This document shows, piece after piece, positions 1 through 64,000 of a stretch of 64,000 nt of DNA. Below the pieces are notes generated by a model. The model was not told the DNA's origin and ran no database searches. It saw only the letters and a list, made by a program, of their open reading frames with translations. The position numbers and the translations under genes are program-made. How positions within the stretch are numbered: the stretch's first letter is position 1; each line of letters opens with the position of its first letter. Location of the stretch: the NCBI RefSeq assembly GCF_024502345.1, contig NZ_JALDNN010000001.1; one strand, written 5' to 3'. The stretch comes from Escherichia coli. Its GTDB lineage: Bacteria; Pseudomonadota; Gammaproteobacteria; Enterobacterales; Enterobacteriaceae.

Positions 1-1144
1 GCACTACGTTCTCACTTGGGTAACAGCCCAATACCTTCATTGAACGGGTGATTTCCCCTAACTCTTTCAATGCTTTTTGCATTTCCGCTGATTCAAGATT
101 GGCCTGAATATCCAGATAAAACATCTCTTCCCATGGATTACCGTGAATCGGGCGTGATTCCAGACGGGTCATAATCAGATTGTGGTTGCGCAGTACCAGC
201 AACGCTTCAACCAGCGCACCGGCTTGTTGCCCGGTCGCCATTAACAACGTCGTTTTCGCCGGAACCTGATCAGACACGTTAATGGCTTTACGCGCCAACA
301 CCACAAATCGGGTGAAGTTTTGTCGCTGATTCGCTTCAATCCGCTCCAGTACCTGCAAACCGTACAAAGTGCCGCCAGCTTCGCTTCCCAACGCAGCAAC
401 ATGCGGTGATTTTGCCTGTGCAACCTTTTCCATTGCCGCAGACGTACTTTCGGTATATTCAATCTTCCAGTGCGGATAACGATTAAGGAATTTGCTGCAT
501 TGCTGGAATGGCTGCGGATGGCTGTAGACCGTATTGATGGTGGATAAATCAGTCGTGCCGGAGACTAACAAACAATGGTCGATAGTTAACGTCATCTCGC
601 CAACAATCGACAAGCTGGTATGTTGCAGCAGATCGTAAACGTCATTTATGGCACCGGAGCTGGTATTTTCAATCGGTACGACGGCATAGTCGGCCTGGCC
701 GGTTTCCACCTGATTAAAAATATCGGCAAATTTGGCGCAGCCACTTTCAATGAATTGCTCAAAGTGACGGGCAGCATACTGGCGCGCCGCAAGATGGGAA
801 TAAGAACCTTTGGGGCCGAGAAAAGCGATGCGTGCTGAGTGCGGATTAATTTTATTGAGATGTTGTTGGAGCAAAGCCTGCTGAGTTAATACGGAATCTT
901 CAATGATGAGCTGGAACAGGCGAGTAATGTAATGGGCGTCCAGATGGTGCGCTTTACCGAGCGTAATTAATCTTTCCAGTAAATCGCGTTCACGATCAAT
1001 ATCACGTACCGGGCGATGCGAGAGCAGTTTGGCTTTTCCCACCTCGACGGCCAGTTCGCGCCGCTCTGCGAGTAATGCTAATAATTTTTCATCCAGCGCG
1101 CTGATTTTCTCTCGCAGCGCCAGTAACGGGTTTTCCGATGTCAT
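1..1144 (-). CDS. pheA: Chorismate mutase / prephenate dehydratase (P-protein); 3' end runs off the window start
   Basis: Minus-strand translation from ATG at 1144..1142 reads [39 protein letters not shown]..., recognised as PheA; sits directly downstream of pheL and its attenuator. No stop codon inside window. Confidence 0.9.
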
Positions 1145-1163
1145 AGTGTTGCCTTTTTGTTAT

Positions 1164-1197
1164 CAATAAAAAAGGCCCCCCGATTTGGGAGGCCTTA
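1164..1197 (-). terminator. pheA attenuator (Rho-independent terminator between pheL and pheA)
   Basis: GC-rich hairpin GGCCTCCCAAATCGGGGGGCC followed by TTTTTTATTGA on the minus strand, between the leader peptide stop and the pheA start. Confidence 0.75.
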
Positions 1198-1242
1198 TTG
1201 TTCGTCTTCGCATTCTGTTTCACACGACGAAACGCCTCCCAT

Positions 1243-1290
1243 TCAGGGGAAGGTAAAAAAGAATGCGAAGAAAAACGGTGTGTGTTTCAT
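1243..1290 (-). CDS. pheL: Phenylalanine operon leader peptide (15 aa, 7 Phe codons)
   Basis: Minus strand ATG AAA CAC ACA CCG TTT TTC TTC GCA TTC TTT TTT ACC TTC CCC TGA = [15 protein letters not shown]; too short for the ORF track; position immediately upstream of the attenuator hairpin. Confidence 0.85.
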   Translation of the reverse strand: [15 protein letters not shown]

Positions 1291-1343
1291 GTTTGTTTCC
1301 TTAAGTGACTTTAGTACAGTACCCGTACTGTTTTCACGCTGTC

Positions 1344-1371
1344 AACAAAAAACGCGCCCGAAGGCGCGTTG
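1344..1371 (-). terminator. Putative Rho-independent terminator of raiA
   Basis: Hairpin AACGCGCCTTCGGGCGCGTT followed by a T-run on the minus strand, 23 bp downstream of the raiA stop. Confidence 0.6.
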
Positions 1372-1393
1372 GCGATACACTCAATATAAAGGA

Positions 1394-1789
<396 letters not shown>

Positions 1790-1954
1790 TCAAAATGTGT
1801 GATGGAAATCTCATAATTTTGTCACTTTTTGTCAACGAATCTTTTTTGTGAGAAATCGCAGGAAGAGGTGTTTTTTTACTTGAGGAATATCTCAAAGCGA
1901 GCCATATTTGATGAGATAGATAGCGACTAAATCGCTTCAGTTTCACAACTAACA

Positions 1955-1988
1955 GAATAAAAAAACGGCAGCTCAAGGGCTGCCGTTT
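1955..1988 (-). terminator. Putative Rho-independent terminator of bamD
   Basis: Hairpin CGGCAGCCCTTGAGCTGCCG followed by TTTTTTTATT on the minus strand, just downstream of the bamD stop. Confidence 0.6.
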
Positions 1989-2005
1989 TGTGTTTCAGGT
2001 TTCTG

Positions 2006-2743
2006 TTATGTATTGCTGCTGTTTGCGGCGATGATTTTCGCTACTTTTTCAGCTTGCGCATTCATCTGCATCTGACGGTATGCATTTTCCATCAGCGGCA
2101 GCGCATCACGCGTAGCCTGGGTATCCGGGTAGTCGCGCAACATGCCTTCTACGCGGTTAACGACGGCAACCCATGCGCCACGTTCTGTATAGTACTCGGC
2201 AACGGAGTATTCATATTTCGCCAGACGATCTTTCAGGAATACCAGACGTTTGGTGGCATCGGTGGTGTACTGACTGTTCGGATAGCCGCGCACCAGTTTG
2301 GAAAAGTCACTAAACGCAGCTCGTGCATGTTGAGGATCGCGATCGCTACGGTCAACGCCAAAGAACCCTTGCAGCGCACTGTCATCCAGCGCCATATTGG
2401 TCAGGCCACGCATGTACATGACATAATCGATATTCGGATGGGTCGGGTTAAGGCGAATAAAACGATCGATGGCAGCCTGCGCTAACGGCAAATCGGCGTT
2501 TTTATAGTAGGCGTAGATGAGATCCAGCTGCACCTGCTGCGAATACGGACCAAACGGATAGCGATTATCTAACGCTTCCAGTTGCGTTATTGCCTGTCTC
2601 CAGTTACCGTCCTGCAGCTTTTGTTGTGCAGTCGCGTAAATTTCATTTGGCGGATTATCAGGTACTTCTTCCTTTGACCCCGAGCAACCCGCCAAAAACA
2701 GGCTTAGTGTGGCGGCTGCCACCAGATATTTCATGCGCGTCAT
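2006..2743 (-). CDS. bamD: Outer membrane protein assembly factor BamD (lipoprotein)
   Basis: 245-aa ORF with lipobox LAGCSG near the N-terminus; recognised as BamD/YfiO; diverges from rluD. Confidence 0.9.
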
Positions 2744-2877
2744 GACGTTTTGACTTTCCTCAAAATGTAATACGGGAGATTCTCTGTTCCTGCTCCCGGT
2801 TAAGACCAGCTACAATAGCACACTATATTAAACGGCAAAGCCGTAAAACCCCAACGATAAACGAAGAAGCAGTATAT

Positions 2878-3858
2878 ATGGCACAACGAGTACAGCTCAC
2901 TGCAACGGTGTCCGAAAACCAACTCGGTCAACGCTTAGATCAGGCTTTGGCCGAAATGTTCCCGGATTATTCACGTTCGCGAATAAAAGAATGGATCCTC
3001 GACCAGCGCGTGCTGGTTAACGGCAAACTTTGTGATAAGCCGAAAGAAAAAGTATTGGGTGGCGAGCAGGTTGCCATCAACGCAGAGATTGAAGAAGAAG
3101 CGCGTTTTGAACCGCAGGATATCCCGCTGGATATCGTCTATGAAGATGAAGACATCATCGTCATTAATAAACCGCGCGACCTGGTGGTTCATCCTGGCGC
3201 GGGTAACCCGGATGGCACGGTACTGAATGCGTTGCTTCATTATTATCCGCCTATTGCCGATGTACCGCGTGCGGGCATCGTCCATCGTCTGGATAAAGAC
3301 ACCACTGGCCTGATGGTTGTGGCAAAAACCGTTCCGGCTCAGACGCGTTTAGTCGAATCTTTGCAAAGGCGTGAAATTACTCGTGAGTACGAAGCGGTGG
3401 CGATTGGTCATATGACCGCTGGCGGTACGGTGGATGAGCCAATCAGTCGCCACCCGACCAAACGTACTCACATGGCGGTGCATCCGATGGGCAAACCAGC
3501 GGTGACTCACTATCGCATCATGGAACACTTCCGTGTGCACACGCGTCTGCGGTTGCGTCTGGAAACTGGACGTACGCACCAGATCCGCGTGCATATGGCC
3601 CATATCACTCATCCGCTGGTGGGCGATCCGGTTTATGGTGGCCGTCCGCGTCCGCCAAAAGGTGCTTCGGAAGCGTTTATCTCCACGCTGCGTAAGTTTG
3701 ACCGCCAGGCGCTTCATGCAACCATGCTGCGTCTTTATCACCCGATCTCCGGCATCGAAATGGAATGGCATGCGCCTATTCCACAAGATATGGTGGAGCT
3801 GATTGAGGCGATGCGTGCCGATTTCGAAGAACATAAGGATGAAGTGGACTGGTTATGA
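2878..3858 (+). CDS. rluD: 23S rRNA pseudouridine synthase D
   Basis: 326-aa ORF with S4-like N-terminus and the pseudouridine synthase motif HRLDKDTTGL; recognised as RluD. Confidence 0.9.
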   Translation: MAQRVQLTATVSENQLGQRLDQALAEMFPDYSRSRIKEWILDQRVLVNGKLCDKPKEKVLGGEQVAINAEIEEEARFEPQDIPLDIVYEDEDIIVINKPRDLVVHPGAGNPDGTVLNALLHYYPPIADVPRAGIVHRLDKDTTGLMVVAKTVPAQTRLVESLQRREITREYEAVAIGHMTAGGTVDEPISRHPTKRTHMAVHPMGKPAVTHYRIMEHFRVHTRLRLRLETGRTHQIRVHMAHITHPLVGDPVYGGRPRPPKGASEAFISTLRKFDRQALHATMLRLYHPISGIEMEWHAPIPQDMVELIEAMRADFEEHKDEVDWL

Positions 3859-4586
3859 GTAAGCTGATTGTCCCGCAGTGGCCGCTGCCAAAAGGTGTTG
3901 CGGCTTGTAGCTCTACTCGTATCGGCGGCGTGAGCTTGCCCCCGTATGACTCGCTCAACCTCGGTGCCCATTGTGGCGATAACCCGGATCACGTTGAGGA
4001 GAATCGCAAGCGACTTTTTGCTGCGGGCAATTTGCCTTCTAAACCGGTCTGGCTTGAGCAGGTACACGGCAAAGATGTGCTTAAGCTTACTGGCGAACCT
4101 TATGCCTCAAAACGAGCAGATGCCTCTTATAGCAATACGCCTGGCACGGTTTGCGCAGTGATGACTGCCGACTGCCTCCCTGTGCTGTTTTGCAATCGAG
4201 CGGGAACGGAAGTCGCCGCCGCTCATGCTGGCTGGCGTGGACTGTGCGCAGGCGTGCTGGAAGAGACAGTTTCCTGTTTTGCTGATAATCCGGAAAATAT
4301 TCTCGCCTGGTTAGGGCCGGCAATTGGTCCACGCGCGTTCGAAGTGGGGGCGGAGGTTCGCGAGGCGTTTATGGCAGCAGACGCCAAAGCGAGTACAGCT
4401 TTCATTCAGCATGGTGATAAGTATCTGGCGGATATTTATCTGCTTGCCCGGCAGCGTCTGGCGAGCGTTGGTGTTGAACAAATTTTCGGCGGCGACCGTT
4501 GTACATATACGGAAAATGAGACTTTCTTCTCTTATCGTCGCGACAAGACCACCGGGCGTATGGCAAGTTTCATTTGGCTGATATAA
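3855..4586 (+). CDS. pgeF: YfiH/PgeF family protein (DUF152; purine nucleoside phosphorylase / laccase-like)
   Basis: 243-aa ORF whose ATG overlaps the rluD stop (ATGA); recognised as YfiH. Confidence 0.85.
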   Translation: MSKLIVPQWPLPKGVAACSSTRIGGVSLPPYDSLNLGAHCGDNPDHVEENRKRLFAAGNLPSKPVWLEQVHGKDVLKLTGEPYASKRADASYSNTPGTVCAVMTADCLPVLFCNRAGTEVAAAHAGWRGLCAGVLEETVSCFADNPENILAWLGPAIGPRAFEVGAEVREAFMAADAKASTAFIQHGDKYLADIYLLARQRLASVGVEQIFGGDRCTYTENETFFSYRRDKTTGRMASFIWLI

Positions 4587-4647
4587 CCTAAAGAATCAAG
4601 ACGATCCGGTACGCGTGATTTTCTTTTCACATTAATCTGGTCAATAA

Positions 4648-4679
4648 CCTTGAATAATTGAGGGATGACCTCATTTAAT
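4648..4679 (+). promoter_or_regulatory. Sigma-32 (heat-shock) promoter of clpB
   Basis: CCTTGAAT (-35), 14-bp spacer, CCTCATTTA (-10): matches the sigma-32 consensus CTTGAA / CCCCATnT; about 40 bp upstream of the clpB start. Confidence 0.6.
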
Positions 4680-4715
4680 CTCCAGTAGCAACTTTGATCC
4701 GTTATGGGAGGAGTT

Positions 4716-7289
4716 ATGCGTCTGGATCGTCTTACTAATAAATTCCAGCTTGCTCTTGCCGATGCCCAATCACTTGCACTCGGGCACGACAACCAATTCA
4801 TCGAACCACTTCATTTAATGAGCGCCCTGCTGAATCAGGAAGGGGGTTCGGTTAGTCCTTTATTAACATCCGCTGGCATAAATGCTGGCCAGTTGCGCAC
4901 AGATATCAATCAGGCATTAAATCGTTTACCGCAGGTTGAAGGTACTGGTGGTGATGTCCAGCCATCACAGGATCTGGTGCGCGTTCTTAATCTTTGCGAC
5001 AAGCTGGCGCAAAAACGTGGTGATAACTTTATCTCGTCAGAACTGTTCGTTCTGGCGGCACTTGAGTCTCGCGGCACGCTGGCCGACATCCTGAAAGCAG
5101 CAGGGGCGACCACCGCCAACATTACTCAAGCGATTGAACAAATGCGTGGAGGTGAAAGCGTGAACGATCAAGGTGCTGAAGACCAACGTCAGGCTTTGAA
5201 AAAATATACCATCGACCTTACCGAACGAGCCGAACAGGGCAAACTCGATCCGGTGATTGGTCGTGATGAAGAAATTCGCCGTACCATTCAGGTGCTGCAA
5301 CGTCGTACTAAAAATAACCCGGTACTGATTGGTGAACCCGGCGTCGGTAAAACTGCCATCGTTGAAGGTCTGGCGCAGCGTATTATCAACGGCGAAGTGC
5401 CGGAAGGGTTGAAAGGCCGCCGGGTACTGGCGCTGGATATGGGCGCGCTGGTGGCTGGGGCGAAATATCGCGGTGAGTTTGAAGAACGTTTAAAAGGCGT
5501 GCTTAACGATCTTGCCAAACAGGAAGGCAACGTCATCCTGTTTATCGACGAATTACATACCATGGTCGGCGCGGGTAAAGCCGATGGCGCAATGGACGCC
5601 GGAAACATGCTGAAACCGGCGCTGGCGCGTGGTGAATTGCACTGCGTAGGTGCCACGACGCTTGACGAATATCGCCAGTACATCGAAAAAGATGCTGCGC
5701 TGGAACGTCGTTTCCAGAAAGTGTTTGTTGCCGAGCCTTCTGTTGAAGATACCATTGCGATTCTGCGTGGCCTGAAAGAACGTTACGAATTGCACCACCA
5801 TGTGCAAATTACTGACCCGGCAATTGTTGCAGCGGCGACGTTGTCTCATCGCTACATTGCTGACCGTCAGCTGCCGGATAAAGCCATCGACCTGATCGAT
5901 GAAGCAGCATCCAGCATTCGTATGCAGATTGACTCAAAACCAGAAGAACTCGACCGACTCGATCGCCGTATCATCCAGCTCAAACTGGAACAACAGGCGT
6001 TAATGAAAGAGTCTGATGAAGCCAGTAAAAAACGTCTGGATATGCTCAACGAAGAACTGAGCGACAAAGAACGTCAGTACTCCGAGTTAGAAGAAGAGTG
6101 GAAAGCAGAGAAGGCATCGCTTTCTGGTACGCAGACCATTAAAGCGGAACTGGAACAGGCGAAAATCGCTATTGAACAGGCTCGCCGTGTGGGTGACCTG
6201 GCGCGGATGTCTGAACTGCAATACGGCAAAATCCCGGAACTGGAAAAGCAACTGGAAGCCGCAACGCAGCTCGAAGGCAAAACTATGCGTCTGTTGCGTA
6301 ATAAAGTGACCGACGCCGAAATTGCTGAAGTGCTGGCGCGTTGGACGGGGATTCCGGTTTCTCGCATGATGGAAAGCGAGCGCGAAAAACTGCTGCGTAT
6401 GGAGCAAGAACTGCACCATCGCGTAATTGGTCAGAACGAAGCGGTTGATGCGGTATCTAACGCTATTCGTCGTAGCCGTGCGGGGCTGGCGGATCCAAAT
6501 CGCCCGATTGGTTCATTCCTGTTCCTCGGCCCAACTGGTGTGGGGAAAACTGAGCTTTGTAAGGCGCTGGCGAACTTTATGTTTGATAGCGACGAGGCGA
6601 TGGTCCGTATCGATATGTCCGAGTTTATGGAGAAACACTCGGTGTCTCGTCTGGTTGGTGCGCCTCCGGGATATGTCGGTTATGAAGAAGGTGGCTACCT
6701 GACCGAAGCTGTGCGTCGTCGTCCGTATTCCGTCATCCTGCTGGATGAAGTGGAAAAAGCGCATCCGGATGTCTTCAATATTCTGTTGCAGGTACTGGAT
6801 GATGGGCGTCTGACTGACGGGCAGGGGAGAACGGTCGACTTCCGTAATACGGTTGTCATTATGACCTCTAACCTCGGTTCCGATCTGATTCAGGAACGCT
6901 TCGGTGAACTGGATTATGCGCACATGAAAGAGCTGGTGCTCGGTGTGGTTAGCCATAACTTCCGTCCGGAATTCATTAACCGTATCGATGAAGTGGTGGT
7001 CTTCCATCCGCTGGGTGAACAGCACATTGCGTCGATTGCGCAGATTCAGTTGAAACGTCTGTATAAACGTCTGGAAGAACGTGGTTATGAAATCCACATT
7101 TCTGACGAGGCGCTGAAACTGCTGAGCGAGAACGGTTACGATCCGGTCTATGGTGCACGTCCTCTGAAACGTGCAATTCAGCAGCAGATCGAAAACCCGC
7201 TGGCACAGCAAATACTGTCTGGTGAATTGGTTCCGGGTAAAGTGATTCGCCTGGAAGTTAATGAAGACCGGATTGTCGCCGTCCAGTAA
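4716..7289 (+). CDS. clpB: Chaperone ClpB (Hsp100 disaggregase, AAA+)
   Basis: Track ORF begins at 4704, but the ATG at 4716 follows a perfect GGGAGGAG SD and gives the canonical 857-aa [11 protein letters not shown]... protein; two Walker A motifs ([16 protein letters not shown]). Internal GTG at 5160 (Val149) with its own GGAGG SD matches the known short ClpB isoform start. Confidence 0.95.
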
Positions 7290-7295
7290 ATGATA

Positions 7296-7322
7296 AAACG
7301 AGCCCTTCGGGGCTCGTTTTTG
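7296..7322 (+). terminator. Rho-independent terminator of clpB
   Basis: Hairpin AAACGAGCCCTTCGGGGCTCGTTT followed by TTTTTG, 7 bp after the clpB stop. Confidence 0.7.
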
Positions 7323-7404
7323 TCTATAATTTAGACGGAAAAGACTATATTTAAGATGTTTTGCCTGAAAAGTGAGCGAACGATAAAGTTTTTATATTTT
7401 TCGC

Positions 7405-7432
7405 TTGTCAGGCCGGAATAACTCCCTATAAT
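7405..7432 (+). promoter_or_regulatory. rRNA operon promoter P1 (A/T-rich UP element upstream)
   Basis: TTGTCA (-35), 16-bp spacer, TATAAT (-10), preceded by the A/T-rich run AAAGTTTTTATATTTTTCGC; classic rrn P1 architecture. Confidence 0.75.
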
Positions 7433-7521
7433 GCGCCACCACTGACACGGAACAACGGCAAACACGCCGCCGGGTCAGCGGGGTTCTTCTGAGAATCTCA
7501 ACAGAGAAAAGCAAAAAATGC

Positions 7522-7549
7522 TTGACTCTGTAGCGGGAAAGCGTATTAT
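7522..7549 (+). promoter_or_regulatory. rRNA operon promoter P2
   Basis: TTGACT (-35), 16-bp spacer, TATTAT (-10), about 115 bp downstream of P1. Confidence 0.7.
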
Positions 7550-7587
7550 GCACACCCCGCGCCGCTGAGAAAAAGCGAAGCGGCACT

Positions 7588-7607
7588 GCTCTTTAACAAT
7601 TTATCAG
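7588..7607 (+). promoter_or_regulatory. rrn leader boxA antitermination element
   Basis: TGCTCTTTAACAATTTATCA matches the rrn boxA consensus in the leader between P2 and the 16S gene. Confidence 0.7.
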
Positions 7608-7730
7608 ACAATCTGTGTGGGCACTCGAAGATACGGATTCTTAACGTCGCAAGACGAAAAATGAATACCAGGTCTCAAGAGTGAACACGTAATTCATTAC
7701 GAAGTTTAATTCTTTGAGCATCAAACTTTT

Positions 7731-9272
<1,542 letters not shown>

Positions 9273-9357
9273 CCTTAAAGAAGCGTACTTTGTAGTGCTC
9301 ACACAGATTGTCTGATAGAAAGTGAAAAGCAAGGCGTCTTGCGAAGCAGACTGATAC

Positions 9358-9433
9358 GTCCCCTTCGTCTAGAGGCCCAGGACACCGCCCTTTCACGGCG
9401 GTAACAGGGGTTCGAATCCCCTAGGGGACGCCA
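9358..9433 (+). tRNA. gltW: tRNA-Glu (UUC) in the 16S–23S spacer
   Basis: GTCCCCTTCGTCTAGAGGCCCAGGACACCGCCCTTTCACGGCGGTAACAGGGGTTCGAATCCCCTAGGGGACGCCA; 76 nt with encoded CCA; anticodon loop CTTTCAC. Confidence 0.95.
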
Positions 9434-9626
9434 CTTGCTGGTTTGTGAGTGAAAGTCACCTGCCTTGATATCTCAAAACTCATCTTCGGGTGATGTTTGA
9501 GATATTTGCTCTTTAAAAATCTGGATCAAGCTGAAAATTGAAACACTGAACAACGAAAGTTGTTCGTGAGTCTCTCAAATTTTCGCAACACGATGATGAA
9601 TCGAAAGAAACATCTTCGGGTTGTGA

Positions 9627-12529
<2,903 letters not shown>

Positions 12530-12621
12530 ACAACGCCGAAGGTGTTTTGGCGGATGAGAGAAGATTTTCAGCCTGATACAGATTAAATCAGAACGCAGAA
12601 GCGGTCTGATAAAACAGAATT

Positions 12622-12741
12622 TGCCTGGCGGCCGTAGCGCGGTGGTCCCACCTGACCCCATGCCGAACTCAGAAGTGAAACGCCGTAGCGCCGATGGTAG
12701 TGTGGGGTCTCCCCATGCGAGAGTAGGGAACTGCCAGGCAT
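12622..12741 (+). rRNA. rrfG: 5S ribosomal RNA
   Basis: TGCCTGGCGGCCGTAGCGCGGTGGTCCCACCTGACCCCATGCCGAACTCAGAAGTGAAACGCCGTAGCGCCGATGGTAGTGTGGGGTCTCCCCATGCGAGAGTAGGGAACTGCCAGGCAT; 120 nt. Confidence 0.97.
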
Positions 12742-12752
12742 CAAATAAAGCG

Positions 12753-12780
12753 AAAGGCCATCCTGACAGATGGCCTTTTT
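12753..12780 (+). terminator. rrn operon terminator T1
   Basis: Hairpin AAAGGCCATCCTGACAGATGGCCTTTTT immediately after the 5S gene. Confidence 0.8.
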
Positions 12781-13062
12781 GCGTTGGTGCAAAAAAATGC
12801 CGGATGCGACGCTTCGCGTCTTATACTCCCACATATGCCAAATTCAGCAACGGATACGGTTTCCCCAACTTGCCCACTTCCATACGTGTCCTCCTTACCA
12901 GAAATTTATCCTTAAGCTCCTCAATAACCATTTTCCTGCTAACTAAATTCATGGTTAAGGTTGTATAATGATACGCAACAAATGTATAACATTTTCTTTA
13001 CCAAAAGAAATAAACAAAAGCGACCGACAAAAGCATCGGATTACGGCAGGAGACATAATGGC

Positions 13063-14361
13063 ATGGCTGAAAGTACTGTAACGGCAGACAGCAAACTGAC
13101 AAGTAGTGATACACGTCGCCGCATTTGGGCGATTGTGGGGGCCTCTTCAGGTAATCTGGTCGAGTGGTTCGATTTCTATGTCTACTCGTTCTGTTCACTC
13201 TACTTTGCCCACATCTTCTTCCCTTCCGGGAACACGACGACTCAACTACTACAAACAGCAGGTGTTTTTGCTGCGGGATTCCTCATGCGCCCAATAGGCG
13301 GTTGGCTATTTGGCCGCATAGCCGATAAACATGGTCGCAAAAAATCGATGCTGCTATCGGTGTGTATGATGTGTTTCGGCTCACTGGTAATCGCCTGTTT
13401 GCCTGGTTATGAAACAATCGGTACGTGGGCTCCGGCATTATTGCTTCTCGCGCGTTTATTTCAGGGATTATCCGTTGGCGGAGAATATGGCACCAGCGCC
13501 ACCTATATGAGTGAAGTTGCCGTTGAAGGGCGCAAAGGTTTTTACGCATCATTTCAGTATGTGACGTTGATCGGCGGACAACTGCTAGCCCTACTGGTTG
13601 TCGTGGTTTTACAACACACCATGGAAGACGCTGCACTCAGAGAGTGGGGATGGCGTATTCCTTTCGCGTTAGGAGCTGTGTTAGCTGTTGTGGCGTTGTG
13701 GTTACGTCGTCAGTTAGATGAAACTTCGCAACAAGAAACGCGCGCTTTAAAAGAAGCTGGATCTCTGAAAGGATTATGGCGCAATCGCCGTGCATTCATC
13801 ATGGTTCTCGGTTTTACCGCTGCGGGCTCCCTTTGTTTCTATACCTTCACCACTTATATGCAGAAGTATCTGGTAAATACTGCGGGAATGCATGCCAACG
13901 TGGCGAGTGGCATTATGGCTGCCGCATTGTTTGTATTTATGCTTATTCAACCACTCATTGGCGCGCTGTCGGATAAGATTGGTCGCCGTACCTCAATGTT
14001 ATGTTTCGGTTCGCTGGCAGCCATTTTTACCGTTCCTATTCTCTCAGCATTGCAAAACGTTTCCTCGCCTTATGCCGCTTTTGGTCTGGTGATGTGTGCC
14101 CTGCTGATAGTGAGTTTTTATACATCAATCAGTGGAATACTGAAGGCTGAGATGTTCCCGGCACAGGTTCGCGCATTAGGCGTTGGTCTGTCATATGCGG
14201 TCGCTAATGCTATATTTGGTGGTTCGGCGGAGTACGTAGCGTTGTCGCTGAAATCAATAGGAATGGAAACAGCCTTCTTCTGGTATGTGACCTTGATGGC
14301 CGTGGTGGCGTTTCTGGTTTCTTTGATGCTACATCGCAAAGGGAAGGGGATGCGTCTTTAG
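13063..14361 (+). CDS. kgtP: Alpha-ketoglutarate:H+ symporter (MFS)
   Basis: Track ORF is over-extended; ATG at 13063 with AGGAGA SD gives the 432-aa [31 protein letters not shown]... protein recognised as KgtP. Confidence 0.9.
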
Positions 14362-14681
14362 TGATGGGTCAGTTGCCAGACGGTATAGCCGGTGCTTGCA
14401 CCGGCGACATCCCAGGCCAAATCCTTCCAGCTCCAGCCGCTCCCTTCGGGGCGGCTATCCCAAAGCTCTTTTGACGCCCCCAAACTGACAGAGAACATCA
14501 ATCCAAACATGGCACTGCGATCCCGGCTCATCCCCTGATGCTGTGAATATTCATTTCCGGCGGCGGAAAGCATCGCCGAGGCGATAAAGTGTTGAGCTTT
14601 ATCCTGCCCGCTCCAGCTATCGTTAGCCATATGGCTGCATCCAGAAAGTAACAATAGCGAACAGACAAAAAGAATACGCAA
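14358..14681 (-). CDS. yfiM: Small lipoprotein YfiM (DUF2279)
   Basis: Signal peptide with lipobox LLSGC; TTG start at 14681 lies 7 nt after a GGAGG SD and gives the 107-aa K-12 length; 3' end overlaps the kgtP stop by 4 bp (convergent). Confidence 0.7.
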
Positions 14682-14693
14682 AACGTGGCCTCC

Positions 14694-14722
14694 AAAAAAC
14701 AAACCCCGTACAGGACGGGGTT
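14694..14722 (-). terminator. Rho-independent terminator of pssA
   Basis: Hairpin AACCCCGTCCTGTACGGGGTT followed by TGTTTTTT on the minus strand, directly after the pssA stop. Confidence 0.7.
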
Positions 14723-14726
14723 GTGA

Positions 14727-16082
14727 TTACAGGATGCGGCTAATTAATCGGTCGATGCGGATACGGCGCAAACGGCGGATGAGTTTACGAACCTTCACCG
14801 GATAATCGGCAATACTTTGCAGATCGCGATAGTGCTTAACGATGGTGGTATGCTCGCGGATCAGCTCCAGTTCTTTCTCTCGCTGCGGCGCAAGCTCCAG
14901 TTGTGGATCGTGGATTAAAATGGCGTTTTCCAGATCCAGACGCCAGGCGCGCGGGTTCAGGTTATTACCGGTGATCAACATCCACTTATCATCAACCCAC
15001 ATCCCTTTTAGGTGATAGGTGTTGTCGTCATCTTTCCATAACCGAACCACTAGCTGGTCAGTATTGACGTAATACTGCAAACGGCTCAGGAAACGACGCA
15101 GATTGATCTCATAGAGATAAGGCAATGCGCCAATTATCTTGAAAGGTTCATCTTCCGGAATGTAGAAGTCGTTCGCGGTTTTATCACCAACAATAATTTC
15201 GACCTTTTTCCCTTCGCGCAGCAACTGGATAATATTGCGCACAAGGATTGCTGGCAGGTTGAAGTATGGCGTACAGATGGTTAGTTTCTGCTCGGCACAA
15301 GGCATAAGATGGAAAATGGTCTTGTTCAACAGACTCGATTTCCCCAGCCCCACTAGCGGCGTTACGGAAAGCTGATCGTTGTCGGCATCGCCCTGGAAAT
15401 GATAAGCGGCATCACGCAGCTCTTGGCGGAACAGACGAATATCGTTCTTGATTTCCGGGCTTTTTGGCCGATTAACATCATCCAGACGATTAACGCCGCG
15501 GCCATTCATAATATTCTGTGTAACCCATTCAAACATAATGTCTGACATCTTACGGTTACGGATAAGATGATAACGGTCGTAGCGATATTTATCGTGCTGA
15601 TGCAGGTAAACATCGTTCAGGCTGGCACCGCTATAAAGTACGCTATCGTCGATGATAAAGCCTTTAAAGTGCAGAACACCAAGGGCTTCACGGGTATTGA
15701 TTGGAACGCCATAAACCGGAACATCTACGCCCGGATTTTCCTGCGCCATGCGGCAGTACCAGTCAGCGTTAGTGTTAGATGCCGCAGCGCCAATGCGTCC
15801 ACGTTGTGCACGATGCCAGTCGACTAGCACCCGCACATCCAGTTCCGGACGCTGCCTTTTAGCTTCATACAACGCGTTCAGAATGCCTTTGCCACCGTCA
15901 TCCTGTTCGAGATACAGGGCGACAATGCAAATGCGCTGCTTCGCGCTGGCTATTTTTTCCAGCAGCGTCTCCCGGAAGTCGGCGGGAGCGTAAAAGAAAT
16001 CGACATCATCAACTGATTGAGAAATCTTGGGTAGTTGGGCAAGGTGTTGTTGATGTTTATTACGCTTAAATTTTGACAACAT
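14727..16082 (-). CDS. pssA: CDP-diacylglycerol–serine O-phosphatidyltransferase (phosphatidylserine synthase)
   Basis: 451-aa protein MLSKFKRNKHQQHLAQLPK... with two PLD-type HxK motifs; recognised as PssA. Confidence 0.92.
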   Translation of the reverse strand: MLSKFKRNKHQQHLAQLPKISQSVDDVDFFYAPADFRETLLEKIASAKQRICIVALYLEQDDGGKGILNALYEAKRQRPELDVRVLVDWHRAQRGRIGAAASNTNADWYCRMAQENPGVDVPVYGVPINTREALGVLHFKGFIIDDSVLYSGASLNDVYLHQHDKYRYDRYHLIRNRKMSDIMFEWVTQNIMNGRGVNRLDDVNRPKSPEIKNDIRLFRQELRDAAYHFQGDADNDQLSVTPLVGLGKSSLLNKTIFHLMPCAEQKLTICTPYFNLPAILVRNIIQLLREGKKVEIIVGDKTANDFYIPEDEPFKIIGALPYLYEINLRRFLSRLQYYVNTDQLVVRLWKDDDNTYHLKGMWVDDKWMLITGNNLNPRAWRLDLENAILIHDPQLELAPQREKELELIREHTTIVKHYRDLQSIADYPVKVRKLIRRLRRIRIDRLISRIL

Positions 16083-16195
16083 CACAGTGCATTTCTTCTC
16101 TGTTCATTGAAGGGTCCTCTGTGCAATGCAGACGACATAAGCGGGCAATAATAACACCAGTCCCGATTAAGTGGTCAACATTTCCAGTACCTTAC

Positions 16196-18856
16196 TCATG
16201 ATTCCTCGCGTTGGGCAAGATTTAGCGTAAGCCCAACGATCCCCTCTTCGAGCTGGATATCAACGTTAAACCCGAGCTTGCGGGCTAGCGCCACCATGCC
16301 ACGATTGTTTGGCATCGTAATACCATTCAGACGTTGTAGTCCGTGATCTCGCGTATAGGTAATCAACTTTTCCATTAAGCGTCGACCTAAGCCTAACCCT
16401 TTGAGATCCGAGCGAACCAGCACAGCAAATTCGGCATCGATGTTATCAGGATCGGAAATCGCACGCGTGACGCCGAGGATCTCTTCCGTTTGATCAATAC
16501 GTCGTACCGCTACAAACGCCATTTCCCGATCGTAGTCGATCTGTGTCATGTTGGCTAAATCTTCATGGGTAAATTCGTTGATCTCGCTAAAGTAGCGGTA
16601 ATAAAGATCTTCTTTGGTGACTCGCGAAATGAATTGCTGAAGTTGTGGCTCATCTTCTGGCAAAATCGGGCGGAACAAGCAGCGTTCACCGTTTTTCAAT
16701 TCTACCCATTCTTCCAGCTGATGCGGATAAGGGCGCACTGCCAGCCGACTCTCGTTATCGCCTTCAAACGGCGCGATATCCAGCGTGACATCCAGCGCGG
16801 TAAATTCACTGCCAGAAGCCAGCAAAGGATGAATATCCAGACGCTGAATTTCCGGGCAATCGACAATCAAGTTGGAAACCTGCACCAGAAGCTGGCTCAA
16901 GCCTGCAACATCCAATGGGCGTAGCGCACTGCGCGCACGAATCTTTTTACTTTTGATCCCCTGAATAACCAGATAGCGGGCCAGGTTCATGTTCAGCGGC
17001 GGCAGTGCGACGACGGCTTGATCTTCAGGACGCCACTCCACACCGCCTTCACCCAGCATGATCAACGGCCCAAAAACCGGATCGTGCTCAACCACAACCC
17101 GCAACTCCTGAGCGCCAGCACGGTTAGCCATACTTTGCACCAACAGGCCGTGGATCCGCGCCTGTGGCCAGGCCATTTTTACGCGATCGAAAATAGCGTT
17201 CGCCGCTTGCTGGACTTCATTGGCTGTACGCAGGTAAAGCATGACGCCCTGAACTTCCGATTTATGTGGAATATCCGGCGAACGTAATTTCAGCGCCACC
17301 GGATAACCAATCTGTTCGGCAATATGCACCGCTTCGGTGCTATCGCTGGCAATCCAGGTAGGGAGCGTGTTCATGCCATACGCTTGCAGGATGGGCTGAA
17401 CTTCATGGGTATCGAGCGACGTAGCCCCTTCGGCAATCGCCTGTTGCAACAGAAGATGCGCTTCTGCGGTATTGGAAGTCAGATTGCTGGGCAACGCCGG
17501 CGTTTCGCGTAGTTGCTTCTGATTACGCCGGTACTCCACCATATGCATAAAAGCAGTGATGGTTCCTTCCGGGGTACGGTAGGTCGGCAGCCCGGCTTCG
17601 CTGAATAAACGTCGTGCCTCTTGCGAGGAGTGCTCGCCGCACCAGTTCGTCAGCAAAGAGACATATTTGCTGCGGGGATGATGCTTTACCGCTTCAATTA
17701 ATACTTGCGCGCTTTCTGTTGCGGGAGCAGCGGCGCTGGGCGAATGAATAACCATCAGCGCATCAAAATCCTGGCTGTGGAGCAGAATGTCCAGCGTTTT
17801 GACATAATGCTCGCTGCTGGCGTCATCGCGCAGATCGAGCGGGTTAGAGACTGCCACATGTTCTGGCAATGCATCGCGCAATTTCTGGCAGGTTTCTTCG
17901 CTTAGCGTTGCCAGCTTGCCATTGCGTGACCATAAGGCATCCAGCGCCAGCGCGGCAGGCGCAGCACCGTTGCTGATAATCATCAACCGGTCGCCACGCA
18001 GCGGGCGCATATGGCTAAGGGTTTCCACCGCCGAAAACAGTTCGTGGGTATCCTGTACCCGCAACAAACCGGCACGCTGAATAGCCGCATCCCATGCCGG
18101 GTCCATTCCTGCCGTCGTGTTGAGCAGTCGCTGTGCCGCCGGGCTACGTCCGCTTTTAATCACCAGAATCGGTTTATTACGCGAGGCACTACGGGCTGCC
18201 GAAACAAAGCGTCGCGCGTCGCTTAACTGTTCGAGATAGAGCAGGATGGCGCTGGTTTTACTGTCGCGCGCCAGATAGTCGAGCAATTCATCAACGTCGA
18301 TATCCAGGCTGTCGCCGAGCGCAATAAAGTAGGAAAAGCCCATCTCACGCTGTTGCGCCCAGTCGAGGATGGTGTTGGAGACGGCTGCCGATTGTGAAAT
18401 AAACGCCAGCTTGCCGCGTTTAATCGGCACAGGCGAAAAGCTGGCATTCAGACCTTGCCAGGGAGCCAGTAAACCCAGACTGTTTGGTCCAAGCAGGCGC
18501 ATGTTATGGCGCAGGGCGCAGGCGCGGAGATCTTCGTGTTGCGATGCCGGGGCGGAAAGAATAATGCAGGTTTTACAGCCTTTCTCGCCGAGCTCTTCCA
18601 GAAGAGCAAGATTACGGCTGGCATTGGTACATAAAACCGCAAGGTCGGGTGTAAAGGGCAAGCTGGCAATATCCGGCCAGGCCAACACACCCAACACCGC
18701 TTTCCAGGCTGGCGTCACCGGGAGTACCGGTCCGTTAAAGCCTCCCGCCAGCAGGTTACGCATCATCAGGTAACCTGCGCGATTGGGTTTCATCGACGCG
18801 CCAATTACCGCTATCGATTTTGGTCGCAGTAGTGCTTCCAGTCCTCGCTGACTCAT
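16196..18856 (-). CDS. patZ: Protein lysine acetyltransferase (acyl-CoA synthetase (NDP-forming)-like + GNAT domain)
   Basis: 886-aa ORF MSQRGLEALLRPKSIAVIGASMKPNRAGY... with CoA-binding N-terminus and C-terminal GNAT domain; recognised as PatZ/YfiQ. Confidence 0.9.
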   Translation of the reverse strand: MSQRGLEALLRPKSIAVIGASMKPNRAGYLMMRNLLAGGFNGPVLPVTPAWKAVLGVLAWPDIASLPFTPDLAVLCTNASRNLALLEELGEKGCKTCIILSAPASQHEDLRACALRHNMRLLGPNSLGLLAPWQGLNASFSPVPIKRGKLAFISQSAAVSNTILDWAQQREMGFSYFIALGDSLDIDVDELLDYLARDSKTSAILLYLEQLSDARRFVSAARSASRNKPILVIKSGRSPAAQRLLNTTAGMDPAWDAAIQRAGLLRVQDTHELFSAVETLSHMRPLRGDRLMIISNGAAPAALALDALWSRNGKLATLSEETCQKLRDALPEHVAVSNPLDLRDDASSEHYVKTLDILLHSQDFDALMVIHSPSAAAPATESAQVLIEAVKHHPRSKYVSLLTNWCGEHSSQEARRLFSEAGLPTYRTPEGTITAFMHMVEYRRNQKQLRETPALPSNLTSNTAEAHLLLQQAIAEGATSLDTHEVQPILQAYGMNTLPTWIASDSTEAVHIAEQIGYPVALKLRSPDIPHKSEVQGVMLYLRTANEVQQAANAIFDRVKMAWPQARIHGLLVQSMANRAGAQELRVVVEHDPVFGPLIMLGEGGVEWRPEDQAVVALPPLNMNLARYLVIQGIKSKKIRARSALRPLDVAGLSQLLVQVSNLIVDCPEIQRLDIHPLLASGSEFTALDVTLDIAPFEGDNESRLAVRPYPHQLEEWVELKNGERCLFRPILPEDEPQLQQFISRVTKEDLYYRYFSEINEFTHEDLANMTQIDYDREMAFVAVRRIDQTEEILGVTRAISDPDNIDAEFAVLVRSDLKGLGLGRRLMEKLITYTRDHGLQRLNGITMPNNRGMVALARKLGFNVDIQLEEGIVGLTLNLAQREES

Positions 18857-18887
18857 ACCGGTCTCCCGCAGAAGTGACCGAATGATT

Positions 18888-19586
18888 TTAAACGCTTTCT
18901 AACTGTTCTGCTGTGATGCTACCCAGATGTTGCGTTTTTCCTGCCAGATAGCGTGTTTTAAAGCGGGTAAAATGCTCGCCTAACCCTGCTGCCGCCCCGG
19001 TATCGCCGGCCATATCTAACAGTGCGATGGCTACCTCGGCAGTACAATATTGGCCTGCAGCCTGGGCTTCACGCAGGCGATAGGCAGAAAGCCGGGAAAG
19101 ATCGACGGAAATGACGGGAAGATTATCCAGATACGGACTTTTACGAAACATCTTGCGAGCTTCCGGCCAGGTACCATCGAGCATGATAAACAGCGGTGGC
19201 TTACCGGCAGGTGGTGTGAAGATCACTTCCCGTTGCTCATCAGCATACGAGGCGGGAAAGACCACCATTGGCTGATAATCCGGGTTTTGTACCAGATCCA
19301 GCAAATCCTGCGAGGGTTCGGTACGCGACCATTGAAACGCAACGGTATCAGGCAAAATATCAGCAATCAGACGCCCGGTATTACTGGGCTTCATTGGCTC
19401 GGTGTCGAACATCAGCAAACAGAAGCGACTTTTTGCTTGTGCTGGGGTAATTGTCGAACAGAGACATAATTTCTCTGGCAAAAGACAGCGTTGGCAGCGA
19501 CGAACGCGATTACCGCGGGCAAGAAAAGGACGTGTTGCGCGCGCAATACGCTCGGCGCGTAACTGGAGAACAGCGTTTTCGGTCAT
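18888..19586 (-). CDS. tapT: tRNA-uridine aminocarboxypropyltransferase (DTW domain)
   Basis: Internal ATG at 19586 gives the 232-aa MTENAVLQLRAERIAR... protein with CxxC...CxC and DGTW motifs; recognised as YfiP/TapT. Confidence 0.85.
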   Translation of the reverse strand: MTENAVLQLRAERIARATRPFLARGNRVRRCQRCLLPEKLCLCSTITPAQAKSRFCLLMFDTEPMKPSNTGRLIADILPDTVAFQWSRTEPSQDLLDLVQNPDYQPMVVFPASYADEQREVIFTPPAGKPPLFIMLDGTWPEARKMFRKSPYLDNLPVISVDLSRLSAYRLREAQAAGQYCTAEVAIALLDMAGDTGAAAGLGEHFTRFKTRYLAGKTQHLGSITAEQLESV

Positions 19587-19654
19587 AAGAGAGCGTCGAA
19601 AAAACGCCATTGTCGCAGAGGAGAAAACGGGGCACAAGATGCGCCCCGGTAAGA

Positions 19655-20074
19655 TTAAAGAGATTCGTTCAGCCAGCTATCGAACGGCGCTTTCGGTACT
19701 GCGCCATTAAGCATGTCGACAACCTGACCGTTTTTGAAAATCATGATCGTCGGTATACTACGAATTCCAAAGCGACTGCTCAATTCACGTTCAGCTTCGG
19801 TATTCACTTTCACAAAGCGCACTTTACCGCTACGCTCTTGCGCGACATCTTCAAAAATTGGTGCGAAATTACGGCAGGGGCCGCACCACGGTGCCCAGAA
19901 GTCGATCACCACTGGTAGATCATCTTTCAGCAATTTGTCGAGCGTTTCACCGGTCGCATTAATCACCTCTCCGTCAAACAAGTCGTGACCGCAGCGTCCG
20001 CATTTTGCCGCATCTTCGATCCGATCGTCGGGAATGCGATTGATGGCCTGACAATGGGTACAAACGGTATTCAT
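19655..20074 (-). CDS. trxC: Thioredoxin 2 (N-terminal zinc-finger extension)
   Basis: 139-aa ORF with N-terminal CxxC...CxxC and the active site WCGPC. Confidence 0.92.
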
Positions 20075-20280
20075 AACTAACCTCGGGATGAGTAAGGAGA
20101 CTTATCGGCAACAACGCCGGTATGTTTCTAATATGTTACATATTATCGGGGACATTGTTCCAGACAACAATCTGTTTTATTCAATAGGTATGATAGTCGC
20201 AGGCTTTGGTACGAAATCATGGCGAACCGCGCGGACTTCGGGTAATCTGCGCGCTTCGCGCAGCGCTGGTGGAGAAAAGC

Positions 20281-21318
20281 ATGAACGATGAAATGAAAGG
20301 TAAAAGCGGCAAGGTCAAAGTGATGTATGTCCGCAGTGATGATGATTCTGATAAACGTACCCACAACCCGCGTACCGGGAAAGGGGGCGGGCGTCCAGGA
20401 AAATCTCGTGCTGACGGTGGCCGTCGCCCCGCCCGCGATGACAAACAGAGTCAGCCCCGTGACCGCAAGTGGGAAGATTCGCCGTGGCGCACGGTTTCCC
20501 GCGCGCCGGGTGATGAGACGCCGGAAAAGGCCGATCACGGTGGCATCAGTGGTAAAAGTTTTATTGATCCGGAAGTGTTGCGTCGTCAGCGTGCGGAAGA
20601 AACCCGCGTCTACGGCGAAAACGCCTGTCAGGCACTGTTCCAGAGCCGTCCGGAAGCGATTGTTCGCGCCTGGTTTATCCAGAGTGTAACGCCGCGTTTT
20701 AAAGAAGCCTTGCGCTGGATGGCAGCAAACCGCAAAGCGTACCATGTGGTAGATGAAGCGGAATTGACAAAAGCGTCAGGCACGGAACATCACGGTGGCG
20801 TTTGCTTCCTGATCAAAAAGCGTAATGGCACAACCGTGCAGCAGTGGGTAAGCCAGGCAGGCGCGCAGGATTGTGTTCTGGCACTGGAAAACGAATCTAA
20901 CCCGCATAACCTGGGTGGCATGATGCGCAGCTGCGCGCACTTTGGCGTGAAAGGTGTTGTGGTGCAGGATGCGGCACTGCTGGAGTCGGGTGCGGCTATC
21001 CGTACCGCAGAAGGCGGCGCAGAGCACGTTCAGCCGATTACTGGCGACAACATTGTTAACGTGCTGGATGATTTCCGTCAGGCGGGTTACACCGTAGTGA
21101 CAACTTCCAGCGAGCAGGGGAAACCGCTGTTCAAAACCAGCCTGCCAGCGAAAATGGTACTGGTGCTGGGTCAGGAATATGAAGGGTTACCGGATGCCGC
21201 ACGCGATCCGAACGATCTGCGCGTGAAGATTGACGGTACGGGCAACGTTGCCGGGCTGAATATCTCTGTTGCAACAGGCGTTTTGCTTGGTGAATGGTGG
21301 CGTCAGAATAAAGCCTGA
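20281..21318 (+). CDS. yfiF: SpoU/TrmH-family RNA 2'-O-methyltransferase with basic low-complexity N-terminal tail
   Basis: ATG at 20281 gives the 345-aa [14 protein letters not shown]... protein; first ~100 aa rich in K/R/G/D/P; C-terminal SPOUT methyltransferase domain. Confidence 0.85.
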
Positions 21319-21365
21319 TAAATCAGCCGGGTGGCAACTCTGCCATCCGGCATTTTCCCGCAAAT

Positions 21366-22055
21366 TTACTCACTCTCTGCCGGTAATACTGGCATCCAGT
21401 CAATCGGCGTCTCGCCATGTTGTTCCAGCCACTGATTTGCCAGCACAAAATGGTTGCAGCCAAAGAATCCACGATGCGCCGAAAGCGGCGACGGATGCGG
21501 TGCTTTCAGTACATGATGGCGTTGCTTATCTATAATCGCCCCTTTCTTTTGCGCATGCGATCCCCACAACAAAAACACCACGCCTTCGCGATGCTGGTTA
21601 ATCAGGCTGATCACTTTATCGGTGAAGGTTTCCCAGCCGAGGCTGGCGTGGGAATGCGCCTGACCTGCGCGTACCGTCAACACAGTATTGAGTAGCAGAA
21701 CGCCCTGACGCGCCCAGCTTTCAAGATAACCATGATTAGGGCGGGTGAAGCCCGGAATAGTATTTTCCAGCTCTTTATACATATTCAGCAGTGACGGAGG
21801 AGTGGCGATTCCGGGGCGAACGGAAAATGCCAGCCCATGCGCCTGTCCCGGTCCGTGATAAGGATCCTGGCCGAGAATCACCACTTTAACGTCACCCAAC
21901 TCGGTAAAGCGGAACGCGTTAAAGACATCTTTTTGTGGTGGATAGATAGTGATGCCGGACTGCCGCTCGCTGGCGACGGTCTGAAGGGTATTAAGAAAAT
22001 AGGGTTGCTGCTTCTCTTCAGCCAGCACGTCATGCCATGTTAATTCGTTAGCCAT
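21366..22055 (-). CDS. ung: Uracil-DNA glycosylase
   Basis: 229-aa [23 protein letters not shown]... with the GQDPYH catalytic motif. Confidence 0.95.
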
Positions 22056-22185
22056 CTCGCTCTCCTGCGAATCTTCAATCCGCCTAGCTTAACTGCTTCT
22101 TTCTACAGAACAAAATCATGCTCATTTTTTAGACTTAAACGAGTGCAAAAAAATGTAAATTGGTAAAATTTCACACCCGCATAAG

Positions 22186-22199
22186 TTGATGTAAAACAA
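22186..22199. promoter_or_regulatory. FNR site II (upstream) of the grcA promoter
   Basis: TTGATgtaaAACAA, close to the FNR consensus TTGAT-N4-ATCAA; centred 53 bp upstream of site I, as expected for the two-site yfiD/grcA promoter. Confidence 0.6.
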
Positions 22200-22238
22200 T
22201 AAAATCCATTTGCGACCACAATCGATGTGTGATTTTTA

Positions 22239-22252
22239 TTGATTTAAATCAA
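22239..22252. promoter_or_regulatory. FNR site I of the grcA promoter
   Basis: TTGATttaaATCAA, a perfect match to the FNR/CRP-family consensus, about 110 bp upstream of the grcA start. Confidence 0.7.
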
Positions 22253-22359
22253 AGAATAAAGGGTGTTTGAGGAGTATATATACACTCAAGCAACAATGGT
22301 TTTACCAATTGGCCGCGACAGGCTGAACAAATCAAATAATTTTGCCGGGGAGGCATCAC

Positions 22360-22743
22360 ATGATTACAGGTATCCAGATTACTAAAGCCGCTAACGACGA
22401 TCTGCTGAACTCTTTCTGGCTGCTGGACAGCGAAAAAGGCGAAGCACGTTGCATCGTTGCGAAAGCAGGTTTTGCAGAAGACGAAGTGGTTGCAGTAAGC
22501 AAACTGGGTGACATTGAGTACCGTGAAGTTCCAGTAGAAGTGAAACCAGAAGTTCGCGTTGAAGGTGGTCAGCACCTGAACGTTAACGTTCTGCGTCGTG
22601 AAACTCTGGAAGATGCAGTTAAGCATCCGGAAAAATATCCGCAGCTGACCATCCGTGTATCCGGTTATGCAGTTCGCTTTAACTCTCTGACTCCGGAACA
22701 GCAGCGCGACGTTATCGCTCGTACCTTTACTGAAAGCCTGTAA
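22360..22743 (+). CDS. grcA: Autonomous glycyl-radical cofactor (stress-induced pyruvate formate-lyase spare part)
   Basis: ATG at 22360 gives the 127-aa [20 protein letters not shown]... protein with C-terminal glycyl-radical motif RVSGYAV. Confidence 0.93.
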
Positions 22744-22764
22744 GGCTTAAGTAGCAAGTTACTA

Positions 22765-22796
22765 AGCGGAAGAGGGCGACCTCTTCCGCTTTTTTT
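22765..22796. terminator. Rho-independent terminator between convergent grcA and eamB
   Basis: Hairpin AGCGGAAGAGG-GCGAC-CCTCTTCCGCT followed by TTTTTTT; A-run on the other side could serve eamB. Confidence 0.7.
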
Positions 22797-22798
22797 CA

Positions 22799-23386
22799 TT
22801 AATAAAAAATGCGTACCGCGCAATAGATCAGCAGCAGCGCCAGCACGATATTTAACTGGCGACCATACTGGCGAAACAATCGCTGAAACAGATGCCCCGC
22901 CAGCGCCCAGCACACATTACCAAACGTCCCAATCATTGCCAGCAAAACGCTGACGCCAACTATCCAGCTTAACGCCTGTGTTTGCGGCAGAACAAATGTC
23001 GACAGTGCCGTAACACCGTACAAAATGATTTTGACGTTCACAAACTGCAAAGCAAAGCTGGCCCAAAAACTGATTGGTTTTGTCTGAAGCCCGTCTTCCT
23101 TTGTTGGACTGGTAGCGATTTTCCACGCCAGCCAGACAATATATGCCGCCCCCGCCCAACTCAACAGATGCACAGCTGCCGGGTCGATAACAGCCAGTGA
23201 AAACGAAATGCCCGCACACAGCAACATGACGATTAAAAATCCCAGACTCATCCCTGCCAGCACGCGGGTACTTTGACGAAATCCATGCGACGTAGCAGAG
23301 CTAAGGGCGAGAATATTGTTCGGTCCTGGCGTCATAGCGGTAATCAGGGTGTAAGTCCAAAAAGCACTTAAAAGGGTCGGTGTCAC
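22799..23386 (-). CDS. eamB: Cysteine/O-acetylserine exporter (LysE/RhtB family)
   Basis: 195-aa polytopic membrane ORF MTPTLLSAFWTYTLITAMTPGPNN...; recognised as EamB/YfiK. Confidence 0.88.
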   Translation of the reverse strand: MTPTLLSAFWTYTLITAMTPGPNNILALSSATSHGFRQSTRVLAGMSLGFLIVMLLCAGISFSLAVIDPAAVHLLSWAGAAYIVWLAWKIATSPTKEDGLQTKPISFWASFALQFVNVKIILYGVTALSTFVLPQTQALSWIVGVSVLLAMIGTFGNVCWALAGHLFQRLFRQYGRQLNIVLALLLIYCAVRIFY

Positions 23387-23488
23387 TTGTTATCTCCTCT
23401 GTTTTGGTAGACAGTACCCGACACGGAACATTTAAAAAAATGAATGTTTTTATATTCTAGATTCGATATTTTCGATAGGTTTGGGGTT

Positions 23489-24370
23489 ATGGATCTGCGC
23501 CGTTTTATTACGCTTAAAACCGTGGTGGAAGAGGGTTCCTTTTTGCGAGCTTCGCAAAAATTGTGCTGTACACAATCGACGGTGACTTTTCATATTCAGC
23601 AGCTTGAGCAGGAGTTTTCAGTCCAGTTATTTGAGAAAATTGGCCGACGGATGTGCCTTACCCGCGAAGGAAAAAAGTTGCTGCCGCACATTTATGAACT
23701 TACCCGAGTGATGGATACGCTTCGTGAGGCTGCCAAAAAGGAGTCAGATCCGGACGGGGAACTACGCGTTGTTTCGGGCGAAACGTTGCTCTCTTACCGA
23801 ATGCCGCAGGTGTTGCAGCGTTTTCGGCAACGCGCACCAAAAGTGCGTTTATCGTTGCAGTCGCTGAACTGTTACGTGATCCGTGATGCGCTACTGAATG
23901 ATGAGGCCGATGTCGGCGTCTTTTATCGCGTAGGGAATGATGATGCCCTGAACCGACGAGAGTTGGGTGAACAATCGCTGGTGCTGGTGGCTTCACCGCA
24001 AATTGCAGATGTCGATTTTACTGAGCCGGGAAGACATAACGCCTGTAGCTTTATTATCAACGAACCGCAATGTGTCTTCCGGCAGATATTTGAGAGCACG
24101 CTGCGTCAGCGGCGGATCACGGTGGAAAACACCATTGAGCTGTTAAGCATTGAAAGTATCAAACGTTGTGTCGCGGCGAATATCGGTGTCAGTTACTTGC
24201 CCCGCTTTGCGGTGGAAAAAGAGCTTGAGAGCGGAGAATTAATTGAATTGCCTTTTGGCGAACAGTCGCAGACCATTACGGCCATGTGCGCACACCATGC
24301 TGGAAAAGCGGTTAGCCCGGCGATGCACACTTTTATTCAGTGTGTTGAAGAGAGTTTTGTGGCTGGATAA
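23489..24370 (+). CDS. yfiE: LysR-family transcriptional regulator
   Basis: ATG at 23489 gives the 293-aa MDLRRFITLKTVVEEGSFLRASQKL... protein with N-terminal HTH; divergent from eamB. Confidence 0.85.
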   Translation: MDLRRFITLKTVVEEGSFLRASQKLCCTQSTVTFHIQQLEQEFSVQLFEKIGRRMCLTREGKKLLPHIYELTRVMDTLREAAKKESDPDGELRVVSGETLLSYRMPQVLQRFRQRAPKVRLSLQSLNCYVIRDALLNDEADVGVFYRVGNDDALNRRELGEQSLVLVASPQIADVDFTEPGRHNACSFIINEPQCVFRQIFESTLRQRRITVENTIELLSIESIKRCVAANIGVSYLPRFAVEKELESGELIELPFGEQSQTITAMCAHHAGKAVSPAMHTFIQCVEESFVAG

Positions 24371-24428
24371 AAATAATGTCGGGATTAAACCCGGCATTTA
24401 ACTTGTCGACAAAGTGCGCTTTATTCAT

Positions 24429-24526
24429 GCCGGATGCGGCGTGAACGCCTTATCCGGCCTACAAGATCGTGCAAATTCAATATATTGCATGAGCCACGTA
24501 GGCCTGATAAGCGTAGCGCATCAGGC
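24429..24526. repeat. BIME: two inverted REP elements
   Basis: GCCGGATGCGGCGTGAACGCCTTATCCGGCCTAC and the inverted GTAGGCCTGATAAGCGTAGCGCATCAGGC, separated by a linker containing TGCAAATTCAATATATTGCA; a near-identical copy lies at 54596..54693. Confidence 0.85.
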
Positions 24527-24578
24527 AGTTTTGCGTTTGCCAGCACTTTTAATACCAGGCTTAAACCCGGCATTGAGA

Positions 24579-25913
24579 TTACTCTTCTGTCGTTTGCGGT
24601 GGCACGCCCGTTCCGCTTGGTTTACGGCGCTTACCAATATTTTTGGTGTCGCGATGGCGTTTTTTCACCCGCGGTTTCTCTTTCTCTTTAGCTTTTTTCT
24701 TCTCGGCGCGTTTTGCCAGTACTTTCTTCGATGGCTTGCCGGTCTGCTTCTCGCTTGGCGCACGCGTTTTCGGGCGTAACTCATCAATAACGCGAGCTTT
24801 AATCGGCTCTTCAATGTAACGGCCAACCTTGCCCAGCAGCAAATGGTCATGGGCTTCCACCAGCGAAATTGCGGTGCCTTTACGACCGGCGCGCGCGGTA
24901 CGTCCGATACGGTGCAAATAAGTATCGCCACTGCGCGGCATATCGAAGTTAAAGACGTGGCTGACGTCAGGAATGTCGATACCGCGCGCGGCAACATCGG
25001 TTGCAACCAGTACGTTTACGCGACCTTCGGTCAAACGCTTGATCGCTTCGTTACGCTTGCCTTGTACCATCTCACCTTCGAGATAGCAGTTGTTGATGCC
25101 CGCTTCGCGCAGCCAGTTTGCCAGCTCATGCACACGTTCACGCTTACGCACAAACACAATTGAGCGGGTCGCTTCCGGCTGTTTTAACAGATGCACCAGC
25201 AATGCGGTTTTATGTTCCAGGTCATCGGCGCGGTAATACCACTGATGAATTTTTTTGCGCTCACGGGTGGACGGATTGGCAGAAACCTCCACCGGATCTT
25301 CCAGCAGACGCTCGGCAAAGTCCTGAATCGCATCGCCTTCCAGCGTTGCCGAAAAGAGCAGGGTCTGTTTACGCCAGCGCGTTTCGCCAGCAATATGTTC
25401 GATATCCTGAGCGAAGCCCATATCCAGCATACGGTCTGCTTCGTCGAGGATCAGCGTTTCAACCGCGCGGCAATCGAAGTTCTCTTCTTTTATGTATTGC
25501 AGCAGACGTCCGGTCGTGGCGACCACGATGTCCTGATTTTCGCTGAACACTTCCGCGTGGTTCATATAGGCTACGCCGCCGGTGATGGTGGCGATATCCA
25601 GATGCGTATGTTTCGCCAGTTCGCGGGCATGATCGGCCACCTGCATCGCCAGCTCGCGAGTTGGGGTGAGGATCAAAATACGCGGCGGACCGGATTTCTT
25701 ACGTGGGAAATCGAGCAGGTGCTGCAACGCTGGCAGCAGATACGCCGCCGTTTTACCGGTGCCTGTCGGCGCAGAACCGAGTACATCACGGCCATCGAGC
25801 GCAGGCGGAATGGCGGCAGCCTGAATGGCGGTCGGGCGAGTGAAACCTTTATCCTGGAGGGCTTCCAGCAGGCTTTCGTCGAGTTCAAGTTCGGAAAAAG
25901 TCGTTACAGTCAT
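24579..25913 (-). CDS. srmB: ATP-dependent DEAD-box RNA helicase SrmB
   Basis: 444-aa ORF with Q-motif, Walker [13 protein letters not shown] box (LILDEAD) and a basic K/R-rich C-terminal tail. Confidence 0.93.
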
Positions 25914-26044
25914 GTTCTACCTCTGTGTGGGGCGCTGATTATAGACGTTACGGCTGCAATCTTCATCTGTTTGTATGGATATCGCTTCTCGGGTATTGTT
26001 CTCACCCGGTGCTATCGCCGTTTTTCCTGCAAGGTTTTATTTTC

Positions 26045-28413
<2,369 letters not shown>

Positions 28414-28686
28414 CCGTTTGGTCAGCATAGCATCATGTTGTGCGAATAAACACCTGCTATTTTAATATTTGTTACAGTGGCTAAACACGCTGACGCAGGG
28501 CGGCGAGAAAAAGAGAAGTTACTGGCTGGTGGAGGATTAGGTGGTGAAATAAAAAGGCCGTTGGGTTACTCTTCAGGCAGTTAAATGGGCATTTCTACAC
28601 AGAGAATGCGATGTTCAGATTCTGTAGACTTATAATGATAGATAATGATCCGTCTACAGCATGACAAACAAAAACAGATGCGTTAC

Positions 28687-28714
28687 GGAACTTTACAAAA
28701 ACGAGACACTCTAA
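28687..28714 (+). promoter_or_regulatory. SigmaE-dependent autoregulated rpoE promoter
   Basis: GGAACTT (-35), 16-bp spacer, TCTAA (-10): matches the sigmaE consensus; about 85 bp upstream of the rpoE start. Confidence 0.7.
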
Positions 28715-28796
28715 CCCTTTGCTTGCTCAAATTGCAGCTAATGGAGTGGCGTTTCGATAGCGCGTGGAAATTTGGTTTGGGGAGACTTTACCTCGG

Positions 28797-29372
28797 ATGA
28801 GCGAGCAGTTAACGGACCAGGTCCTGGTTGAACGGGTCCAGAAGGGAGATCAGAAAGCCTTTAACTTACTGGTAGTGCGCTATCAGCATAAAGTGGCGAG
28901 TCTGGTTTCCCGCTATGTGCCGTCGGGTGATGTTCCCGATGTGGTACAAGAAGCTTTTATTAAAGCCTATCGTGCGCTGGATTCGTTCCGGGGAGATAGC
29001 GCTTTTTATACATGGCTGTATCGGATTGCTGTAAATACAGCGAAAAATTACCTGGTTGCTCAGGGGCGTCGTCCACCTTCCAGTGATGTGGATGCCATTG
29101 AAGCTGAAAACTTCGAAAGTGGCGGCGCGTTGAAAGAAATTTCGAACCCTGAGAACTTAATGTTGTCAGAAGAACTGAGACAGATAGTTTTCCGAACTAT
29201 TGAGTCCCTCCCGGAAGATTTGCGCATGGCAATAACCTTGCGGGAGCTGGATGGCCTGAGCTATGAAGAGATAGCCGCTATCATGGATTGTCCGGTAGGT
29301 ACGGTGCGTTCACGTATCTTCCGAGCGAGGGAAGCTATTGATAACAAAGTTCAACCGCTTATCAGGCGTTGA
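28797..29372 (+). CDS. rpoE: RNA polymerase sigma factor sigmaE (sigma-24, envelope stress)
   Basis: ATG at 28797 gives the 191-aa MSEQLTDQVLVERVQKGDQKAFNLLVVRYQHKV... protein. Confidence 0.95.
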   Translation: MSEQLTDQVLVERVQKGDQKAFNLLVVRYQHKVASLVSRYVPSGDVPDVVQEAFIKAYRALDSFRGDSAFYTWLYRIAVNTAKNYLVAQGRRPPSSDVDAIEAENFESGGALKEISNPENLMLSEELRQIVFRTIESLPEDLRMAITLRELDGLSYEEIAAIMDCPVGTVRSRIFRAREAIDNKVQPLIRR

Positions 29373-29404
29373 CGATAGCGGGATACTGGATAAGGGTATT
29401 AGGC

Positions 29405-30055
29405 ATGCAGAAAGAACAACTTTCCGCTTTAATGGATGGCGAAACGCTGGATAGTGAGCTGCTTAACGAACTGGCTCATAACCCAGAAATGCAGAAAACC
29501 TGGGAAAGCTATCACTTAATCCGTGATTCAATGCGGGGTGATACTCCCGAGGTGCTCCATTTCGATATCTCTTCACGCGTGATGGCCGCCATTGAAGAAG
29601 AGCCAGTACGTCAACCGGCGACATTGATCCCGGAAGCCCAGCCTGCGCCGCATCAATGGCAGAAAATGCCATTCTGGCAGAAAGTACGTCCGTGGGCGGC
29701 ACAGCTTACCCAAATGGGCGTAGCAGCATGCGTATCGCTTGCAGTTATCGTTGGCGTCCAGCACTATAATGGACAATCTGAAACGTCCCAGCAGCCCGAA
29801 ACGCCGGTATTTAATACACTGCCGATGATGGGTAAAGCCAGCCCGGTAAGCCTGGGAGTACCTTCTGAAGCGACCGCAAACAATGGTCAACAGCAGCAGG
29901 TACAGGAGCAGCGTCGTCGCATTAATGCAATGTTGCAGGATTACGAACTGCAACGCCGACTCCACTCTGAACAGCTTCAGTTTGAGCAGGCGCAAACCCA
30001 GCAAGCCGCTGTACAGGTGCCAGGAATTCAAACTTTAGGAACGCAATCGCAGTAA
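29405..30055 (+). CDS. rseA: Anti-sigmaE factor RseA
   Basis: ATG at 29405 gives the 216-aa MQKEQLSALMDGETLDSELLNEL... protein with a single transmembrane segment and Q-rich C-terminus; directly downstream of rpoE. Confidence 0.93.
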   Translation: MQKEQLSALMDGETLDSELLNELAHNPEMQKTWESYHLIRDSMRGDTPEVLHFDISSRVMAAIEEEPVRQPATLIPEAQPAPHQWQKMPFWQKVRPWAAQLTQMGVAACVSLAVIVGVQHYNGQSETSQQPETPVFNTLPMMGKASPVSLGVPSEATANNGQQQQVQEQRRRINAMLQDYELQRRLHSEQLQFEQAQTQQAAVQVPGIQTLGTQSQ

Positions 30056-31011
30056 TGAAGCAACTTTGGTTTGCCATGTCATTAGTGACAGGTAGCCTGT
30101 TATTCTCTGCTAACGCCTCGGCCACTCCCGCGTCCGGGGCGTTATTACAGCAGATGAACCTGGCCAGTCAGTCACTGAATTACGAGCTGTCATTCATCAG
30201 CATCAATAAACAGGGTGTTGAGTCTCTGCGTTATCGACATGCACGCCTCGATAACCGTCCTCTTGCACAATTGTTGCAAATGGATGGCCCGCGCCGGGAA
30301 GTGGTACAGCGCGGCAATGAAATCAGCTATTTTGAACCGGGACTTGAACCGTTCACGCTTAATGGCGATTACATTGTTGATTCTCTGCCATCGCTTATCT
30401 ATACCGATTTCAAACGCCTTTCTCCTTACTACGACTTTATCTCCGTCGGGCGCACGCGTATTGCTGATCGTCTTTGCGAAGTCATTCGCGTGGTTGCCCG
30501 AGATGGTACACGCTACAGCTACATCGTGTGGATGGACACCGAATCGAAATTACCGATGCGGGTTGATCTCCTTGATCGCGATGGTGAAACGCTGGAACAA
30601 TTTCGCGTGATTGCTTTTAACGTCAATCAGGATATCAGCAGCAGTATGCAGACGCTGGCGAAGGCAAATTTGCCGCCGTTGCTTTCTGTTCCTGTAGGTG
30701 AAAAAGCTAAATTCAGCTGGACGCCAACCTGGTTGCCACAGGGTTTTAGCGAAGTTTCCAGTAGTCGACGTCCGCTACCGACGATGGACAACATGCCTAT
30801 CGAATCACGTCTCTATTCCGACGGATTATTCAGCTTCTCGGTAAACGTTAACCGCGCTACGCCATCGAGCACCGATCAGATGTTGCGCACCGGACGCAGA
30901 ACCGTCAGTACAAGCGTACGTGATAACGCCGAAATCACTATTGTCGGTGAACTGCCGCCGCAAACGGCGAAACGCATTGCCGAGAATATTAAGTTCGGGG
31001 CAGCGCAATGA
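30055..31011 (+). CDS. rseB: SigmaE regulatory protein RseB (periplasmic)
   Basis: 318-aa ORF with signal peptide; ATG overlaps the rseA stop (TAATG). Confidence 0.93.
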   Translation: MKQLWFAMSLVTGSLLFSANASATPASGALLQQMNLASQSLNYELSFISINKQGVESLRYRHARLDNRPLAQLLQMDGPRREVVQRGNEISYFEPGLEPFTLNGDYIVDSLPSLIYTDFKRLSPYYDFISVGRTRIADRLCEVIRVVARDGTRYSYIVWMDTESKLPMRVDLLDRDGETLEQFRVIAFNVNQDISSSMQTLAKANLPPLLSVPVGEKAKFSWTPTWLPQGFSEVSSSRRPLPTMDNMPIESRLYSDGLFSFSVNVNRATPSSTDQMLRTGRRTVSTSVRDNAEITIVGELPPQTAKRIAENIKFGAAQ

Positions 31012-31487
31012 TCAAAGAGTGGGCTACCGTCGTCTCCTGGCAAAACGGGCAGGCGCTGGTCAGTTGTGATGTTAAAGCTTCATGCAGCAGCTGCGCTTCA
31101 CGCGCCGGTTGCGGTAGCCGCGTGTTGAATAAACTTGGCCCGCAAACCACGCATACCATTGTCGTACCCTGTGATGAACCGTTAGTGCCGGGGCAAAAAG
31201 TGGAATTGGGGATCGCCGAAGGCAGCCTGCTTAGCTCCGCATTACTGGTTTATATGTCGCCGCTGGTGGGATTATTCCTTATCGCTTCGCTATTTCAGCT
31301 ACTCTTTGCTTCTGACGTCGCAGCATTATGTGGTGCGGTCCTCGGCGGTATTGGCGGGTTCCTGATTGCGCGCGGCTACTCGCGTAAGTTTGCTGCCCGG
31401 GCAGAATGGCAACCGATCATCTTAAGCGTGGCATTGCCGCCTGGCCTTGTGCGATTTGAAACATCTTCGGAAGACGCGAGCCAGTGA
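31008..31487 (+). CDS. rseC: SigmaE regulatory protein RseC
   Basis: 159-aa membrane ORF MIKEWATVVSWQNGQALVSCDVKASCSSCASRAGCG...; 4-bp overlap with rseB. Confidence 0.9.
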   Translation: MIKEWATVVSWQNGQALVSCDVKASCSSCASRAGCGSRVLNKLGPQTTHTIVVPCDEPLVPGQKVELGIAEGSLLSSALLVYMSPLVGLFLIASLFQLLFASDVAALCGAVLGGIGGFLIARGYSRKFAARAEWQPIILSVALPPGLVRFETSSEDASQ

Positions 31488-31510
31488 TTTCACTGGCTTT
31501 GTTGCATTTT
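31479..31510 (+). terminator. Putative terminator after rseC
   Basis: Hairpin GCCAGTGA-TT-TCACTGGC followed by TTTGTTGCATTTT, overlapping the rseC stop. Confidence 0.5.
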
Positions 31511-31684
31511 GCATAACAAATGCGAGGACGTTTCCAGATACCACAATCCATACGGTATGAACATTTCCTCGCCTCAATGTTGTAGTGTAGAATGCGGCGT
31601 TTCTATTAATACAGACGTTAAGCTCAGAACAGCGACTTCTAAAAGCCTGGTTAACCGGGCATTAAGGCACAATAATCATACTTT

Positions 31685-33484
31685 ATGAAGAATATACGTA
31701 ACTTTTCGATCATAGCTCACATTGACCACGGTAAATCGACGCTGTCTGACCGTATTATCCAGATCTGCGGTGGCCTGTCTGACCGTGAAATGGAGGCGCA
31801 GGTTCTCGATTCCATGGATCTTGAGCGTGAGCGTGGCATTACCATCAAAGCGCAAAGCGTGACGCTGGACTACAAAGCGTCTGACGGCGAAACCTATCAG
31901 CTTAACTTTATCGACACCCCGGGCCACGTAGACTTCTCCTATGAAGTTTCCCGTTCGCTGGCTGCCTGTGAAGGTGCATTGCTGGTGGTCGACGCCGGGC
32001 AGGGCGTGGAAGCGCAAACCCTGGCAAACTGCTACACCGCCATGGAAATGGATCTCGAAGTGGTGCCAGTACTGAACAAGATTGACCTGCCGGCAGCCGA
32101 TCCTGAACGCGTGGCGGAAGAAATTGAAGATATCGTCGGCATCGACGCCACTGACGCGGTGCGCTGTTCAGCGAAAACCGGCGTTGGCGTGCAGGACGTT
32201 CTCGAACGTCTGGTGCGCGACATTCCGCCGCCGGAAGGCGATCCGGAAGGCCCGTTGCAGGCACTAATTATCGACTCATGGTTCGACAACTACCTGGGCG
32301 TTGTTTCACTTATCCGTATTAAAAACGGCACCCTGCGTAAGGGCGACAAAGTGAAAGTCATGAGTACCGGGCAGACCTATAACGCCGACCGTCTGGGCAT
32401 CTTCACGCCGAAACAGGTTGACCGCACTGAACTGAAATGTGGCGAAGTAGGCTGGCTGGTATGTGCGATTAAAGATATCCACGGCGCTCCAGTCGGCGAT
32501 ACCTTAACGCTGGCGCGTAATCCGGCAGAAAAGGCGCTGCCTGGCTTTAAGAAAGTCAAACCGCAGGTATACGCTGGTCTGTTCCCGGTAAGCTCCGACG
32601 ACTATGAAGCCTTCCGTGACGCGCTGGGTAAACTCAGCCTGAACGATGCCTCACTGTTCTATGAGCCGGAAAGCTCCAGCGCGCTGGGCTTTGGTTTCCG
32701 CTGCGGCTTCCTTGGCCTGCTGCACATGGAGATCATCCAGGAACGTCTGGAACGTGAATACGATCTGGATCTGATCACCACTGCGCCGACCGTAGTGTAT
32801 GAAGTTGAAACCACGTCAAGGGAAGTTATCTACGTCGACAGCCCATCCAAGCTGCCTGCGGTAAATAACATTTACGAACTGCGCGAGCCGATTGCAGAGT
32901 GTCACATGCTGCTGCCGCAGGCATATCTCGGCAACGTTATTACGCTGTGCGTAGAAAAACGCGGCGTGCAGACCAATATGGTTTACCACGGTAATCAGGT
33001 GGCGCTGACGTACGAGATCCCGATGGCGGAAGTGGTGCTCGACTTCTTCGATCGCCTGAAATCTACCTCGCGTGGTTATGCGTCTCTGGATTACAACTTC
33101 AAACGCTTCCAGGCGTCCGACATGGTACGTGTAGACGTATTAATCAACGGTGAACGTGTTGATGCGTTGGCGCTGATCACCCACCGTGATAATTCGCAAA
33201 ACCGCGGTCGCGAGTTGGTGGAGAAGATGAAAGATCTGATCCCACGCCAGCAGTTTGATATCGCCATTCAGGCAGCGATTGGTACGCACATTATTGCGCG
33301 ATCCACCGTGAAACAGCTGCGTAAAAACGTACTGGCTAAATGTTATGGCGGCGATATCAGCCGTAAGAAAAAGCTGCTGCAGAAGCAGAAAGAAGGTAAG
33401 AAACGCATGAAGCAGATCGGTAACGTCGAGCTGCCGCAGGAAGCGTTCCTCGCCATTCTGCACGTCGGCAAAGACAACAAATAA
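31685..33484 (+). CDS. lepA: Translation elongation factor 4 (LepA)
   Basis: 599-aa [26 protein letters not shown]... with GTPase G1 motif AHIDHGKST. Confidence 0.96.
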
Positions 33485-33499
33485 CCCTTAGGAGTTGGC

Positions 33500-34474
33500 A
33501 TGGCGAATATGTTTGCCCTGATTCTGGTGATTGCCACACTGGTGACGGGCATTTTATGGTGCGTGGATAAATTCTTTTTCGCACCTAAACGGCGGGAACG
33601 TCAGGCAGCGGCGCAGGCGGCTGCCGGTGACTCACTGGATAAAGCAACGTTGAAAAAGGTTGCGCCGAAGCCTGGCTGGCTGGAAACCGGTGCTTCTGTT
33701 TTTCCGGTGCTGGCTATCGTATTGATTGTACGTTCGTTTATTTATGAACCGTTCCAGATCCCGTCAGGTTCGATGATGCCGACTCTGTTAATCGGTGATT
33801 TTATTCTGGTAGAGAAGTTTGCTTATGGCATTAAAGATCCTATCTACCAGAAAACGCTGATCGAAACCGGTCATCCGAAACGCGGCGATATCGTGGTCTT
33901 TAAATATCCGGAAGATCCAAAGCTTGATTACATCAAGCGCGCGGTGGGTTTACCGGGCGATAAAGTCACTTACGATCCGGTCTCAAAAGAGCTGACGATT
34001 CAACCGGGATGCAGTTCCGGCCAGGCGTGTGAAAACGCGCTGCCGGTCACCTACTCAAACGTGGAACCGAGCGATTTCGTTCAGACCTTCTCACGCCGTA
34101 ATGGTGGGGAAGCGACCAGCGGATTCTTTGAAGTGCCGAAAAACGAAACCAAAGAAAATGGAATTCGTCTTTCCGAGCGTAAAGAGACACTGGGTGATGT
34201 GACGCACCGAATTCTGACAGTGCCGATTGCGCAGGACCAGGTGGGGATGTATTACCAGCAGCCAGGGCAACAACTGGCAACCTGGATTGTTCCGCCGGGA
34301 CAATACTTCATGATGGGCGACAACCGCGACAACAGCGCGGACAGCCGTTACTGGGGCTTTGTGCCTGAAGCGAATCTGGTCGGTCGGGCCACGGCTATCT
34401 GGATGAGCTTCGATAAGCAAGAAGGCGAATGGCCGACTGGTGTGCGCTTAAGTCGCATTGGCGGCATCCATTAA
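33500..34474 (+). CDS. lepB: Signal peptidase I
   Basis: 324-aa ORF MANMFALILVIATLVTGILWCVDK... with catalytic-serine motif SGSMMPTL. Confidence 0.95.
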   Translation: MANMFALILVIATLVTGILWCVDKFFFAPKRRERQAAAQAAAGDSLDKATLKKVAPKPGWLETGASVFPVLAIVLIVRSFIYEPFQIPSGSMMPTLLIGDFILVEKFAYGIKDPIYQKTLIETGHPKRGDIVVFKYPEDPKLDYIKRAVGLPGDKVTYDPVSKELTIQPGCSSGQACENALPVTYSNVEPSDFVQTFSRRNGGEATSGFFEVPKNETKENGIRLSERKETLGDVTHRILTVPIAQDQVGMYYQQPGQQLATWIVPPGQYFMMGDNRDNSADSRYWGFVPEANLVGRATAIWMSFDKQEGEWPTGVRLSRIGGIH

Positions 34475-34485
34475 TAGCCATCTTC

Positions 34486-34518
34486 GTTCACGTTGTCGCC
34501 GTTATGGCGACAACGTGA
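34486..34518 (+). terminator. Perfect 14-bp-stem hairpin after lepB (terminator and/or rnc leader structure)
   Basis: TTCACGTTGTCGCC-GTTAT-GGCGACAACGTGAA, 12 bp after the lepB stop; the T-run that follows is weak (TTATTTAT). Confidence 0.5.
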
Positions 34519-34715
34519 ATTATTTATGAGATAAATCTCCCGTGGCTAACGACATCCCCCGTCGTTGTGTATAGAATATTCCCCCGAAGTTTAAGGTTGG
34601 CACCTCCAGGTTGCCACGGCACACGAAACAGCGTTGGTCCCCATATACCGCTAAACTGAAACTGCAGCGAAGCAGTTAGCAGAGCCATGTATATCAGGTC
34701 TGTTTCGTGTGCTGA

Positions 34716-36328
<1,613 letters not shown>

Positions 36329-36339
36329 GAGTCACTCCG

Positions 36340-37068
36340 ATGGAAGGCTGGCAGCGCGCATTTGTCCTGCATAGTCGCCCGTGGAGCGAAACCAGCCTGA
36401 TGCTGGACGTCTTCACGGAGGAATCGGGTCGCGTGCGTCTGGTTGCCAAAGGCGCACGCTCTAAACGCTCTACTCTGAAAGGTGCATTACAGCCTTTCAC
36501 CCCTCTCTTGCTACGTTTCGGCGGGCGTGGCGAAGTCAAAACGCTGCGCAGTGCTGAAGCTGTCTCGCTGGCGCTGCCATTAAGCGGTATCACGCTTTAC
36601 AGCGGTCTGTACATCAACGAACTTCTCTCCCGCGTACTGGAATACGAGACGCGCTTCTCTGAACTCTTTTTCGATTACTTGCACTGCATTCAGTCTCTTG
36701 CAGGTGCCACTGGTACGCCAGAACCCGCGCTGCGCCGCTTTGAACTGGCACTGCTCGGGCATCTGGGCTATGGCGTCAATTTTACCCATTGCGCGGGTAG
36801 CGGCGAGCCGGTAGATGACACCATGACGTATCGTTATCGCGAAGAAAAAGGGTTTATCGCAAGCGTCGTTATCGACAATAAAACGTTCACCGGAAGGCAG
36901 TTAAAAGCGTTAAACGCGCGGGAATTTCCTGACGCAGACACACTACGCGCCGCGAAACGCTTTACCCGCATGGCGCTTAAGCCGTATCTTGGCGGTAAAC
37001 CATTAAAGAGCAGGGAACTGTTCCGGCAGTTTATGCCTAAGCGAACGGTGAAAACACATTATGAATGA
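36340..37068 (+). CDS. recO: DNA repair protein RecO
   Basis: 242-aa [44 protein letters not shown]... Confidence 0.93.
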
Positions 37069-37079
37069 TGAGGATTGTC

Positions 37080-37811
37080 ATGGCTGAATTACTGTTAGGC
37101 GTCAACATTGACCATATTGCAACGCTGCGTAACGCACGCGGTACTGCTTACCCGGATCCGGTGCAGGCGGCGTTTATTGCCGAGCAGGCGGGAGCGGACG
37201 GCATTACCGTGCATTTACGTGAAGATCGCCGCCACATTACTGACCGCGATGTGCGCATCCTGCGGCAGACGCTGGATACCCGAATGAATCTGGAGATGGC
37301 AGTGACCGAAGAGATGCTGGCGATCGCCGTTGAGACGAAGCCACATTTTTGCTGTCTGGTACCGGAAAAGCGTCAGGAAGTCACGACCGAAGGCGGCCTG
37401 GACGTCGCAGGGCAGCGTGACAAAATGCGAGATGCCTGCAAACGTCTGGCGGATGCCGGGATTCAGGTTTCTCTGTTTATCGACGCCGATGAAGAGCAGA
37501 TCAAAGCTGCGGCAGAGGTTGGCGCACCGTTTATCGAGATCCACACTGGTTGCTATGCTGATGCCAAAACTGACGCCGAACAGGCGCAAGAGCTGGCGCG
37601 TATCGCCAAAGCCGCAACCTTTGCCGCAAGCCTCGGTCTGAAAGTTAATGCTGGTCACGGTCTGACCTATCACAACGTAAAAGCCATTGCCGCCATCCCT
37701 GAGATGCACGAACTGAATATCGGTCATGCCATTATTGGCCGTGCGGTGATGACCGGGCTGAAAGAAGCCGTAGCAGAGATGAAGCGTCTGATGCTGGAAG
37801 CGCGTGGCTAA
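37080..37811 (+). CDS. pdxJ: Pyridoxine 5'-phosphate synthase
   Basis: ATG at 37080 gives the 243-aa [21 protein letters not shown]... protein. Confidence 0.93.
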
Positions 37812-38191
37812 TGGCAATATTAGGTTTAGGTATGGATATTGTGGAGATCGCTCGCATAGAAGCGGTGATCGCCCGATCCGGTGATCGCCTGGCACGCCGC
37901 GTATTAAGCGATAACGAATGGGCTATCTGGAAAACGCACCACCAGCCGGTGCGTTTTCTGGCGAAGCGTTTTGCTGTGAAAGAAGCGGCGGCAAAAGCGT
38001 TTGGCACCGGGATCCGCAATGGTCTGGCGTTTAATCAGTTTGAAGTATTCAATGATGAGCTCGGCAAACCACGGCTACGGCTATGGGGTGAGGCATTAAA
38101 ACTGGCGGAAAAGCTCGGCGTTGTAAATATGCATGTAACGCTTGCCGATGAGCGGCACTATGCTTGTGCCACGGTAATTATTGAAAGTTAA
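37811..38191 (+). CDS. acpS: Holo-[acyl-carrier-protein] synthase
   Basis: 126-aa [35 protein letters not shown]...; ATG overlaps the pdxJ stop (TAATG). Confidence 0.95.
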
Positions 38192-38217
38192 AAATAATAC
38201 CGTTCTATTTATAAAGT

Positions 38218-38256
38218 AAAACCCCCGAACTGGTAAGGAACGGGGGTTTTACTTTT
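38218..38256 (+). terminator. Rho-independent terminator of the rnc-era-recO-pdxJ-acpS cluster
   Basis: Hairpin AAACCCCCGAACTGGTAAGGAACGGGGGTTT followed by TACTTTTT. Confidence 0.7.
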
Positions 38257-38611
38257 TAACTTTAATTTTGTGCAGCATGCACCCTCAACAACAGCGATTA
38301 TGGATCAGTGTGCTTATCTTTTACAAGCAACTTGCAATCTTTAGCATAAAAACTCGAGCCTTTACGAAGAAAGCAATATTGATGGAAAGATTTACGTGAC
38401 CGCCAATTCGTAAGTACATTAAAATTGGCTTCGTTATTGAAGATTTTGCTGTGCTTTACACCATGCCACAGAATTCCCCCATTGAAACGAGTGGTGTCGT
38501 CAAAGCTCTGGTGTGGAGTGCAGCATGCACCCTCAATAACTCGCACGTTCAGTTTTGGGGAGATGTAAGGGCTAATCTGAACGGCTGCATTCCTTGTTTA
38601 AGGAAAAACGA

Positions 38612-38692
38612 ATGACTGATTGCCGATACCTTATTAAACGGGTCATCAAAATCATCATTGCTGTTTTACAGCTGATCCTTCTGTTCTTGTAA
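38612..38692 (+). CDS. shoB: Type I toxin ShoB (26-aa hydrophobic membrane peptide)
   Basis: ATG ACT GAT TGC CGA TAC CTT ATT AAA ... = MTDCRYLIKRVIKIIIAVLQLILLFL*; below the ORF-track size cut-off; lies in the acpS–yfhL intergenic region where shoB/ohsC sits in K-12; a GC hairpin follows. Confidence 0.8.
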   Translation: MTDCRYLIKRVIKIIIAVLQLILLFL

Positions 38693-38886
38693 CACCAGGA
38701 AACGTACTTAAGGCGCGTCCGGTGAACCAGCCTGGCGCGCCTTTAATAATTCTAAATAAGTGTTTGTGCAGATATTGTTGTAATTCATTAAATGAATAAT
38801 ATTTATAATAACATTACGTAAATAAATATAATAACCTGAAGGTTTGCACAATAAAGTCATCAATATTCTGCTCCGGGAGCAGAATA

Positions 38887-39183
<297 letters not shown>

Positions 39184-39202
39184 TTATACGCGCATTCTTT
39201 AC

Positions 39203-53000: not shown

Positions 53001-53024
53001 ATTGATGTATCTCAAATGCATCTT
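53001..53024. promoter_or_regulatory. NsrR operator (with overlapping FNR-like half-sites) in the hmp promoter
   Basis: AAGATGCATTTGAGATACATCAAT on the hmp strand: imperfect inverted repeat matching the NsrR consensus; TTGATgtatCTCAA also resembles an FNR site; 26 bp upstream of the hmp start. Confidence 0.65.
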
Positions 53025-53170
53025 ATAAAAAATAGCCCTGCAATGTAAATGGTTCTTTGGTGTTTTTCAGAAAGAATGTGATGAAGTGAAAAATTTGCAT
53101 CACAAACCTGAAAAGAAATCCGTTTCCGGTTGCAAGCTCTTTATTCTCCAAAGCCTTGCGTAGCCTGAAG

Positions 53171-53186
53171 GTAATCGTTTGCGTAA
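53171..53186. promoter_or_regulatory. Candidate PurR box upstream of glyA
   Basis: Reverse complement TTACGCAAACGATTAC matches the PurR consensus over ACGCAAACG but diverges in the second half. Confidence 0.35.
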
Positions 53187-53302
53187 ATTCCTTTGTCAAG
53201 ACCTGTTATCGCACAATGATTCGGTTATACTGTTCGCCGTTGTCCAACAGGACCGCCTATAAAGGCCAAAAATTTTATTGTTAGCTGAGTCAGGAGATGC
53301 GG

Positions 53303-54556
53303 ATGTTAAAGCGTGAAATGAACATTGCCGATTATGATGCCGAACTGTGGCAGGCTATGGAGCAGGAAAAAGTACGTCAGGAAGAGCACATCGAACTGAT
53401 CGCCTCCGAAAACTACACCAGCCCGCGCGTAATGCAGGCGCAGGGTTCTCAGCTGACCAACAAATATGCTGAAGGTTATCCGGGCAAACGCTACTACGGC
53501 GGTTGCGAGTATGTTGATATCGTTGAACAACTGGCGATCGATCGTGCGAAAGAACTGTTCGGCGCTGACTACGCTAACGTCCAGCCGCACTCCGGCTCCC
53601 AGGCTAACTTTGCGGTCTACACCGCGCTGCTGGAACCAGGTGATACCGTTCTGGGTATGAACCTGGCGCATGGCGGTCACCTGACTCACGGTTCTCCGGT
53701 TAACTTCTCCGGTAAACTGTACAACATCGTTCCTTACGGTATCGATGCTACCGGTCATATCGACTACGCCGATCTGGAAAAACAAGCCAAAGAACACAAG
53801 CCGAAAATGATTATCGGTGGTTTCTCTGCATATTCCGGCGTGGTTGACTGGGCGAAAATGCGTGAAATCGCTGACAGCATCGGTGCTTACCTGTTCGTTG
53901 ATATGGCGCACGTTGCGGGCCTGGTTGCTGCTGGCGTCTACCCGAACCCGGTTCCTCATGCTCACGTTGTTACTACCACCACTCACAAAACCCTGGCGGG
54001 TCCGCGCGGCGGCCTGATCCTGGCGAAAGGTGGTAGCGAAGAGCTGTACAAAAAACTGAACTCTGCCGTTTTCCCTGGTGGTCAGGGCGGTCCGTTGATG
54101 CACGTAATCGCCGGTAAAGCGGTTGCTCTGAAAGAAGCGATGGAGCCTGAGTTCAAAACTTACCAGCAGCAGGTCGCGAAAAACGCTAAAGCGATGGTAG
54201 AAGTGTTCCTCGAGCGCGGCTACAAAGTGGTTTCCGGCGGCACTGATAACCACCTGTTCCTGGTTGATCTGGTTGATAAAAACCTGACCGGTAAAGAAGC
54301 AGACGCCGCTCTGGGCCGTGCTAACATCACCGTCAACAAAAACAGCGTACCGAACGATCCGAAGAGCCCGTTTGTGACCTCCGGTATTCGCGTGGGTACT
54401 CCGGCGATTACGCGTCGCGGCTTCAAAGAAGCAGAAGCGAAAGAACTGGCTGGCTGGATGTGTGACGTGCTGGACAGCATCAATGATGAAGCCGTTATCG
54501 AGCGCATCAAAGGTAAAGTTCTCGACATCTGCGCACGTTTCCCGGTTTACGCATAA
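53303..54556 (+). CDS. glyA: Serine hydroxymethyltransferase
   Basis: ATG at 53303 (CAGGAG SD 6 nt upstream) gives the 417-aa [22 protein letters not shown]... protein with PLP-lysine motif TTTTHKTL. Confidence 0.97.
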
Positions 54557-54595
54557 GCGAAACGGTGATTTGCTGTCAATGTGCTCGTTGTTCAT

Positions 54596-54693
54596 GCCGG
54601 ATGCGGCGTGAACGCCTTATCCGGCCTACAAAACTTTGCAAATTCAATATATTGCAATATCCGTGTAGGCCTGATAAGCGTAGCGCATCAGGC
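54596..54693. repeat. BIME: two inverted REP elements (second copy)
   Basis: TGCCGGATGCGGCGTGAACGCCTTATCCGGCCTAC and inverted GTAGGCCTGATAAGCGTAGCGCATCAGGC, same arrangement and linker core as the copy at 24429..24526; followed by hairpin AAGGCTTCC-TTCG-GGAAGCCTT (54713..54736). Confidence 0.85.
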
Positions 54694-54753
54694 AATCTTA
54701 GGTATGTGATCATCAAGGCTTCCTTCGGGAAGCCTTTCTACGTTATTGCGCCA

Positions 54754-55947
54754 TCAAATCTGTCGTAACTGCGCCTCAACATACAAATAGCCAATCCCCA
54801 ACACCTGTTGTGCGCGGCTTAATTGCCCAAAGCCAATTTGCGTTGCTTTCACGCTCGGCCCTTCGTCGCGGTCGAACGGGTTAAATCCCGTCTGGCGAAT
54901 AATGGTATTAAGCCAGTGCTCACCAAAGGCACAACTGCGACCGTACAACCAAATCTGATTAATATTGAGGATGTTGAGGAAGTTATACAGACTCAAACCA
55001 ATGGCATTGGCACTGCGATCAACCCAGCTGGTGATCCACGGTTCTCCACTCTGCCAGGCAGCGATTAACTGCGCGGTTGTCAGTTTTTCAGGATCAAGCT
55101 GAGTATTAACCGGTTGTGATTTTAGCCATACCCGCGCCTGTTTTTTTAATGCACTTAACGAGGCGACGGTTTCCAGGCAGCCGTAACGTCCACAGTCGCA
55201 GACGACGCCATCCGGATTAACGATGGTGTGACCAATCTGTCCGCTACCATACAAACTGCCGCGATAAATTTGCTCGTTAATCACGAACGACGAGCCAATG
55301 CCGTAATCAACGTTGATCACGCAGAAATCCCGTTCCTGCGAATTATTTTGCCATTTCTCCGCCAGCGCCAGCATCACGCAGTCATTATCGACCATCACCC
55401 GAATGCCCAGCTTCTCTTCCAGCAGATACTTCACCTCAACCGGCGTTGTCCACGGCGCTTGCGGCATGGTTTGCGACACGCCGGTCACCGGATCAACCTG
55501 ACCGTGGATTGCCAGCGCCAGATTGATGGTGCGGTCCGGCCACAATTTACGGTGGCGATGCCAGCATTTTTCGATTTCGGACAGCAGCGCCTGCGGCGTC
55601 GGTGCATCAATCTGTAAATACTCAAATTCACCTTTCGGACTTAAACAAGCATTAGCAACCTGACACTCAATACTGGTGGGCGTCACGTTCAGGCACAGCG
55701 TCCAGTCACCTTCCGGCGCAATCAGCCATGTACCGCTACTATGCCCGCGCGTCTGGCTTTCATCGTCGATATTCACCACCCGTTTTTCGCTTTCCAGTTC
55801 CTGCAAAATATTACTGACTGCCGGAATCGAAATTTGCGCCAGCCGGGCCAGCGTTGATTTATTGGCGCGCTTTTGCCGGTACAGCAGTTCCAGAATCACG
55901 CATTTGTTATGGTGGCGAATCTGTTGATTGTTAATGCAGGCTCTCAT
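54754..55947 (-). CDS. yphH: ROK-family (NagC/XylR-like) transcriptional regulator / sugar kinase homologue
   Basis: 397-aa protein MRACINNQQIRHHNKCVILELLYRQKRANKSTLARLAQISIPAVSNILQEL... with N-terminal HTH and ROK zinc motif CDCGRYGCLE; the GTG at 55953 is an alternative start. Confidence 0.8.
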   Translation of the reverse strand: MRACINNQQIRHHNKCVILELLYRQKRANKSTLARLAQISIPAVSNILQELESEKRVVNIDDESQTRGHSSGTWLIAPEGDWTLCLNVTPTSIECQVANACLSPKGEFEYLQIDAPTPQALLSEIEKCWHRHRKLWPDRTINLALAIHGQVDPVTGVSQTMPQAPWTTPVEVKYLLEEKLGIRVMVDNDCVMLALAEKWQNNSQERDFCVINVDYGIGSSFVINEQIYRGSLYGSGQIGHTIVNPDGVVCDCGRYGCLETVASLSALKKQARVWLKSQPVNTQLDPEKLTTAQLIAAWQSGEPWITSWVDRSANAIGLSLYNFLNILNINQIWLYGRSCAFGEHWLNTIIRQTGFNPFDRDEGPSVKATQIGFGQLSRAQQVLGIGYLYVEAQLRQI

Positions 55948-56064
55948 CTTCACTAAACCTTGTTTAGTTAATTGCGTGATTATTCCGCGAAAACATTGCC
56001 AGATTGTTCAATACACTGCCACAAATCTTTTAATTCAGTATGTCTTGTTAATATTGAGGGCACC

Positions 56065-59000
56065 ATGACTCCAGTAAAAGTGTGGCAAGAGCGCGTTGAG
56101 ATCCCGACCTATGAAACCGGGCCGCAGGATATACATCCCATGTTCCTGGAAAATCGCGTTTATCAGGGATCGTCCGGCGCGGTTTATCCCTACGGCGTGA
56201 CCGATACGCTGAGCGAGCAGAAAACCCCGAAATCCTGGCAGGCGGTGTGGCTGGAAAACGACTACATCAAAGTGATGATCCTGCCGGAACTGGGCGGTCG
56301 GGTGCATCGCGCATGGGATAAAGTGAAACAACGCGATTTTGTCTATCACAATGAAGTCATTAAACCTGCGCTGGTGGGGCTGCTGGGACCGTGGATCTCT
56401 GGCGGGATTGAGTTTAACTGGCCGCAACACCATCGCCCGACCACCTTTATGCCCGTTGATTTCACCCTCGAAGCCCATGAAGACGGCGCACAGACGGTGT
56501 GGGTCGGCGAAACGGAGCCGATGCACGGTTTACAGGTGATGACAGGTTTCACCCTGCGCCCTGACCGGGCGGCGCTGGAAATCGCCAGCCGCGTCTATAA
56601 CGGCAACGCCACGCCGCGTCATTTCTTGTGGTGGGCCAACCCGGCAGTGAAAGGGGGGGAAGGGCATCAGAGCGTTTTCCCGCCGGATGTGACTGCGGTG
56701 TTTGATCACGGCAAACGGGCCGTCTCCGCTTTCCCCATCGCCACCGGCACTTACTACAAAGTGGACTACTCCGCTGGAGTGGACATTTCTCGCTATAAAA
56801 ATGTGCCCGTTCCAACCTCATATATGGCCGAAAAATCGCAGTACGATTTTGTTGGCGCGTGGTGTCACGATGAAGATGGCGGTTTGCTACACGTTGCCAA
56901 CCACCATATTGCGCCAGGTAAAAAGCAGTGGAGCTGGGGACACAGTGAATTTGGCCAGGCGTGGGATAAGAGCCTAACTGATAATAACGGCCCGTATATC
57001 GAACTGATGACCGGTATTTTTGCCGATAACCAGCCCGATTTTACCTGGCTTGATGCTTACGAAGAGAAGCGTTTTGAGCAGTATTTCCTGCCTTATCATT
57101 CTTTGGGCATGGTGCAAAATGCCTCCCGCGATGCGGTGATAAAACTCCAGCGTAGTGAGCGGGGGATTGAGTGGGGGCTGTATGCCATCTCTCCGTTGAA
57201 CGGATACCGCCTGGCGATCCGCGAAATCGGCAAATGCAACGCGTTACTTGATGATGCCGTGGCACTGATGCCTGCGACCGCCATCCAGGGCGTGTTGCAC
57301 GGTATCAATCCTGAAAGGCTGACCATTGAGCTCTCCGATGCCGACGGCAATATTGTACTGAGTTATCAGGAACATCAGCCGCAAGAGTTGCCGTTGCCGG
57401 ACGTCGCCAAAGCGCCACTGGCAGCACAAGACATTACCAGTACAGATGAAGCCTGGTTTATCGGTCAGCATCTGGAGCAATATCATCACGCCAGCCGTTC
57501 ACCGTTCGATTACTACCTGCGCGGCGTGGCGCTGGATCCGCTGGATTACCGCTGTAACCTGGCGCTGGCGATGCTGGAATATAACCGCGCAGATTTCCCG
57601 CAAGCGGTGGCGTATGCCACTCAGGCTCTGAAACGCGCACATGGGCTGAACAAAAATCCGCAGTGCGGACAGGCGAGTTTGATTCGCGCCAGTGCTTACG
57701 AACGTCAGGGACAATATCAACAAGCCGAAGAGGATTTCTGGCGTGCGGTCTGGAGCGGCAACAGTAAAGCCGGAGGCTATTATGGTCTGGCACGACTGGC
57801 GGCGCGTAATGGTAACTTCGACGCGGGTCTGGATTTTTGCCAACAAAGTCTTCGCGCCAGCCCAACCAATCAGGAAGTGCTTTGCCTGCATAATCTGCTG
57901 CTGGTGTTAAGTGGTCGTCAGGACAACGCGCGTTTGCAGCGCGAGAAACTGCTGCGCGATTATCCGCTGAACGCCACTCTGTGGTGGCTGAACTGGTTCG
58001 ATGGTCGTAGCGAATCAGCTCTCGCGCAGTGGCGCGGTCTGTGTCAGGGACGCGACGTTAACGCCCTGATGACCGCCGGGCAACTGATTAACTGGGGAAT
58101 GCCCACCCTGGCGGCAGAGATGCTGAACGCACTGGACTGCCAGCGCACGCTGCCGCTTTACCTGCAAGCCAGCTTGCTGCCGAAAGCCGAACGTGGCGAA
58201 CTGGTCGCAAAAGCCATTGATGTCTTTCCGCAGTTTGTCCGTTTCCCGAATACGCTGGAAGAAGTGGCGGCGCTGGAGAGTATTGAAGAGTGCTGGTTTG
58301 CTCGCCATTTACTGGCCTGCTTCTACTACAACAAACGTAGCTACAACAAAGCCATTGCCTTATGGCAACGTTGCGTAGAGATGTCGCCGGAGTTTGCCGA
58401 CGGCTGGCGCGGGTTAGCGATCCATGCGTGGAATAAGCAACACGATTATGAGCTGGCCGCGCGTTATCTTGATAATGCTTATCAGCTTGCGCCGCAGGAT
58501 GCACGTCTGCTTTTCGAACGGGATTTGCTTGATAAGTTAAGTGGAGCCACACCGGAGAAACGACTGGCGCGTCTGGAAAATAATCTGGAAATTGCGCTGA
58601 AACGCGACGACATGACCGCAGAACTGCTCAATTTATGGCATCTCACGGGGCAGGCAGACAAAGCGGCGGACATTCTCGCCACGCGCAAATTCCACCCGTG
58701 GGAAGGCGGGGAAGGGAAGGTCACCAGTCAGTTTATCCTCAACCAGTTATTACGCGCCTGGCAGCATCTTGATGCCAGACAGCCGCAGCAGGCCAGCGAA
58801 CTGCTTCATGCCGCGCTGCATTATCCGGAGAATTTAAGCGAAGGCCGTTTACCGGGGCAAACTGATAACGACATCTGGTTCTGGCAGGCGATATGCGCCA
58901 ACGCGCAGGGCGATGAAACTGAAGCGACGCGTTGTTTACGTCTGGCGGTGACCGGCGATCGCACCATTAACATCCACAGTTATTACAACGATCAGCCGGT

Positions 59001-59346
59001 TGATTATCTCTTCTGGCAAGGAATGGCGCTGCGACTGCTGGGCGAACAACACACCGCACAGCAACTGTTTAGTGAAATGAAACAGTGGGCGCAAGAGATG
59101 GCGAAAACCAGTATTGAGGCGGATTTCTTTGCTGTTTCACAACCTGATCTGTTGTCGCTGTATGGCGATTTACAACAGCAGCATAAAGAAAAATGCCTGA
59201 TGGTGGCGATGCTGGCGTCCGCGGGACTCGGGGAGGTTGCGCAATATGAGTCTGCTCGCGCTGAATTGACGGCGATTAATCCGGCCTGGCCGAAAGCGGC
59301 ATTATTCACCACCGTGATGCCTTTTATTTTTAACCGCGTTCACTAA
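56065..59346 (+). CDS. yphG: Large uncharacterised protein with C-terminal TPR-like repeats
   Basis: ATG at 56065 gives the 1093-aa MTPVKVWQERVEIPTYETGPQD... protein; function unknown. Confidence 0.8.
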   Translation: MTPVKVWQERVEIPTYETGPQDIHPMFLENRVYQGSSGAVYPYGVTDTLSEQKTPKSWQAVWLENDYIKVMILPELGGRVHRAWDKVKQRDFVYHNEVIKPALVGLLGPWISGGIEFNWPQHHRPTTFMPVDFTLEAHEDGAQTVWVGETEPMHGLQVMTGFTLRPDRAALEIASRVYNGNATPRHFLWWANPAVKGGEGHQSVFPPDVTAVFDHGKRAVSAFPIATGTYYKVDYSAGVDISRYKNVPVPTSYMAEKSQYDFVGAWCHDEDGGLLHVANHHIAPGKKQWSWGHSEFGQAWDKSLTDNNGPYIELMTGIFADNQPDFTWLDAYEEKRFEQYFLPYHSLGMVQNASRDAVIKLQRSERGIEWGLYAISPLNGYRLAIREIGKCNALLDDAVALMPATAIQGVLHGINPERLTIELSDADGNIVLSYQEHQPQELPLPDVAKAPLAAQDITSTDEAWFIGQHLEQYHHASRSPFDYYLRGVALDPLDYRCNLALAMLEYNRADFPQAVAYATQALKRAHGLNKNPQCGQASLIRASAYERQGQYQQAEEDFWRAVWSGNSKAGGYYGLARLAARNGNFDAGLDFCQQSLRASPTNQEVLCLHNLLLVLSGRQDNARLQREKLLRDYPLNATLWWLNWFDGRSESALAQWRGLCQGRDVNALMTAGQLINWGMPTLAAEMLNALDCQRTLPLYLQASLLPKAERGELVAKAIDVFPQFVRFPNTLEEVAALESIEECWFARHLLACFYYNKRSYNKAIALWQRCVEMSPEFADGWRGLAIHAWNKQHDYELAARYLDNAYQLAPQDARLLFERDLLDKLSGATPEKRLARLENNLEIALKRDDMTAELLNLWHLTGQADKAADILATRKFHPWEGGEGKVTSQFILNQLLRAWQHLDARQPQQASELLHAALHYPENLSEGRLPGQTDNDIWFWQAICANAQGDETEATRCLRLAVTGDRTINIHSYYNDQPVDYLFWQGMALRLLGEQHTAQQLFSEMKQWAQEMAKTSIEADFFAVSQPDLLSLYGDLQQQHKEKCLMVAMLASAGLGEVAQYESARAELTAINPAWPKAALFTTVMPFIFNRVH

Positions 59347-59722
59347 ATCTTATTAACTGTAATATTTGAGCGGCACGCGCTGCCGCTCATCACAAAATAA
59401 TTAGAATAAGCCGTTGTAAATAAAAACCCTACAGGAGGCACTATGCCTAAAAAAATGAGAACAACCCGTAATTTATTATTAATGGCTACGCTATTGGGTA
59501 GCGCACTATTTGCCAACGCTGCGGATAAAGAAATGACCATTGGCGCAATATACCTTGATACCCAGGGATATTACGCTGGAGTGCGTCAGGGCGTTCAGGA
59601 TGCGGCAAAAGATTCTTCAGTACAGGTACAGTTAATTGAAACTAACGCCCAGGGTGATATTTCGAAAGAAAGTACCTTTGTTGATACCCTCGTGGCGCGT
59701 AATGTCGATGCCATTATTTTAT

Positions 59723-59731
59723 CGGCAGTGT
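59723..59731. repeat. 9-bp target-site duplication (left copy) of the IS insertion
   Basis: CGGCAGTGT immediately left of the IS left inverted repeat; identical copy at 60789..60797. Confidence 0.9.
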
Positions 59732-60788
59732 GGCTTTGTTGAATAAATCGAACTTTTGCTGAGTTGAAGGATCAGATCACGTATCTTCCCGACAACGCAG
59801 ACCGTTCCGTGGCAAAGCAAAAGTTCAAAATCACCAACTGGCCCACCTACAATAAAGCCCTCATCAACCGTGGCTCCATAACTTTCTGGCTGGATGATGA
59901 AGCTATTCAGGCCTGGTATGAGTCAGCAACACCTTCTTCACGAGGCAGACCTCAGCGCTATTCTGACCTTGCCATCACGACTGTGCTGGTCATTAAACGC
60001 GTATTCAGGCTGACCCTGCGCGCTGCGCAGGGCTTTATTGATTCCATTTTTTCTCTGATGAACGTTCCGCTACGCTGCCCGGATTACAGCTGTGTCAGCA
60101 GGCGGGCAAAGTCGGTTAATGTCAGTTTCAAAACGCCCACCCGGGGTGAAATCGCACACCTGGTAATTGATTCCACCGGGCTGAAGGTCTTCGGTGAAGG
60201 CGAGTGGAAAGTCAAAAAGCATGGCCAGGAACGCCGCCGTATCTGGCGTAAGCTGCATCTCGCCGTTGACAGTAAAACACATGAAATCATCTGCGCTGAC
60301 CTGTCGCTGAACAACGTTACGGACTCAGAGGCCTTCCCCGGGTTAATCCGGCAAACCCACCGGAAAATCAGGTCAGCCGCCGCCGATGGCGCTTACGATA
60401 CCCGGCTATGTCACGATGAACTGCGGCGTAAGAAAATCAGCGCGCTTATCCCTCCCCGAAAAGGTGCGGGTTACTGGCCCGGTGAATATGCAGACCGTAA
60501 CCGTGCAGTGGCTAATCAGCGAATGACCGGGAGTAATGCGCGGTGGAAATGGACAACAGATTACAACCGTCGCTCGATAGCGGAAACGGCGATGTACCGG
60601 GTAAAACAGCTGTTCGGGGGTTCACTGACACTGCGTGACTACGATGGTCAGGTTGCAGAGGCTATGGCCCTGGTACGAGCGCTGAACAAAATGACGAAAG
60701 CAGGTATGCCTGAAAGCGTGCGTATTGCCTGAAAACACAACCCGCTACGGGGGAGACTTACCCGAAATCTGATTTATTCAACAAAGCC
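59732..60788 (+). mobile_element. IS903-family insertion sequence (IS5 family, IS903 group), 1057 bp, complete
   Basis: 18-bp perfect terminal inverted repeats GGCTTTGTTGAATAAATC (59732..59749 and, inverted, 60771..60788); 1057 bp; 9-bp flanking direct repeats; single 307-aa DDE transposase ORF. Matches the canonical IS903 description (1057 bp, 18-bp IRs, 9-bp duplication). Confidence 0.92.
59809..60732 (+). CDS. IS903-family DDE transposase
   Basis: GTG at 59809 gives 307 aa (M)AKQKFKITNWPTYNKALINRGSITFWLDDEAIQAWYESATPSSRGRPQRYSDLAITTVL... with acidic residues in LVIDSTG, AADGAYD and RSIAETAMYRVKQ; the track ORF from 59764 is an N-terminal over-extension. Confidence 0.9.
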   Translation: MAKQKFKITNWPTYNKALINRGSITFWLDDEAIQAWYESATPSSRGRPQRYSDLAITTVLVIKRVFRLTLRAAQGFIDSIFSLMNVPLRCPDYSCVSRRAKSVNVSFKTPTRGEIAHLVIDSTGLKVFGEGEWKVKKHGQERRRIWRKLHLAVDSKTHEIICADLSLNNVTDSEAFPGLIRQTHRKIRSAAADGAYDTRLCHDELRRKKISALIPPRKGAGYWPGEYADRNRAVANQRMTGSNARWKWTTDYNRRSIAETAMYRVKQLFGGSLTLRDYDGQVAEAMALVRALNKMTKAGMPESVRIA

Positions 60789-60797
60789 CGGCAGTGT
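60789..60797. repeat. 9-bp target-site duplication (right copy) of the IS insertion
   Basis: CGGCAGTGT immediately right of the IS right inverted repeat. Confidence 0.9.
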
Positions 60798-61514
60798 CTG
60801 AAAATGGCAGTAGCCGTACCGTTCGTCGCGCCAGTGAAGCGGGTATTCCGGTGATTTGCTACAACACCTGTATTAATCAAAAGGGGGTCGATAAATATGT
60901 CTCGGCGTATCTGGTCGGCGATCCGCTGGAATTTGGTAAAAAACTGGGTAACGCTGCCGCCGATTATTTTATTGCCAATAAAATTGACCAGCCGAAAATT
61001 GCCGTCATCAATTGCGAAGCCTTTGAAGTTTGTGTGCAGCGACGTAAAGGATTTGAAGAAGTATTAAAATCCCGCGTTCCCGGCGCGCAAATTGTCGCTA
61101 ATCAGGAAGGGACTGTTTTAGATAAAGCGATTTCCGTTGGTGAAAAACTGATTATCTCCACGCCGGATCTCAACGCCATTATGGGGGAGTCGGGCGGTGC
61201 GACACTCGGCGCGGTAAAAGCGGTACGTAATCAAAATCAGGCCGGAAAAATTGCTGTTTTCGGTTCGGATATGACAACCGAAATTGCTCAGGAGCTGGAA
61301 AACAATCAGGTGCTGAAAGCGGTAGTGGATATTTCCGGTAAGAAAATGGGCAATGCTGTTTTCGCGCAAACATTGAAGGTTATCAATAAACAAGCCGACG
61401 GTGAAAAAGTGATTCAGGTGCCAATCGATCTCTATACCAAAACGGAAGATGGTAAACAGTGGCTGGCAACGCACGTTGATGGTCTGCCCTAATCGCTGAT
61501 TCGCAGAGGTCCCT

Positions 61515-63026
61515 ATGTTCACGGCAACAGAGGCAGTCCCGGTAGCAAAAGTGGTGGCAGGAAATAAGCGTTACCCCGGCGTCGTTGCGCTGGATAACGT
61601 TAACTTCACGCTCAATAAAGGCGAAGTTCGTGCGCTGTTAGGTAAAAACGGCGCGGGCAAATCGACTCTCATTCGAATGCTTACCGGCAGCGAACGCCCG
61701 GATAGCGGTGATATCTGGATTGGCGAGACGCGACTGGAAGGTGACGAAGCTACGTTGACTCGCCGTGCCGCTGAACTGGGGGTTCGTGCGGTTTATCAGG
61801 AGTTAAGTCTGGTGGAGGGACTGACGGTGGCGGAAAACCTCTGCCTCGGTCAGTGGCCCCGCCGCAACGGCATGATTGATTACCTGCAAATGGCGCAGGA
61901 TGCCCAACGTTGCTTACAGGCGCTGGGCGTTGACGTTAGCCCTGAACAACTTGTTTCAACGCTAAGCCCGGCGCAAAAGCAACTGGTGGAAATTGCGCGG
62001 GTGATGAAGGGCGAGCCGCGCGTGGTCATTCTTGATGAACCTACCAGTTCGCTTGCCAGTGCGGAAGTTGAACTGGTGATCAGCGCGGTGAAAAAGATGT
62101 CGGCACTGGGCGTGGCGGTAATTTATGTCAGCCACCGGATGGAAGAAATTCGCCGCATTGCCTCCTGTGCCACTGTTATGCGCGATGGTCAGGTGGCGGG
62201 CGATGTGATGCTCGAAAACACCTCCACGCATCATATTGTGTCGCTAATGCTAGGGCGTGATCACGTTGATATTGCGCCGGTAGCCCCTCAGGAAATTGTG
62301 GATCAGGCCGTGCTGGAAGTCCGTGCATTACGCCATAAGCCCAAGCTGGAGGATATCAGCTTTACGTTACGTCGCGGCGAAGTGCTTGGCATTGCTGGCC
62401 TGCTGGGGGCAGGGCGCAGTGAATTGCTGAAGGCGATTGTTGGGCTGGAGACGTATGAACAGGGCGAAATTGTTATCAACGGCGAGAAAATCACGCGCCC
62501 CGATTACGGCGACATGCTGAAACGCGGCATTGGCTATACGCCAGAAAACCGCAAAGAAGTGGGGATCATTCCCTGGTTGGGCGTTGACGAAAATACAGTG
62601 CTGACCAATCGGCAAAAAATCAGCGCCAACGGAGTGCTGCAATGGTCCACCATCCGCCGCCTGACCGAAGAGGTGATGCAGCGGATGACGGTCAAGGCCG
62701 CCAGTAGCGAAACGCCCATCGGCACGCTTTCTGGTGGCAATCAGCAAAAAGTGGTGATCGGTCGTTGGGTCTATGCCGCCAGCCAGATTTTGTTGCTCGA
62801 CGAGCCAACGCGCGGCGTCGATATCGAAGCCAAACAGCAGATTTACCGTATTGTCCGTGAGCTGGCTGCCGAAGGAAAAAGCGTGGTGTTTATCTCCAGT
62901 GAAGTGGAGGAGTTGCCGCTGGTGTGCGACCGCATCCTGTTGTTACAGCACGGTACGTTCTCGCAGGAGTTTCACTCGCCGGTCAATGTGGATGAGCTGA
63001 TGTCCGCCATTCTGTCTGTGCACTGA
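61515..63026 (+). CDS. yphE: ABC transporter ATP-binding protein (two fused ATPase domains, sugar-importer type)
   Basis: 503-aa ORF with two Walker A motifs (GKNGAGKST, GLLGAGRSEL) and signature LSGGNQQK. Confidence 0.88.
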   Translation: MFTATEAVPVAKVVAGNKRYPGVVALDNVNFTLNKGEVRALLGKNGAGKSTLIRMLTGSERPDSGDIWIGETRLEGDEATLTRRAAELGVRAVYQELSLVEGLTVAENLCLGQWPRRNGMIDYLQMAQDAQRCLQALGVDVSPEQLVSTLSPAQKQLVEIARVMKGEPRVVILDEPTSSLASAEVELVISAVKKMSALGVAVIYVSHRMEEIRRIASCATVMRDGQVAGDVMLENTSTHHIVSLMLGRDHVDIAPVAPQEIVDQAVLEVRALRHKPKLEDISFTLRRGEVLGIAGLLGAGRSELLKAIVGLETYEQGEIVINGEKITRPDYGDMLKRGIGYTPENRKEVGIIPWLGVDENTVLTNRQKISANGVLQWSTIRRLTEEVMQRMTVKAASSETPIGTLSGGNQQKVVIGRWVYAASQILLLDEPTRGVDIEAKQQIYRIVRELAAEGKSVVFISSEVEELPLVCDRILLLQHGTFSQEFHSPVNVDELMSAILSVH

Positions 63027-63050
63027 TGAATTTTACCGAGGAACCTGAAG

Positions 63051-64000
63051 ATGTCTGCTTCGTCATTATCATTGCCGCAGGGCAAGAGCGTCTCGCTCAA
63101 ACAATTTGTCAGTCGCCATATTAATGAGATCGGTTTGCTGGTGGTAATCGCCATTCTTTATCTGGTCTTCTCCCTGAACGCGCCTGGCTTTATCTCATTG
63201 AATAACCAGATGAACGTGCTGCGCGATGCCGCCACCATTGGGATTGCCGCCTGGGCGATGACGCTGATTATTATCTCCGGTGAAATTGATGTCAGCGTTG
63301 GGCCGATGGTGGCTTTTGTCTCGGTGTGCCTGGCATTTTTGCTGCAATTTGAAGTTCCGCTGGCGGTGGCGTGTCTGCTGGTGTTGCTGTTAGGCGCGCT
63401 GATGGGAACGCTCGCCGGGGTGCTGCGCGGCGTGTTTAACGTACCAAGTTTCGTTGCCACACTGGGGCTGTGGAGCGCCCTGCGCGGAATGGGGCTGTTT
63501 ATGACCAACGCACTGCCAGTGCCGATTGACGAAAACGAGGTGCTGGACTGGCTGGGCGGACAATTTCTCGGTGTGCCAGTATCCGCGCTGATCATGATGG
63601 TGTTGTTTGCGCTGTTTGTGTTCATTAGCCGAAAAACCGCCTTCGGGCGCTCGGTTTTTGCCGTTGGCGGTAATGCCACGGCGGCGCAGTTGTGCGGTAT
63701 TAACGTTCGTCGGGTGCGCATTCTTATCTTTACCCTTTCGGGATTATTAGCGGCGGTGACCGGCATTTTGCTGGCGGCACGCCTCGGTTCCGGTAACGCA
63801 GGTGCCGCAAACGGTCTGGAGTTTGACGTCATCGCTGCGGTCGTGGTCGGCGGTACGGCACTTTCCGGCGGTCGCGGTTCCCTGTTCGGTACATTGCTTG
63901 GTGTGCTGGTGATTACGCTAATCGGTAACGGTCTGGTGCTGCTCGGTATTAACTCCTTTTTCCAGCAGGTGGTACGCGGCGTCATCATCGTGGTGGCGGT
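63051..64000 (+). CDS. yphD: ABC transporter permease (ribose/xylose-type), C-terminus beyond window end
   Basis: ATG at 63051; translation MSASSLSLPQGKSVSLKQFVSRHINEIGLLVVIAILYLVFSLNAPGF... stays open to the window end; multi-pass membrane protein; not in the ORF track because no stop is reached. Confidence 0.82.
   Translation, partial: MSASSLSLPQGKSVSLKQFVSRHINEIGLLVVIAILYLVFSLNAPGFISLNNQMNVLRDAATIGIAAWAMTLIIISGEIDVSVGPMVAFVSVCLAFLLQFEVPLAVACLLVLLLGALMGTLAGVLRGVFNVPSFVATLGLWSALRGMGLFMTNALPVPIDENEVLDWLGGQFLGVPVSALIMMVLFALFVFISRKTAFGRSVFAVGGNATAAQLCGINVRRVRILIFTLSGLLAAVTGILLAARLGSGNAGAANGLEFDVIAAVVVGGTALSGGRGSLFGTLLGVLVITLIGNGLVLLGINSFFQQVVRGVIIVVA

Follow-up and report, generated by a model that had tools for sequence, protein, structure and literature searches.

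The pheL-pheA leader region on the minus strand of the window, that is, of the whole 64,000-nucleotide stretch of Escherichia coli DNA analysed here (RefSeq assembly GCF_024502345.1, contig NZ_JALDNN010000001.1), is best read as a canonical ribosome-mediated attenuator that is intact and that carries the common Thr allele at codon 4 of its leader peptide, an allele which appears to be effectively neutral; we assign this reading a probability of roughly 0.93. Along the minus strand, the stop codon and terminator of raiA are followed in order by the two promoter hexamers, a Shine-Dalgarno sequence, pheL, a hairpin with its T-run, and pheA, and the individual features are the following.

1370..1351, minus strand: raiA terminator (from the sequence and a terminator scan)
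1345..1340, minus strand: -35 hexamer TTGACA (read directly; same in K-12)
1321..1316, minus strand: -10 hexamer TACTGT, separated from the -35 hexamer by an 18-nt spacer (same in K-12)
1302..1298, minus strand: Shine-Dalgarno sequence AAGGA, 7 nt before the pheL ATG (read directly)
1290..1243, minus strand: pheL leader-peptide ORF, 15 sense codons including 7 Phe codons (translation)
1281..1279, minus strand: pheL codon 4, ACA (Thr), with the variable base at 1280; K-12 has ATA (Ile)
1275..1267, 1263..1255 and 1251..1249, minus strand: pheL Phe codons
1276..1200, minus strand: segment 1:2 structure, formed between the Phe-codon region and RNA further downstream, with an inner pause hairpin CCUUCC...GGGAGG (folds and Rfam consensus)
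1240..1234, minus strand: core of segment 2, GGGAGGC, able to form the antiterminator by pairing with GCCUCCC at 1193..1187 (masked folds)
1196..1172, minus strand: 3:4 terminator hairpin, AAGGCCUCCC-AAAUC-GGGGGGCCUU (terminator scan and folds)
1173..1166, minus strand: U-run, the end of attenuated transcripts (sequence, Rfam and terminator scan)
1..1144, minus strand: pheA (chorismate mutase/prephenate dehydratase), ATG at 1144..1142, leaving the window at its left end

The initial annotation had described a 15-codon leader with seven Phe codons on the minus strand together with an attenuator hairpin, and both are present: translation of 1290..1243 returns the leader, whose 3' end reads TTC CCC TGA, and the hairpin is intact, its undisrupted stem of 10 pairs (7 of them G-C) running directly into the T-run. 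The Rfam family Phe_leader (RF01859), which has a gathering score of 55 bits, matches 1291..1166 with 132.2 bits (E = 9.4e-25) and over model positions 1-125 of 125. The pheA start codon at 1144 lies on the same strand, 22 nt past the end of this match, and residues 1-97 of the encoded PheA are identical to those of K-12 PheA, in agreement with the annotation of collinear genomes. The RefSeq annotation of the collinear strain HCP4S3_I4 likewise places pheL at identical coordinates (1243..1290).

Both hexamers that had been assigned upstream of the leader on the minus strand are where they were said to be and are identical to those of K-12. A simple scan for the sigma-70 consensus did not call the pheL-pheA promoter, because TACTGT agrees with TATAAT at only three of six positions. 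From identity to the K-12 sequence, and from the older literature, we nevertheless take TTGACA-18-TACTGT to be the likely pheL-pheA promoter. A perfect 7-bp inverted repeat, ACAGTAC-GG-GTACTGT (1331..1316, minus strand), overlaps the -10 hexamer, which forms its 3' part, and is identical in K-12.

Comparison with the K-12 MG1655 locus, whose pheL begins ATGAAACACATACCG and has ATA (Ile) as its fourth codon, showed that the initial annotation had given the K-12 leader correctly and that the reference indeed has Ile rather than Thr at this position. Across 855 collinear bases the window differs from K-12 MG1655 at five sites, four of which are synonymous positions of pheA (1076, 1070, 1064 and 980). 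The regulatory region proper (1145..1393) differs at the single base 1280, which is C here and T in K-12, so that the codon 4 difference, which as proposed lies outside the Phe run, comes down to one C/T transition. No difference from K-12 is seen in the promoter hexamers, the Shine-Dalgarno sequence, the Phe codons, the U-run or any of the helices.

The frequency of the two alleles in the species was determined by allele-specific megablast, using as queries two 55-mers centred on base 1280; each finds only its own allele because every possible 28-base megablast seed covers that base. ACA (Thr4) was found in 4,020 of 5,426 complete E. coli genomes (about 74%) and ATA (Ile4) in 1,398 of the 5,426 (about 26%); together they account for 5,418 of the 5,425 genomes having the region, which fits mutual exclusivity. 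Thr4 is therefore the majority allele of the species and the Ile4 of K-12 a minority variant. ACA is carried by O157:H7 and by C43(DE3), a derivative of BL21, among others, and ATA by derivatives of K-12 as well as by many natural isolates. The two forms also differ in name and accession: all ACA matches listed are named 'pheA operon leader peptide PheL', the Thr4 form being WP_001386991.1 in the RefSeq annotation of the collinear genome, whereas all ATA matches listed are named 'phe operon leader peptide', the Ile4 form being WP_010723158.1 at the K-12 locus. In an evenly spaced sample from an allele-unselective search, the K-12-type name stands in 8 of 30 rows, and about 40% of the genomes sampled match the window across 261 bases at 100% identity. 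The suggestion that codon 4 is a strain polymorphism thus holds in one respect, in that it is a real polymorphism relative to K-12, but not in the other, as Thr4 is shared by most E. coli genomes and is not peculiar to this strain. The idea that the C at 1280 reflects a mistake in sequencing or assembly and no real allele can be given next to no credence: nothing points that way beyond the single-base difference from the reference strain, whereas the same ACA 55-mer recurs in 4,020 complete genomes independent of one another and RefSeq holds a dedicated protein accession for the Thr4 peptide.

Outgroups were taken from a scan with a degenerate pattern, using one genome per species, which returned at least 120 loci. 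Among the matches listed, Thr is found at codon 4 in E. albertii (ACT), in Escherichia sp. E1V33 (ACG) and in Escherichia sp. MOD1-EC7003 (ACA), in which the leader equals that of the window except for one loop base. Thr also occurs at this codon in Huaxiibacter, in some Enterobacter and in some Citrobacter. ACA (Thr) is thus probably ancestral in E. coli, and the ATA of K-12 probably derived from it by one C-to-T transition, a polarity that draws on three Escherichia outgroups, representatives of E. coli, E. fergusonii, Shigella and Salmonella not being among the matches listed.

The RNA of the region behaves in folding models as expected of an attenuator. The 126-nt leader RNA has a predicted energy of -51.7 kcal/mol (z = -6.76), none of 200 shuffles folding as well, and its minimum-energy fold is the terminated form, with 1:2 and 3:4 formed together as in the Rfam consensus. 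The advancing ribosome was simulated by barring pairing up to 12 nt beyond the A-site codon. Placing the A site at Phe codon 7 or 10 turns the best fold into the antiterminator, in which both arms of the terminator are sequestered by pairing of UGGGAGGC (core 1240..1234) with GCCUCCCA (core 1193..1187) and of UCCCCUGA with UCGGGGGG; once the A site has moved to codon 12, codon 14 or the stop codon, the footprint covers segment 2 and the terminator forms again. Folding the leader, a check proposed at the outset, recovered both the terminator and the antiterminator pairings, which exchange with the simulated position of the ribosome, and these predicted folds match the classical terminator/antiterminator model as summarised in PMC3082878. 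Base 1280 corresponds to position 12 of the Rfam model, in an unpaired 5' stretch, and no predicted helix includes codon 4; the ACA and AUA versions have the same minimum-energy structure and the same energy (-52.9 kcal/mol), their ensemble energies being 0.2 kcal/mol apart.

On this basis, and following the literature for its early steps, transcription would start downstream of TTGACA-18-TACTGT, and RNA polymerase would pause at the 1:2 hairpin until translation of pheL begins. With charged tRNA-Phe in ample supply, the ribosome would reach the UGA codon and cover segment 2, allowing the 3:4 terminator to form and transcription to stop at the U-run before pheA. When it is scarce, the ribosome would stall in the Phe run, leaving segment 2 (GGGAGGC) to pair with segment 3 (GCCUCCC), and pheA would be transcribed. 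In K-12, pheA transcription is known to respond to charged tRNA-Phe in vivo (earlier work, summarised in PMC3082878), and identity to K-12 suggests that pheA of the window would respond in the same way.

Conservation was assessed in an alignment of 108 distinct Enterobacterales leaders, the window and K-12 included. The search pattern left codons 3-5 free, allowed TTY at Phe codons 6-8 and 10-12, and did not contain codons 13-15 or the downstream RNA. Three Bacteroidales and Lentimicrobium candidates (L010, L109 and L110), which run past 40 translated codons, were rejected as leaders, and the incomplete L034 was also left out. Codons 3-5 are the variable part of the peptide, whereas codons 13-15 (T-F-P) and the downstream RNA are nearly invariant although they lay outside the pattern. 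At codon 4, 13 different residues occur among the 108 leaders (Leu in 31, Val in 22, Thr in 19, Ile, Asp and Gln in 7 each, and others), and its columns, with 1.5-2.0 bits of entropy each, are among the most variable positions. Phe codon 6 alternates between TTT and TTC (56 vs 52), pairing being kept as U-G or C-G; the third positions of the other Phe codons are nearly frozen, with one exception among the 108 at codon 11 and constancy at the rest. These frozen synonymous sites indicate a likely constraint from RNA structure on top of the coding constraint.

The helices themselves are maintained across the same alignment. The terminated structure is 96.3% paired over the 108 sequences, against 44-59% in controls with slid partners. 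The 1:2 helix is 97% paired, with a compensatory A-U/U-A change in 18 sequences, and the 3:4 terminator 98%, with a compensatory A-U/G-C change in 48; the terminator and the outer part of the 1:2 helix also emerge independently from RNAalifold. The antiterminator core GGGAGGC:GCCUCCC can pair in all 108 leaders and, because it is invariant, covariation speaks neither for nor against this pairing. In six leaders from Erwinia, Pluralibacter and Enterobacter (L021, L039, L048, L086, L095 and L118), 9 nt are duplicated in frame, so that the peptide reads ...FFFTFFTFP or ...FFFSFFTFP (18 codons, 8 Phe), and others, from four Kosakonia/Enterobacter and one Proteobacteria MAG, end in ...TFPN; both kinds are natural length variants of pheL.

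The SNP at 1280 alters, as far as the models go, no regulatory element and no predicted structure, and the exchange of ACA for ATA would be effectively neutral because codon 4 takes part in no pairing and is not a sensing codon. A functional difference between Thr4 and Ile4, whereby lineages would differ in their basal set-point of attenuation through slower decoding of AUA or through an effect of the fourth residue of the nascent peptide, is in our estimate quite improbable. Were it true, the attenuator of the K-12 reference would be unrepresentative of the species. The codon AUA is rare in E. coli, being read by the scarce tRNA-Ile2, and ACA is not rare, which provides one route to such an effect, and both alleles stand at appreciable frequency (74% and 26%). 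Codon 4 is, however, one of the leader's least constrained positions, with its 13 residues among 108 sequences, and it is unpaired in every predicted structure, the fold being the same for both alleles. The polymerase pause is moreover thought to synchronise transcription with the ribosome (PMC3082878) and would buffer small differences in early elongation. The second proposed route is an effect of residue 4 on termination or +1 frameshifting at UUC_CCC_UGA, a shift-prone stop at which 15% frameshifting occurs in K-12 and has been judged incidental (PMC3082878). Changing the Pro codon 5, at position -10 from the shift site, to a non-proline codon halves this frameshifting, so that distal residues of the nascent peptide can matter, but the frameshifting is without influence on pheA expression (PMC3082878). 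We retain the intact, effectively neutral Thr4 attenuator as the preferred reading. In the window, the +1 frame is open through the attenuator and continues within pheA as far as a TGA (1091..1089) that starts 53 nt beyond the first base of the pheA start codon; the distance given for E. coli is 80 nt (PMC3082878), and the basis of counting may differ between the two figures.

The window as a whole is collinear with K-12, running from pheA through raiA, bamD, rluD, yfiH, clpB, rrnG, rpoE-rseABC, rnc and glmY to yphC, with 98.2-98.9% identity over the window. None of the complete E. coli genomes compared is identical to the window: the best match reaches 99.2% over 1-25000, 108 records stand at 99% or more, and the differences are scattered. 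Two structural differences from K-12 were observed. The 16S-23S spacer upstream of tRNA-Glu, in the equivalent of rrnG (about 9337..9358), lacks about 87 bp relative to K-12 rrnG, with the alignment break running from 9337 to 9358 in the window and from 9338 to 9445 in K-12. In addition, an insertion sequence of 1,057 bp (59732..60788), absent from K-12, interrupts yphF, which encodes a sugar ABC-transporter binding protein. Its ends are 33-nt imperfect terminal inverted repeats starting GGCTTTGTTGAATAAATCG, it is flanked by a 9-bp target-site duplication, CGGCAGTGT (59723-59731 and 60789-60797), and its single ORF (59764..60732) encodes a DDE transposase (PF13737, PF01609). In size, ends and duplication the element presumably resembles IS903/IS102.

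The attenuator of the window is thus a textbook one, already annotated, and what the comparison corrects is the perspective: at pheL codon 4, it is the K-12 reference that has the minority and probably derived allele. With its frozen synonymous Phe sites and the compensatory changes in two of its helices, it can serve as a worked example of such a system. The leaders trpL, hisL, thrL, leuL and ilvL share the same logic, namely a short ORF rich in codons for the regulating amino acid and mutually exclusive terminator and antiterminator hairpins, but differ in their sensing codons and downstream operons and form separate Rfam families, for which there was no match here. Among the closest relatives is the Thr4 PheL carried by most E. 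coli (WP_001386991.1), from which no difference was detected in the leader region of the window. K-12 pheL-pheA (RF01859; WP_010723158.1) has the same promoter hexamers, Shine-Dalgarno sequence, 15-codon leader with 7 Phe codons, 1:2, 2:3 and 3:4 structures, U-run and pheA start, whereas its codon 4 is ATA (Ile) where the window has ACA (Thr). More widely, the window is a typical member of the CCC_UGA group of enterobacterial pheL leaders (Gurvich et al. 2011, PMC3082878), a group characterised by the UUC_CCC_UGA end, conserved Phe codons and variable N-terminal codons, just as in the 108 leaders aligned here.

Follow-up and report, generated by a model that had tools for sequence, protein, structure and literature searches.

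Sigma32 promoter, two translation starts and the overlapping small RNA gene ryfD in the 5' control region of Escherichia coli clpB

The sigma32 promoter of clpB, the start of its 857-aa product and the internal start at Val149 have been known from publications since the early 1990s, and Kitagawa et al. (1991) reportedly announced sigma32 control of the gene in the title of their paper. At the consensus sigma32 promoter, dnaK P1, transcription begins 7 nt after CCCCATTTA (PMC10216364). The internal start of clpB gives a retapamulin-arrested initiation peak at the Val149 GTG in E. coli (Ribo-RET; bioRxiv 10.1101/520783), and in Salmonella the mutation of GTG-445 to CTT abolished the short form (PMC11005335). 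The small RNA RyfD, whose gene overlaps the promoter, has a primary transcription start site at its annotated 5' end, identified by three methods (PMC3415461, Table S2). Its 3' end, at K-12 position 2734153 (PMC7815308, supplements), which corresponds to position 4736 here, gives a very strong Term-seq signal and has a low Rho score (1.28). RyfD is an abundant ProQ ligand, with the lpp 5'UTR (TRIC-seq) and RaiZ (RIL-seq) as trans partners. Its Yersinia homologue, Ysr155, is found in the same genomic context and is constitutive and temperature-independent.

Our analysis concerns a window of 64,000 nucleotides of E. coli DNA with the gene order rluD-yfiH-clpB-rrsG. Very probably, its positions 4594-5162 form a layered 5' control region of clpB, comprising a sigma32 promoter, translation starts at 4716 and 5160, and the overlapping ryfD gene. 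The elements of the clpB 5' region that had originally been noted are all textbook ones, already present in the K-12 annotation, and none of them is new. Their practical value is that of a positive control for the reading of raw sequence, which here recovered an alternative-sigma promoter, put right the start implied by the longest ORF and revealed a true internal start of translation. What is of wider interest is that a constitutive small RNA gene and a heat-shock promoter occupy the same DNA.

The window is 98.8% identical to K-12 over positions 2800-7800, and completely identical between 4586 and 4740. Its closest relative is O145:H28 (99.9%), and it belongs to another E. coli lineage than K-12. 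The region is present in 5,425 of 5,426 complete E. coli genomes. Upstream of clpB, on the same (+) strand, lies yfiH (pgeF; 3855-4586, from the ORF list and the K-12 and O145 annotations), with its TAA stop codon at 4584-4586. Mapping of the K-12 RefSeq features placed clpB at 4716-7289 (857 aa), the 'ClpB80' CDS at 5160-7289 and ryfD (b4609) at 4594-4736. Downstream of clpB, a GAGCCC-TTCG-GGGCTC hairpin followed by a T run (7297-7324, + strand) was read from the sequence as its intrinsic terminator; it is absent from the list of the automated terminator scan.

Sigma32 promoter and translation starts of clpB

The initial annotation had proposed a good sigma32 promoter upstream of clpB, and this proposal is borne out. 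The -35 element CTTGAA (4649-4654, + strand) agrees with the consensus at 6 of 6 positions (PMC10216364) and is kept in 78 of 81 loci; the -10 element CCTCATTTA (4669-4677, + strand) follows after a 14-nt spacer and matches CCCCATTTA of dnaK P1 at eight of nine positions. A C-rich -10 of the type CCCCATNT, 13-15 nt past the -35, is part of what defines a sigma32 (RpoH) promoter, and CCTCATTTA is such an element. The pattern CTTGAA-N13-15-CCYCATNT is unique in the 64-kb window, both strands included, and did not occur in any of 100 dinucleotide-preserving shuffles of it, while TTGAA-N13-16-CCYYATNT is found at about -66 in 78 of the 81 Enterobacterales loci. The sequence blocks originally given, CCTTGAAT (4648-4655) and CCTCATTTA, are correctly positioned. 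The 14-nt spacer written between them is not correct, as these blocks are separated by 13 nt (4656-4668); the spacing is 14 nt only if counted from the hexamer CTTGAA to CCTCATTTA. A terminator-like match at 4659-4673 was discarded, as it corresponds to the promoter spacer and -10 region within RyfD and is no terminator. Because the +1 of dnaK P1 sits 7 nt past its CCCCATTTA, we infer by analogy a sigma32 transcription start at A4684 (+ strand), which would give clpB a leader of about 32 nt. RNA polymerase carrying sigma32 would recognise CTTGAA, 14 nt and CCTCATTTA, and produce a heat-inducible clpB mRNA from near A4684.

The full-length protein (ClpB95, 857 aa) is encoded at 4716-7289 on the + strand, as annotated in K-12 and by PGAP. 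It matches the NCBIfam ClpB equivalog NF008118 with 1926.7 bits (cut-off 1417), and TIGR03346 with 1470.9 bits (cut-off 1232). Pfam recognises two stretches of Clp_N, AAA (203-336), AAA_lid_9 (342-442), AAA_2 (596-760) and ClpB_D2-small (766-845). The full-length equivalog match above cut-off, together with an N-domain, two AAA+ modules and a D2-small domain, identifies the product as a ClpB/Hsp100 disaggregase.

Mechanical ORF calling yields a longer frame, 4704-7289 (861 aa), which opens with an ATG (4704-4706, + strand) in frame with the ATG at 4716. Anti-SD pairing energies were ranked over the 53 in-frame ATG, GTG and TTG codons of this ORF. Two of them stand apart, GTG 5160 (-10.6 kcal/mol) and ATG 4716 (-10.2 kcal/mol), the next best reaching -6.4 kcal/mol; pairing as strong as theirs is found at only 0.2-0.4% of + strand NTG triplets in the window. 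The Shine-Dalgarno sequence of ATG 4716 is GGGAGGAG (4706-4713, + strand), whose GGAGG core hardly varies among 61 taxa. Ribosomes would bind this sequence and initiate at ATG 4716 to produce the 857-aa ClpB, leaving ATG 4704 unused.

The second strong site had been read as the start of the known N-terminally truncated isoform, with a strong Shine-Dalgarno sequence at correct spacing, and both parts of this reading agree with our results. GGAGGTGAAAGC (5148-5159) directly precedes GTG 5160-5162, which is codon 149 in frame with ATG 4716. It contains a GGAGG (5148-5152, + strand; Gly145-Gly146) 7 nt upstream of the GTG, with the best pairing energy among the 53 codons. The resulting ClpB80 CDS (5160-7289, + strand; 709 aa) is listed in RefSeq (YP_010051194.1) and lacks the N-terminal domain, the two Clp_N repeats recognised by Pfam ending before residue 149. 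The site has the make-up of a dual-start gene, an in-frame start in the linker after the N-domain with a Shine-Dalgarno sequence 5-9 nt upstream. GTG occupies codon 149 in 70 of 81 loci and accounts for 89% of the Val codons in this column, as compared with 5-59% at other conserved Val columns. Similarly, Gly145 is encoded by GGA in 58% of taxa and in 85% of the 34 closest, as compared with 0-25% at most other conserved Gly columns. The lineages without GTG (Yersinia, Photorhabdus, Moellerella and Dickeya) also have a weak Shine-Dalgarno sequence, no stronger than -6.4 kcal/mol, so that the two signals are lost jointly. Such codon usage indicates that the start signals at 5148-5162 are selected beyond the need of protein coding. 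This second GGAGG would recruit ribosomes, on the same mRNA, to GTG 5160 in the linker that follows the N-domain; the ClpB80 so produced would lack the substrate-binding N-domain and would co-assemble with the full-length form.

Two other readings of these starts have to be considered. The longest-ORF track would have the full-length protein begin at ATG 4704, which is in frame, is the first start codon past the upstream stop and is present in the closest Enterobacteriaceae. This reading is effectively refuted, as this ATG has no Shine-Dalgarno sequence (+0.6 kcal/mol, rank 49 of 53) and immediately precedes that of the start at 4716, with which it overlaps by 1 nt. Outside the closest genera and in other families the codon is ATT, TAG, ATA, ACG or ACA, whereas ATG 4716 is invariant; moreover, NF008118 aligns over residues 1-857 of 857 from Met 4716 without any N-terminal overhang. 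K-12 RefSeq, as well as the PGAP annotation of the closest genome, places the clpB start at 4716 and not at 4704, confirming the earlier remark that the track begins 12 nt upstream of the SD-supported ATG. For the internal site, GGAGG-N7-GTG could be a coding by-product of Gly-Gly-Glu-Ser-Val, the short form arising by proteolysis or from an internal transcript. The Gly-Gly motif is indeed invariant at the protein level and part of the internal Shine-Dalgarno sequence is therefore forced by coding, and an internal transcript start has been described for the Leptospira clpB expressed in E. coli (PMC6941012). Nevertheless, we give next to no credence to this explanation. It is opposed by the synonymous constraint on GTG at codon 149 and GGA at Gly145, by the joint loss of the two signals in the same lineages and by the promoter scan, which detected no promoter-like site inside clpB upstream of 5160. 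The retapamulin peak at the site of GTG 5160 (bioRxiv 10.1101/520783), the loss of short ClpB in the Salmonella GTG to CTT mutant (PMC11005335) and the separate ClpB80 entry in RefSeq also speak against it.

The ryfD gene and its closing helix

The small RNA gene ryfD (143 nt; 4594-4736, + strand) is located here by alignment with K-12 b4609, by the Term-seq 3' end and by Rfam RF02768, which matches positions 4597-4735 on the + strand over its whole length (model 1-140 of 140) with 125.3 bits (gathering threshold 42; E=4.6e-28). Like RyfD elsewhere, it sits between yfiH and clpB, on the same strand, over the clpB start. The initial annotation mentioned an sRNA gene close to clpB without being able to place it. 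This was right, and the alignment now gives its position; 'close' proved an understatement, as ryfD overlaps the clpB promoter, leader and first codons, enclosing the sigma32 promoter, the 5'UTR, the Shine-Dalgarno sequence and codons 1-7.

A putative sigma70 promoter of ryfD (4560-4587, + strand) consists of a -35-like ATGGCA (4560-4565), a 16-nt spacer and an extended -10 TGATATAAC (4579-4587) that runs over the yfiH stop codon; its TATAAC ends 7 nt upstream of the annotated RyfD 5' end. The region is conserved, a conservation that is inseparable there from the coding constraint on yfiH. A sigma70 consensus scan of the window did not list this promoter because its -10 ends in C and the scan demands T at the sixth position. 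The assignment therefore combines a manual reading with the published transcription start site; the ROSE supplement holds no entry for clpB or ryfD.

RyfD is predicted to fold with -52 kcal/mol (z=-5.6). In this minimum free energy structure, a closing helix pairs a 5' arm (4598-4621, + strand) with a 3' arm (4711-4733, + strand) made up of the 3' end of the clpB Shine-Dalgarno sequence, the AUG and codons 2-6, and includes a perfect 10-nt inverted repeat (4598-4607 with 4724-4733). The pairs of the E. coli structure were projected onto a MAFFT alignment of 61 upstream regions. Across these 61 taxa, 84% of the closing-helix cells are paired in register, as compared with 33-42% when the arms are slid, and seven pairs have changes on both sides. 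RNAalifold did not recover the closing helix from the raw MAFFT alignment of the same 61 regions, in which taxa without the arm are present and the centre is poorly aligned. Synonymous changes in clpB codons 2-6 are rare in taxa with the 5' arm (8 of 360) as compared with taxa without it (11 of 39), in raw counts that ignore kinship, and where the arm is present the changes are either compensated or compatible with wobble pairing. The first codons of a gene are, however, often under constraints of another kind. The comparative evidence thus indicates that a conserved closing helix, with compensatory support, joins the 5' and 3' ends of RyfD. Two internal hairpins, CCUUGA/UUGAGG and UGAGG/CCUCA, fall on the sigma32 -35, spacer and -10; they are nearly invariant apart from one G-C to A-U event, found in three related taxa, and RNA and promoter constraints are inseparable in them. 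A role of the closing helix as a thermometer was rejected, as the fold keeps a predicted -37 kcal/mol even at 50 C.

RyfD transcripts and the translation of clpB

The position of the RyfD start upstream of the sigma32 promoter indicates that RyfD is the product of a tandem upstream promoter, and not a fragment of the sigma32 mRNA. RyfD would then be the primary transcript of a constitutive promoter of its own, situated at the yfiH stop codon, whose elements are those proposed above, and its transcription would cross the sigma32 promoter DNA and end 21 nt into clpB. The closing helix would pair the sequence that follows yfiH with the clpB Shine-Dalgarno sequence, AUG and codons 2-6. As the helix covers both the Shine-Dalgarno sequence and the AUG, transcripts from the RyfD promoter would carry a sequestered clpB initiation region. 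In contrast, sigma32 transcripts would start inside the loop, about 4684 and thus 1 nt past a CUCC anti-SD, and would be translatable as they are devoid of the 5' arm. Structure predictions are consistent with this difference, the mean unpaired probability of the Shine-Dalgarno sequence and AUG being 0.09 in RyfD-start transcripts versus 0.27-0.31 in sigma32-start transcripts, and the predicted stability -52 versus -8.7 kcal/mol. A weak local hairpin is predicted over part of the Shine-Dalgarno sequence in the sigma32 transcript as well, so that the contrast in accessibility would be quantitative and not all-or-none. From these models we infer that only sigma32-initiated transcripts would be readily translated. 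It is tempting to go further and to suggest that the closing helix gates clpB translation according to the promoter used, with silent transcripts from the RyfD promoter and translation of sigma32 transcripts only; we regard this as possible, if somewhat improbable. Termination or trimming would turn the silent transcripts into the stable RyfD that ProQ binds. An incomplete search of the literature found no paper proposing such a gate of clpB by the RyfD helix.

RyfD could be imagined as nothing other than the 5' part of the sigma32-driven clpB mRNA, left by attenuation or processing, without any separate transcript. The 3' half of RyfD has the very sequence of the clpB leader and first seven codons, and the authors of the Yersinia study considered that 5'-overlapping RNAs could stem from attenuation or processing. 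We consider this origin very unlikely since RyfD begins at 4594, some 55 nt ahead of the sigma32 -35 and some 90 nt ahead of the predicted sigma32 start, a primary (5'-triphosphate) start site is reported exactly there (PMC3415461) and an extended -10 motif is found at the right distance from it; the level of RyfD in Yersinia is, in addition, independent of temperature. A rival of another kind accepts RyfD as a separate transcript and holds that its closing helix is conserved purely for the small RNA, for stability, ProQ binding or 3'-end formation, without any role in clpB translation. We give this explanation close to an even chance, as RyfD is abundant, binds ProQ and has the lpp 5'UTR and RaiZ as trans partners, and both of its mapped ends fall 3-4 nt outside the helix, as a protective terminal stem would give. 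However, a role in the small RNA and a role in gating are not mutually exclusive, and the modelled helix would physically bury the Shine-Dalgarno sequence and AUG in every transcript from the RyfD promoter, whatever its purpose.

If the closing helix does act as a promoter-selective gate, ClpB synthesis would be strictly dependent on heat shock despite high constitutive transcription of the start region. A helix over the clpB ribosome-binding site would offer a simple account of how ClpB synthesis escapes being driven by upstream transcription. The overlap also has a practical consequence: ryfD knock-outs delete the clpB promoter and start as well, and their phenotypes would be confounded.

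Relation to known systems

The clpB gene of the window shares with that of E. coli K-12 (b2592; ClpB and ClpB80) the mapped coordinates, the 857-aa product and the GTG at codon 149, and no functional difference was found between them. With dnaK P1, its promoter has in common CTTGAA, the 14-nt spacing and an extended, C-rich -10 that ends in CATTTA, and differs by its own -10, CCTCATTTA, at one of nine positions. Unlike dnaK P1, the clpB promoter DNA lies inside a small RNA gene that is transcribed through the promoter. Among the E. coli genes with in-frame internal starts, infB and mrcB similarly have one mRNA with two initiation sites and an N-terminally shortened isoform, as seen by Ribo-RET. 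The internal start of clpB differs from theirs in that it removes exactly one folded domain and consists of a GTG with a very strong Shine-Dalgarno sequence embedded in Gly-Gly codons. The ryfD gene agrees with the RyfD/Ysr155 family (RF02768) in its full-length model match, its position between yfiH and clpB and its strand; no difference was apparent and it is the E. coli member of this family. Finally, RyfD resembles leader-overlapping and 5'UTR-derived small RNAs in being a small stable RNA with a stretch of sequence in common with an mRNA 5' end, but differs from them in that it begins upstream of the mRNA's own promoter.

The clpB locus and its translation starts

The window at 2800-7800 corresponds to E. 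coli rluD-yfiH-clpB-rrsG with 98.8% identity to K-12 (4586-4740 is identical), and the region was found in 5,425 of 5,426 complete E. coli genomes. Mapped K-12 RefSeq features place clpB (857 aa) at 4716-7289, a second CDS for the short isoform ClpB80 at 5160-7289 and the 143-nt ncRNA gene ryfD (b4609) at 4594-4736. The protein was identified as ClpB by the NCBIfam equivalog NF008118 (1926.7 bits, aligned 1-857/857). For comparison, 80 Enterobacterales clpB loci were fetched by protein anchor, independently of the signals discussed here. Every element of the initial annotation is already known and annotated; its observation was confirmed and its interpretation is supported. The modest interest that remains lies in a promoter inside an sRNA gene and in a conserved helix over the clpB ribosome-binding site.

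ATG codons lie in frame at 4704 and 4716, as previously noted, and the 'track start' at 4704 is that of the mechanical longest ORF (4704..7289, 861 aa). Anti-Shine-Dalgarno pairing was scored 5' of all 53 in-frame ATG, GTG and TTG codons of this ORF. GTG 5160 (-10.6 kcal/mol) and ATG 4716 (-10.2) scored best, followed by a codon at -6.4, and ATG 4704 ranked 49th (+0.6); pairing as good as that of the two leading codons precedes only 0.2-0.4% of the + strand NTG triplets in the window. Outside the closest genera, which alone retain the ATG at -12 (4704), this codon is ATT, TAG, ATA, ACG or ACA. Across the compared loci there is essentially no variation in ATG 4716 or in the GGAGG core of its SD, and the PGAP annotation of the closest genome likewise starts clpB at 4716. 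Since NF008118 aligns over 1-857/857, the family model leaves no room for a four-residue extension from 4704. A full-length start at 4704 is thus contradicted by every test and can be excluded; SD pairing, conservation, annotation and family alignment agree on 4716, the start favoured by the initial annotation.

The internal start proposed there also proved real. GGAGGTGAAAGC occupies 5148-5159 and is directly followed by GTG 5160-5162, codon 149 from ATG 4716. Pfam places two Clp_N repeats before residue 149 and begins the first AAA module at about residue 203; the ClpB80 start lies in the linker and takes off exactly the N-domain. Codon 149 is GTG in 70 of 81 sequences (GTT in 8, ATT in 2, GTC in 1), and GTG makes up 89% of the Val codons at this column versus 5-59% at eight other conserved Val columns. 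At Gly145, GGA (which makes GGAGG) is used by 58% of taxa overall and by 85% among the 34 closest; its share at most other conserved Gly columns is 0-25%. In the lineages lacking the GTG (Yersinia, Photorhabdus, Moellerella, Dickeya) the SD is weak as well, at best -6.4 kcal/mol, and the two signals are lost jointly. This pattern shows nucleotide-level selection at the internal start, beyond the needs of the protein sequence. A coincidental SD-GTG is excluded, being contradicted both by this synonymous-site pattern and by published mutagenesis: in Salmonella, changing GTG-445 (CDS nucleotide 445, window 5160) to CTT abolished the short form, an effect that mutation of Met143 did not have (PMC11005335). 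Ribo-RET in E. coli placed a specific peak of initiation at the internal site already known in clpB (bioRxiv 10.1101/520783), and SD strength and the RefSeq ClpB80 feature concur. The two isoforms assemble into hetero-oligomers whose disaggregase activity is enhanced (summarised in PMC6941012).

An ATG at codon 143 (5142-5144) lies 18 nt 5' of the real internal start; a published Salmonella Ribo-RET pipeline mis-called this Met143 codon as the internal start, and mutagenesis identified the Val149 GTG as the true start (PMC11005335). The non-GTG loci (L054, L055, L057, L059, L063, L064, L067-L069, L073 and L075; locus positions 1627-1647) carry GTT, ATT or GTC, with GGTGGT in place of GGAGG, and two Photorhabdus have ATT, a rare start codon, at codon 149. 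These lineages either lack ClpB80 or initiate it at another site.

Downstream, a clpB terminator lies at 7297-7324 (a clear hairpin, GAGCCC-TTCG-GGGCTC, then a T run), although it was missed by the consensus terminator scan. At 7360-7609 an Rfam match to Ysr197 stays below threshold (84 bits versus a gathering score of 167); it spans the promoter and leader region of the rRNA operon, which separates clpB from the 16S gene, and the near-consensus sigma70 promoters inside it, at 7405-7432 (11/12) and 7522-7549 (10/12), are most likely rrnG P1 and P2.

RyfD and its closing helix

The sRNA gene ryfD, which the initial annotation mentioned as close to clpB, could be placed at 4594-4736: Rfam RF02768 (Ysr155_RyfD) matches 4597-4735 on the + strand over the full model (125 bits versus a gathering score of 42), in agreement with the mapped K-12 feature. 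The gene starts 8 nt past the yfiH stop, ends 21 nt inside the clpB ORF and encloses the entire clpB sigma32 promoter, leader, SD and first seven codons. Any ryfD deletion strain, including those in published collections of single or double sRNA deletions, would therefore also lose clpB expression signals, so that ryfD deletion phenotypes are confounded.

It might be supposed that RyfD is a fragment of the sigma32-driven clpB mRNA. This is excluded, as its 5' end lies about 90 nt upstream of the predicted sigma32 start and is a primary TSS by three methods (PMC3415461 Table S2), and its level is temperature-independent in Yersinia, where the homologue (~138 nt) is expressed whatever the temperature or hfq status (PMC3672283). 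Term-seq mapped a very strong 3' end to K-12 2734153, window 4736, with a Rho score of just 1.28 (PMC7815308 supplements). RyfD is abundant among ProQ ligands (PMC8136791, PMC9438474) and, according to a recent preprint, pairs with the lpp 5'UTR. An extended -10, TGATATAAC, at 4579-4587 overlaps the yfiH stop codon and ends 7 nt 5' of 4594, and a -35-like ATGGCA lies 16 nt 5' of TATAAC. We take these as the putative RyfD promoter, whose conservation is inseparable from yfiH coding and which a simple sigma70 scan of the window did not list.

The predicted RyfD fold (-52 kcal/mol, z=-5.6 versus shuffles) is closed by a helix of ~23 bp between a 5' arm (4598-4621) and a 3' arm (4711-4733) comprising the SD 3' end, the AUG and codons 2-6; a predicted inner stem pairs CUCC 4680-4683 with GGAG 4707-4710. 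When 61 taxa were aligned with MAFFT in an unbiased way, pairing of the closing helix was 84% in register versus 33-42% with the partner slid by 1-3 columns, and seven pairs have changed on both sides. As the 3' arm is coding, synonymous sites provide a sharper test. Codons 2-6 show 8 synonymous changes per 360 codons in the 72 taxa with the 5' arm and 11 per 39 in the 8 taxa without it (Fisher 8e-8, a statistic that ignores phylogeny). Matched changes in the 5' arm accompany CGT to CGC in Shimwellia and Acerihabitans (A to G), GAT to GAC in two Erwinia (A to G) and CTT to CTA in Tatumella (A to T). Here a clpB coding segment is co-evolving with an intergenic segment via an RNA helix. At the compensated loci (L034, L048, L051, L053, L058, L062) the 5' arm is non-coding and lies ~115 nt upstream of codons 2-6.

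The sigma32 promoter and possible gating of clpB translation

The promoter blocks were found where first reported, CCTTGAAT at 4648-4655 and CCTCATTTA at 4669-4677. The claimed 14-nt spacer is correct if the -35 is taken to be the canonical CTTGAA hexamer (4649-4654), but the blocks as written are 13 nt apart. CTTGAA-N13-15-CCYCATNT has a single match in the 64-kb window, both strands included, and none in 100 dinucleotide-preserving shuffles; the promoter pattern and the SD signals exceed chance. In the Enterobacterales comparison, 78 of the 81 sequences carry a sigma32-type TTGAA-N13-16-CCYYATNT ~66 nt 5' of the ATG. Kitagawa et al. in 1991 reportedly placed clpB under sigma32 control, as their title has it.

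The promoter spacer and -10 (4659-4673) form an inverted repeat, TGAGG...CCTCA, which is TAAGG...CCTTA in three related loci (L060, L061 and L074; two Xenorhabdus and one unclassified Enterobacteriaceae MAG). This G-C to A-U swap also weakens the sigma32 -10 (CCTCAT to CCTTAT) and, being a single event, does not allow RNA-structure and promoter constraint to be separated.

The sigma32 start, predicted at A4684, falls within the RyfD loop, 1 nt beyond the CUCC anti-SD, and the heat-shock mRNA would therefore be without both pairing partners. Mean unpaired probability over SD and AUG is predicted at 0.27-0.31 for this mRNA versus 0.09 for transcripts from 4594, with competing structures of -8.7 versus -52 kcal/mol. 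We infer that the closing helix may silence upstream-initiated transcripts for clpB translation, these ending as RyfD, and that sigma32-initiated transcripts would be translated. Alternatively, the helix may equally be kept merely for RyfD stability or ProQ binding. A literature search found no paper on helix gating of clpB translation. The predicted sigma32 transcript (4684-4736) has a weak local hairpin, AACUUU 4690-4695 paired to GGAGUU 4710-4715, that covers part of the SD. The unpaired probability predicted there for a short construct is 0.25 at 30 C and 0.50 at 50 C; this mild thermometer-like tendency may be meaningless.

The scaffold of a sigma32 open-complex structure, built on the dnaK P1 consensus, reads CTTGAA-N14-CCCCATTTA with +1 seven nt further on (PMC10216364). 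The clpB promoter matches it at 6/6 and 8/9 positions with equal spacing, which leads to the predicted +1 at A4684 and a leader of 32 nt.

What the first reader, a model, noticed from the sequence alone, without database searches (positions are those of the whole stretch)
20281..20600. Highly basic, low-complexity N-terminal tail on the SpoU-family methyltransferase YfiF
The first ~100 residues (…[65 protein letters not shown]…) are rich in K/R/G/D/P with no predicted fold, followed by a SPOUT methyltransferase domain. Such tails often mediate RNA or ribosome binding. The substrate of this enzyme is, to my knowledge, not defined.
Basis: inference. Interest (0 to 1): 0.3.

Follow-up and report, generated by a model that had tools for sequence, protein, structure and literature searches.

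The report
Disordered charged tail of YfiF methyltransferase
The E. coli orphan RNA methyltransferase YfiF really does carry a roughly 95-residue unstructured, charged N-terminal arm, most likely an RNA or ribosome tether; the feature was already noted in 2007 and what it does is still untested.

Summary
Window 20281-21318 (+) is E. coli yfiF, 345 aa, present in 5425 of 5426 complete E. coli genomes. The quoted peptide and the coordinates are correct.

AlphaFold2 gives pLDDT below 50 for residues 1 to about 95, both as a monomer and as a linked pseudo-dimer. No Pfam or PDB match covers the tail.

"Highly basic, low-complexity" is overstated. The tail has 26 K/R against 20 D/E (net +6, pI 9.8). 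The only strongly basic part is residues 25-52 (net +9).

The tail is modular and under selection across 80 Enterobacteriaceae orthologues:
- Residues 1-52 are near-invariant, dN/dS 0.12.
- Residues 67-107 are near-invariant, dN/dS 0.045.
- Between them lies a hypervariable spacer of 14-45 aa, dN/dS 0.42, built from RKRDD-type repeats in other genera.

A PW motif recurs in the tails of distant homologues.

The best reading is a disordered RNA/pre-ribosome tether carrying conserved short docking motifs. This is inferred, not shown.

Tkaczuk et al. 2007 already described this positively charged, presumably disordered extension. YfiF cross-links to rRNA and tRNA (Monti et al. 2024), but I found no defined substrate. 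The feature is known and of low interest.

The parts
20271..20274 (+). Shine-Dalgarno GGAG, 6 nt upstream of the yfiF ATG
   Evidence: The sequence is read directly. GGTGGAG upstream of the ATG is conserved in the start contexts tallied over the 80 orthologue loci.
20281..21318 (+). yfiF coding sequence (345 codons plus stop), an orphan SpoU/TrmH-class RNA 2'-O-methyltransferase homologue
   Evidence: Annotated yfiF in 5425 of 5426 E. coli genomes. NCBIfam NF008117 matches at 667.6 bits over residues 1-345. Pfam finds SpoU_sub_bind and SpoU_methylase.
20281..20436 (+). Tail segment A, residues 1-52: near-invariant and predicted disordered
   Evidence: dN/dS is 0.12. Many invariant columns appear in the alignment of 19 genera. 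pLDDT is below 50.
20311..20334 (+). KVKVMYVR, residues 11-18: an alternating polar/hydrophobic, strand-like motif
   Evidence: Invariant in 19 genera. Retained as GKVRIMYVR in P0122 (Symbiopectobacterium), GKVRVMYVR in P0128 (Sodalis) and GNVKVMYVR in an unnamed AT-rich lineage (P0130) (sequences, names). Not predicted to fold or to dock.
20335..20352 (+). Acidic cluster SDDDSD, residues 19-24
   Evidence: D20, D21 and D24 are invariant. Residues 1-24 are net -1.
20353..20436 (+). Basic G/R/K/P core, residues 25-52 ([28 protein letters not shown]); the only strongly basic and low-complexity part
   Evidence: Net +9 in 28 residues. The SEG-type trigger windows start at residues 30 and 43. NPRTGKG is invariant.
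20437..20478 (+). Tail segment B, residues 53-66: a hypervariable spacer, at the shortest observed length (14 aa) in this sequence
   Evidence: dN/dS is 0.42, and length ranges from 14 to 45 aa across 81 sequences. In Enterobacter mori it is built from 15/30-nt tandem repeats (L026 3176-3273). No tandem repeat is found in the window.
20479..20601 (+). Tail segment C, residues 67-107: near-invariant
   Evidence: dN/dS is 0.045. The alignments show the conservation.
20479..20508 (+). [10 protein letters not shown], residues 67-76: a conserved tryptophan-containing short motif
   Evidence: P68, W69, R70, T71, S73, R74, A75 and P76 are invariant in 19 genera. PW occurs in 14 of 60 long tails of distant homologues, against 4.9 expected and a maximum of 12 in 1000 shuffles.
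20569..20598 (+). Pre-domain helix, residues 97-106 ([10 protein letters not shown]); this already belongs to the ordered part
   Evidence: AF2 predicts helix H97-106 in both models, with pLDDT rising from 65 to 87 in the monomer. E107 is conserved in at least 90% of the 71-sequence family alignment.
20608..20823 (+). L30e-like substrate-binding domain (Pfam SpoU_sub_bind), residues 110-181
   Evidence: PF08032 matches at E 5.7e-15. pLDDT is above 90. dN/dS is 0.022 over residues 108-190.
20875..21288 (+). SpoU (SPOUT) methyltransferase domain, residues 199-336
   Evidence: PF00588 matches at E 1.1e-31. Foldseek's best match is RlmB 1gz0 at E 1e-20. SpoU motif residues N207, R216, E299 and N327 are conserved.

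Best explanation
Residues 1 to about 95 of YfiF form an intrinsically disordered, polyampholytic arm on an RlmB-like enzyme made of an L30e-like domain plus a SpoU domain.

The most likely mechanism is tethering. The Gly/Arg/Lys-rich basic core (residues 25-52) makes low-specificity contacts with RNA backbones. This raises the enzyme's affinity and capture radius for a large structured RNA or RNP: rRNA in pre-ribosomal particles, possibly tRNA.

Two near-invariant short motifs flank that core: KVKVMYVR with the acidic cluster at residues 11-24, and [10 protein letters not shown] at residues 67-76. I propose they fold only on contact with a specific RNA or protein surface and so supply specificity. 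The variable RD/RK-repeat spacer (residues 53-66) sets the reach between them.

Shown here: the disorder prediction, the composition, the modular conservation and the purifying selection. Shown by others: the whole protein binds RNA in vivo and co-purifies with ribosomal components. Inferred: the tail is the element responsible, the motifs are docking sites, and YfiF is an active methyltransferase.
For: Disorder:
- AF2 pLDDT is below 50 for residues 1 to about 95 in the monomer and in both copies of a linked pseudo-dimer.
- The tail has no Pfam hit and no PDB sequence hit.
- Its charge and hydropathy are in the disordered range and unmatched elsewhere in the window.

Selection:
- dN/dS is 0.12 for residues 1-52 and 0.045 for residues 67-107. 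The SPOUT domain gives 0.13 and the spacer 0.42.
- All 80 Enterobacteriaceae loci fetched keep the tail.
- The N-terminal strand motif and the PW motif persist in homologues with only 36-68% identity in the catalytic core.

Generality:
- 79 of 121 full-length distant homologues carry extensions of 30 aa or more.
- 57 of the 60 long extensions are net positive, with a median charge of +9.

RNA context:
- The folded part is closest to 23S rRNA 2'-O-methyltransferases: RlmB, RlmR, Tsr, YsgA, AviRb and MRM3.
- YfiF is recovered as an RNA-binding protein and cross-links to rRNA and tRNA (PMC11066096).
- It co-purifies with ribosomal proteins and rRNA-modification enzymes (PMC3384335).

Precedent within the SPOUT superfamily: the flexible, basic N-terminal extension of Trm10 (residues 1-73) binds tRNA on its own with Kd 0.86 uM and contributes to activity (PMC3874184).
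Against: - No experiment or computation assigns RNA binding to the tail. The L30e-like domain alone could account for the cross-links.
- Net charge is modest (+6), and acidic clusters are conserved too.
- Near-invariance of the motifs is unusual for a non-specific electrostatic tether. The Trm10 extension is poorly conserved. The motifs could therefore bind proteins rather than RNA.
- The iCLIP used plasmid-induced His-tagged YfiF, so its targets may be inflated.
- By my own knowledge, all known ribose methylations in E. coli rRNA and tRNA already have assigned enzymes. The cognate RNA is therefore unidentified and catalytic activity is unproven.
- Low pLDDT is not proof of disorder.
Confidence: 0.5

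Rival explanations
1. The tail is mainly a protein-docking arm. The invariant motifs ([18 protein letters not shown]) are short linear motifs that bind a protein partner such as RNase E/degradosome components, ribosomal proteins or other assembly and modification factors. RNA contacts of the basic core would be secondary.
For: - The motifs are near-invariant inside a disordered region. This resembles the conserved 'microdomains' in the disordered half of gamma-proteobacterial RNase E, a comparison I base only on the title of PMC4435900.
- Monti et al., citing a STRING-db network, describe YfiF as physically interacting with Rne, Rnr, RluC and PhoL.
- YfiF is listed among the proteins enriched for the 'BR body' row (query rne) in cross-linking SEC-MS (PMC13106914).
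- The alternating K-V-K-V-M-Y-V-R pattern suits beta-strand augmentation. This last point is inference.
Against: - No partner has been mapped to the tail.
- High-throughput pull-downs of RNA-binding proteins are often bridged by RNA.
- The pseudo-dimer AF2 run shows no docking onto YfiF itself. It says nothing about other partners.
Confidence: 0.2
2. The tail is regulatory. The conserved acidic cluster and the polyampholyte segments fold back onto the basic RNA-binding surface or onto the basic core, giving autoinhibition or RNA mimicry. Alternatively, the N-terminus controls protein turnover.
For: - The SDDDSD cluster is conserved next to the basic core, and positive and negative residues are nearly balanced.
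- RNA binding by YfiF changes between growth phases.
Against: - AF2 predicts no intramolecular contact in either the monomer or the pseudo-dimer.
- The folded part is nearly neutral (net -1, pI 6.6), so the tail does not obviously complement its overall charge.
- There is no evidence on protein stability.
Confidence: 0.1
3. The tail drives localisation or condensation. The charged disordered region would partition YfiF into RNA-rich assemblies such as degradosome foci or sites of ribosome assembly.
For: - The disordered regions of bacterial RNA helicases enable phase separation and define functional specificity (PMC11260450 abstract).
- Homologues carry very long repetitive R/D/E/P/G tails of up to 367 aa.
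- YfiF is listed in the 'BR body' row (query rne) of the SEC-MS table.
Against: - The E. coli tail is short and has the minimal spacer length.
- It has no RGG repeats, as the sequence shows directly.
- There are no imaging or phase-separation data.
Confidence: 0.08
4. The tail is an artefact or evolutionary junk: a mis-called start codon, or an unconstrained low-complexity leader with no function.
For: - Low-complexity N-termini are sometimes annotation artefacts.
- Public databases hold many frameshifted YfiF fragments from this region.
Against: - The ATG and Shine-Dalgarno are conserved in the start contexts tallied over the 80 loci.
- dN/dS is 0.12 and 0.045 in the two conserved tail segments.
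- Length variants stay in frame.
- The NCBIfam equivalog model covers the protein from residue 1.
- The alternative frames are not conserved as open frames.
Confidence: 0.02

Closest known systems
RlmB (YjfH), the E. coli 23S rRNA Gm2251 2'-O-methyltransferase, PDB 1GZ0
   Same: Both have an L30e-like N-terminal domain followed by a SpoU catalytic domain. RlmB is the best sequence hit in the PDB (E 2.7e-19, YfiF residues 108-342) and the best structural match (Foldseek E 1e-20). Tkaczuk et al. 2007 describe YfiF as a gamma-proteobacterial paralogue of RlmB.
   Different: RlmB starts directly at the L30e-like domain and has no counterpart of YfiF residues 1-107. YfiF scores below both curated RlmB cut-offs (117.8 against 160.15 bits, and 92 against 366). 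RlmB's target site is known; YfiF's is not.
The basic, flexible N-terminal extension of Trm10 (a SPOUT tRNA m1G9 methyltransferase)
   Same: It is a flexible N-terminal extension rich in basic residues on a SPOUT enzyme. The isolated extension (residues 1-73) binds tRNA with Kd 0.86 uM and contributes largely to activity (PMC3874184). This is the mechanism I propose for YfiF.
   Different: The Trm10 extension is poorly conserved in sequence, whereas two thirds of the YfiF tail is near-invariant. Trm10 is monomeric, methylates a base, and lacks an L30e-like domain.
Charged disordered regions of bacterial RNA-metabolism enzymes: the RhlE C-terminal disordered regions and the RNase E non-catalytic region with its conserved microdomains
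   Same: These are R/K/D/E/G-rich disordered regions on RNA enzymes of Proteobacteria. In RhlE they enable phase separation and define functional specificity (PMC11260450 abstract). In RNase E, short conserved microdomains sit in a variable disordered sequence (title of PMC4435900), which is the same layout as the YfiF tail.
   Different: The enzyme classes differ, and the disordered regions lie at the C-terminus or internally. Functional data exist for those proteins but not for YfiF.
The N-terminal Gly/Arg-rich (GAR) domain of eukaryotic fibrillarin (from my own knowledge, not tested here)
   Same: It is an N-terminal G/R-rich disordered domain on an rRNA 2'-O-methyltransferase, implicated in RNA binding and localisation.
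   Different: Fibrillarin has a Rossmann fold and is guided by snoRNAs. Its GAR domain consists of RGG repeats, whereas the YfiF tail has no RGG or RG dipeptide (read directly from the sequence). The resemblance is an analogy only.
N-terminal extensions of the mitochondrial RlmB homologues MRM1/Pet56 and MRM3
   Same: Tkaczuk et al. group them with YfiF as the family members that carry positively charged N-terminal extensions.
   Different: In the eukaryotic proteins the extension is generally taken to include the mitochondrial import signal (my own knowledge). That role cannot apply in a bacterium.

Membership tests
SpoU/TrmH-class SPOUT RNA 2'-O-methyltransferases (Pfam PF00588) | Match to the SpoU_methylase profile above the curated cut-off | tested here: met
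   110.3 bits against a cut-off of 29.7, residues 199-336.
SpoU/TrmH-class SPOUT RNA 2'-O-methyltransferases (Pfam PF00588) | The three SpoU motifs with their conserved Asn/Arg, Glu and Asn/Ser residues | tested here: met
   [10 protein letters not shown] (N207, R216), GQEYEG (E299) and LNISV (N327, S329) align to the RlmB motifs. N207 is invariant and R216 and N327 are conserved in at least 90% of the 71-sequence family alignment. E299 and S329 are conserved in at least 90% of the 11-sequence alignment.
SpoU/TrmH-class SPOUT RNA 2'-O-methyltransferases (Pfam PF00588) | The SPOUT alpha/beta fold | tested here: met
   The AF2 model has pLDDT above 90 over the domain. The 50 best Foldseek PDB matches listed are SPOUT enzymes. 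I did not compute the knot topology explicitly.
SpoU/TrmH-class SPOUT RNA 2'-O-methyltransferases (Pfam PF00588) | SAM-dependent methyl transfer to a ribose 2'-OH of a defined RNA | not testable with these tools
   No substrate was reported in the papers I read, and none of the 28 yfiF papers listed is about one.
RlmB (23S rRNA Gm2251 methyltransferase; NCBIfam TIGR00186 and NF008386) | Score at or above the curated equivalog cut-off | tested here: not met
   117.8 bits against 160.15, and 92 against 366. YfiF is a paralogue, not RlmB.
RlmB (23S rRNA Gm2251 methyltransferase; NCBIfam TIGR00186 and NF008386) | Architecture of an L30e-like N-terminal domain followed by a SpoU domain | tested here: met
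   PF08032 at residues 110-181 and PF00588 at 199-336. The best structural match is 1gz0.
YfiF equivalog (NCBIfam NF008117, PRK10864) | Full-length match above the cut-off, N-terminal tail included | tested here: met
   667.6 bits against 267, residues 1-345 on profile positions 1-344.
Intrinsically disordered region | No confident predicted structure, and composition in the disordered range | tested here: met
   pLDDT is below 50 for residues 1 to about 95 in two AF2 runs. Mean hydropathy is 0.311 against a boundary of 0.44, with 41% charged and 18% hydrophobic residues.
Intrinsically disordered region | Experimental disorder (NMR, CD, SAXS or proteolysis) | not testable with these tools
   I found no such data.
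RGG/GAR-type RNA-binding box | Clustered RGG or RG repeats | tested here: not met
   Residues 1-107 contain no RGG and no RG dipeptide, only two GR dipeptides (G37-R38 and G47-R48). This is read directly from the translation.
RNA-tethering basic extension of the Trm10 type (a functional class, not a sequence family) | The isolated extension binds RNA, and deleting it lowers activity | not testable with these tools
   Only whole-protein RNA binding is known for YfiF.

The most novel reading that the evidence does not exclude
The tail is not a generic basic tether but a specific recruitment device. Its two ancient motifs are the N-terminal GxVKVMYVR strand and the SPW motif, both conserved well beyond Enterobacteriaceae. 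They would dock YfiF onto a defined pre-ribosomal or degradosome-associated partner. There YfiF would act either as a conditional writer of a ribose methylation not yet mapped in E. coli RNA, or as a methylation-independent assembly or quality-control factor. The repeat-expandable spacer would tune reach between lineages.
Probability: 0.25. Interest if true: 0.45.

Novelty: already known. Interest (0 to 1): 0.2.

Why it matters
By my own knowledge, YfiF is one of the last SpoU-type methyltransferase homologues in E. coli without a known target. Its deletion was reported to slow growth (PMC11066096). Knowing how it finds its RNA would help close the catalogue of E. coli RNA modifications.

The tail is the feature that most clearly sets YfiF apart from its paralogue RlmB. 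It is therefore a sensible handle for experiments: a tail deletion, and point mutants in the KVKVMYVR and SPW motifs.

The existence of the charged disordered tail has been in print since 2007. It does not by itself make the substrate question testable. The added value here is limited to two points. The tail is modular and under strong selection, and it is not predicted to fold even next to a second protomer.

Tried and rejected
- **Tail-only homology search**. It returned only YfiF fragments from Enterobacteriaceae. There is no sign that the tail is a mobile module fused to other domains.
- **Tail-only searches of PDB sequences and Pfam at E up to 10**. Nothing was found.
- **Rfam scan of 19900-20800 on both strands at E up to 1**. 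Nothing was found.
- **Promoter and terminator scan of 19950-21450**. No promoter-like sites were found. The four weak terminator-like hairpins are close to the shuffle expectation and were ignored.
- **Tandem repeats in the E. coli tail-coding DNA**. None were found. The repeats exist only in other genera.
- **Overlapping ORFs**: antisense 20143-20745 and +2 frame 20327-20689. The antisense frame is open in 12 of 25 orthologues and the +2 frame in 0 of 25. I rejected both as genes; they are by-products of the codon composition.
- **AF2 of two YfiF copies joined by a Gly-Ser linker**, to test whether the tail motifs dock on the partner protomer. Both tails stayed at pLDDT 23-41. The alignment had only 11 sequences, so this negative result is weak.
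- **Naming the organisms of distant homologues**. Most clusters carry no name. Only Symbiopectobacterium, Sodalis, Zophobihabitans, Corallincola and 'Gammaproteobacteria bacterium' were recovered.
- **The genome-contig scan**. It kept only Enterobacteriaceae as its best 80 loci, so the wider distribution rests on the unnamed representatives.
- **GeZi et al. 2021** (YfiF and replication-initiation timing). The paper is not held.
- **Supplements of Monti et al. 2024**. They give no tail-specific data and no position for the cross-links on the yfiF mRNA.
- **The tRNA m2A37 (TrmG) idea for YfiF.** Tkaczuk et al. already argued against it on active-site grounds, and I did not pursue it.
Full report
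**What is at the coordinates**

The 1.5-kb region matches 5425 of 5426 complete E. coli genomes. It is annotated yfiF ('tRNA/rRNA methyltransferase') and lies between trxC (divergent) and ung (convergent). In 80 orthologous loci from other Enterobacteriaceae, trxC is adjacent in 80 and ung in 76.

Pfam places an L30e-like SpoU_sub_bind domain at residues 110-181 and the SpoU_methylase domain at 199-336. Nothing matches residues 1-107. The NCBIfam equivalog NF008117 covers residues 1-345. The RlmB, TrmH and TrmL models all score below their cut-offs. The finding's coordinates (20281-20600) therefore correspond to codons 1-107. This is the part of YfiF with no counterpart in RlmB, whose alignment to YfiF begins at residue 108.

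**Is the tail real and translated?**

Yes.
- A GGAG Shine-Dalgarno lies 6 nt upstream of the ATG, and GGTGGAG is conserved upstream of the ATG in the start contexts tallied over the 80 loci.
- All length differences among orthologues keep the frame.
- The tail evolves under purifying selection.
- The two overlapping ORFs in other frames are not conserved. The antisense ORF (20143-20745) is open in 12 of 25 orthologues, and the +2-frame ORF (20327-20689) in 0 of 25. They are by-products of the R/G/D/P-rich codon composition.
- No Rfam family matches this region.

**Checking the description**

- Composition. Residues 1-107 hold 26 K/R, 20 D/E, 13 G, 8 P and 9 S, with 19% hydrophobic residues against 43% in the rest of the protein.
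- Departure from chance. Residues 1-95 are 41% charged and 18% hydrophobic. None of 13,571 windows of the same length in the other long ORFs of the window is as extreme. The segment lies on the disordered side of the charge-hydropathy boundary.
- "Highly basic" is only partly apt. The tail is a polyampholyte (net +6, pI 9.8). A basic core at residues 25-52 carries net +9, and both flanks are net -1.
- "Low-complexity" in the SEG sense applies only to about residues 30-54.

**Structure prediction**

AlphaFold2 with a 71-sequence alignment gives pLDDT below 50 for residues 1 to about 95. A helix follows at 97-106, then the two domains at pLDDT above 90.

SPOUT enzymes are generally dimers. I therefore also modelled two copies joined by a Gly-Ser linker, to see whether the conserved tail motifs dock on a partner protomer. 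Both tails stayed at pLDDT 23-41. This is a weak negative result, because the alignment had only 11 sequences.

The folded part is closest to 23S rRNA 2'-O-methyltransferases that share the L30e-like domain: RlmB, RlmR, Tsr, YsgA, NHR, AviRb and MRM3.

**What I add: the tail is modular**

Across 19 genera and 80 loci the tail divides into three segments.

| Segment | Residues | Sequence character | dN/dS |
|---|---|---|---|
| A | 1-52 | Near-invariant | 0.12 |
| B | 53-66 | Hypervariable spacer, 14-45 aa | 0.42 |
| C | 67-107 | Near-invariant | 0.045 |
| L30e-like region (for comparison) | 108-190 | Folded | 0.022 |
| SPOUT region (for comparison) | 191-345 | Folded | 0.13 |

- Segment A holds a strand-like KVKVMYVR, the acidic SDDDSD cluster, [11 protein letters not shown] and GGRRPAR.
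- Segment B is at its minimum length of 14 aa in the Escherichia sequences here. In Enterobacter, Klebsiella and others it is expanded by RKRDD/RPRDD pentapeptide repeats. These are encoded by 15/30-nt tandem repeats (L026 3176-3273). No such repeat exists in the window.
- Segment C holds [10 protein letters not shown] and [23 protein letters not shown].

Most of the "low-complexity tail" is thus constrained as tightly as the enzyme's domains.

**Beyond Enterobacteriaceae**

A search of 1.84 billion cluster representatives shows that charged N-terminal extensions are the rule in this clade.
- 79 of 121 full-length distant homologues have extensions of 30 aa or more, up to 367 aa and often built of tandem repeats.
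- 57 of the 60 long extensions are net positive.
- The N-terminal strand motif survives in Symbiopectobacterium, Sodalis and an unnamed AT-rich lineage.
- A PW dipeptide, usually [ST]PW followed by basic residues, occurs in 14 of 60 long tails. The expectation is 4.9, with a maximum of 12 in 1000 shuffles.

The few names recovered for distant homologues are all gamma-proteobacterial: Zophobihabitans, Corallincola and an unclassified 'Gammaproteobacteria bacterium'. This fits the published view that YfiF is a gamma-proteobacterial paralogue of RlmB. A search with the tail alone found only YfiF fragments, so the tail is not a module shared with other proteins.

**Mechanism**

My best-supported reading (confidence about 0.5) is a disordered tether. 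The basic core makes low-specificity RNA contacts that raise affinity and capture radius for a large RNA or RNP. The invariant flanking motifs fold on contact with a specific surface. The spacer sets the reach.

Indirect support:
- YfiF is recovered as an RNA-binding protein. It cross-links in vivo to rRNA, tRNA and some sRNAs, and its deletion slows growth (PMC11066096).
- It co-purifies with ribosomal proteins and rRNA-modification enzymes (PMC3384335).
- It is listed in the 'BR body' row (query rne) of a cross-linking SEC-MS table (PMC13106914).
- The basic, flexible N-terminal extension of another SPOUT enzyme, Trm10, binds tRNA on its own and is needed for activity (PMC3874184).

Against it:
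- Nothing assigns RNA binding to the tail rather than to the L30e-like domain.
- The iCLIP used an induced His-tagged construct.
- The near-invariance of the motifs fits specific protein docking at least as well. That is the main rival, at about 0.2.
- Autoinhibition or turnover control (about 0.1) and condensate or localisation roles (about 0.08) are not excluded.
- A mis-annotated start or a functionless leader is effectively refuted by the selection data.

**Comparison with what is known**

The observation itself is in the literature. Tkaczuk et al. [quoted passage not shown] They list YfiF among the unproven 2'-O-methyltransferases of E. coli. Monti et al. 2024 still only hypothesise rRNA/tRNA methylation. 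No paper I read reports a substrate, and none of the 28 papers that mention yfiF appeared from its title or abstract opening to address one.

On membership:
- YfiF meets the tested features of the SpoU class: profile score, motifs and fold.
- It meets its own equivalog model.
- It fails the RlmB cut-offs.
- Its tail is not an RGG/GAR box, because the sequence contains no RGG or RG dipeptide.

**Verdict**

The feature is already known and of low interest (0.2). The modest additions are three:
- the modular, strongly selected architecture of the tail;
- the recurrent strand and PW motifs;
- the negative folding result in a pseudo-dimer.

Together these turn a vague "basic tail" into specific mutants worth making.

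Noticed in passing
window 20287-20370 (yfiF codons 3-30): Synonymous codons are unusually conserved at the 5' end of the gene. The chance that two of 25 non-redundant orthologues share a codon is 0.83 over the first window of conserved codons (residues 3-20) and 0.72 over the next (13-30), against about 0.55 elsewhere. dS is 0.57 for residues 1-52, against 0.96-1.37 in the other segments. This is probably the general constraint at the start of enterobacterial genes (my own knowledge). A link to the reported binding of YfiF to its own mRNA was not testable.
   Followed up: partly
window 20143-20745 (-) and 20327-20689 (+, +2 frame): Two long ORFs overlap the tail-coding DNA in other frames. Neither is conserved as an open frame across orthologues: the antisense frame is open in 12 of 25 and the +2 frame in 0 of 25. 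Many database entries of about 135 aa are YfiF N-termini frameshifted into the +2 frame, at scattered positions with a cluster near residues 35-40. I take these to be assembly errors or sporadic pseudogenes.
   Followed up: yes
L026 3176-3273 (Enterobacter mori yfiF), corresponding to window 20437-20478: The variable spacer of the tail is built from 15/30-nt tandem repeats encoding RKRDD/RPRDD units. Its length ranges from 14 to 45 aa among Enterobacteriaceae, which suggests expansion and contraction by repeat slippage. The Escherichia sequences here have the minimal, non-repetitive version.
   Followed up: partly
Proteins P0127, P0140, P0149, P0163, P0248 and others: Distant YfiF/RlmB-like homologues from metagenomes carry very long N-terminal tails of 200-367 aa. 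These are made of near-perfect tandem repeats rich in R, D, E, P and G, for example RRDDRPRFERDGERKPRFNDDRRSEGRGEG repeated about ten times in P0127. Their organisms are mostly unnamed.
   Followed up: no
Tails of P0122, P0126, P0128, P0133, P0138, P0156, P0157, P0163, P0164, P0175, P0213, P0223, P0229 and P0269: A PW motif, usually [ST]PW followed by basic residues, recurs in otherwise unalignable tails of homologues with only 36-68% core identity. It occurs in 14 of 60 tails against 4.9 expected. 17 of 52 tryptophans follow a proline, although proline makes up only 10.8% of tail residues. The motif's partner is unknown.
   Followed up: partly
window 18888-19637 (-): The gene beyond trxC encodes a DTW-domain protein (Pfam PF03942, E 7e-57). 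By my recollection this is yfiP, a tRNA aminocarboxypropyl-transferase, so a tRNA-modification gene lies two genes from yfiF. They are on opposite strands, and I tested no functional link. The listed TTG start is probably too far upstream.
   Followed up: no
PMC11066096 appendix: The published iCLIP of YfiF used a plasmid-induced His-tagged protein. The reported binding to its own mRNA and to abundant RNAs could therefore partly reflect overexpression.
   Followed up: no

What the first reader, a model, noticed from the sequence alone, without database searches (positions are those of the whole stretch)
22186..22252. Two FNR boxes 53 bp apart upstream of grcA
TTGATttaaATCAA (perfect consensus, 22239..22252) and TTGATgtaaAACAA (22186..22199) are centred 53 bp apart, the spacing of a tandem activator/co-regulator arrangement, upstream of the glycyl-radical cofactor gene. 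This fits anaerobic and acid induction of grcA and is a clean example readable directly from sequence.
Basis: partly seen in the sequence, partly recalled or inferred. Interest (0 to 1): 0.3.

Follow-up and report, generated by a model that had tools for sequence, protein, structure and literature searches.

The report
Known tandem FNR sites, grcA promoter
The two boxes are real and are the long-studied oxygen-sensor (FNR) binding sites of the E. coli yfiD/grcA promoter; the downstream one switches the gene on, while the upstream one is a brake and not a helper, so this is ordinary, already-published biology.

Summary
Observation confirmed. TTGATGTAAAACAA (22186-22199) and TTGATTTAAATCAA (22239-22252) are there, with centres 53 bp apart, in the 304-bp ung/grcA intergenic region. 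The downstream box is the only perfect FNR consensus in 64 kb (0.06 expected by chance). Both boxes are identical to E. coli K-12, where they are the published FNR I (-40.5) and FNR II (-93.5) sites of the yfiD (=grcA) promoter. FNR ChIP-seq places a peak there, and a 2023 promoter study mutated exactly the distal box.

Published work shows the -93.5 site down-regulates transcription when occupied, which gives maximal expression under microaerobiosis. It is not a co-activator. Acid induction cannot be read from these boxes; ArcA and PdhR also act at this promoter.

New here: in 61 of 65 Enterobacterales grcA loci the two boxes keep a 52-53 bp spacing. The distal box keeps its imperfect AACAA half-site in 54 of those 61. 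Its distance to ung varies freely.

Side observations:
- a conserved PdhR-type operator at +10..+25
- a covarying 5'UTR hairpin at +24..+41
- a different 42-44 bp tandem arrangement in Pasteurellaceae

Verdict: already known, low interest.

The parts
22186..22199 (.). Distal FNR box (FNR II, centred -93.5): TTGATGTAAAACAA, one mismatch to the consensus (AACAA half-site). It is the down-regulating site.
   Evidence: Searches give sequence and coordinates. It is identical in K-12. Primer m097 of PMC10208419 mutates exactly this box to TTTATGTAAAAAAA, and that promoter (yfiD-m) is far stronger anaerobically. The box lies 52-53 bp from the proximal box in 61/65 Enterobacterales loci, with A at box position 11 in 54/61.
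22239..22252 (.). Proximal FNR box (FNR I, centred -40.5): TTGATTTAAATCAA, perfect consensus. It is the class II activating site.
   Evidence: It is identical in K-12. Myers 2013 lists a ChIP-seq peak at yfiD with the site at -40.5 and classes the gene as directly FNR-activated. T at box position 11 is invariant in 61/61 loci.
22275..22280 (+). -10 hexamer TATATA. There is no recognisable -35, as expected for an activator-dependent class II promoter.
   Evidence: The hexamer column is invariant in the anchored stack of 24 genera, and many of them carry TGgTATATA, an extended -10. The sigma-70 consensus scan finds no complete promoter in 22000-22850. The first base of the hexamer is 29.5 bp from the centre of the proximal box.
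22286..22286 (+). Inferred transcription start (+1), giving a 74-nt 5'UTR.
   Evidence: Derived two ways from published numbering. The FNR site at -40.5 gives 22286. The ArcA site listed as -10/+22 maps to 22276-22307 and gives the same +1. It was not mapped in this strain.
22276..22307 (.). Predicted ArcA site with three direct repeats, overlapping -10 to +22.
   Evidence: The Park 2013 supplement gives the sequence TGGTAAAACCATTGTTGCTTGAGTGTATATAT, a weak motif score and a ChIP peak at ung/yfiD. Its reverse complement is found at these coordinates.
22295..22310 (.). PdhR-type operator AATGGTTTTACCAATT (core TGGT-N3-ACCA) at +10..+25.
   Evidence: Coordinates. The box is almost invariant from Escherichia to Yersinia, Serratia and Hafnia. 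PdhR repression of yfiD is stated. Assigning PdhR to this exact box is my inference from the palindrome.
22309..22326 (+). 5'UTR stem-loop UUGGCC-GCGACA-GGCUGA at +24..+41.
   Evidence: MFE -7.0 kcal/mol, z -2.6 in the window. A hairpin sits at the same place in most of the 47 distinct Enterobacterales UTRs; 43/47 segments fold with z < -1.5 (mean z -2.8). Stem positions covary (UA/UG/GC; GC/AU/GU) and loops are mostly 3-8 nt. No Rfam family matches.
22360..22743 (+). grcA (yfiD) CDS, 127 aa, preceded by the Shine-Dalgarno sequence GGGGAGG at 22347-22353.
   Evidence: RefSeq annotates it as 'autonomous glycyl radical cofactor GrcA'.
22764..22791 (+). Intrinsic terminator of grcA: 12-bp stem followed by a T-run.
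21366..22055 (-). ung (uracil-DNA glycosylase), the divergent neighbour that shares the 304-bp intergenic region.
   Evidence: The divergent ung-grcA arrangement is kept in 78/80 loci.

Best explanation
This is the well-characterised yfiD/grcA promoter of E. coli. The perfect box at 22239-22252 (FNR I, about -40.5) is a class II activator site. Under low oxygen, dimeric [4Fe-4S]-FNR binds there and recruits RNA polymerase to a promoter that has a -10 (TATATA) but no -35. The imperfect box at 22186-22199 (FNR II, about -93.5) lies five helical turns upstream on the same face of the DNA. It binds a second FNR dimer, and that dimer down-regulates the promoter. Because the distal site is weaker, it is thought to fill only when active FNR is abundant, under strict anaerobiosis. 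grcA expression therefore peaks under microaerobiosis, when oxygen-damaged pyruvate formate-lyase needs its spare glycyl-radical domain.

Shown in the literature for K-12: both sites, their positions, activation from -40.5, down-regulation from -93.5, and the microaerobic maximum. Shown here: identity of the boxes in this window, their statistical rarity, and strict conservation of the spacing and of the distal imperfection across Enterobacterales. Inferred: that the same holds in this strain; that differential affinity sets the order of occupancy; and the molecular contact by which the upstream dimer represses, which published summaries call unknown, noting involvement of the AR1 face of FNR but not of alpha-CTD.
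For: - Sequence and statistics.
- Both boxes are identical to K-12 MG1655. The six SNPs in the promoter region (22219, 22221, 22223, 22232, 22256, 22258) all fall outside the boxes and the -10.
- The region is present once in 5425/5426 complete E. coli genomes, next to grcA.
- FNR ChIP-seq peak at yfiD, site at -40.5, 'directly activated'.
- Green 1998 (title and summaries): FNR at -93.5 down-regulates even when -40.5 is occupied.
- Synthetic melR-based promoters are strongly repressed when the upstream FNR site lies between -85 and -95.
- Independent 2023 replication: a fragment equal to window 22175-22303 is the yfiD-WT promoter. Mutating G3 and C12 of the distal box (yfiD-m) or deleting it (yfiD-P1) gives much higher anaerobic output, and WT is more active microaerobically.
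- Comparative test done here: 61/65 Enterobacterales grcA loci carry two FNR-like boxes 52-53 bp apart (sd 0.3 bp). Background box density in the same loci is 0.66/kb.
- The spacer between the boxes is not conserved, whereas the boxes and the -10 are.
- The distal box keeps A at position 11 in 54/61 loci, against T in 61/61 for the proximal box. This is what selection for a deliberately weaker site would produce.
Against: - No experiment exists on this particular strain. Its promoter differs from K-12 at six positions near the boxes, and the fnr gene is outside the window.
- The primary papers (Green 1998, Marshall 2001, Wyborn 2002, Barnard 2003) could not be read, so the mechanism rests on how later open-access papers summarise them.
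- ChIP-seq reported one site and one peak, centred between the two boxes, so in vivo occupancy of the distal site is not resolved genome-wide.
- The repression mechanism is described as unknown.
- The sign of ArcA's effect differs between sources: Park 2013's own data class yfiD as ArcA-repressed, while Wyborn 2002 is cited as reporting activation.
Confidence: 0.95

Rival explanations
1. Synergistic tandem activation, the first reader's reading: both FNR dimers contact RNA polymerase, the downstream one as a class II activator and the upstream one through alpha-CTD, and together they raise transcription.
For: Tandem CRP sites often work this way, for example an upstream CRP at -93.5 enhancing CC(-61.5) promoters. 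The 53-bp spacing puts both dimers on the same face of the helix.
Against: Published summaries state the opposite for yfiD. Upstream FNR between -85 and -95 represses synthetic promoters. Destroying or deleting the distal box increases anaerobic output.
Confidence: 0.03
2. The distal box belongs to the divergent ung promoter, or is a bidirectional element, and its proximity to the grcA site is incidental.
For: The box lies 137 bp upstream of the ung ATG in a shared 304-bp intergenic region, and ung-grcA divergence is conserved in 78/80 loci.
Against: Across 61 loci the distance from the distal box to the ung start ranges from 112.5 to 299.5 bp (sd 29.3). Its distance to the proximal box is fixed at 52-53 bp (sd 0.3). 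No report of FNR control of ung appeared in the papers I read.
Confidence: 0.02
3. Chance similarity in A+T-rich intergenic DNA: the distal one-mismatch box is not a binding site.
For: Boxes with at most 1 mismatch occur about 2.5 times per 64 kb by chance, and intergenic DNA is A+T-rich.
Against: About 0.008 such boxes are expected within +/-100 bp of the perfect site (arithmetic). The box is conserved at a fixed spacing in 61/65 orthologous loci while the flanking spacer diverges. Mutating it changes promoter output.
Confidence: 0.005

Closest known systems
E. coli K-12 yfiD (grcA) promoter: FNR I at -40.5 and FNR II at -93.5 (Green, Baldwin & Richardson 1998; Marshall et al. 2001)
   Same: It is the same locus. 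Both 14-bp boxes, the 53-bp spacing, the -10, the PdhR-type box and the 5'UTR are identical. The published promoter fragment maps to window 22175-22303.
   Different: Six SNPs lie outside the functional boxes (-67, -65, -63, -54, -30, -28 relative to the inferred +1). The A at 22232 was not seen in the best-matching RefSeq genomes, whose top identity is 99.7%. Nothing suggests a functional difference.
Synthetic tandem-FNR promoters based on melR (Barnard, Green & Busby 2003)
   Same: FNR at -41.5 plus a second FNR site between -85 and -95 gives sharp repression (summary). This is the same geometry as here.
   Different: Those promoters use consensus sites in an artificial context. Here the distal site is naturally imperfect, and that imperfection is conserved.
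Tandem CRP promoters, e.g. CC(-122.5)CC(-61.5) (Lee & Busby 2012)
   Same: An upstream-bound CRP/FNR-family dimer represses a promoter that a downstream dimer of the same protein activates.
   Different: CRP repression works through the AR1/alpha-CTD contact. For yfiD, alpha-CTD is reported not to be involved.
hmp promoter FNR site, in the same window at 53002-53015
   Same: It is a one-mismatch FNR box, TTGAGATACATCAA.
   Different: It is a single site that, from memory of Cruz-Ramos 2002, overlaps the transcription start and so would repress by occlusion. It ends 27 nt upstream of the hmp ATG. It was silent in ChIP-seq, although other data support it.

Membership tests
FNR-dependent class II promoter | 14-bp inverted repeat TTGAT-N4-ATCAA | tested here: met
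   The perfect consensus lies at 22239-22252 and is the only one in 64 kb.
FNR-dependent class II promoter | Site centred about 41.5 bp upstream of the transcription start, overlapping the -35 region, with a -10 but a poor -35 | tested here: met
   The box centre is 29.5 bp upstream of the first base of the conserved TATATA. No sigma-70 consensus promoter was detected. Published numbering gives -40.5. The start site itself was taken from the literature and not measured in this strain.
FNR-dependent class II promoter | FNR occupancy in vivo and FNR-dependent expression | not testable with these tools
   Shown for K-12 by ChIP-seq and expression data. It is transferred here through sequence identity of the boxes.
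yfiD-type tandem FNR architecture (activation from -40.5, down-regulation from -93.5) | A second FNR box about 53 bp upstream of the activating box, within the repressive -85 to -95 interval | tested here: met
   22186-22199 is 53 bp from the proximal box. The repressive interval is quoted. The spacing is conserved in 61/65 Enterobacterales loci.
yfiD-type tandem FNR architecture (activation from -40.5, down-regulation from -93.5) | The distal site is weaker than the proximal site | tested here: inconclusive
   The distal box has one mismatch (AACAA), kept in 54/61 loci, while the proximal half-site ATCAA is kept in 61/61. This is consistent with lower affinity, but no affinity was measured.
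yfiD-type tandem FNR architecture (activation from -40.5, down-regulation from -93.5) | Removing the distal site raises anaerobic expression | not testable with these tools
   Published for the K-12 sequence: yfiD-m and yfiD-P1 are much stronger than WT. Not done for this strain.
Synergistic tandem activator promoter (both dimers activate) | The upstream site increases promoter activity | not testable with these tools
The published K-12 data point the opposite way: all describe the upstream site as repressive. I do not file the promoter under this family.

The most novel reading that the evidence does not exclude
The promoter itself is known. The most novel reading left open is that the covarying stem-loop at +24..+41 of the grcA 5'UTR (22309-22326) is an undescribed post-transcriptional element. 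It abuts the PdhR-type operator and is conserved across Enterobacteriaceae. It could be a 5' stabiliser linked to the processed 5' end that Green 1998 is said to have seen. A second open reading is that the conserved weak distal box (53-bp spacing in Enterobacterales) and the 42-44-bp tandem arrangement in Pasteurellaceae are two evolutionary solutions to the same microaerobic band-pass control.
Probability: 0.3. Interest if true: 0.3.

Novelty: already known. Interest (0 to 1): 0.08.

Why it matters
The finding correctly recognises a textbook example of how one oxygen sensor can produce a band-pass (microaerobic) response from two sites of different strength, so it adds no new biology. Its practical value is as a positive control for a sequence-only reader. 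It is also a caution that 'two sites for an activator' does not mean 'double activation', because position decides the sign. The comparative result obtained here shows that the architecture is under selection well beyond E. coli: the spacing is fixed at 52-53 bp and the imperfect distal half-site is conserved in 61/65 Enterobacterales species.

Tried and rejected
- Primary papers: Green 1998, Wyborn 2002 and Barnard 2003 are not held in the library. I relied on open-access papers that quote them.
- Sigma-70 consensus scan of 22000-22850: no promoter found. This is expected for an activator-dependent promoter and was not informative beyond that.
- Rfam scan of 22000-22850 at E <= 1: only three sub-threshold chance matches (two miRNA families and SorY), far below their gathering scores. 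No known RNA family is present.
- RNAalifold on MAFFT-aligned UTR segments: no structure predicted, because loops of variable length were not gapped. I replaced it with per-sequence folding and pair tabulation.
- The idea that the distal box serves ung: rejected on distance variance.
- The idea that the strain-specific G-to-A change at 22232 (creating TGTGA) makes a CRP site: rejected by eye. The partner half-site would be TTGAT, which matches TCACA at 1 of 5 positions.
- Assigning the conserved A/T-rich block 'GAAAATTTACAAAAAT' at about -140..-125 to ArcA or to the ung promoter: no convincing match, left unassigned.
- Pasteurellaceae: I tried to decide which box is the activating one from the conserved TTGAAA-N17-TGaTAAAAT promoter. 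The downstream box would sit near -46 to -48, not -41.5, so this is unresolved.

Full report
**Observation.** Window 22186-22199 reads TTGATGTAAAACAA and 22239-22252 reads TTGATTTAAATCAA. The centres are 53 bp apart. The FNR consensus TTGAT-N4-ATCAA occurs without mismatch only once in the 64-kb window, against 0.06 expected from dinucleotide shuffles. Boxes with at most one mismatch occur 7 times against 2.46 expected. Three of the other five lie inside long ORFs. At the looser threshold of at most 2 mismatches (40 boxes), one other pair lies within 120 bp, at 2674/2750.

**Context.** The boxes lie in the 304-bp region between ung (21366-22055, minus strand) and grcA/yfiD (22360-22743, plus strand; the ATG is at 22360). 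An intrinsic terminator follows at 22764-22791. The intergenic region occurs exactly once in 5425 of 5426 complete RefSeq E. coli genomes, always next to grcA. The window is E. coli-like, but it is not identical to any of those genomes: the best identity is 99.7% over 305 bp and 99.4% over 22 kb.

**Comparison with K-12.** In an alignment with K-12 MG1655, both boxes, the -10 region and the whole 5'UTR are identical. The six differences (22219, 22221, 22223, 22232, 22256, 22258) lie in the spacer between the boxes or between the proximal box and the -10.

**What it is.** These are the published FNR I (-40.5) and FNR II (-93.5) sites of the yfiD promoter.
- Myers et al. 2013 list an FNR ChIP-seq peak at yfiD with a site at -40.5, in the category 'directly activated by FNR'.
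- Park et al. 2013 list a weak predicted ArcA site at -10/+22 whose sequence maps to 22276-22307. Both numberings put +1 at window 22286.
- The centre of the proximal box is 29.5 bp upstream of the conserved TATATA hexamer (22275-22280), and there is no -35. This is the class II geometry.
- Wichmann et al. 2023 (PMC10208419) amplified the yfiD promoter with primers that map to 22175-22303. Their mutant primer changes exactly the distal box to TTTATGTAAAAAAA.

**How it works.** Open-access papers that summarise Green 1998, Marshall 2001 and Barnard 2003 agree on the following.
- FNR at -40.5 activates.
- A second FNR dimer at -93.5 down-regulates, even when the activating site is occupied.
- Alpha-CTD is not involved.
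- In synthetic promoters, an upstream FNR site between -85 and -95 causes strong repression.
- The wild-type promoter is more active under microaerobiosis than under full anaerobiosis.

In the 2023 study, the promoters with the distal box mutated (yfiD-m) or deleted (yfiD-P1) were much stronger anaerobically. The wild type was judged too weak.

The promoter also integrates ArcA and PdhR. Trotter 2011 lists 'ArcA (+) FNR (+/-) PdhR (-)'. Park 2013 attributes ArcA activation to disruption of FNR binding. The acid response is therefore not explained by the two FNR boxes alone.

**Independent comparative test.** I fetched 80 grcA loci, each from a different species, and scanned the 400 bp upstream of each ATG.
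- In 61 of 65 Enterobacterales-like loci, two FNR-like boxes (at most 2 mismatches) lie 53 bp (55 loci) or 52 bp (6 loci) apart. The background density of such boxes elsewhere in the same loci is 0.66 per kb.
- The exceptions are three Pantoea species (a single box) and Plesiomonas (44-bp spacing).
- The box-to-box distance has sd 0.3 bp. The distance from the distal box to the ung start has sd 29.3 bp (range 112.5-299.5), and the distance from the proximal box to the grcA ATG has sd 11.5 bp. The distal box is therefore tied to the grcA promoter and not to ung.
- An anchored stack of 24 genera shows that the boxes and the -10 are nearly invariant while the 39-bp spacer diverges freely.
- The distal box keeps its non-consensus A at position 11 (AACAA) in 54 of 61 loci. 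The proximal box has T there in all 61. This is what one expects if a weaker distal site is itself selected. It fits the published idea that the brake engages only at high levels of active FNR. That last step is inference; no affinities were measured.

**Other elements seen.**
- A PdhR-type palindrome AATGGTTTTACCAATT (22295-22310, +10..+25) is conserved from Escherichia to Yersinia and Serratia.
- Directly after it, a stem-loop (22309-22326) is predicted in the 5'UTR. A hairpin occupies the same place in most of the 47 distinct Enterobacterales UTRs, and 43/47 segments fold with z < -1.5 (mean z -2.8). Loops are mostly 3-8 nt, and several stem positions covary.
- No Rfam family matches the region.
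- Bose & Newman 2011 mention that Green 1998 saw a processed 5' end at yfiD. That could relate to this hairpin, but I could not check it.
- Pasteurellaceae loci often carry two FNR-like boxes 42-44 bp apart, upstream of a conserved TTGAAA-N17-TGaTAAAAT promoter. The geometry relative to the transcription start is unresolved.
- Elsewhere in the window, the one-mismatch box at 53002-53015 (minus strand, TTGAGATACATCAA) ends 27 nt upstream of the hmp ATG. Its position fits the FNR site upstream of hmp that Myers predicted and that earlier binding data support. Its exact identity with the published site is from my memory.

**Limits.** No data exist for this particular strain. The function is transferred from K-12 through identity of the boxes. 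The primary papers were not readable. The molecular mechanism of upstream repression is described as unknown. ChIP-seq did not resolve two sites.

**Verdict.** The feature is real and correctly located, and the regulator and gene are correctly named. Interest is low.

Noticed in passing
window 22309-22326 (+): A conserved stem-loop in the grcA 5'UTR (+24..+41), immediately after the PdhR-type box. A hairpin sits at the same place in most of 47 distinct Enterobacterales UTRs; 43/47 segments fold with z < -1.5. The stem shows covarying pairs and the loops vary in length. No Rfam family matches. A processed 5' end reported for yfiD might relate to it.
   Followed up: partly
window 22295-22310: A PdhR-type operator, AATGGTTTTACCAATT (TGGT-N3-ACCA), at +10..+25. 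It is nearly invariant across Enterobacteriaceae, Yersinia, Serratia and Hafnia. A partial second copy, AAATTGGTAAAATTT, lies at 22157-22171 and occurs only in Escherichia.
   Followed up: partly
window 53002-53015 (minus strand TTGAGATACATCAA): A one-mismatch FNR box ending 27 nt upstream of the hmp start codon (ATG at 52975, minus strand). Its position fits the FNR site upstream of hmp that Myers 2013 predicted but found silent in ChIP-seq.
   Followed up: partly
L046, L049, L053, L054, L056, L061, L067 (Pasteurellaceae grcA upstream regions, about -85 to -140 from the ATG): Instead of the 53-bp arrangement, these loci carry two FNR-like boxes 42-44 bp apart, upstream of a conserved TTGAAA-N17-TGaTAAAAT promoter. 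Which box activates, and whether the pair is repressive, is unresolved.
   Followed up: partly
window 22145-22160 and the equivalent about -140..-125 in L005-L082: An A/T-rich block (GAAAATTTACAAAAAT in most genera; AAAAATGTAAATTGG in Escherichia) is conserved upstream of the distal FNR box. It could be an ArcA site or the ung promoter; I left it unassigned.
   Followed up: no
window 22219-22258: Six SNPs relative to K-12 cluster around the proximal box without touching it. GAAT just 3' of the box (K-12 has GATT) is the state seen in most other genera. The A at 22232 was absent from the best RefSeq matches, so the source strain is not in the complete-genome set; it may be a Shigella or an unsampled lineage.
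   Followed up: partly
window 12000-34000: A 22-kb query hits a median of 39 places per E. coli genome, so this stretch contains at least one dispersed repeated element, of REP, IS or rRNA type. I did not locate it.
   Followed up: no
window 61373-61386: A further one-mismatch FNR-like box, TTGAAGGTTATCAA, not inside an ATG-started ORF of at least 200 aa but overlapping shorter or GTG-started ORFs (60794-61492 +, 61118-61522 -). No evidence of function was sought.
   Followed up: no

What the first reader, a model, noticed from the sequence alone, without database searches (positions are those of the whole stretch)
28622..28659. Unassigned 8-bp inverted repeat enclosing a TATAAT hexamer upstream of rpoE
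CTGTAGAC and GTCTACAG form perfect inverted arms separated by 22 bp (ttataatgatagataatgatcc), which contains TATAAT and a tandem GATAATGAT motif. It lies about 30 bp upstream of the sigmaE-dependent -35 element and about 140 bp upstream of the rpoE start, in a region with multiple promoters. It could be a regulator-binding palindrome or a structured RNA/DNA element; I cannot assign it.
Basis: seen in the sequence. Interest (0 to 1): 0.3.

Follow-up and report, generated by a model that had tools for sequence, protein, structure and literature searches.

The report
Conserved hairpin in rpoE leader
The inverted repeat is real; its spacer holds a published minor rpoE promoter and the start codon of the leader peptide gene rseD, and its arms probably form a conserved RNA stem-loop in transcripts from the upstream rpoE promoters, which is a modest refinement of a well-studied region.

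Summary
The window is E. coli. CTGTAGAC (28622-28629) and GTCTACAG (28652-28659) are perfect arms around a 22-nt spacer. An 8-bp repeat of this kind is not rare by chance: P is about 0.2 within this intergenic region.

The spacer can be assigned. TATAAT (28631-36) sits correctly for the published minor promoter rpoE P5, whose start is at -153 (window 28644). A second box, GATAAT (28641-46), fits a TAP-enriched (primary-transcript) 5' end at -144. The annotated start codon of rseD (28645), the 51-aa leader peptide whose stop overlaps the rpoE start, lies in the spacer, and the 3' arm encodes rseD codons 3-5.

The symmetry is probably not incidental.
- Across Enterobacteriaceae the arm sequences change but stay complementary (U-A/U·G/C-G, G-C/A-U, and A-U to G-C in Klebsiella). 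Siccibacter, Shimwellia and Klebsiella have entirely different arms at the same position.
- A published Term-seq RNA 3' end maps 9 nt after the 3' arm.

Best reading: a stem-loop in leader RNA from the upstream promoters P1-P4. It blocks 3' trimming or marks premature 3' ends, and it cannot form on P5 transcripts.

What the stem-loop does is inferred, not shown. Interest is modest.

The parts
28622..28629 (+). 5' arm CTGTAGAC of the inverted repeat (5' half of the RNA stem)
   Evidence: It pairs in the minimum-energy and centroid folds of the P4 leader. It lies upstream of the P5 start, so it is present only in transcripts from P1-P4.
28630..28651 (+). 22-nt A/U-rich spacer, the loop of the hairpin. 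It holds both -10-like boxes, the P5 start and two ATGs.
   Evidence: TATAAT is exact in 15 of the 17 Enterobacteriaceae sequences in the unbiased genome set.
28652..28659 (+). 3' arm GTCTACAG (3' half of the stem). It equals rseD codons 3-5 (cGT CTA CAG).
   Evidence: It covaries with the 5' arm.
28631..28636 (+). TATAAT, the inferred -10 hexamer of rpoE P5
   Evidence: The P5 start at -153 (review PMC8103513 citing Klein 2016) is window 28644, 8 bp after the hexamer. No matching -35 was found.
28641..28646 (+). GATAAT, a second -10-like hexamer in the second copy of the 10-bp tandem unit
   Evidence: A TAP-enriched class II 5' end at U00096.2 2708178 corresponds to -144, window 28653, 7 bp after this hexamer (Romero 2014 supplement).
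28644..28644 (+). Published rpoE P5 transcription start (-153), 1 nt before the rseD AUG
   Evidence: The coordinate conversion was checked against P4 (-218, window 28579, matching the class I start 2708252) and K-12 coordinates.
28645..28800 (+). rseD, the rpoE leader peptide (51 aa). Its TGA overlaps the rpoE ATG as ATGA.
   Evidence: ORF; RefSeq annotation; NCBIfam NF033697, 104 bits against a cut-off of 35; b4725.
28635..28664 (+). Nine-codon mini-ORF from the first ATG, inside TTATAATGA (MIDNDPSTA*). Its status as a gene is speculative.
   Evidence: Read from the sequence. This ATG is present in nearly all Enterobacteriaceae sequences examined. Variation in the loop falls mainly on this frame's third positions. 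Not tested further.
28612..28666 (+). Extended stem-loop: the 8-bp stem plus outer pairs 28612-14 and 28616-17 with 28662-66
   Evidence: Other genera have lineage-specific outer helices, for example Enterobacter UAUCGUG/CGCGAUG and Klebsiella GCAAC/GUUGC.
28668..28668 (+). Published Term-seq RNA 3' end (NC_000913.3 2710141, minus strand of the record; -129 from rpoE), 9 nt after the stem
   Evidence: Adams 2021 eLife supplementary files 1 and 3, M63 0.4 sheet, average 29,295 reads.
28660..28739 (+). C>G tract directly downstream of the hairpin. It overlaps the sigmaE promoter and its A-rich upstream region.
   Evidence: GC skew is -0.14 to -0.33 here and positive on both sides.
28688..28715 (+). 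Context: sigmaE-dependent promoter P6 (GGAACTT, 16 nt, TCTAA)
   Evidence: It is conserved in all Enterobacterales aligned. The published start at -75 is window 28722.

Best explanation
The element has two layers.

**DNA layer.** The 22-bp spacer is the core of the minor, sigmaE-independent promoter rpoE P5. TATAAT is its -10 box and the start is at -153. A second GATAAT box 10 bp downstream probably gives the -144 start. The spacer also holds the start codon of rseD, the leader ORF whose stop overlaps the rpoE start.

**RNA layer.** The two arms matter only in longer transcripts from the upstream promoters P1-P4 (starts at -381, -327 and -218). These carry both arms and fold into a stem-loop of about -8.5 kcal/mol, with the AUGs in the loop. 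The stem-loop forms in vivo and defines a stable RNA 3' end 9 nt downstream. It most likely does this by stopping 3'-to-5' exonucleases after premature termination or cleavage in the poorly translated, C>G-rich leader. Part of the P1-P4 output therefore ends before rpoE, as a leader fragment of about 90 nt when started at P4.

Both arms fall within the ribosome footprint at the loop AUGs. The stem should therefore also hinder initiation of rseD on read-through RNA. P5 transcripts start inside the repeat, lack the 5' arm and cannot fold.

**Shown here or in cited data:** the sequence features, their positions, conservation of the pairing, and the mapped 5' and 3' ends.

**Inferred:** that the stem causes the 3' end, and any effect on rseD or rpoE expression.
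For: **Assignment of the spacer**
- rseD is annotated over the match in E. coli RefSeq genomes. It matches NF033697 and is b4725, starting at -152 in K-12.
- The published start sites are -381, -327, -218, -153 and -75. The -153 start puts TATAAT at -13..-8.
- Independent TAP-enriched 5' ends lie at -218 (class I) and -144 (class II).
- TATAAT is exact in 15 of the 17 Enterobacteriaceae sequences.

**RNA stem**
- It is present in the minimum-energy and centroid folds of the 252-nt P4 leader. The hairpin alone is -8.5 kcal/mol with z = -3.1.
- On 32 distinct sequences, 70.8% of cells are paired, against 28-44% when the 3' partners are slid. The covariation score is 0.182 against 0.136 in shuffles, with 0 of 500 shuffles reaching it.
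- Pair 14-45 is C-G in 18 sequences, U-A in 7 and U·G in 4. Pair 13-46 is G-C in 16 and A-U in 4. Pair 15-44 is A-U in 26, G·U in 2, C-G in 1 and G-C in 1.
- On an rpoE gene tree the U-A to C-G switch recurs in several clades, with U·G intermediates.
- Different arms occupy the same position: Siccibacter AGCGGAA/TTCCGCT, Shimwellia CGCGAAA/TTTCGCG (which has no TATAAT), and strain BIGb0407 TAGCGGA/TCTGCTG.
- Klebsiella has GGCA/UGCC plus GCAAC/GUUGC, at -17.6 kcal/mol and z = -2.9.
- Local fold z-scores average -1.26 and are negative in 39 of 43 distinct sequences.
- By my reading, internal wobbles are mostly G·U on the + strand: about 5 lineages against 1 with A·C.

**In vivo**
- A curated dominant Term-seq 3' end lies at -129, 9 nt after the stem.
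[quoted passage not shown] C>G sequence is seen here.
Against: - An 8-bp repeat alone is expected by chance in 20% of such regions.
- The consensus stem is short. RNAalifold keeps only 6 pairs at -3.7 kcal/mol.
- Citrobacter, Salmonella, Pluralibacter and Superficieibacter have fold z-scores near 0.
- Most Enterobacter sequences have an A·C mismatch at pair 13-46.
- The inner AGAC/GUCU core is nearly invariant. That says nothing for pairing and would equally suit a protein site.
- The shuffle control can be exceeded by related sequences that have no structure.
- The metagenome loci were selected for TTATAATGAV, so their loop conservation is by construction.
- The 3' end appears only in the M63 list, and no Rho score exists for it.
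- The published 5' ends disagree by 9 nt (-153 against -144).
- The primary papers (Klein 2016, Yakhnin 2017) could not be read.
- One E. coli strain lacks the 5' arm altogether, so the stem is dispensable.
Confidence: 0.55

Rival explanations
1. The symmetry is incidental. The element is only the P5 core promoter plus the rseD start codon, and the arms have no function. Any apparent covariation comes from shared ancestry, chance short complements in A/T-rich DNA, or template-switch 'correction' of quasi-palindromes during replication.
For: - 20% of shuffled intergenic regions contain such a repeat.
- Per-species stem tests are mostly non-significant, with p between 0.005 and 0.7.
- The consensus stem is weak.
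- A strain with the 5' arm deleted is viable and keeps TATAAT.
- The shuffle control is known to be exceeded by related sequences without any structure (caveat printed).
Against: - Complementarity persists with at least three unrelated arm sequences at the same position, including one genus without TATAAT.
- Slid-partner controls fall to 28-44% paired.
- Fold z-scores are negative in 39 of 43 sequences.
- An RNA 3' end lies 9 nt after the stem.
- The 38-nt element matches with no mismatch in 5410 of 5425 E. coli genomes.
Confidence: 0.2
2. The stem-loop mainly acts as a translational gate specific to the promoter of origin, on the model of IS10/IS50 fold-back inhibition. On P1-P4 read-through RNA the stem hinders ribosome loading at the rseD AUG or the upstream AUG, and so reduces coupled rpoE translation. 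P5 RNA starts 1 nt before the rseD AUG, is nearly leaderless and escapes the block. The 3' end would then be a by-product.
For: - The P5 start (28644) lies between the arms, and the rseD AUG is at 28645.
- The arms lie at -23..-16 and +8..+15 relative to that AUG, inside a normal 30S footprint (my own knowledge).
- Unfolding would cost about 8.5 kcal/mol.
- I see no Shine-Dalgarno-like sequence before either loop AUG.
- Long RseD-like ORFs in Escherichia, Citrobacter, Salmonella, Enterobacter sp. Ag1 and strain BIGb0407 all start at an AUG in the loop.
Against: - The AUGs sit in the loop, not in the stem.
- A full-length RseD ORF is absent from most genera that keep the hairpin, and homologues were found only in Escherichia, Shigella and Citrobacter.
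- No translation data were available.
- The alternative -144 start would exclude the rseD AUG from the transcript.
Confidence: 0.25
3. The arms are the half-sites of an operator for a dimeric DNA-binding regulator that clamps the P5 -10 and +1 region, or that acts on the sigmaE promoter from about -80.
For: - The arms flank the P5 -10 and +1 region, at -22..-15 and +8..+15.
- The inner AGAC...GTCT is nearly invariant in the main clade.
- Several regulators are reported to act on the rpoE upstream region, including RcsB, QseF and sigmaS-dependent control.
Against: - The half-sites are 30 bp apart centre to centre.
- The arm sequences are replaced outright in Siccibacter, Shimwellia and Klebsiella while complementarity is kept. 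A fixed protein specificity would not tolerate that.
- The best matches to the Fur, LexA, MetJ, CRP, CpxR, RcsB, IHF and PmrA consensus sequences are at background level.
- A protein site does not explain an RNA 3' end just after the stem.
Confidence: 0.08

Closest known systems
rpoE P5 promoter (Klein et al. 2016, J Biol Chem; read only through review PMC8103513)
   Same: The published start at -153 falls 8 bp after the TATAAT in the spacer. The other published starts (-218, -75) match sequence features and an independent class I start site.
   Different: As far as I could read, the promoter description says nothing about flanking symmetry. No usable -35 was found. An independent data set places a primary 5' end at -144 rather than -153.
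rseD (ORF51), the rpoE leader peptide translationally coupled to rpoE (Yakhnin et al. 2017, J Bacteriol; abstract recalled from memory, paper not held)
   Same: The annotated rseD ATG (28645) is in the spacer, the 3' arm is rseD codons 3-5, and the ATGA overlap with rpoE is present.
   Different: The hairpin is more widely conserved than the 51-aa ORF. In Citrobacter and Salmonella the ORF starts at the other loop ATG, because of a 1-nt deletion.
U-less protective stem-loops at steady-state 3' ends of Rho-terminated or processed transcripts (Dar & Sorek 2018), and 3' ends inside 5' UTRs (Adams et al. 2021)
   Same: There is a stable stem with no U tract, a mapped 3' end a few nt downstream, C>G sequence after it, and a location in a long leader next to a small upstream ORF.
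   Different: The loop is unusually large at 22 nt and contains a promoter and start codons. Rho or exonuclease dependence is untested. The 3' end is listed in one of three growth conditions only.
Fold-back inhibition of IS10/IS50 transposase mRNAs (from my own knowledge)
   Same: One arm of the repeat lies upstream of the element's own start site. Only read-through transcripts from outside promoters can form the hairpin around the translation start.
   Different: Here the start codons are in the loop rather than in the stem, the locus is chromosomal and not a mobile element, and no translational effect has been shown.
Intrinsic terminators and leader-peptide attenuators
   Same: A stem-loop in a leader, next to a short ORF.
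   Different: There is no U tract, no G+C-rich short-loop stem and no alternative antiterminator. The scan found none.

Membership tests
sigma70-type promoter (rpoE P5) | -10 hexamer close to TATAAT | tested here: met
   Exact TATAAT at 28631-36. It is exact in 15 of the 17 Enterobacteriaceae sequences.
sigma70-type promoter (rpoE P5) | Experimentally mapped primary 5' end about 7 bp downstream of the hexamer | not testable with these tools
   From the literature only. A start at -153 is 8 bp after TATAAT. A TAP-enriched end at -144 is 7 bp after GATAAT.
sigma70-type promoter (rpoE P5) | -35 hexamer at 16-18 bp, or an extended -10 TG | tested here: not met
   The consensus scan found no promoter in 28390-28800. 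The hexamer at 17-bp spacing is GCGATG (2 of 6 matches), and there is no TG before the -10.
RseD leader peptide (NCBIfam NF033697) | Protein match above the curated cut-off, with the stop overlapping the rpoE start | tested here: met
   104.2 bits against a cut-off of 35. ATGA overlap at 28797-28800.
Conserved RNA stem-loop | Pairing kept through compensatory changes in related sequences, above controls | tested here: met
   Caveats: the stem is short, the sequences are related, and the inner core is invariant.
Conserved RNA stem-loop | Folds better than shuffled sequence | tested here: inconclusive
   - The 38-nt element has z = -3.1.
- With flanks, E. coli gives z = -1.2 to -1.5.
- The mean is -1.26 across 43 sequences, and several genera are near 0.
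Protective stem-loop at a Rho-dependent or processed 3' end | Stable stem, no U tract, RNA 3' end just downstream, C>G sequence after it | tested here: met
   - Stem stability is -8.5 kcal/mol.
- No terminator-like site was found.
- The published 3' end lies 9 nt after the stem.
- GC skew is negative over 28640-28739.
Protective stem-loop at a Rho-dependent or processed 3' end | The 3' end depends on Rho and/or on PNPase or RNase II | not testable with these tools
   Rho scores exist only for the LB 0.4 list, which does not contain this end.
Intrinsic terminator | G+C-rich stem, loop of 3-8 nt, run of U | tested here: not met
   None found in 28390-28800. The loop is 22 nt and the tail is CAUGACAAAC.
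Known transcription-factor operators (Fur, LexA, MetJ, CRP, CpxR, RcsB, IHF, PmrA) | Close match to the consensus at the correct spacing | tested here: not met
   - The Fur match is 11 of 19, and the window has 395 sites that good.
- CTGT...ACAG is spaced 30 nt apart, not the 8 nt of a LexA box.
- The other motifs match at background level.
Rfam RNA families | Covariance-model hit at or near the gathering score | tested here: not met
   Only chance-level hits, with E of 4 or more and under 17 bits against a gathering score of 36 or more.
Repeated or mobile element (REP, MITE, IS end) | Multiple copies per genome | tested here: not met
   A median of one place per E. coli genome, always at rseD.
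Fold-back inhibition architecture | The element's own start site lies between the arms, so only read-through RNA can fold | tested here: met
   The starts at 28644 and 28653 lie inside 28622-28659. This is met by coordinates only.
Fold-back inhibition architecture | The hairpin lowers translation of read-through transcripts | not testable with these tools
   No reporter or toeprint data were available.

The most novel reading that the evidence does not exclude
A leader-RNA stem-loop conserved across Enterobacteriaceae makes the output of the sigmaE-independent rpoE promoters conditional. Transcripts from P1-P4 are attenuated or ended just upstream of the sigmaE promoter and are poorly translated at the leader ORF. 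Transcripts from the promoter embedded in the loop escape. This would be a post-initiation control layer on an essential stress sigma factor that has not been described.
Probability: 0.25. Interest if true: 0.5.

Novelty: new member of a known kind. Interest (0 to 1): 0.33.

Why it matters
rpoE encodes the essential envelope-stress sigma factor of E. coli, and its six promoters and leader peptide are actively studied. Suppose the stem-loop truly ends or silences part of the transcription coming from the Rcs-, QseF- and sigmaS-responsive upstream promoters. Reporter fusions that measure only promoter activity would then overestimate how much those signals raise sigmaE. It would also suggest why a leader ORF with no visible ribosome-binding site sits there. 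The proposal can be tested directly with a handful of point mutations. If the stem has no effect, the finding reduces to a correct annotation of a known promoter and start codon.

Tried and rejected
- **Rfam.** A scan of 28000-29200 at E up to 10 gave only chance snoRNA and lncRNA hits.
- **Promoter and terminator scan.** It found neither a full sigma70 consensus promoter nor an intrinsic terminator.
- **Known operator motifs.** Fur, LexA, MetJ, CRP, CpxR, RcsB, IHF and PmrA all matched at background level. The Fur-like look of GATAATGAT is 11 of 19, and the window has 395 equally good sites.
- **DNA cruciform.** Considered and set aside, because a 22-nt loop makes extrusion implausible (inference).
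- **Repeated or mobile element.** Rejected, because the element is single copy.
- **Primary papers.** Klein 2016 and Yakhnin 2017 are not held under DOI or PMC id. The promoter positions come from a review.
- **Start-site tables.** The Cappable-seq and ROSE supplements are truncated or lack the locus. Thomason 2015 is not held.
- **Other 3'-end tables.** The Dar & Sorek supplement is not held. The rpoE hits in the TRS supplement are on a different genome record (NZ_CP023861.1), not MG1655.
- **Polyamine 'bulged-out' structure of rpoE mRNA.** It lies at about -20 near the rpoE AUG and is unrelated to this element.
- **Literature on this stem-loop.** Searches for rseD, rpoEP4/P5 and rpoE leader or mRNA found no description of it in the held library.
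- **Hairpin outside Enterobacteriaceae.** Pantoea, Serratia, Rahnella, Edwardsiella, Photorhabdus and others gave no signal at the equivalent position.
- **Common outer helix.** The outer helices differ in register between genera, so only per-sequence z-scores could be used.

Full report
**Where this is.** The 431 bp around the finding are 100% identical to an E. coli O121 chromosome and are present in 5425 of 5426 complete E. coli genomes. Three features are annotated under the match: nadB, rseD ('rpoE leader peptide RseD') and rpoE. In window coordinates:
- nadB runs on the minus strand and ends at 28389.
- rseD is 28645-28800.
- The rpoE ATG is at 28797, overlapping the rseD stop as ATGA.
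- K-12 MG1655 has the identical element, and its rseD (b4725) starts at -152 from the rpoE ATG.

**The observation.** The exact tandem repeat is ATAATGAT x2 with a 10-bp period. An 8-bp perfect repeat with a spacer up to 40 nt is not unusual. The window has 122 of them against about 46 in shuffles, and one in five shuffled intergenic regions has at least one. The case for function therefore rests on other evidence.

**The spacer can be assigned.**
- A review citing Klein et al. 2016 gives six rpoE start sites at -381, -327 (P2/P3), -218, -153 and -75.
- With the A of the ATG as +1, -75 is 28722. That is the right distance from GGAACTT-N16-TCTAA (28688-28715).
- -218 is 28579, 7 bp after a conserved TACTCT. 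It coincides with a class I (TAP-enriched, leading-edge) start at U00096.2 position 2708252 in an independent data set.
- The same independent data set lists a TAP-enriched class II 5' end at 2708178. This is -144, or 28653, 7 bp after the second box GATAAT (28641-46).
- The tandem 10-bp unit thus looks like two overlapping -10 elements. The 9-nt disagreement between the two sources is unresolved.
- No -35 is recognisable, which fits a minor promoter.
- The rseD ATG (28645) is 1 nt after the -153 start, so P5 mRNA would be nearly leaderless for rseD.
- The sigmaE-dependent transcript (from -75) does not contain this ATG.

**Is the symmetry more than chance?** I collected rpoE upstream regions from 80 reference genomes. 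I added 61 metagenome contigs selected only for TTATAATGAV, GGAACTT and the rpoE start, plus Salmonella and Klebsiella.

In the main Enterobacteriaceae clade the inner AGAC...GTCT is nearly invariant, and the next three pairs outward change together:
- Pair 14-45 is C-G in 18 sequences, U-A in 7 and U·G in 4.
- Pair 13-46 is G-C in 16, A-U in 4 and A·C in 10.
- Pair 15-44 is A-U in 26, G·U in 2, C-G in 1 and G-C in 1.

Overall, 70.8% of cells are paired, against 28-44% when the 3' partners are slid by 1-3 columns. The covariation score exceeds all 500 shuffles. On an rpoE gene tree the U-A to C-G switch occurs in several clades, with U·G intermediates.

More telling, other genera carry unrelated arms at the same place:
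- Siccibacter has AGCGGAA/TTCCGCT.
- Shimwellia has CGCGAAA/TTTCGCG. This differs from Siccibacter by a compensatory G-C to A-U change, and the genus has lost TATAAT.
- Strain BIGb0407 has TAGCGGA/TCTGCTG.
- Enterobacter sp. R1 has flipped a G-C pair to C-G.
- Klebsiella pneumoniae has GGCA/UGCC plus GCAAC/GUUGC, changing the otherwise invariant A-U to G-C, at -17.6 kcal/mol and z = -2.9.

Folding the local 58 nt gives negative z-scores in 39 of 43 distinct sequences, with a mean of -1.26. Most minimum-energy structures are a two-part helix, with a lineage-specific outer stem. No signal is seen outside Enterobacteriaceae.

The weaknesses are real:
- The consensus stem is only 6 bp.
- Several genera have z near 0.
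- Most Enterobacter sequences carry an A·C mismatch.
- The sequences are related.

**Strand and level.** By my count, internal wobble pairs are mostly G·U on the + strand: about five lineages, against one with A·C. This favours a + strand RNA over a DNA palindrome or an antisense RNA, but not significantly. A cruciform is implausible with a 22-nt loop. An operator is disfavoured for three reasons: the 30-bp half-site spacing, the outright replacement of the arm sequences, and background-level matches to known motifs.

**Experimental hint that the stem forms.** The curated Term-seq list of Adams et al. 2021 contains a dominant RNA 3' end at NC_000913.3 2710141 (minus strand of that record) in M63 glucose. 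The average is 29,295 reads, and the printed flanking sequence is this element. That position is -129, window 28668, 9 nt after the last stem base.

P5 transcripts would be too short to give this end, so it must come from P1-P4 RNA, about 90 nt long if started at P4. [quoted passage not shown] Here the stem is -8.5 kcal/mol, there is no U tract, and GC skew is negative for about 80 nt downstream. Rho or exonuclease dependence has not been measured for this end.

**Most likely mechanism.**
- The spacer is a promoter core and start-codon region (known biology).
- The arms make a stem-loop only in read-through RNA from the upstream promoters.
- The stem-loop marks or stabilises a premature 3' end just before the sigmaE promoter.
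- Both arms lie within a ribosome footprint around the loop AUGs, so the stem probably also impedes initiation of the leader ORF on those RNAs.
- P5 RNA starts between the arms and cannot fold. This architecture resembles fold-back inhibition in IS10 and IS50 (my own knowledge).
- The link from structure to rpoE expression is inference.

**The leader ORF.**
- RseD homologues turn up only in Escherichia, Shigella and Citrobacter.
- A full-length ORF reaching the rpoE start exists only in some lineages.
- In Citrobacter and Salmonella a 1-nt deletion makes it start at the other loop ATG, the one inside TTATAATGA.
- The hairpin with an AUG in its loop is therefore more conserved than the 51-aa protein.

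**Within-species variation.** The 38-nt element matches with no mismatch in 5410 of 5425 genomes. Two exceptions were inspected:
- Strain 2012C-4227 has four copies of the 10-nt unit and an A-to-G change in the 5' arm that still allows a G·U pair.
- Strain RM13752 has a 19-nt deletion that removes the 5' arm yet regenerates TATAAT.

The stem is therefore strongly conserved but not essential.

**Verdict.** The 'unassigned' spacer is largely explained by published features, namely P5 and rseD. The symmetry is probably a real, modestly stable leader-RNA stem-loop that is conserved across Enterobacteriaceae. I found no description of it in the held library. It is a new member of a familiar kind of element, of modest interest.

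Noticed in passing
window 28396-28413 (second, looser copy at 28468-28488): Palindrome TGTTTA-N6-TAAACA just upstream of the nadB start. It is conserved in nearly all Enterobacteriaceae aligned. It looks like the NadR operator of the nadB promoter (from memory; not tested).
   Followed up: no
window 28635-28664: The first loop ATG, inside TTATAATGA, opens a 9-codon ORF (MIDNDPSTA*). Across genera the loop varies mainly at this frame's third positions (GAN, AAY, GAN), giving M-x-[DEH]-N-[DENQ]-x-S. The stop position varies, from 9 to more than 16 codons. This could be a conserved micro-ORF, or merely constraints from the promoter and the stem.
   Followed up: partly
L143 (E. coli 2012C-4227), about 2470-2530: The 10-nt unit ATAATGATAG is present in four copies instead of two, widening the loop to 42 nt. 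The 5' arm carries an A-to-G change that keeps a G·U pair.
   Followed up: partly
L144 (E. coli RM13752), about 2490-2500; equivalent to window 28613-28631: A 19-nt deletion removes the whole 5' arm but recreates TATAAT at the junction. This is a natural stem-less variant that could serve as a test strain.
   Followed up: partly
window 28716 and 28765: Two published ends are unexplained. One is a TAP-enriched 5' end at -81 (U00096.2 2708115, flagged 'YES' in a column I took to mean a known RegulonDB start), 6 nt upstream of the expected sigmaE start at -75. The other is a Term-seq 3' end at -32 in LB at OD 0.4 (Rho score 0.51, 'No').
   Followed up: no
window 28566-28579: TTACTCT, followed 7 bp later by the -218 start (P4, reported as sigmaS-dependent). 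It is conserved in most Enterobacterales aligned, including Pantoea, and matches a class I start site. This is the main source of RNA that contains the hairpin.
   Followed up: partly
window 28626-28638 compared with 28781-28800: AGACTTATAATGA at the 5' arm and loop resembles the rpoE ribosome-binding region GAGACTTTACCTCGGATGA. The 3' arm's GUCU could in principle pair with either AGAC. Only 4 bp are involved and no covariation is available.
   Followed up: no
hit H15 (NZ_CP123197.1): In this strain the match to the intergenic region begins only at window 28611, 11 nt before the 5' arm. The upstream promoters P1-P4 appear to be replaced or interrupted there.
   Followed up: no

What the first reader, a model, noticed from the sequence alone, without database searches (positions are those of the whole stretch)
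38257..38760. shoB type I toxin ORF invisible to the ORF track; antisense partner expected nearby
At 38612..38692 the sequence encodes MTDCRYLIKRVIKIIIAVLQLILLFL, a 26-aa hydrophobic peptide I recognise as the ShoB toxin, in the acpS–yfhL intergenic gap where the shoB/ohsC pair lies in K-12. The roughly 350 bp upstream should contain the long shoB 5' UTR and the divergent antisense sRNA OhsC, but I cannot place the OhsC boundaries or promoters from sequence alone. The 82-aa minus-strand ORF in the track (38298..38546) overlaps this regulatory region and is probably not a gene.
Basis: partly seen in the sequence, partly recalled or inferred. Interest (0 to 1): 0.5.

Follow-up and report, generated by a model that had tools for sequence, protein, structure and literature searches.

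The report
Known shoB–ohsC toxin–antitoxin locus
This is the intact, already well-described E. coli shoB/ohsC type I toxin–antitoxin pair (a 26-residue membrane toxin gene and a small RNA that silences it), sitting exactly where it sits in strain K-12, so the finding is correct but ordinary.

Summary
Window 38612..38692 (+) encodes MTDCRYLIKRVIKIIIAVLQLILLFL, identical to annotated ShoB of E. coli K-12, in the acpS–yfhL gap. The partner sRNA gene ohsC lies at 38211..38289 on the minus strand (Rfam RF02495, 106.8 bits against a threshold of 50). That is divergent from shoB, does not overlap it, and extends 46 nt beyond the left edge of the finding. Both promoters carry the published hexamers. 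The predicted shoB mRNA (about 38432..38750, 319 nt) matches the reported ~320 nt. The first 20 nt of OhsC pair with 38518..38537 in the shoB 5' UTR, 74 nt upstream of the AUG, because a 19-nt exact direct repeat occurs at both places. The 82-aa minus-strand ORF is open only in this window. All 11 other strains examined have an in-frame stop, so it is not a gene. The locus is in 5425 of 5426 complete E. coli genomes and is an Escherichia-specific insertion of about 620–700 bp between genes that abut in other Enterobacteriaceae. One small addition: E. coli carries two allele classes (~69%/31%) in which an 8-nt block of the pairing region has changed at both sites in concert, so the duplex is preserved. 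How OhsC blocks translation (standby site or structural switch) could not be resolved in silico. Novelty: already known.

The parts
38211..38289 (-). ohsC, the small antitoxin RNA gene (79 nt by transfer of the K-12 annotation; Rfam match 38213..38289)
   Evidence: Rfam RF02495 ohsC_RNA scores 106.8 bits against a gathering score of 50 and covers the full model 1-77. K-12 ohsC b4608 is 79 nt and ends 19 nt from the acpS stop. The window is 100% identical to K-12 over nt 1-77. The fold gives a single-stranded 5' end GUUGAGG, a small hairpin and a 15-bp terminator hairpin, -29.2 kcal/mol, z = -4.3.
38209..38259 (.). Bidirectional terminator hairpin shared by acpS (+) and ohsC (-)
   Evidence: Inverted repeat I1 has arms 38209-38227 and 38241-38259, 95% complementary. 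The Rfam ohsC model also matches the opposite strand weakly through this near-palindrome. The same point is made in PMC11264685.
38297..38326 (-). ohsC promoter: -35 TTGTAA (38326..38321), 18-nt spacer, -10 CATAAT (38302..38297); start 7 nt downstream at 38289
   Evidence: Found by the promoter scan. The hexamers are identical to those tabulated for ohsC in PMC11264685 Table 2.
38396..38425 (+). shoB promoter: -35 GTGACC (38396..38401), 18-nt spacer, -10 TAAAAT (38420..38425)
   Evidence: Found by the promoter scan. The hexamers are identical to those tabulated for shoB in PMC11264685 Table 2, conserved in >99% of E. coli.
38432..38750 (+). Predicted full-length shoB mRNA (about 319 nt; the start is inferred to within +/-1-2 nt from the -10 box, the end from the terminator)
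   Evidence: The length agrees with the ~320-nt full-length transcript reported for K-12 (PMC5668327). The fold is -104.1 kcal/mol, z = -4.0. The transcript itself was not observed here.
38472..38472 (+). Approximate 5' end of the processed, translatable shoB mRNA (+41; ~279 nt)
   Evidence: Position transferred from the literature only. A second 5' end lies 41 nt downstream of the longest one, and only that form is active in lacZ fusions (PMC5066626; PMC7708055; ~280 nt in PMC5668327). Not tested here.
38518..38537 (+). OhsC target site in the shoB 5' UTR (19 Watson-Crick pairs plus one G.U with OhsC nt 1-20); second copy of the direct repeat
   Evidence: Direct repeat D1 is at 38270-38292 and 38518-38540, 23 nt, 96% identical. 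The exact 19-mer occurs only at these two places in the 64-kb window, against 0.03 expected. The duplex energy is -41.4 kcal/mol. The literature reports 19 nt of complementarity between the OhsC 5' end and the shoB 5' UTR (PMC3919570). The two sites change in concert in other strains.
38590..38605 (+). Hairpin that sequesters the ribosome binding site: UUCCUU (38590-95) / GUUU / AAGGAA (38600-05)
   Evidence: Predicted in the full-length fold of every strain examined, with P(SD unpaired) 0.10-0.19. The RBS AAGGAA is 100% conserved in E. coli according to PMC11264685.
38612..38692 (+). shoB coding sequence (26 codons plus TAA): MTDCRYLIKRVIKIIIAVLQLILLFL
   Evidence: Identical to K-12 b4687 / WP_000128776.1.
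38710..38750 (+). shoB terminator hairpin (38710-38723 / 38730-38743) followed by UUUAAUAAU
   Evidence: Predicted in every fold. The pair 38714/38739 is C-G in the window, U-A in K-12 and U-G in others (pair 283-308).
38298..38546 (-). 82-aa ORF: a spurious reading frame, not a gene
   Evidence: It is open only in the window. All 11 other Escherichia sequences have an in-frame TAA (window T38393 against A), and four also have a frameshift. It has no NCBIfam match. It runs across both promoters and the shoB 5' UTR.
38451..38615 (+). Upstream ORF in the shoB leader (54 codons from GTG, 50 from ATG 38463) whose TGA overlaps the shoB ATG (ATGA); probably not translated
   Evidence: It is open in all 12 sequences, but the substitutions are mostly non-synonymous (Q>L, K>N, S>I, F>V, G>S, CTL>LDS). 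There is no Shine-Dalgarno sequence upstream of either start. It has no NCBIfam match.

Best explanation
The region is the chromosomal shoB-ohsC type I toxin-antitoxin locus of Escherichia coli, complete and apparently functional.

shoB is transcribed rightwards from a sigma-70 promoter (-10 at 38420..38425) as a ~320-nt mRNA with a ~180-nt structured leader. It encodes a 26-residue hydrophobic peptide that depolarises the inner membrane when overproduced (literature). ohsC is transcribed leftwards from 38289 and ends at the hairpin that also terminates acpS.

In the primary shoB transcript the ribosome binding site is locked in a local hairpin. The 5' end folds back on both flanks of the OhsC target, so the mRNA is inert. 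Removal of about 40 nt from the 5' end (literature) frees that upstream region and allows translation. The single-stranded 5' end of OhsC then pairs with 20 nt of the leader (38518..38537), 74 nt upstream of the AUG. This blocks translation indirectly by occupying the upstream element the ribosome needs. That element is a standby loading site, or in an alternative fold the segment that holds the anti-SD away from the SD. Pairing also exposes the duplex to RNase III.

Shown here: identity and completeness of every sequence element, the complementarity, and its preservation by concerted change in other strains. Taken from the literature: the transcripts, the processing, toxicity and repression. 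Inferred: which of the two indirect mechanisms applies.
For: - ShoB peptide is identical to K-12.
- ohsC matches Rfam RF02495 at 106.8 bits against a gathering score of 50, over the full-length model, and is 100% identical to K-12 ohsC over 77 nt.
- Synteny is acpS-ohsC-shoB-yfhL, as in NC_000913.3.
- The promoter hexamers and the RBS are identical to the published ones.
- The predicted mRNA length of 319 nt agrees with the reported ~320 nt.
- The 19-nt exact repeat gives a 20-bp OhsC:shoB duplex of -41.4 kcal/mol, which matches the published 19-nt complementarity.
- Natural compensatory evidence: in ~31% of E. coli genomes an 8-nt block inside the pairing region is replaced at both sites. There are 1701 genomes with the alternative target and 1697 with the alternative OhsC, against 3727 and 3713 of the window type. 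The cognate duplex is kept at -34.2 kcal/mol, whereas cross-allele duplexes reach only -21.5 to -23.7.
- In all six strains folded, the full-length leader sequesters both flanks of the target (P unpaired 0.00-0.17) and the SD (0.10-0.19). Removing 40 nt raises the accessibility of the target flanks to 0.36-0.85.
- Literature: the full-length form is inactive and the +41 form active, and OhsC abolishes ShoB toxicity. An RNase III cleavage site was detected in the shoB/OhsC duplex region in vivo.
Against: - No expression data exist for this strain. Transcript ends are inferred from the promoter and terminator sequences and from K-12 literature.
- The primary papers (Fozo 2008, Kawano 2005) could not be read in the library, so the experimental facts come from later papers that cite them.
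- The secondary structure cannot be tested by covariation. The 12 sequences are 98% identical and only 1 of 99 pairs shows a double change.
- The predicted opening of the SD after 5' processing appears only for the window sequence (P 0.85). It does not appear for K-12 (0.22) or four other strains (0.08-0.15), so the exact mode of translational control remains undecided.
Confidence: 0.93

Rival explanations
1. Sub-mechanism A, standby-ribosome competition as in tisB/IstR-1. The SD hairpin stays closed in the processed mRNA. The 30S subunit first loads on the single-stranded region around 38518..38540, and OhsC competes for that site.
For: - In five of six strains the SD hairpin is predicted to stay closed after 5' processing (P unpaired 0.08-0.22), while the target region becomes more accessible.
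- The target lies 62 nt upstream of the SD, too far for direct occlusion.
- This model has been proposed for shoB by analogy (PMC7708055; PMC4147584).
Against: - No standby site has been mapped for shoB.
- In the window's own sequence the processed form is predicted to pair the target's 5' half with the anti-SD rather than leave it single-stranded.
- The predictions are thermodynamic only.
Confidence: 0.45
2. Sub-mechanism B, a dinQ-like structural switch. After processing, GGAGUGCAGC (38514-23) pairs with GCUGCAUUCC (38584-93), pulls the anti-SD off the SD and opens the RBS. OhsC binding displaces this pairing and the SD hairpin re-forms.
For: - For the window sequence, P(SD unpaired) is 0.13-0.22 in the full-length form, 0.75-0.85 after removal of 40 nt, and 0.09-0.13 when 38518..38537 is blocked.
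- Four sequence elements of this kind were noted for shoB in PMC5066626.
Against: - The effect is not reproduced for K-12 (0.19/0.22/0.19), GF60 or two alternative-allele strains (0.08-0.10) with the same procedure, so it hinges on a few bases.
- None of these pairs varies, so there is no covariation.
Confidence: 0.3
3. Leader-ORF coupling as in hok/mok. The 54-codon upstream ORF (38451..38615) is translated, and its termination at the ATGA overlap delivers ribosomes to the shoB start. OhsC, which pairs inside this ORF, would interfere with that.
For: - The ORF is open in all 12 Escherichia sequences.
- Its stop codon overlaps the shoB ATG.
- The OhsC target lies within it.
Against: - There is no Shine-Dalgarno sequence before GTG 38451 or ATG 38463.
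- The substitutions are mostly non-synonymous, including a 3-residue replacement in the alternative allele.
- The +41 processed, active mRNA starts at ~38472 and so lacks both start codons.
- An open frame of 54 codons has roughly a 7% chance per frame (my own estimate from 61/64 per codon).
Confidence: 0.03
4. The 82-aa minus-strand ORF 38298..38546 is a real protein-coding gene overlapping the regulatory region.
For: It is an uninterrupted 82-codon GTG-initiated frame in this window.
Against: - It is interrupted by TAA in all 11 other Escherichia sequences and frameshifted in four.
- It has no family match.
- It spans two promoters and a conserved RNA leader, whose conservation explains the sequence identity.
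Confidence: 0.01

Closest known systems
shoB-ohsC (ryfB-ryfC) type I toxin-antitoxin locus of E. coli K-12 (b4687 / b4608)
   Same: The peptide is identical. ohsC is identical over 77 of 79 nt. The neighbours (acpS, yfhL), the orientation, the promoter hexamers, the RBS, the 19-nt complementarity and the predicted transcript length are all the same.
   Different: There are only a handful of base changes. Two are synonymous changes in shoB. One is in the OhsC 3' tail (38212). C38582 is T in K-12. T38393 is A in K-12, and this change opens the spurious 82-aa ORF. There are several partly compensatory changes in the shoB terminator. The AT-rich spacer between the terminator and yfhL is divergent.
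tisB/istR-1 (E. coli), and zorO/orzO
   Same: The sRNA is divergent and non-overlapping. Pairing of about 18-21 nt goes through the sRNA 5' end to a site far upstream of the RBS in a long leader. The primary transcript is inert and is activated by 5' processing. RNase III is involved.
   Different: The sequences and peptides are unrelated. tisB is LexA-controlled, whereas CpxR has been reported for shoB/ohsC. The standby site and pseudoknot were shown for tisB and are only hypothesised for shoB.
dinQ/agrB (E. coli)
   Same: The gene arrangement is divergent. A mutually exclusive helices model (elements 1-4) would fit the shoB leader of this window.
   Different: For shoB the switch is only a prediction, and here it was not robust across strains.
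hok/sok with the mok leader ORF
   Same: It is a small membrane toxin with a structured inert primary mRNA, and an upstream ORF overlaps the toxin start.
   Different: Sok is a true cis-antisense RNA that overlaps the mok start. Activation is by 3' processing. The shoB upstream ORF lacks an SD and loses its start codons in the active mRNA.

Membership tests
ShoB type I toxin | 26-residue peptide with a charged N-terminal half and a hydrophobic C-terminal helix, matching ShoB | tested here: met
   100% identity over 26/26 residues to K-12 b4687 and WP_000128776.1.
ShoB type I toxin | Chromosomal position between acpS and yfhL, on the same strand as acpS | tested here: met
   The gap is filled only in Escherichia. 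In about 75 other Enterobacteriaceae species the acpS and yfhL ends abut or lie at most 139 nt apart.
ShoB type I toxin | Own promoter, long 5' UTR and RBS as described for E. coli | tested here: met
   GTGACC/TAAAAT and AAGGAA are identical to PMC11264685 Table 2. The leader is about 180 nt.
ShoB type I toxin | Profile-HMM membership | tested here: inconclusive
   NCBIfam holds no model that matches ShoB (0 families). Pfam could not be run on a 26-aa query.
ShoB type I toxin | Toxicity and membrane depolarisation on overproduction | not testable with these tools
   Known for the identical K-12 peptide from the literature.
OhsC sRNA (Rfam RF02495) | Covariance-model score above the gathering threshold | tested here: met
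   106.8 bits against 50, model positions 1-77 of 77, at 38213..38289 (-).
OhsC sRNA (Rfam RF02495) | 5' end complementary (~19 nt) to the shoB 5' UTR | tested here: met
   19 Watson-Crick pairs plus 1 G.U, -41.4 kcal/mol. Preserved by concerted change in the alternative allele.
OhsC sRNA (Rfam RF02495) | Divergent from shoB and not overlapping it, with its own promoter and terminator | tested here: met
   TTGTAA/CATAAT promoter, terminator hairpin, and transcription starts 142 bp apart.
OhsC sRNA (Rfam RF02495) | Represses ShoB synthesis and toxicity | not testable with these tools
   Literature for K-12 only.
Standby-site-regulated type I toxins (tisB-like), considered for mechanism only | Antitoxin site far upstream of a sequestered RBS | tested here: met
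   The target ends 62 nt before the SD. The SD hairpin is predicted in all strains.
Standby-site-regulated type I toxins (tisB-like), considered for mechanism only | A single-stranded standby site is exposed only in the 5'-processed mRNA and is required for 30S loading | tested here: inconclusive
   The accessibility of the target flanks rises from <=0.17 to 0.36-0.85 in silico. In the window's own fold, however, the region pairs with the anti-SD. There is no experimental test.
hok/mok-type leader-ORF coupling | Translated upstream ORF whose translation is required for toxin translation | tested here: not met
   An ORF is present, but it has no SD, its substitutions are mostly non-synonymous, and its start codons lie upstream of the reported +41 processing site.

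The most novel reading that the evidence does not exclude
E. coli carries two co-adapted specificity alleles of the OhsC:shoB interaction, roughly 69% window/K-12 type and 31% alternative type. The alternative type includes O157:H7 and O6 strains. An 8-nt block in the middle of the 19-23-nt direct repeat (TGCACCCT) has been replaced at both the ohsC copy (CACGATTC) and the shoB-leader copy (CTCGATTC). Cognate pairs therefore still form a 20-bp duplex, while cross-allele pairs would not. This is natural compensatory evidence that the pairing is under selection, or is homogenised by conversion between the repeats. A 2024 survey noted the variation but left the question open. It concerns the locus in general; the window itself carries the common allele.
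Probability: 0.5. Interest if true: 0.3.

Novelty: already known. Interest (0 to 1): 0.12.

Why it matters
For the window itself it matters only as annotation. A real 26-codon toxin gene and a 79-nt sRNA gene are missed by length-filtered ORF tracks, while a spurious 82-aa ORF is shown in their place. More generally, shoB/ohsC is one of the less studied divergent type I systems, and its mode of translational control is still unresolved. The two naturally occurring, mutually incompatible pairing alleles found in the comparison offer a ready-made compensatory-mutation experiment for testing it.

Tried and rejected
- NCBIfam scan of ShoB, the leader ORF and the 82-aa ORF gave no family for any of them. 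For ShoB this reflects a missing model, not absence of homology.
- Reading the primary papers (PMC2597788, PMC549416): they are not held. The experimental facts were taken from later open-access papers.
- Covariation test of the predicted full-length leader structure on 12 Escherichia sequences: 98% identity and only one pair with a double change (A-U/G-U/G-C at 38440:38533). This is not significant (73/500 shuffles).
- The in-silico three-state switch (closed/open/closed SD) looked convincing for the window. It failed for K-12 and four other strains, so I do not rely on it.
- Search for shoB/ohsC outside Escherichia by synteny (80 acpS loci from GTDB species representatives) and by blastn/tblastn found nothing beyond Escherichia.
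- Phage collection: no match.
- Plasmid collection: 4 matches, all in records of 1.4-4.9 Mb, which are evidently chromosomes filed as plasmids.
- Placing the two published CpxR boxes: the paper's text gives no sequences. The best consensus matches nearby are 38445-38459 (-, 1 mismatch) and 38410-38424 (+, 3 mismatches). I could not say which of these, if either, is CB1 or CB2. A whole-window scan with 3 mismatches was uninformative (521 hits).
- A second promoter-like site on the + strand (38320..38347) was not pursued. Its match is no better than chance expectation, and it would give a transcript longer than any reported.

Full report
**Observation**

Reading the window directly and listing ORFs down to 20 aa shows an ATG at 38612 and a TAA ending at 38692. 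The frame encodes MTDCRYLIKRVIKIIIAVLQLILLFL. It lies between acpS (37811..38191, +) and yfhL (38887..39147, -). The 82-aa minus-strand ORF 38298..38546 is also there. A megablast of 38150..38900 against 5426 complete E. coli genomes matches 5425 of them, always once and always on the chromosome, with shoB, acpS and yfhL annotated under the match. A 5.2-kb stretch to the left is 99.3% identical to E. coli strain A30, so the window is E. coli.

**Identity of the two genes**

In NC_000913.3 the order is yfhL, shoB (b4687, 2700117..2700197, -), ohsC (b4608, 2700520..2700598, +), acpS. The window is the reverse complement of this arrangement.

- The ShoB peptide is identical to K-12. The coding sequence differs by two synonymous bases.
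- Rfam finds ohsC_RNA (RF02495) at 38213..38289 on the minus strand with 106.8 bits against a gathering score of 50, covering the whole model.
- Transferring the K-12 coordinates gives 38211..38289. The first 77 nt are identical to K-12.

Forty-six of its 79 nt lie to the left of the finding's start coordinate.

**Anatomy**

The promoter scan returns GTGACC-18-TAAAAT on the plus strand (38396..38425) and TTGTAA-18-CATAAT on the minus strand (38326..38297). These are exactly the hexamers listed for shoB and ohsC in a survey of more than 2000 E. coli genomes, as is the RBS AAGGAA (PMC11264685).

- The ohsC -10 box ends 7 nt before 38289, the 5' end of the Rfam match.
- The shoB -10 box places the start near 38432.
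- With the terminator hairpin at 38710..38743, the mRNA would be about 319 nt. The reported sizes are ~320 nt for the full-length form and ~280 nt for the processed form (PMC5668327).
- OhsC folds into a free 5' end, a short hairpin and a 15-bp terminator hairpin. That hairpin is a near-palindrome that also serves acpS on the other strand.
- The two transcription starts are 142 bp apart and point away from each other. OhsC is therefore not an overlapping antisense RNA.

**The pairing**

A 23-nt direct repeat (19 nt exact) occurs at 38270..38292 and at 38518..38540. The 19-mer occurs nowhere else in the window, with 0.03 matches expected by chance.

Because ohsC is read from the opposite strand, its first 20 nt (GUUGAGGGUGCAUGCUGCAC) are complementary to 38518..38537 of the shoB leader. 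That gives 19 Watson-Crick pairs plus one G.U, at -41.4 kcal/mol. This is the 19-nt complementarity described in the literature (PMC3919570). The site ends 62 nt before the SD (38600..38605) and 74 nt before the AUG.

**Comparative evidence**

I aligned the gap from 12 Escherichia sequences: the window, K-12, nine other E. coli strains, and one unnamed Escherichia species.

- ShoB is identical in 9 of the 12 and has single conservative changes in 3.
- The 82-aa minus-strand ORF is open only in the window. A private T at 38393 replaces the A that gives a TAA in all the others, and four strains also have a 1-nt insertion. It is not a gene.
- A 54-codon ORF in the shoB leader (38451..38615), whose TGA overlaps the shoB ATG, is open in all 12. 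Its substitutions are mostly non-synonymous and it has no SD. Its start codons lie upstream of the reported +41 processing site. I consider it a by-product of the conserved RNA.

**A point not spelled out in the papers I could read**

Four of the twelve sequences carry a different 8-nt block in the middle of the repeat, at both copies.

| Copy | Window/K-12 type | Alternative type |
|---|---|---|
| ohsC | TGCACCCT | CACGATTC |
| shoB leader | TGCACCCT | CTCGATTC |

- The cognate duplex is kept at -34.2 kcal/mol with one U.U mismatch. Cross-allele duplexes fall to -21.5 to -23.7 kcal/mol.
- Probing all complete genomes with 42-44-nt probes gives 3727 (target) and 3713 (OhsC) genomes of the window type, and 1701 and 1697 of the alternative type. 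The same accessions head both lists in each class.
- The alternative class also carries the TTGTAC -35 variant, which the 2024 survey found in 33% of strains.

The concerted change is natural evidence that the complementarity is maintained. Whether selection or conversion between the direct repeats maintains it cannot be told from these data. A per-genome tabulation could not be done with these tools.

**Mechanism**

From the literature:

- The full-length mRNA is translationally inert, and a form lacking ~40 nt at the 5' end is active.
- OhsC abolishes toxicity.
- An RNase III cleavage site was detected in the putative duplex region in vivo.

In silico, two features are robust in all six strains folded. 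In the full-length RNA, nt 16-32 and nt 2-9 pair with both flanks of the OhsC target and leave only its central 7 nt looped out. The SD sits in the UUCCUU/AAGGAA hairpin. Removing 40 nt raises the accessibility of the target flanks.

For the window sequence alone, the processed RNA is predicted to pair 38514-23 with the anti-SD and open the SD (P unpaired 0.75-0.85). Blocking the OhsC site closes it again (0.09-0.13). This is the dinQ-like switch proposed in PMC5066626.

The same calculation gives no opening for K-12 (0.22) or four other strains (0.08-0.15). The sequences are too similar for a covariation test. I therefore commit only to an indirect block of translation through the upstream site. 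I give the standby model a modest edge over the structural switch.

**Distribution**

Among 80 acpS loci from GTDB species representatives, only Escherichia has ohsC/shoB. This holds for E. coli and the unnamed Escherichia species. E. albertii has at least the ohsC 3' end before its contig stops. In about 75 other Enterobacteriaceae species, acpS and yfhL converge with their ends overlapping or at most 139 nt apart. The ~620-700-bp module is thus an Escherichia-specific insertion, which agrees with Fozo et al. 2010. There are no phage copies, and the only 'plasmid' hits are megabase-sized records.

**Verdict**

The locus is already known in every respect that concerns this window. Interest is low. 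The allele-class observation is a minor by-product.

Noticed in passing
L085-L088 (E. coli strains 150, C 691-04A, MS21199, 20Ec-P-124), positions homologous to window 38278-38285 and 38526-38533: There is a second allele class of the OhsC:shoB pairing region. An 8-nt block is replaced at both repeat copies in about 31% of complete E. coli genomes (1697-1701 of 5426, including O157:H7). The cognate duplex is kept and the cross-allele duplex is lost. This class is linked to the TTGTAC -35 variant of the ohsC promoter.
   Followed up: partly
window 38393: A private T (A in all 11 other sequences) removes a TAA on the minus strand. This is the only reason the 82-aa ORF appears in the ORF track. 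The base lies 3 nt upstream of the shoB -35 box.
   Followed up: yes
window 38451..38615 (+): A 54-codon ORF fills the shoB leader and ends with a TGA that overlaps the shoB ATG (ATGA). It is open in all 12 Escherichia sequences but shows no protein-level constraint.
   Followed up: partly
window 38440 and 38533: This is the only doubly changed base pair in the predicted full-length shoB leader: A-U (window, K-12), G-U (four strains), G-C (alternative-allele strains). It closes the helix between the mRNA 5' end and the 3' edge of the OhsC target.
   Followed up: yes
window 38750..38886: The AT-rich spacer between the shoB terminator and the yfhL end is much more variable among E. coli than ohsC-shoB itself, and it accounts for the 87-94% overall identities. 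It contains a 15-nt imperfect direct repeat (38798-38812 / 38821-38835) and the yfhL terminator hairpin (38862-38888).
   Followed up: no
L091 (E. coli LHM10-1), about window-equivalent 38386-38395: An IS1 element is inserted between ohsC and shoB, just upstream of the shoB -35 box. It is an example of the ~1% 'interrupted' loci reported in PMC11264685.
   Followed up: partly
window 37811..38191 (acpS): AcpS differs from K-12 at two residues, T8M and A105V. No genome representative among the 80 retrieved was more than 98% identical.
   Followed up: partly
L007-L083 (other Enterobacteriaceae), acpS 3' end: Outside Escherichia, acpS and yfhL converge with their 3' ends overlapping by a few bases in most species. 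The ohsC-shoB module is therefore an insertion into a formerly tight junction, and it brought or created the terminator that acpS now uses.
   Followed up: partly
window 4597-4735, 1166-1291, 7731-12739, 24463-24505, 30972-31803, 34586-34800, 47470-47617: Other Rfam matches above threshold are RyfD, the Phe leader, a complete rRNA operon (16S, tRNA, 23S, 5S), ES036/CssrF, AsrC (antisense to rseC), rncO and GlmY. All are expected for this part of the E. coli chromosome.
   Followed up: no
window 38445-38459 (-) and 38410-38424 (+): These are the best matches to the CpxR consensus GTAAA-N5-GTAAA near the shoB promoter (1 and 3 mismatches). CpxR is reported to bind the shoB-ohsC region at two boxes whose sequences I could not obtain.
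   Followed up: partly

What the first reader, a model, noticed from the sequence alone, without database searches (positions are those of the whole stretch)
38270..38536. Perfect 19-bp direct repeat bracketing the shoB upstream region
GTGCAGCATGCACCCTCAA occurs twice in direct orientation (38270..38288 and 38518..38536), 248 bp apart, and each copy extends imperfectly (…CAACAACA versus …CAATAACT). Each copy contains a short imperfect palindrome (GTGCA-GCA-TGCAC). The pair frames the DNA between the acpS terminator and the shoB ORF. I cannot assign it to any repeat family I know; it could be a duplicated structural element of the shoB/ohsC transcripts, a pair of protein-binding sites, or a footprint of an ancestral duplication.
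Basis: seen in the sequence. Interest (0 to 1): 0.4.

Follow-up and report, generated by a model that had tools for sequence, protein, structure and literature searches.

The report
Known OhsC–shoB antisense pairing repeat
The 19-bp direct repeat is the already-described recognition site of a toxin–antitoxin pair: one copy is read backwards into the 5' end of the small RNA OhsC and the other forwards into the leader of the shoB toxin mRNA, so the two RNAs are complementary and the small RNA can silence the toxin.

Summary
GTGCAGCATGCACCCTCAA occurs exactly twice (38270-38288, 38518-38536), far beyond chance. It is not an unassigned repeat. Copy 1 is nt 2-20 of the antitoxin sRNA OhsC (minus strand 38289..38211; Rfam RF02495, 106.8 bits; same ends as MG1655 b4608). 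Copy 2 is about nt 87-105 of the ~180-nt shoB 5' UTR. Because the genes are divergent, a direct DNA repeat gives complementary RNAs. This is the published [quoted passage not shown] (Fozo 2008, cited in PMC3919570).

- The copies co-vary. In 5,426 complete E. coli genomes the joint counts are A/A 3,051, A'/A 506 (G·U), B/B 1,671 (a different 8-nt core in both copies), and mixed 1.
- Every single-base discrepancy is wobble-compatible, with RNA-specific polarity.
- Predicted cognate duplexes are -34 to -41 kcal/mol; non-cognate ones are about -22 to -26.
- The 19-mer is not dispersed (at most 2 places per genome, none on plasmids).

How binding 64 nt upstream of the SD blocks translation remains inferred (standby-site or structural blockade, plus RNase III). 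Verdict: already known, low interest. One modest by-product is two co-adapted specificity alleles whose block ends inside the two copies.

The parts
38211..38289 (-). ohsC gene (antitoxin sRNA OhsC, 77-79 nt); 5' end at 38289
   Evidence: Rfam RF02495 ohsC_RNA covers 38289..38213 at 106.8 bits against a gathering score of 50, E=7.6e-18. The MG1655 ncRNA ohsC b4608 (79 nt) maps to 38211-38289 in alignment A3. It folds as a single-stranded 5' end, a weak 5-bp hairpin and a strong terminator hairpin, z=-4.34.
38270..38288 (-). Repeat copy 1, transcribed as its reverse complement UUGAGGGUGCAUGCUGCAC = OhsC nt 2-20 (the antisense 'seed'); OhsC nt 1 (G, 38289) adds a G·U pair
   Evidence: The duplexfold result shows 20 contiguous pairs at -41.4 kcal/mol. 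Positions beyond the TSS (38290-38292) are freely polymorphic.
38297..38326 (-). ohsC promoter: -10 CATAAT (38302..38297), -35 TTGTAA (38326..38321)
   Evidence: The consensus scan gives the same hexamers as PMC11264685 Table 2. The published CpxR box CB2 overlaps this -35.
38396..38425 (+). shoB promoter: -35 GTGACC (38396-38401), -10 TAAAAT (38420-38425)
   Evidence: The consensus scan gives the same hexamers as PMC11264685 Table 2.
38432..38750 (+). shoB mRNA. The start is inferred from the -10 (±2 nt) and the end from the terminator hairpin at 38711-38743. Length ~320 nt.
   Evidence: The inferred length of 319-321 nt matches the published ~320-nt full-length transcript. A ~280-nt 5'-processed form is the only translationally active one (PMC5668327, PMC5397157).
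38518..38536 (+). Repeat copy 2 = OhsC target site, about nt 87-105 of the shoB 5' UTR, ending 63 nt before the SD and 76 nt before the AUG
   Evidence: It is an island of 7-8 allele-specific substitutions in an otherwise near-invariant leader. RNase III cleavage within the shoB/OhsC duplex region has been reported in vivo (PMC6212723).
38433..38463 (+). 5' end of the full-length shoB leader, predicted to clamp both edges of the target: nt 2-9 with nt 102-109 and nt 16-32 with nt 78-94. The allele-specific core nt 95-101 is left as an internal loop. This segment is removed by the published ~40-nt 5' processing.
   Evidence: The MFE equals the centroid at -40.6 kcal/mol, z=-4.19, 0/200 shuffles. 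The pair nt9-nt102 (38440-38533) covaries A-U 37 / G·U 19 / G-C 31. This is a prediction, not an experiment.
38590..38605 (+). Local hairpin UUCCUU-GUUU-AAGGAA that sequesters the shoB Shine-Dalgarno sequence (AAGGAA, 38600-38605)
   Evidence: The hairpin appears in almost all predicted structures. RBS AAGGAA is 100% conserved (PMC11264685 Table 2).
38613..38693 (+). shoB ORF, 26-aa hydrophobic toxin MTDCRYLIKRVIKIIIAVLQLILLFL
   Evidence: The ATG ORF lies inside the 38594..38692 entry. It aligns with the RefSeq CDS 'type I toxin-antitoxin system toxin ShoB', differing only by synonymous changes.
38209..38259 (.). Bidirectional terminator shared by acpS (+) and ohsC (-)
   Evidence: Inverted repeat I1 has 19-nt arms at 95% complementarity. 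It forms the 3' hairpin of the Rfam model.

Best explanation
[quoted passage not shown] (Shown here: the anatomy.) The single-stranded 5' end of OhsC pairs with this site to give a 19-bp duplex plus one terminal G·U. (Shown here: complementarity, energy and co-variation. Published: OhsC abolishes ShoB toxicity, and RNase III cuts in the duplex region.) The site ends 63 nt before the SD, so repression cannot be direct RBS occlusion. (Inferred:) in the full-length mRNA the first ~32 nt clamp the edges of the target and the SD sits in a UUCCUU/AAGGAA hairpin, which makes the mRNA inert. The published ~40-nt 5' processing removes the clamp and frees the region as a ribosome-loading (standby) or activating element. 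OhsC bound there blocks that element and marks the mRNA for RNase III cleavage. The central 8 nt of the repeat act as the specificity core.
For: Anatomy: Rfam RF02495 matches at 106.8 bits with its 5' end at 38289. MG1655 b4608 maps to 38211-38289 and has an identical 19-mer pair. The promoter hexamers equal the published ones. The inferred transcript length of ~320 nt equals the published one.

[quoted passage not shown] Divergent antitoxins are complementary to long 5' UTRs away from the RBS (PMC4147584). RNase III sites are found in the shoB/OhsC duplex in vivo (PMC6212723).

Co-variation: 84 contigs show no mixed types. In 5,426 genomes the counts are A/A 3,051, A'/A 506, B/B 1,671, B-ohsC with A-shoB 1, and A-ohsC with B-shoB 0. 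In the formal count 97.2% of cells are paired against 21-53% in slid registers, with 5 pairs changed on both sides and 0/500 shuffles reaching that. All one-sided changes give G·U or U·G.

Energies: cognate duplexes are -41.4, -41.0 and -34.2 kcal/mol; non-cognate ones are -21.5 to -26.5.

The copy-2 core is a substitution island in a near-invariant leader. The leader fold has z=-4.19, and pair nt9-nt102 covaries AU/GU/GC.
Against: Nothing contradicts the pairing role. The weaknesses concern the downstream mechanism. Predicted SD opening after 5' truncation, and re-closing when the target is blocked, is clear for the window sequence folded as the whole mRNA. It is not robust for the B and A' alleles or for a leader truncated at nt 200. 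The target is only about 0.3-0.4 unpaired in predicted processed forms, so a fully single-stranded standby site is not demonstrated. The co-variation rests on few independent events: one A-to-B block change plus about five one-sided changes, and the two copies are tightly linked. Type B carries a fixed internal U·U mismatch. One natural strain lives with a mismatched pair. The primary paper (Fozo 2008) could not be read here.
Confidence: 0.95

Rival explanations
1. The copies are a pair of binding sites for a DNA-binding protein (for example CpxR, which regulates both genes) that brackets the divergent promoters.
For: CpxR binds this intergenic region at two predicted boxes and affects shoB and ohsC mRNA levels (PMC9600279; PMC11264685). 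Each copy contains a short palindrome.
Against: The published boxes lie in the promoter region (CB2 overlaps the ohsC -35 at 38321-38326), not at the repeats, which are in transcribed DNA 20 and 86 nt downstream of the two starts. The 19-mer lacks the CpxR consensus GTAAA-N5-GTAAA (established knowledge; read). A DNA site would not show the observed polarity: the ohsC copy is always C where the shoB copy is T, never the reverse, which gives G·U in RNA. A single regulator could not easily follow a 7-nt change of core in a third of strains. The palindrome is not preserved in type B.
Confidence: 0.02
2. The repeat is a neutral relic of a local duplication (or is kept identical by gene conversion) and has no function of its own.
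For: The similarity runs 3 nt past the OhsC start (AAC/AAC), which RNA pairing does not explain. A contiguous 5-nt identical change in both copies (ACCCT to GATTC) looks like copying rather than stepwise compensation.
Against: A neutral relic would decay independently in the two copies. Instead the two cores are coupled in 5,228 of 5,229 classified genomes. The copy-2 core is a substitution island inside a leader that is otherwise almost invariant. One-sided changes are all wobble-compatible. The 3 extra matching bases upstream of the OhsC start are highly polymorphic in copy 1. Published genetics show that OhsC represses ShoB. Copying between the repeats may be HOW the alleles changed in concert, but it does not replace the function.
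Confidence: 0.02
3. Each copy acts mainly as an intramolecular hairpin (GUGCA-loop-UGCAC) that stabilises or processes its own transcript, and the inter-RNA complementarity is incidental.
For: The Rfam model includes a 5' hairpin over this palindrome. A small hairpin is predicted in OhsC of types A, A' and B.
Against: The hairpin is weak (4-5 bp with a 3-nt loop) and shifts register in type B. In the shoB leader the same bases are predicted to pair elsewhere. Half of the 19-mer (CCCUCAA / UUGAGGG) lies outside the hairpin yet co-varies between the two RNAs.
Confidence: 0.03
4. Sub-rival on mechanism: OhsC pairing acts only by creating an RNase III substrate that destroys the mRNA, with no effect on ribosome loading or leader structure.
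For: RNase III cleavage sites are detected in the duplex region in vivo (PMC6212723). RNase III is needed for OrzO to suppress ZorO toxicity in the sister system (PMC4147584).
Against: Reviews list ShoB/OhsC under 'inhibit protein synthesis' (PMC4147584 Table 1). In tisB/IstR-1, blocking the standby site is sufficient. The target sits in the region that 5' processing would unmask.
Confidence: 0.2

Closest known systems
shoB-ohsC type I toxin-antitoxin locus of E. coli K-12 (ShoB b4687 / OhsC b4608; Rfam RF02495; Fozo et al. 2008)
   Same: It is the same locus. The synteny is identical (pdxJ-acpS-ohsC-shoB-yfhL), the 19-mer is identical in both copies, the ShoB protein is identical, the promoter hexamers and the OhsC ends are the same, and the published 19-nt complementarity corresponds to the repeat.
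   Different: There are only 8 point differences from MG1655 over 506 nt, none in the repeat. No complete E. coli genome is identical over 38150-38800.
tisB/istR-1 (E. coli)
   Same: The antitoxin gene is divergent. About 20 nt at the 5' end of the sRNA pair far upstream of the RBS in a long 5' UTR. The primary transcript is inert and a 5'-processed form is active. RNase III cleaves the duplex.
   Different: For tisB a standby-site mechanism has been demonstrated experimentally; for shoB it is only proposed. tisB is LexA-controlled. The sequences are not related.
zorO/orzO (E. coli O157:H7)
   Same: The arrangement is divergent, with 18-nt 5'-end pairing to a ~174-nt 5' UTR. The pairing region varies between alleles and specificity is set by a few nucleotides. 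Repression needs at least 15 contiguous pairs, or 17 with one mismatch.
   Different: zor/orz is often multicopy, and its variation is explained as avoidance of crosstalk. shoB/ohsC is single-copy, yet it also has two non-cross-pairing alleles.
dinQ/agrB (E. coli)
   Same: The sRNA is divergent, the target lies in the 5' UTR away from the RBS, and activation is by processing.
   Different: It has two agr sRNA genes and is SOS-regulated. The sequences are unrelated.

Membership tests
shoB-ohsC type I toxin-antitoxin locus (Rfam RF02495 ohsC_RNA + ShoB) | sRNA matching the curated ohsC covariance model above its gathering score | tested here: met
   106.8 bits against a gathering score of 50, full length 1-77, at 38289..38213 on the minus strand.
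shoB-ohsC type I toxin-antitoxin locus (Rfam RF02495 ohsC_RNA + ShoB) | Adjacent, divergently oriented ORF for the 26-aa hydrophobic ShoB peptide with SD AAGGAA | tested here: met
   The ORF at 38613-38693 encodes MTDCRYLIKRVIKIIIAVLQLILLFL. It aligns with RefSeq CDSs named ShoB with only synonymous differences.
shoB-ohsC type I toxin-antitoxin locus (Rfam RF02495 ohsC_RNA + ShoB) | 19 nt of complementarity between the OhsC 5' end and the shoB 5' UTR | tested here: met
   OhsC nt 2-20 is the reverse complement of 38518-38536. The duplex has 20 pairs including a terminal G·U, at -41.4 kcal/mol. The literature statement is in PMC3919570.
shoB-ohsC type I toxin-antitoxin locus (Rfam RF02495 ohsC_RNA + ShoB) | Own sigma-70 promoters for both genes in the shared intergenic region | tested here: met
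   The hexamers found by the scan are identical to those tabulated in PMC11264685.
shoB-ohsC type I toxin-antitoxin locus (Rfam RF02495 ohsC_RNA + ShoB) | Chromosomal position between acpS and yfhL | tested here: met
shoB-ohsC type I toxin-antitoxin locus (Rfam RF02495 ohsC_RNA + ShoB) | ShoB overproduction is toxic and OhsC represses it | not testable with these tools
   Published for K-12 (Fozo 2008, as summarised in PMC5668327 and PMC5397157). The window sequence is identical in all functional elements.
Antisense pairing under selection (generic criterion for a functional RNA-RNA duplex) | Compensatory or wobble-preserving co-variation of the two strands across relatives | tested here: met
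   5 pairs changed on both sides, 97.2% of cells paired, 0/500 shuffles reaching that, and 1 mixed genome in 5,229.
Standby-site antisense control (tisB/IstR-1 type) | The target is a single-stranded ribosome-loading region, unmasked by 5' processing, well upstream of a structured RBS | tested here: inconclusive
   The position (63 nt upstream of the SD), the predicted 5' clamp removed by processing, and the SD hairpin all fit. However, predicted accessibility of the target in truncated forms is only 0.3-0.4, and the SD predictions are unstable.
Dispersed bacterial repeat families (REP/BIME, ERIC/IRU, etc.) | Many copies scattered over the genome | tested here: not met
   There are at most 2 places per genome in 3,728 E. 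coli genomes that carry the A-type 19-mer, and none on plasmids. There are only 2 copies in the window, even allowing 3 mismatches. The viral-contig hits are this same locus.
CpxR operator | Tandem GTAAA-N5-GTAAA box located in promoter DNA | tested here: not met
   There is no GTAAA motif in the 19-mer. The published boxes lie in the promoter region, with CB2 over the ohsC -35.

The most novel reading that the evidence does not exclude
E. coli maintains two co-adapted, mutually non-cognate 'specificity alleles' of a single-copy type I toxin-antitoxin locus: A/A' in about 68% and B in about 32% of classified genomes. The hyper-divergent block (~16% over 38279-38442, plus an 8-nt island at 38526-38533) starts inside copy 1 and ends inside copy 2. 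Linkage disequilibrium collapses within about 25 bp to the left and about 100 bp to the right. Only 1 of 5,229 genomes is a recombinant with mismatched OhsC and shoB. This would mean epistatic selection against uncoupling antitoxin and target, making the locus a small recombination-incompatibility module. PMC11264685 states explicitly that pairing potential across the variable region had not been validated for shoB-ohsC. The cis covariation nt9-nt102 would additionally be the first comparative support for a 5'-end clamp on the OhsC target.
Probability: 0.35. Interest if true: 0.45.

Novelty: already known. Interest (0 to 1): 0.2.

Why it matters
As given, the finding re-discovers from raw sequence the recognition element of a characterised toxin-antitoxin pair. 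It is a useful sanity check: a direct repeat flanking divergent promoters is the DNA signature of a trans-pairing antitoxin, as in tisB/istR-1, zorO/orzO and dinQ/agrB. It is not new biology.

The by-products have modest value for specialists.
- They give a population-scale answer to a question left open in 2024, namely whether the variable pairing regions of shoB and ohsC stay complementary. They do, in more than 99.9% of classified genomes.
- They define two apparently orthogonal alleles.
- They point to one natural strain (Z1323CEC0015) with a mismatched pair that could be tested directly.
- They provide a comparative hint for how the full-length mRNA hides the target.

Tried and rejected
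- Fozo 2008 (PMC2597788) and Fozo 2012 (doi 10.4161/rna.22568) are not held. Statements about experiments are therefore taken from later open papers.
- The literature search 'ohsC + compensatory' returned only hippocampal-slice (OHSC) papers.
- The 'anti-anti-SD switch' idea held that the 5' half of the target pairs with the anti-SD after processing and that OhsC reverses this. It looked clean for the window sequence folded as the whole mRNA. It was not reproducible with the B and A' alleles or with a shorter leader, so it is downgraded to a weak hypothesis.
- The weaker Rfam hits (Thr_leader, miRNA families, Ref1C, BSnc120, and ohsC on the + strand) are all below their gathering scores and sit on terminator hairpins. 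They were rejected.
- The 82-aa minus-strand ORF 38298..38546 and other short ORFs spanning the repeats lie across both promoters and both non-coding transcripts. They were not pursued and no homology or conservation test was run on them.
- The E. albertii and E. whittamii representatives were cut at contig ends before copy 2, so between-species coupling rests on four other Escherichia lineages.
- The metagenome anchor forces 38471-38501 to be invariant, so those 31 nt must be discounted in the polymorphism density.

Full report
**1. Observation**

The 19-mer GTGCAGCATGCACCCTCAA is present at 38270-38288 and 38518-38536 on the + strand, 248 bp apart. Allowing three mismatches on both strands gives no further copy in the 64-kb window, and none of 100 dinucleotide shuffles gives two matches. 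The chance expectation for any exact 19-mer direct repeat is 0.007 for the window and 7e-5 within 300 bp. An unbiased repeat scan returns the same pair as its top family, extended to 23 nt at 22/23 identity.

**2. What lies there**

The window carries recO-pdxJ-acpS, then an intergenic region, the 26-codon ORF MTDCRYLIKRVIKIIIAVLQLILLFL (38613-38693), and yfhL on the opposite strand.

- Rfam's ohsC_RNA model (RF02495) matches the minus strand at 38289..38213 with 106.8 bits, against a gathering score of 50.
- In E. coli MG1655 the curated ncRNA ohsC (b4608, 79 nt) and shoB (b4687) occupy the same positions. By alignment, ohsC corresponds to window 38211-38289, and MG1655 has the same 19-mer in both places.
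- The promoter-like hexamers found by the scan are exactly those tabulated for the two genes in PMC11264685: shoB -35 GTGACC and -10 TAAAAT at 38396-38425 (+), and ohsC -35 TTGTAA and -10 CATAAT at 38326-38297 (-).
- A shoB start near 38432 and the terminator hairpin ending near 38750 give about 320 nt, the published size of the full-length shoB transcript.

Copy 1 is therefore transcribed as its reverse complement, as nt 2-20 of OhsC. Copy 2 is transcribed in sense, as about nt 87-105 of the 180-nt shoB leader.

**3. Interpretation**

The two genes are divergent, so a direct repeat in DNA produces complementary RNAs. [quoted passage not shown] 2008). Reviews group shoB-ohsC with tisB-istR-1, zor-orz and dinQ-agrB as loci whose divergently transcribed antitoxins pair within a long 5' UTR, away from the start site (PMC4147584; PMC5397157). 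RNase III cleavage sites have been detected in vivo in the shoB/OhsC duplex region (PMC6212723). The predicted duplex has 20 contiguous pairs, including a terminal G·U with OhsC nt 1, at -41.4 kcal/mol.

**4. Tests of function by comparison**

*The repeat is not dispersed.* In the 3,728 complete E. coli genomes that carry the A-type sequence there are at most two places per genome and none on plasmids. The only two 'viral' contigs with the 19-mer contain this same locus, with both copies 248 bp apart.

*The copies co-vary.* An alignment of E. coli genomes showed a second allele (B). In B the ohsC copy reads GTGCAGCACACGATTCCAA and the shoB copy GTGCAGCACTCGATTCCAA, while the surrounding leader is almost unchanged. 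In 84 loci from genomes and metagenomes with both copies, the haplotypes were:

- 35 A/A;
- 32 B/B;
- 12 A'/A, with C in the ohsC copy against T in the shoB copy at position 9, which gives G·U;
- 3 with two such G·U pairs, and 1 with another G·U;
- 1 with a 1-nt deletion on a low-coverage contig;
- none mixed.

Chimeric two-part megablast queries gave joint counts over 5,426 complete genomes. Every possible 28-mer seed in these queries spans the diagnostic core.

| ohsC copy / shoB copy | Genomes |
|---|---|
| A / A | 3,051 |
| A' / A | 506 |
| B / B | 1,671 |
| B / A | 1 |
| A or A' / B | 0 |

The single exception, strain Z1323CEC0015, is a true recombinant. Its crossover lies in a shared 18-nt stretch between the promoters, and its shoB gene is intact. 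Other rare variants are again wobble-compatible (EC16, A19G in copy 2, giving U·G) or are indels (FCI1).

A formal count on the nine distinct gap-free haplotypes gives 97.2% paired cells against 21-53% for slid registers. Five pairs changed on both sides, and no shuffle out of 500 reaches the observed values. Cognate duplexes are -41.4 (A), -41.0 (A') and -34.2 (B, with one internal U·U) kcal/mol. Non-cognate combinations are -21.5 to -26.5 kcal/mol with at most 13 contiguous pairs. That is below the 15 contiguous, or 17 with one mismatch, found necessary in the sister system zorO/OrzO (PMC11264685).

The polarity of all one-sided differences (C in copy 1, T in copy 2, never the reverse) is explained by RNA pairing and not by any DNA-level reading.

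**5. Population structure (by-product)**

In 85 full-length loci, sites in complete association with the A/B type run from 38279 (inside copy 1) to 38442. They then reappear only as an island at 38526-38533 (inside copy 2). The rest of the leader and the ORF have no A/B-fixed difference.

All four gametes are seen at 38256/38257, about 22 bp to the left, and at 38632, about 100 bp to the right, with r² below 0.1. The dimorphic block therefore begins and ends inside the two pairing sequences.

The B marker TTGTAC in the ohsC -35 is the variant reported at 33.1% by PMC11264685. [quoted passage not shown] Non-coli Escherichia representatives are A'/A-like, so B is either derived or imported.

Caveats:
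- There are few independent mutational events.
- The two copies are tightly linked.
- The metagenome anchor forces 38471-38501 to be invariant.
- I could not read Fozo 2008 or Fozo 2012 to see whether the compensated O157-type allele was already noted.

**6. How repression works**

What is shown: the target ends 63 nt before the SD and 76 nt before the AUG, so OhsC cannot mask the RBS directly.

What is published: only the ~280-nt 5'-processed mRNA is translated, the mechanism is unstudied, and a standby site has been suggested.

What is predicted here:
- Leader nt 1-114 fold with z=-4.19 into a structure in which nt 2-9 pair with nt 102-109 and nt 16-32 pair with nt 78-94. This clamps both edges of the target and leaves the allele-specific core (nt 95-101) in an internal loop.
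- The SD lies in a UUCCUU/AAGGAA hairpin.
- The pair nt9-nt102 covaries as A-U (37), G·U (19) and G-C (31) with the alleles. Other variable pairs are mostly wobble changes, with a few rare disruptions.
- Removing about 40 nt would delete both 5' strands of the clamp and free the target region.

My best reading is that the freed region is needed for ribosome loading or for an activating fold. OhsC occupies it, and RNase III then cleaves the duplex.

A more specific switch model, in which the target pairs with the anti-SD after processing and OhsC reverses this, fitted the window sequence. It was not robust across alleles or construct lengths, so it is offered only as a weak hypothesis.

**7. 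Rivals**

- Protein-binding sites. The published CpxR boxes lie in the promoter region, not at the repeats. The 19-mer lacks the CpxR motif, and the wobble polarity argues for RNA.
- Neutral duplication relic. This is refuted by the coupling, and by the substitution island in a conserved leader. Copying between the repeats may still be how the concerted change arose.
- Independent hairpins. The palindrome is weak, shifts register in type B, and covers only half of the co-varying segment.

**8. Verdict**

The repeat is real and functional, but it is the already-described OhsC-shoB pairing determinant of a known type I toxin-antitoxin locus. Novelty is 'already known' and interest is low. The allele-level co-variation, the block boundaries, the natural mismatch strain and the cis covariation are modest additions worth a note to specialists.

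Noticed in passing
window 38279-38533; loci L003, L004 and 30 metagenome loci: There is a common second allele (B, about 32% of E. coli, including O157:H7 strains) of the ohsC 5' end, both promoters and the shoB target core. It is about 16% divergent over 38279-38442, while the shoB leader and ORF are near-identical. The block boundaries fall inside the two repeat copies, and linkage breaks down just outside.
   Followed up: yes
L097 (NZ_CP148423.1, E. coli Z1323CEC0015) 490-945: This is the only genome of 5,229 classified that combines a B-type OhsC with an A-type shoB target. It is a recombinant with its crossover in ACAAGCAACTTGCAATCT. The predicted duplex is only -21.5 kcal/mol, and shoB is intact. 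It amounts to a natural antitoxin-mismatch strain.
   Followed up: partly
window 38440 and 38533 (shoB mRNA nt 9 and nt 102): These two positions co-vary in cis (A-U 37, G·U 19, G-C 31 loci). This supports a predicted helix between the extreme 5' end of the full-length shoB mRNA and the 3' edge of the OhsC target.
   Followed up: partly
L010 (CACVCF010000286.1, 'Terasakiella sp. PR1', 231 nt): A 231-nt contig in an alphaproteobacterial assembly is identical to the E. coli ohsC region. It is probably contamination of that assembly.
   Followed up: no
L101 (IMGVR_UViG_3300029590_000195) and L102 (IMGVR_UViG_2526164634_000010): Two contigs in the viral collection carry the chromosomal ohsC-shoB locus with both repeat copies 248 bp apart. 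They may be misclassified host DNA or a host flank of a prophage.
   Followed up: no
window 38170-38255 (+) and 38209-38259: The ohsC Rfam model also hits the opposite strand at 37.9 bits, below its gathering score. The cause is the near-palindromic bidirectional terminator shared by acpS and ohsC. PMC11264685 reports the same artefact.
   Followed up: yes
L001-L004, L097-L099 versus L100: PGAP-annotated RefSeq E. coli genomes list shoB but no ohsC feature. Only MG1655 (b4608) carries the ncRNA annotation, although the Rfam model scores far above threshold.
   Followed up: no
window 38150-38800: In the rows listed, the highest identity among 5,426 complete E. coli genomes was 97.4%, over 96% of this stretch. 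The window has one private allele among 85 loci, at 38393 in the column numbering (the same substitution reads as 38395), plus several rare ones (38207, 38689, 38696). The nearest relative is a metagenome contig (L068). The source strain was not identified.
   Followed up: partly
window 38798-38835 and 38862-38888: Between the shoB terminator and yfhL there is an AT-rich 15-nt direct repeat (AATATTTATAATAAC / AATAAATATAATAAC, 23 bp apart). There is also a perfect 13-nt inverted repeat, which is terminator-like on the minus strand, downstream of yfhL.
   Followed up: no
L099 (NZ_CM172811.1, E. coli FCI1): This B-type locus has a 2-nt insertion inside the shoB target (GCAGCAGCCTCG) and a ShoB protein variant (WP_000128775.1). 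The insertion would create a bulge in the duplex.
   Followed up: no
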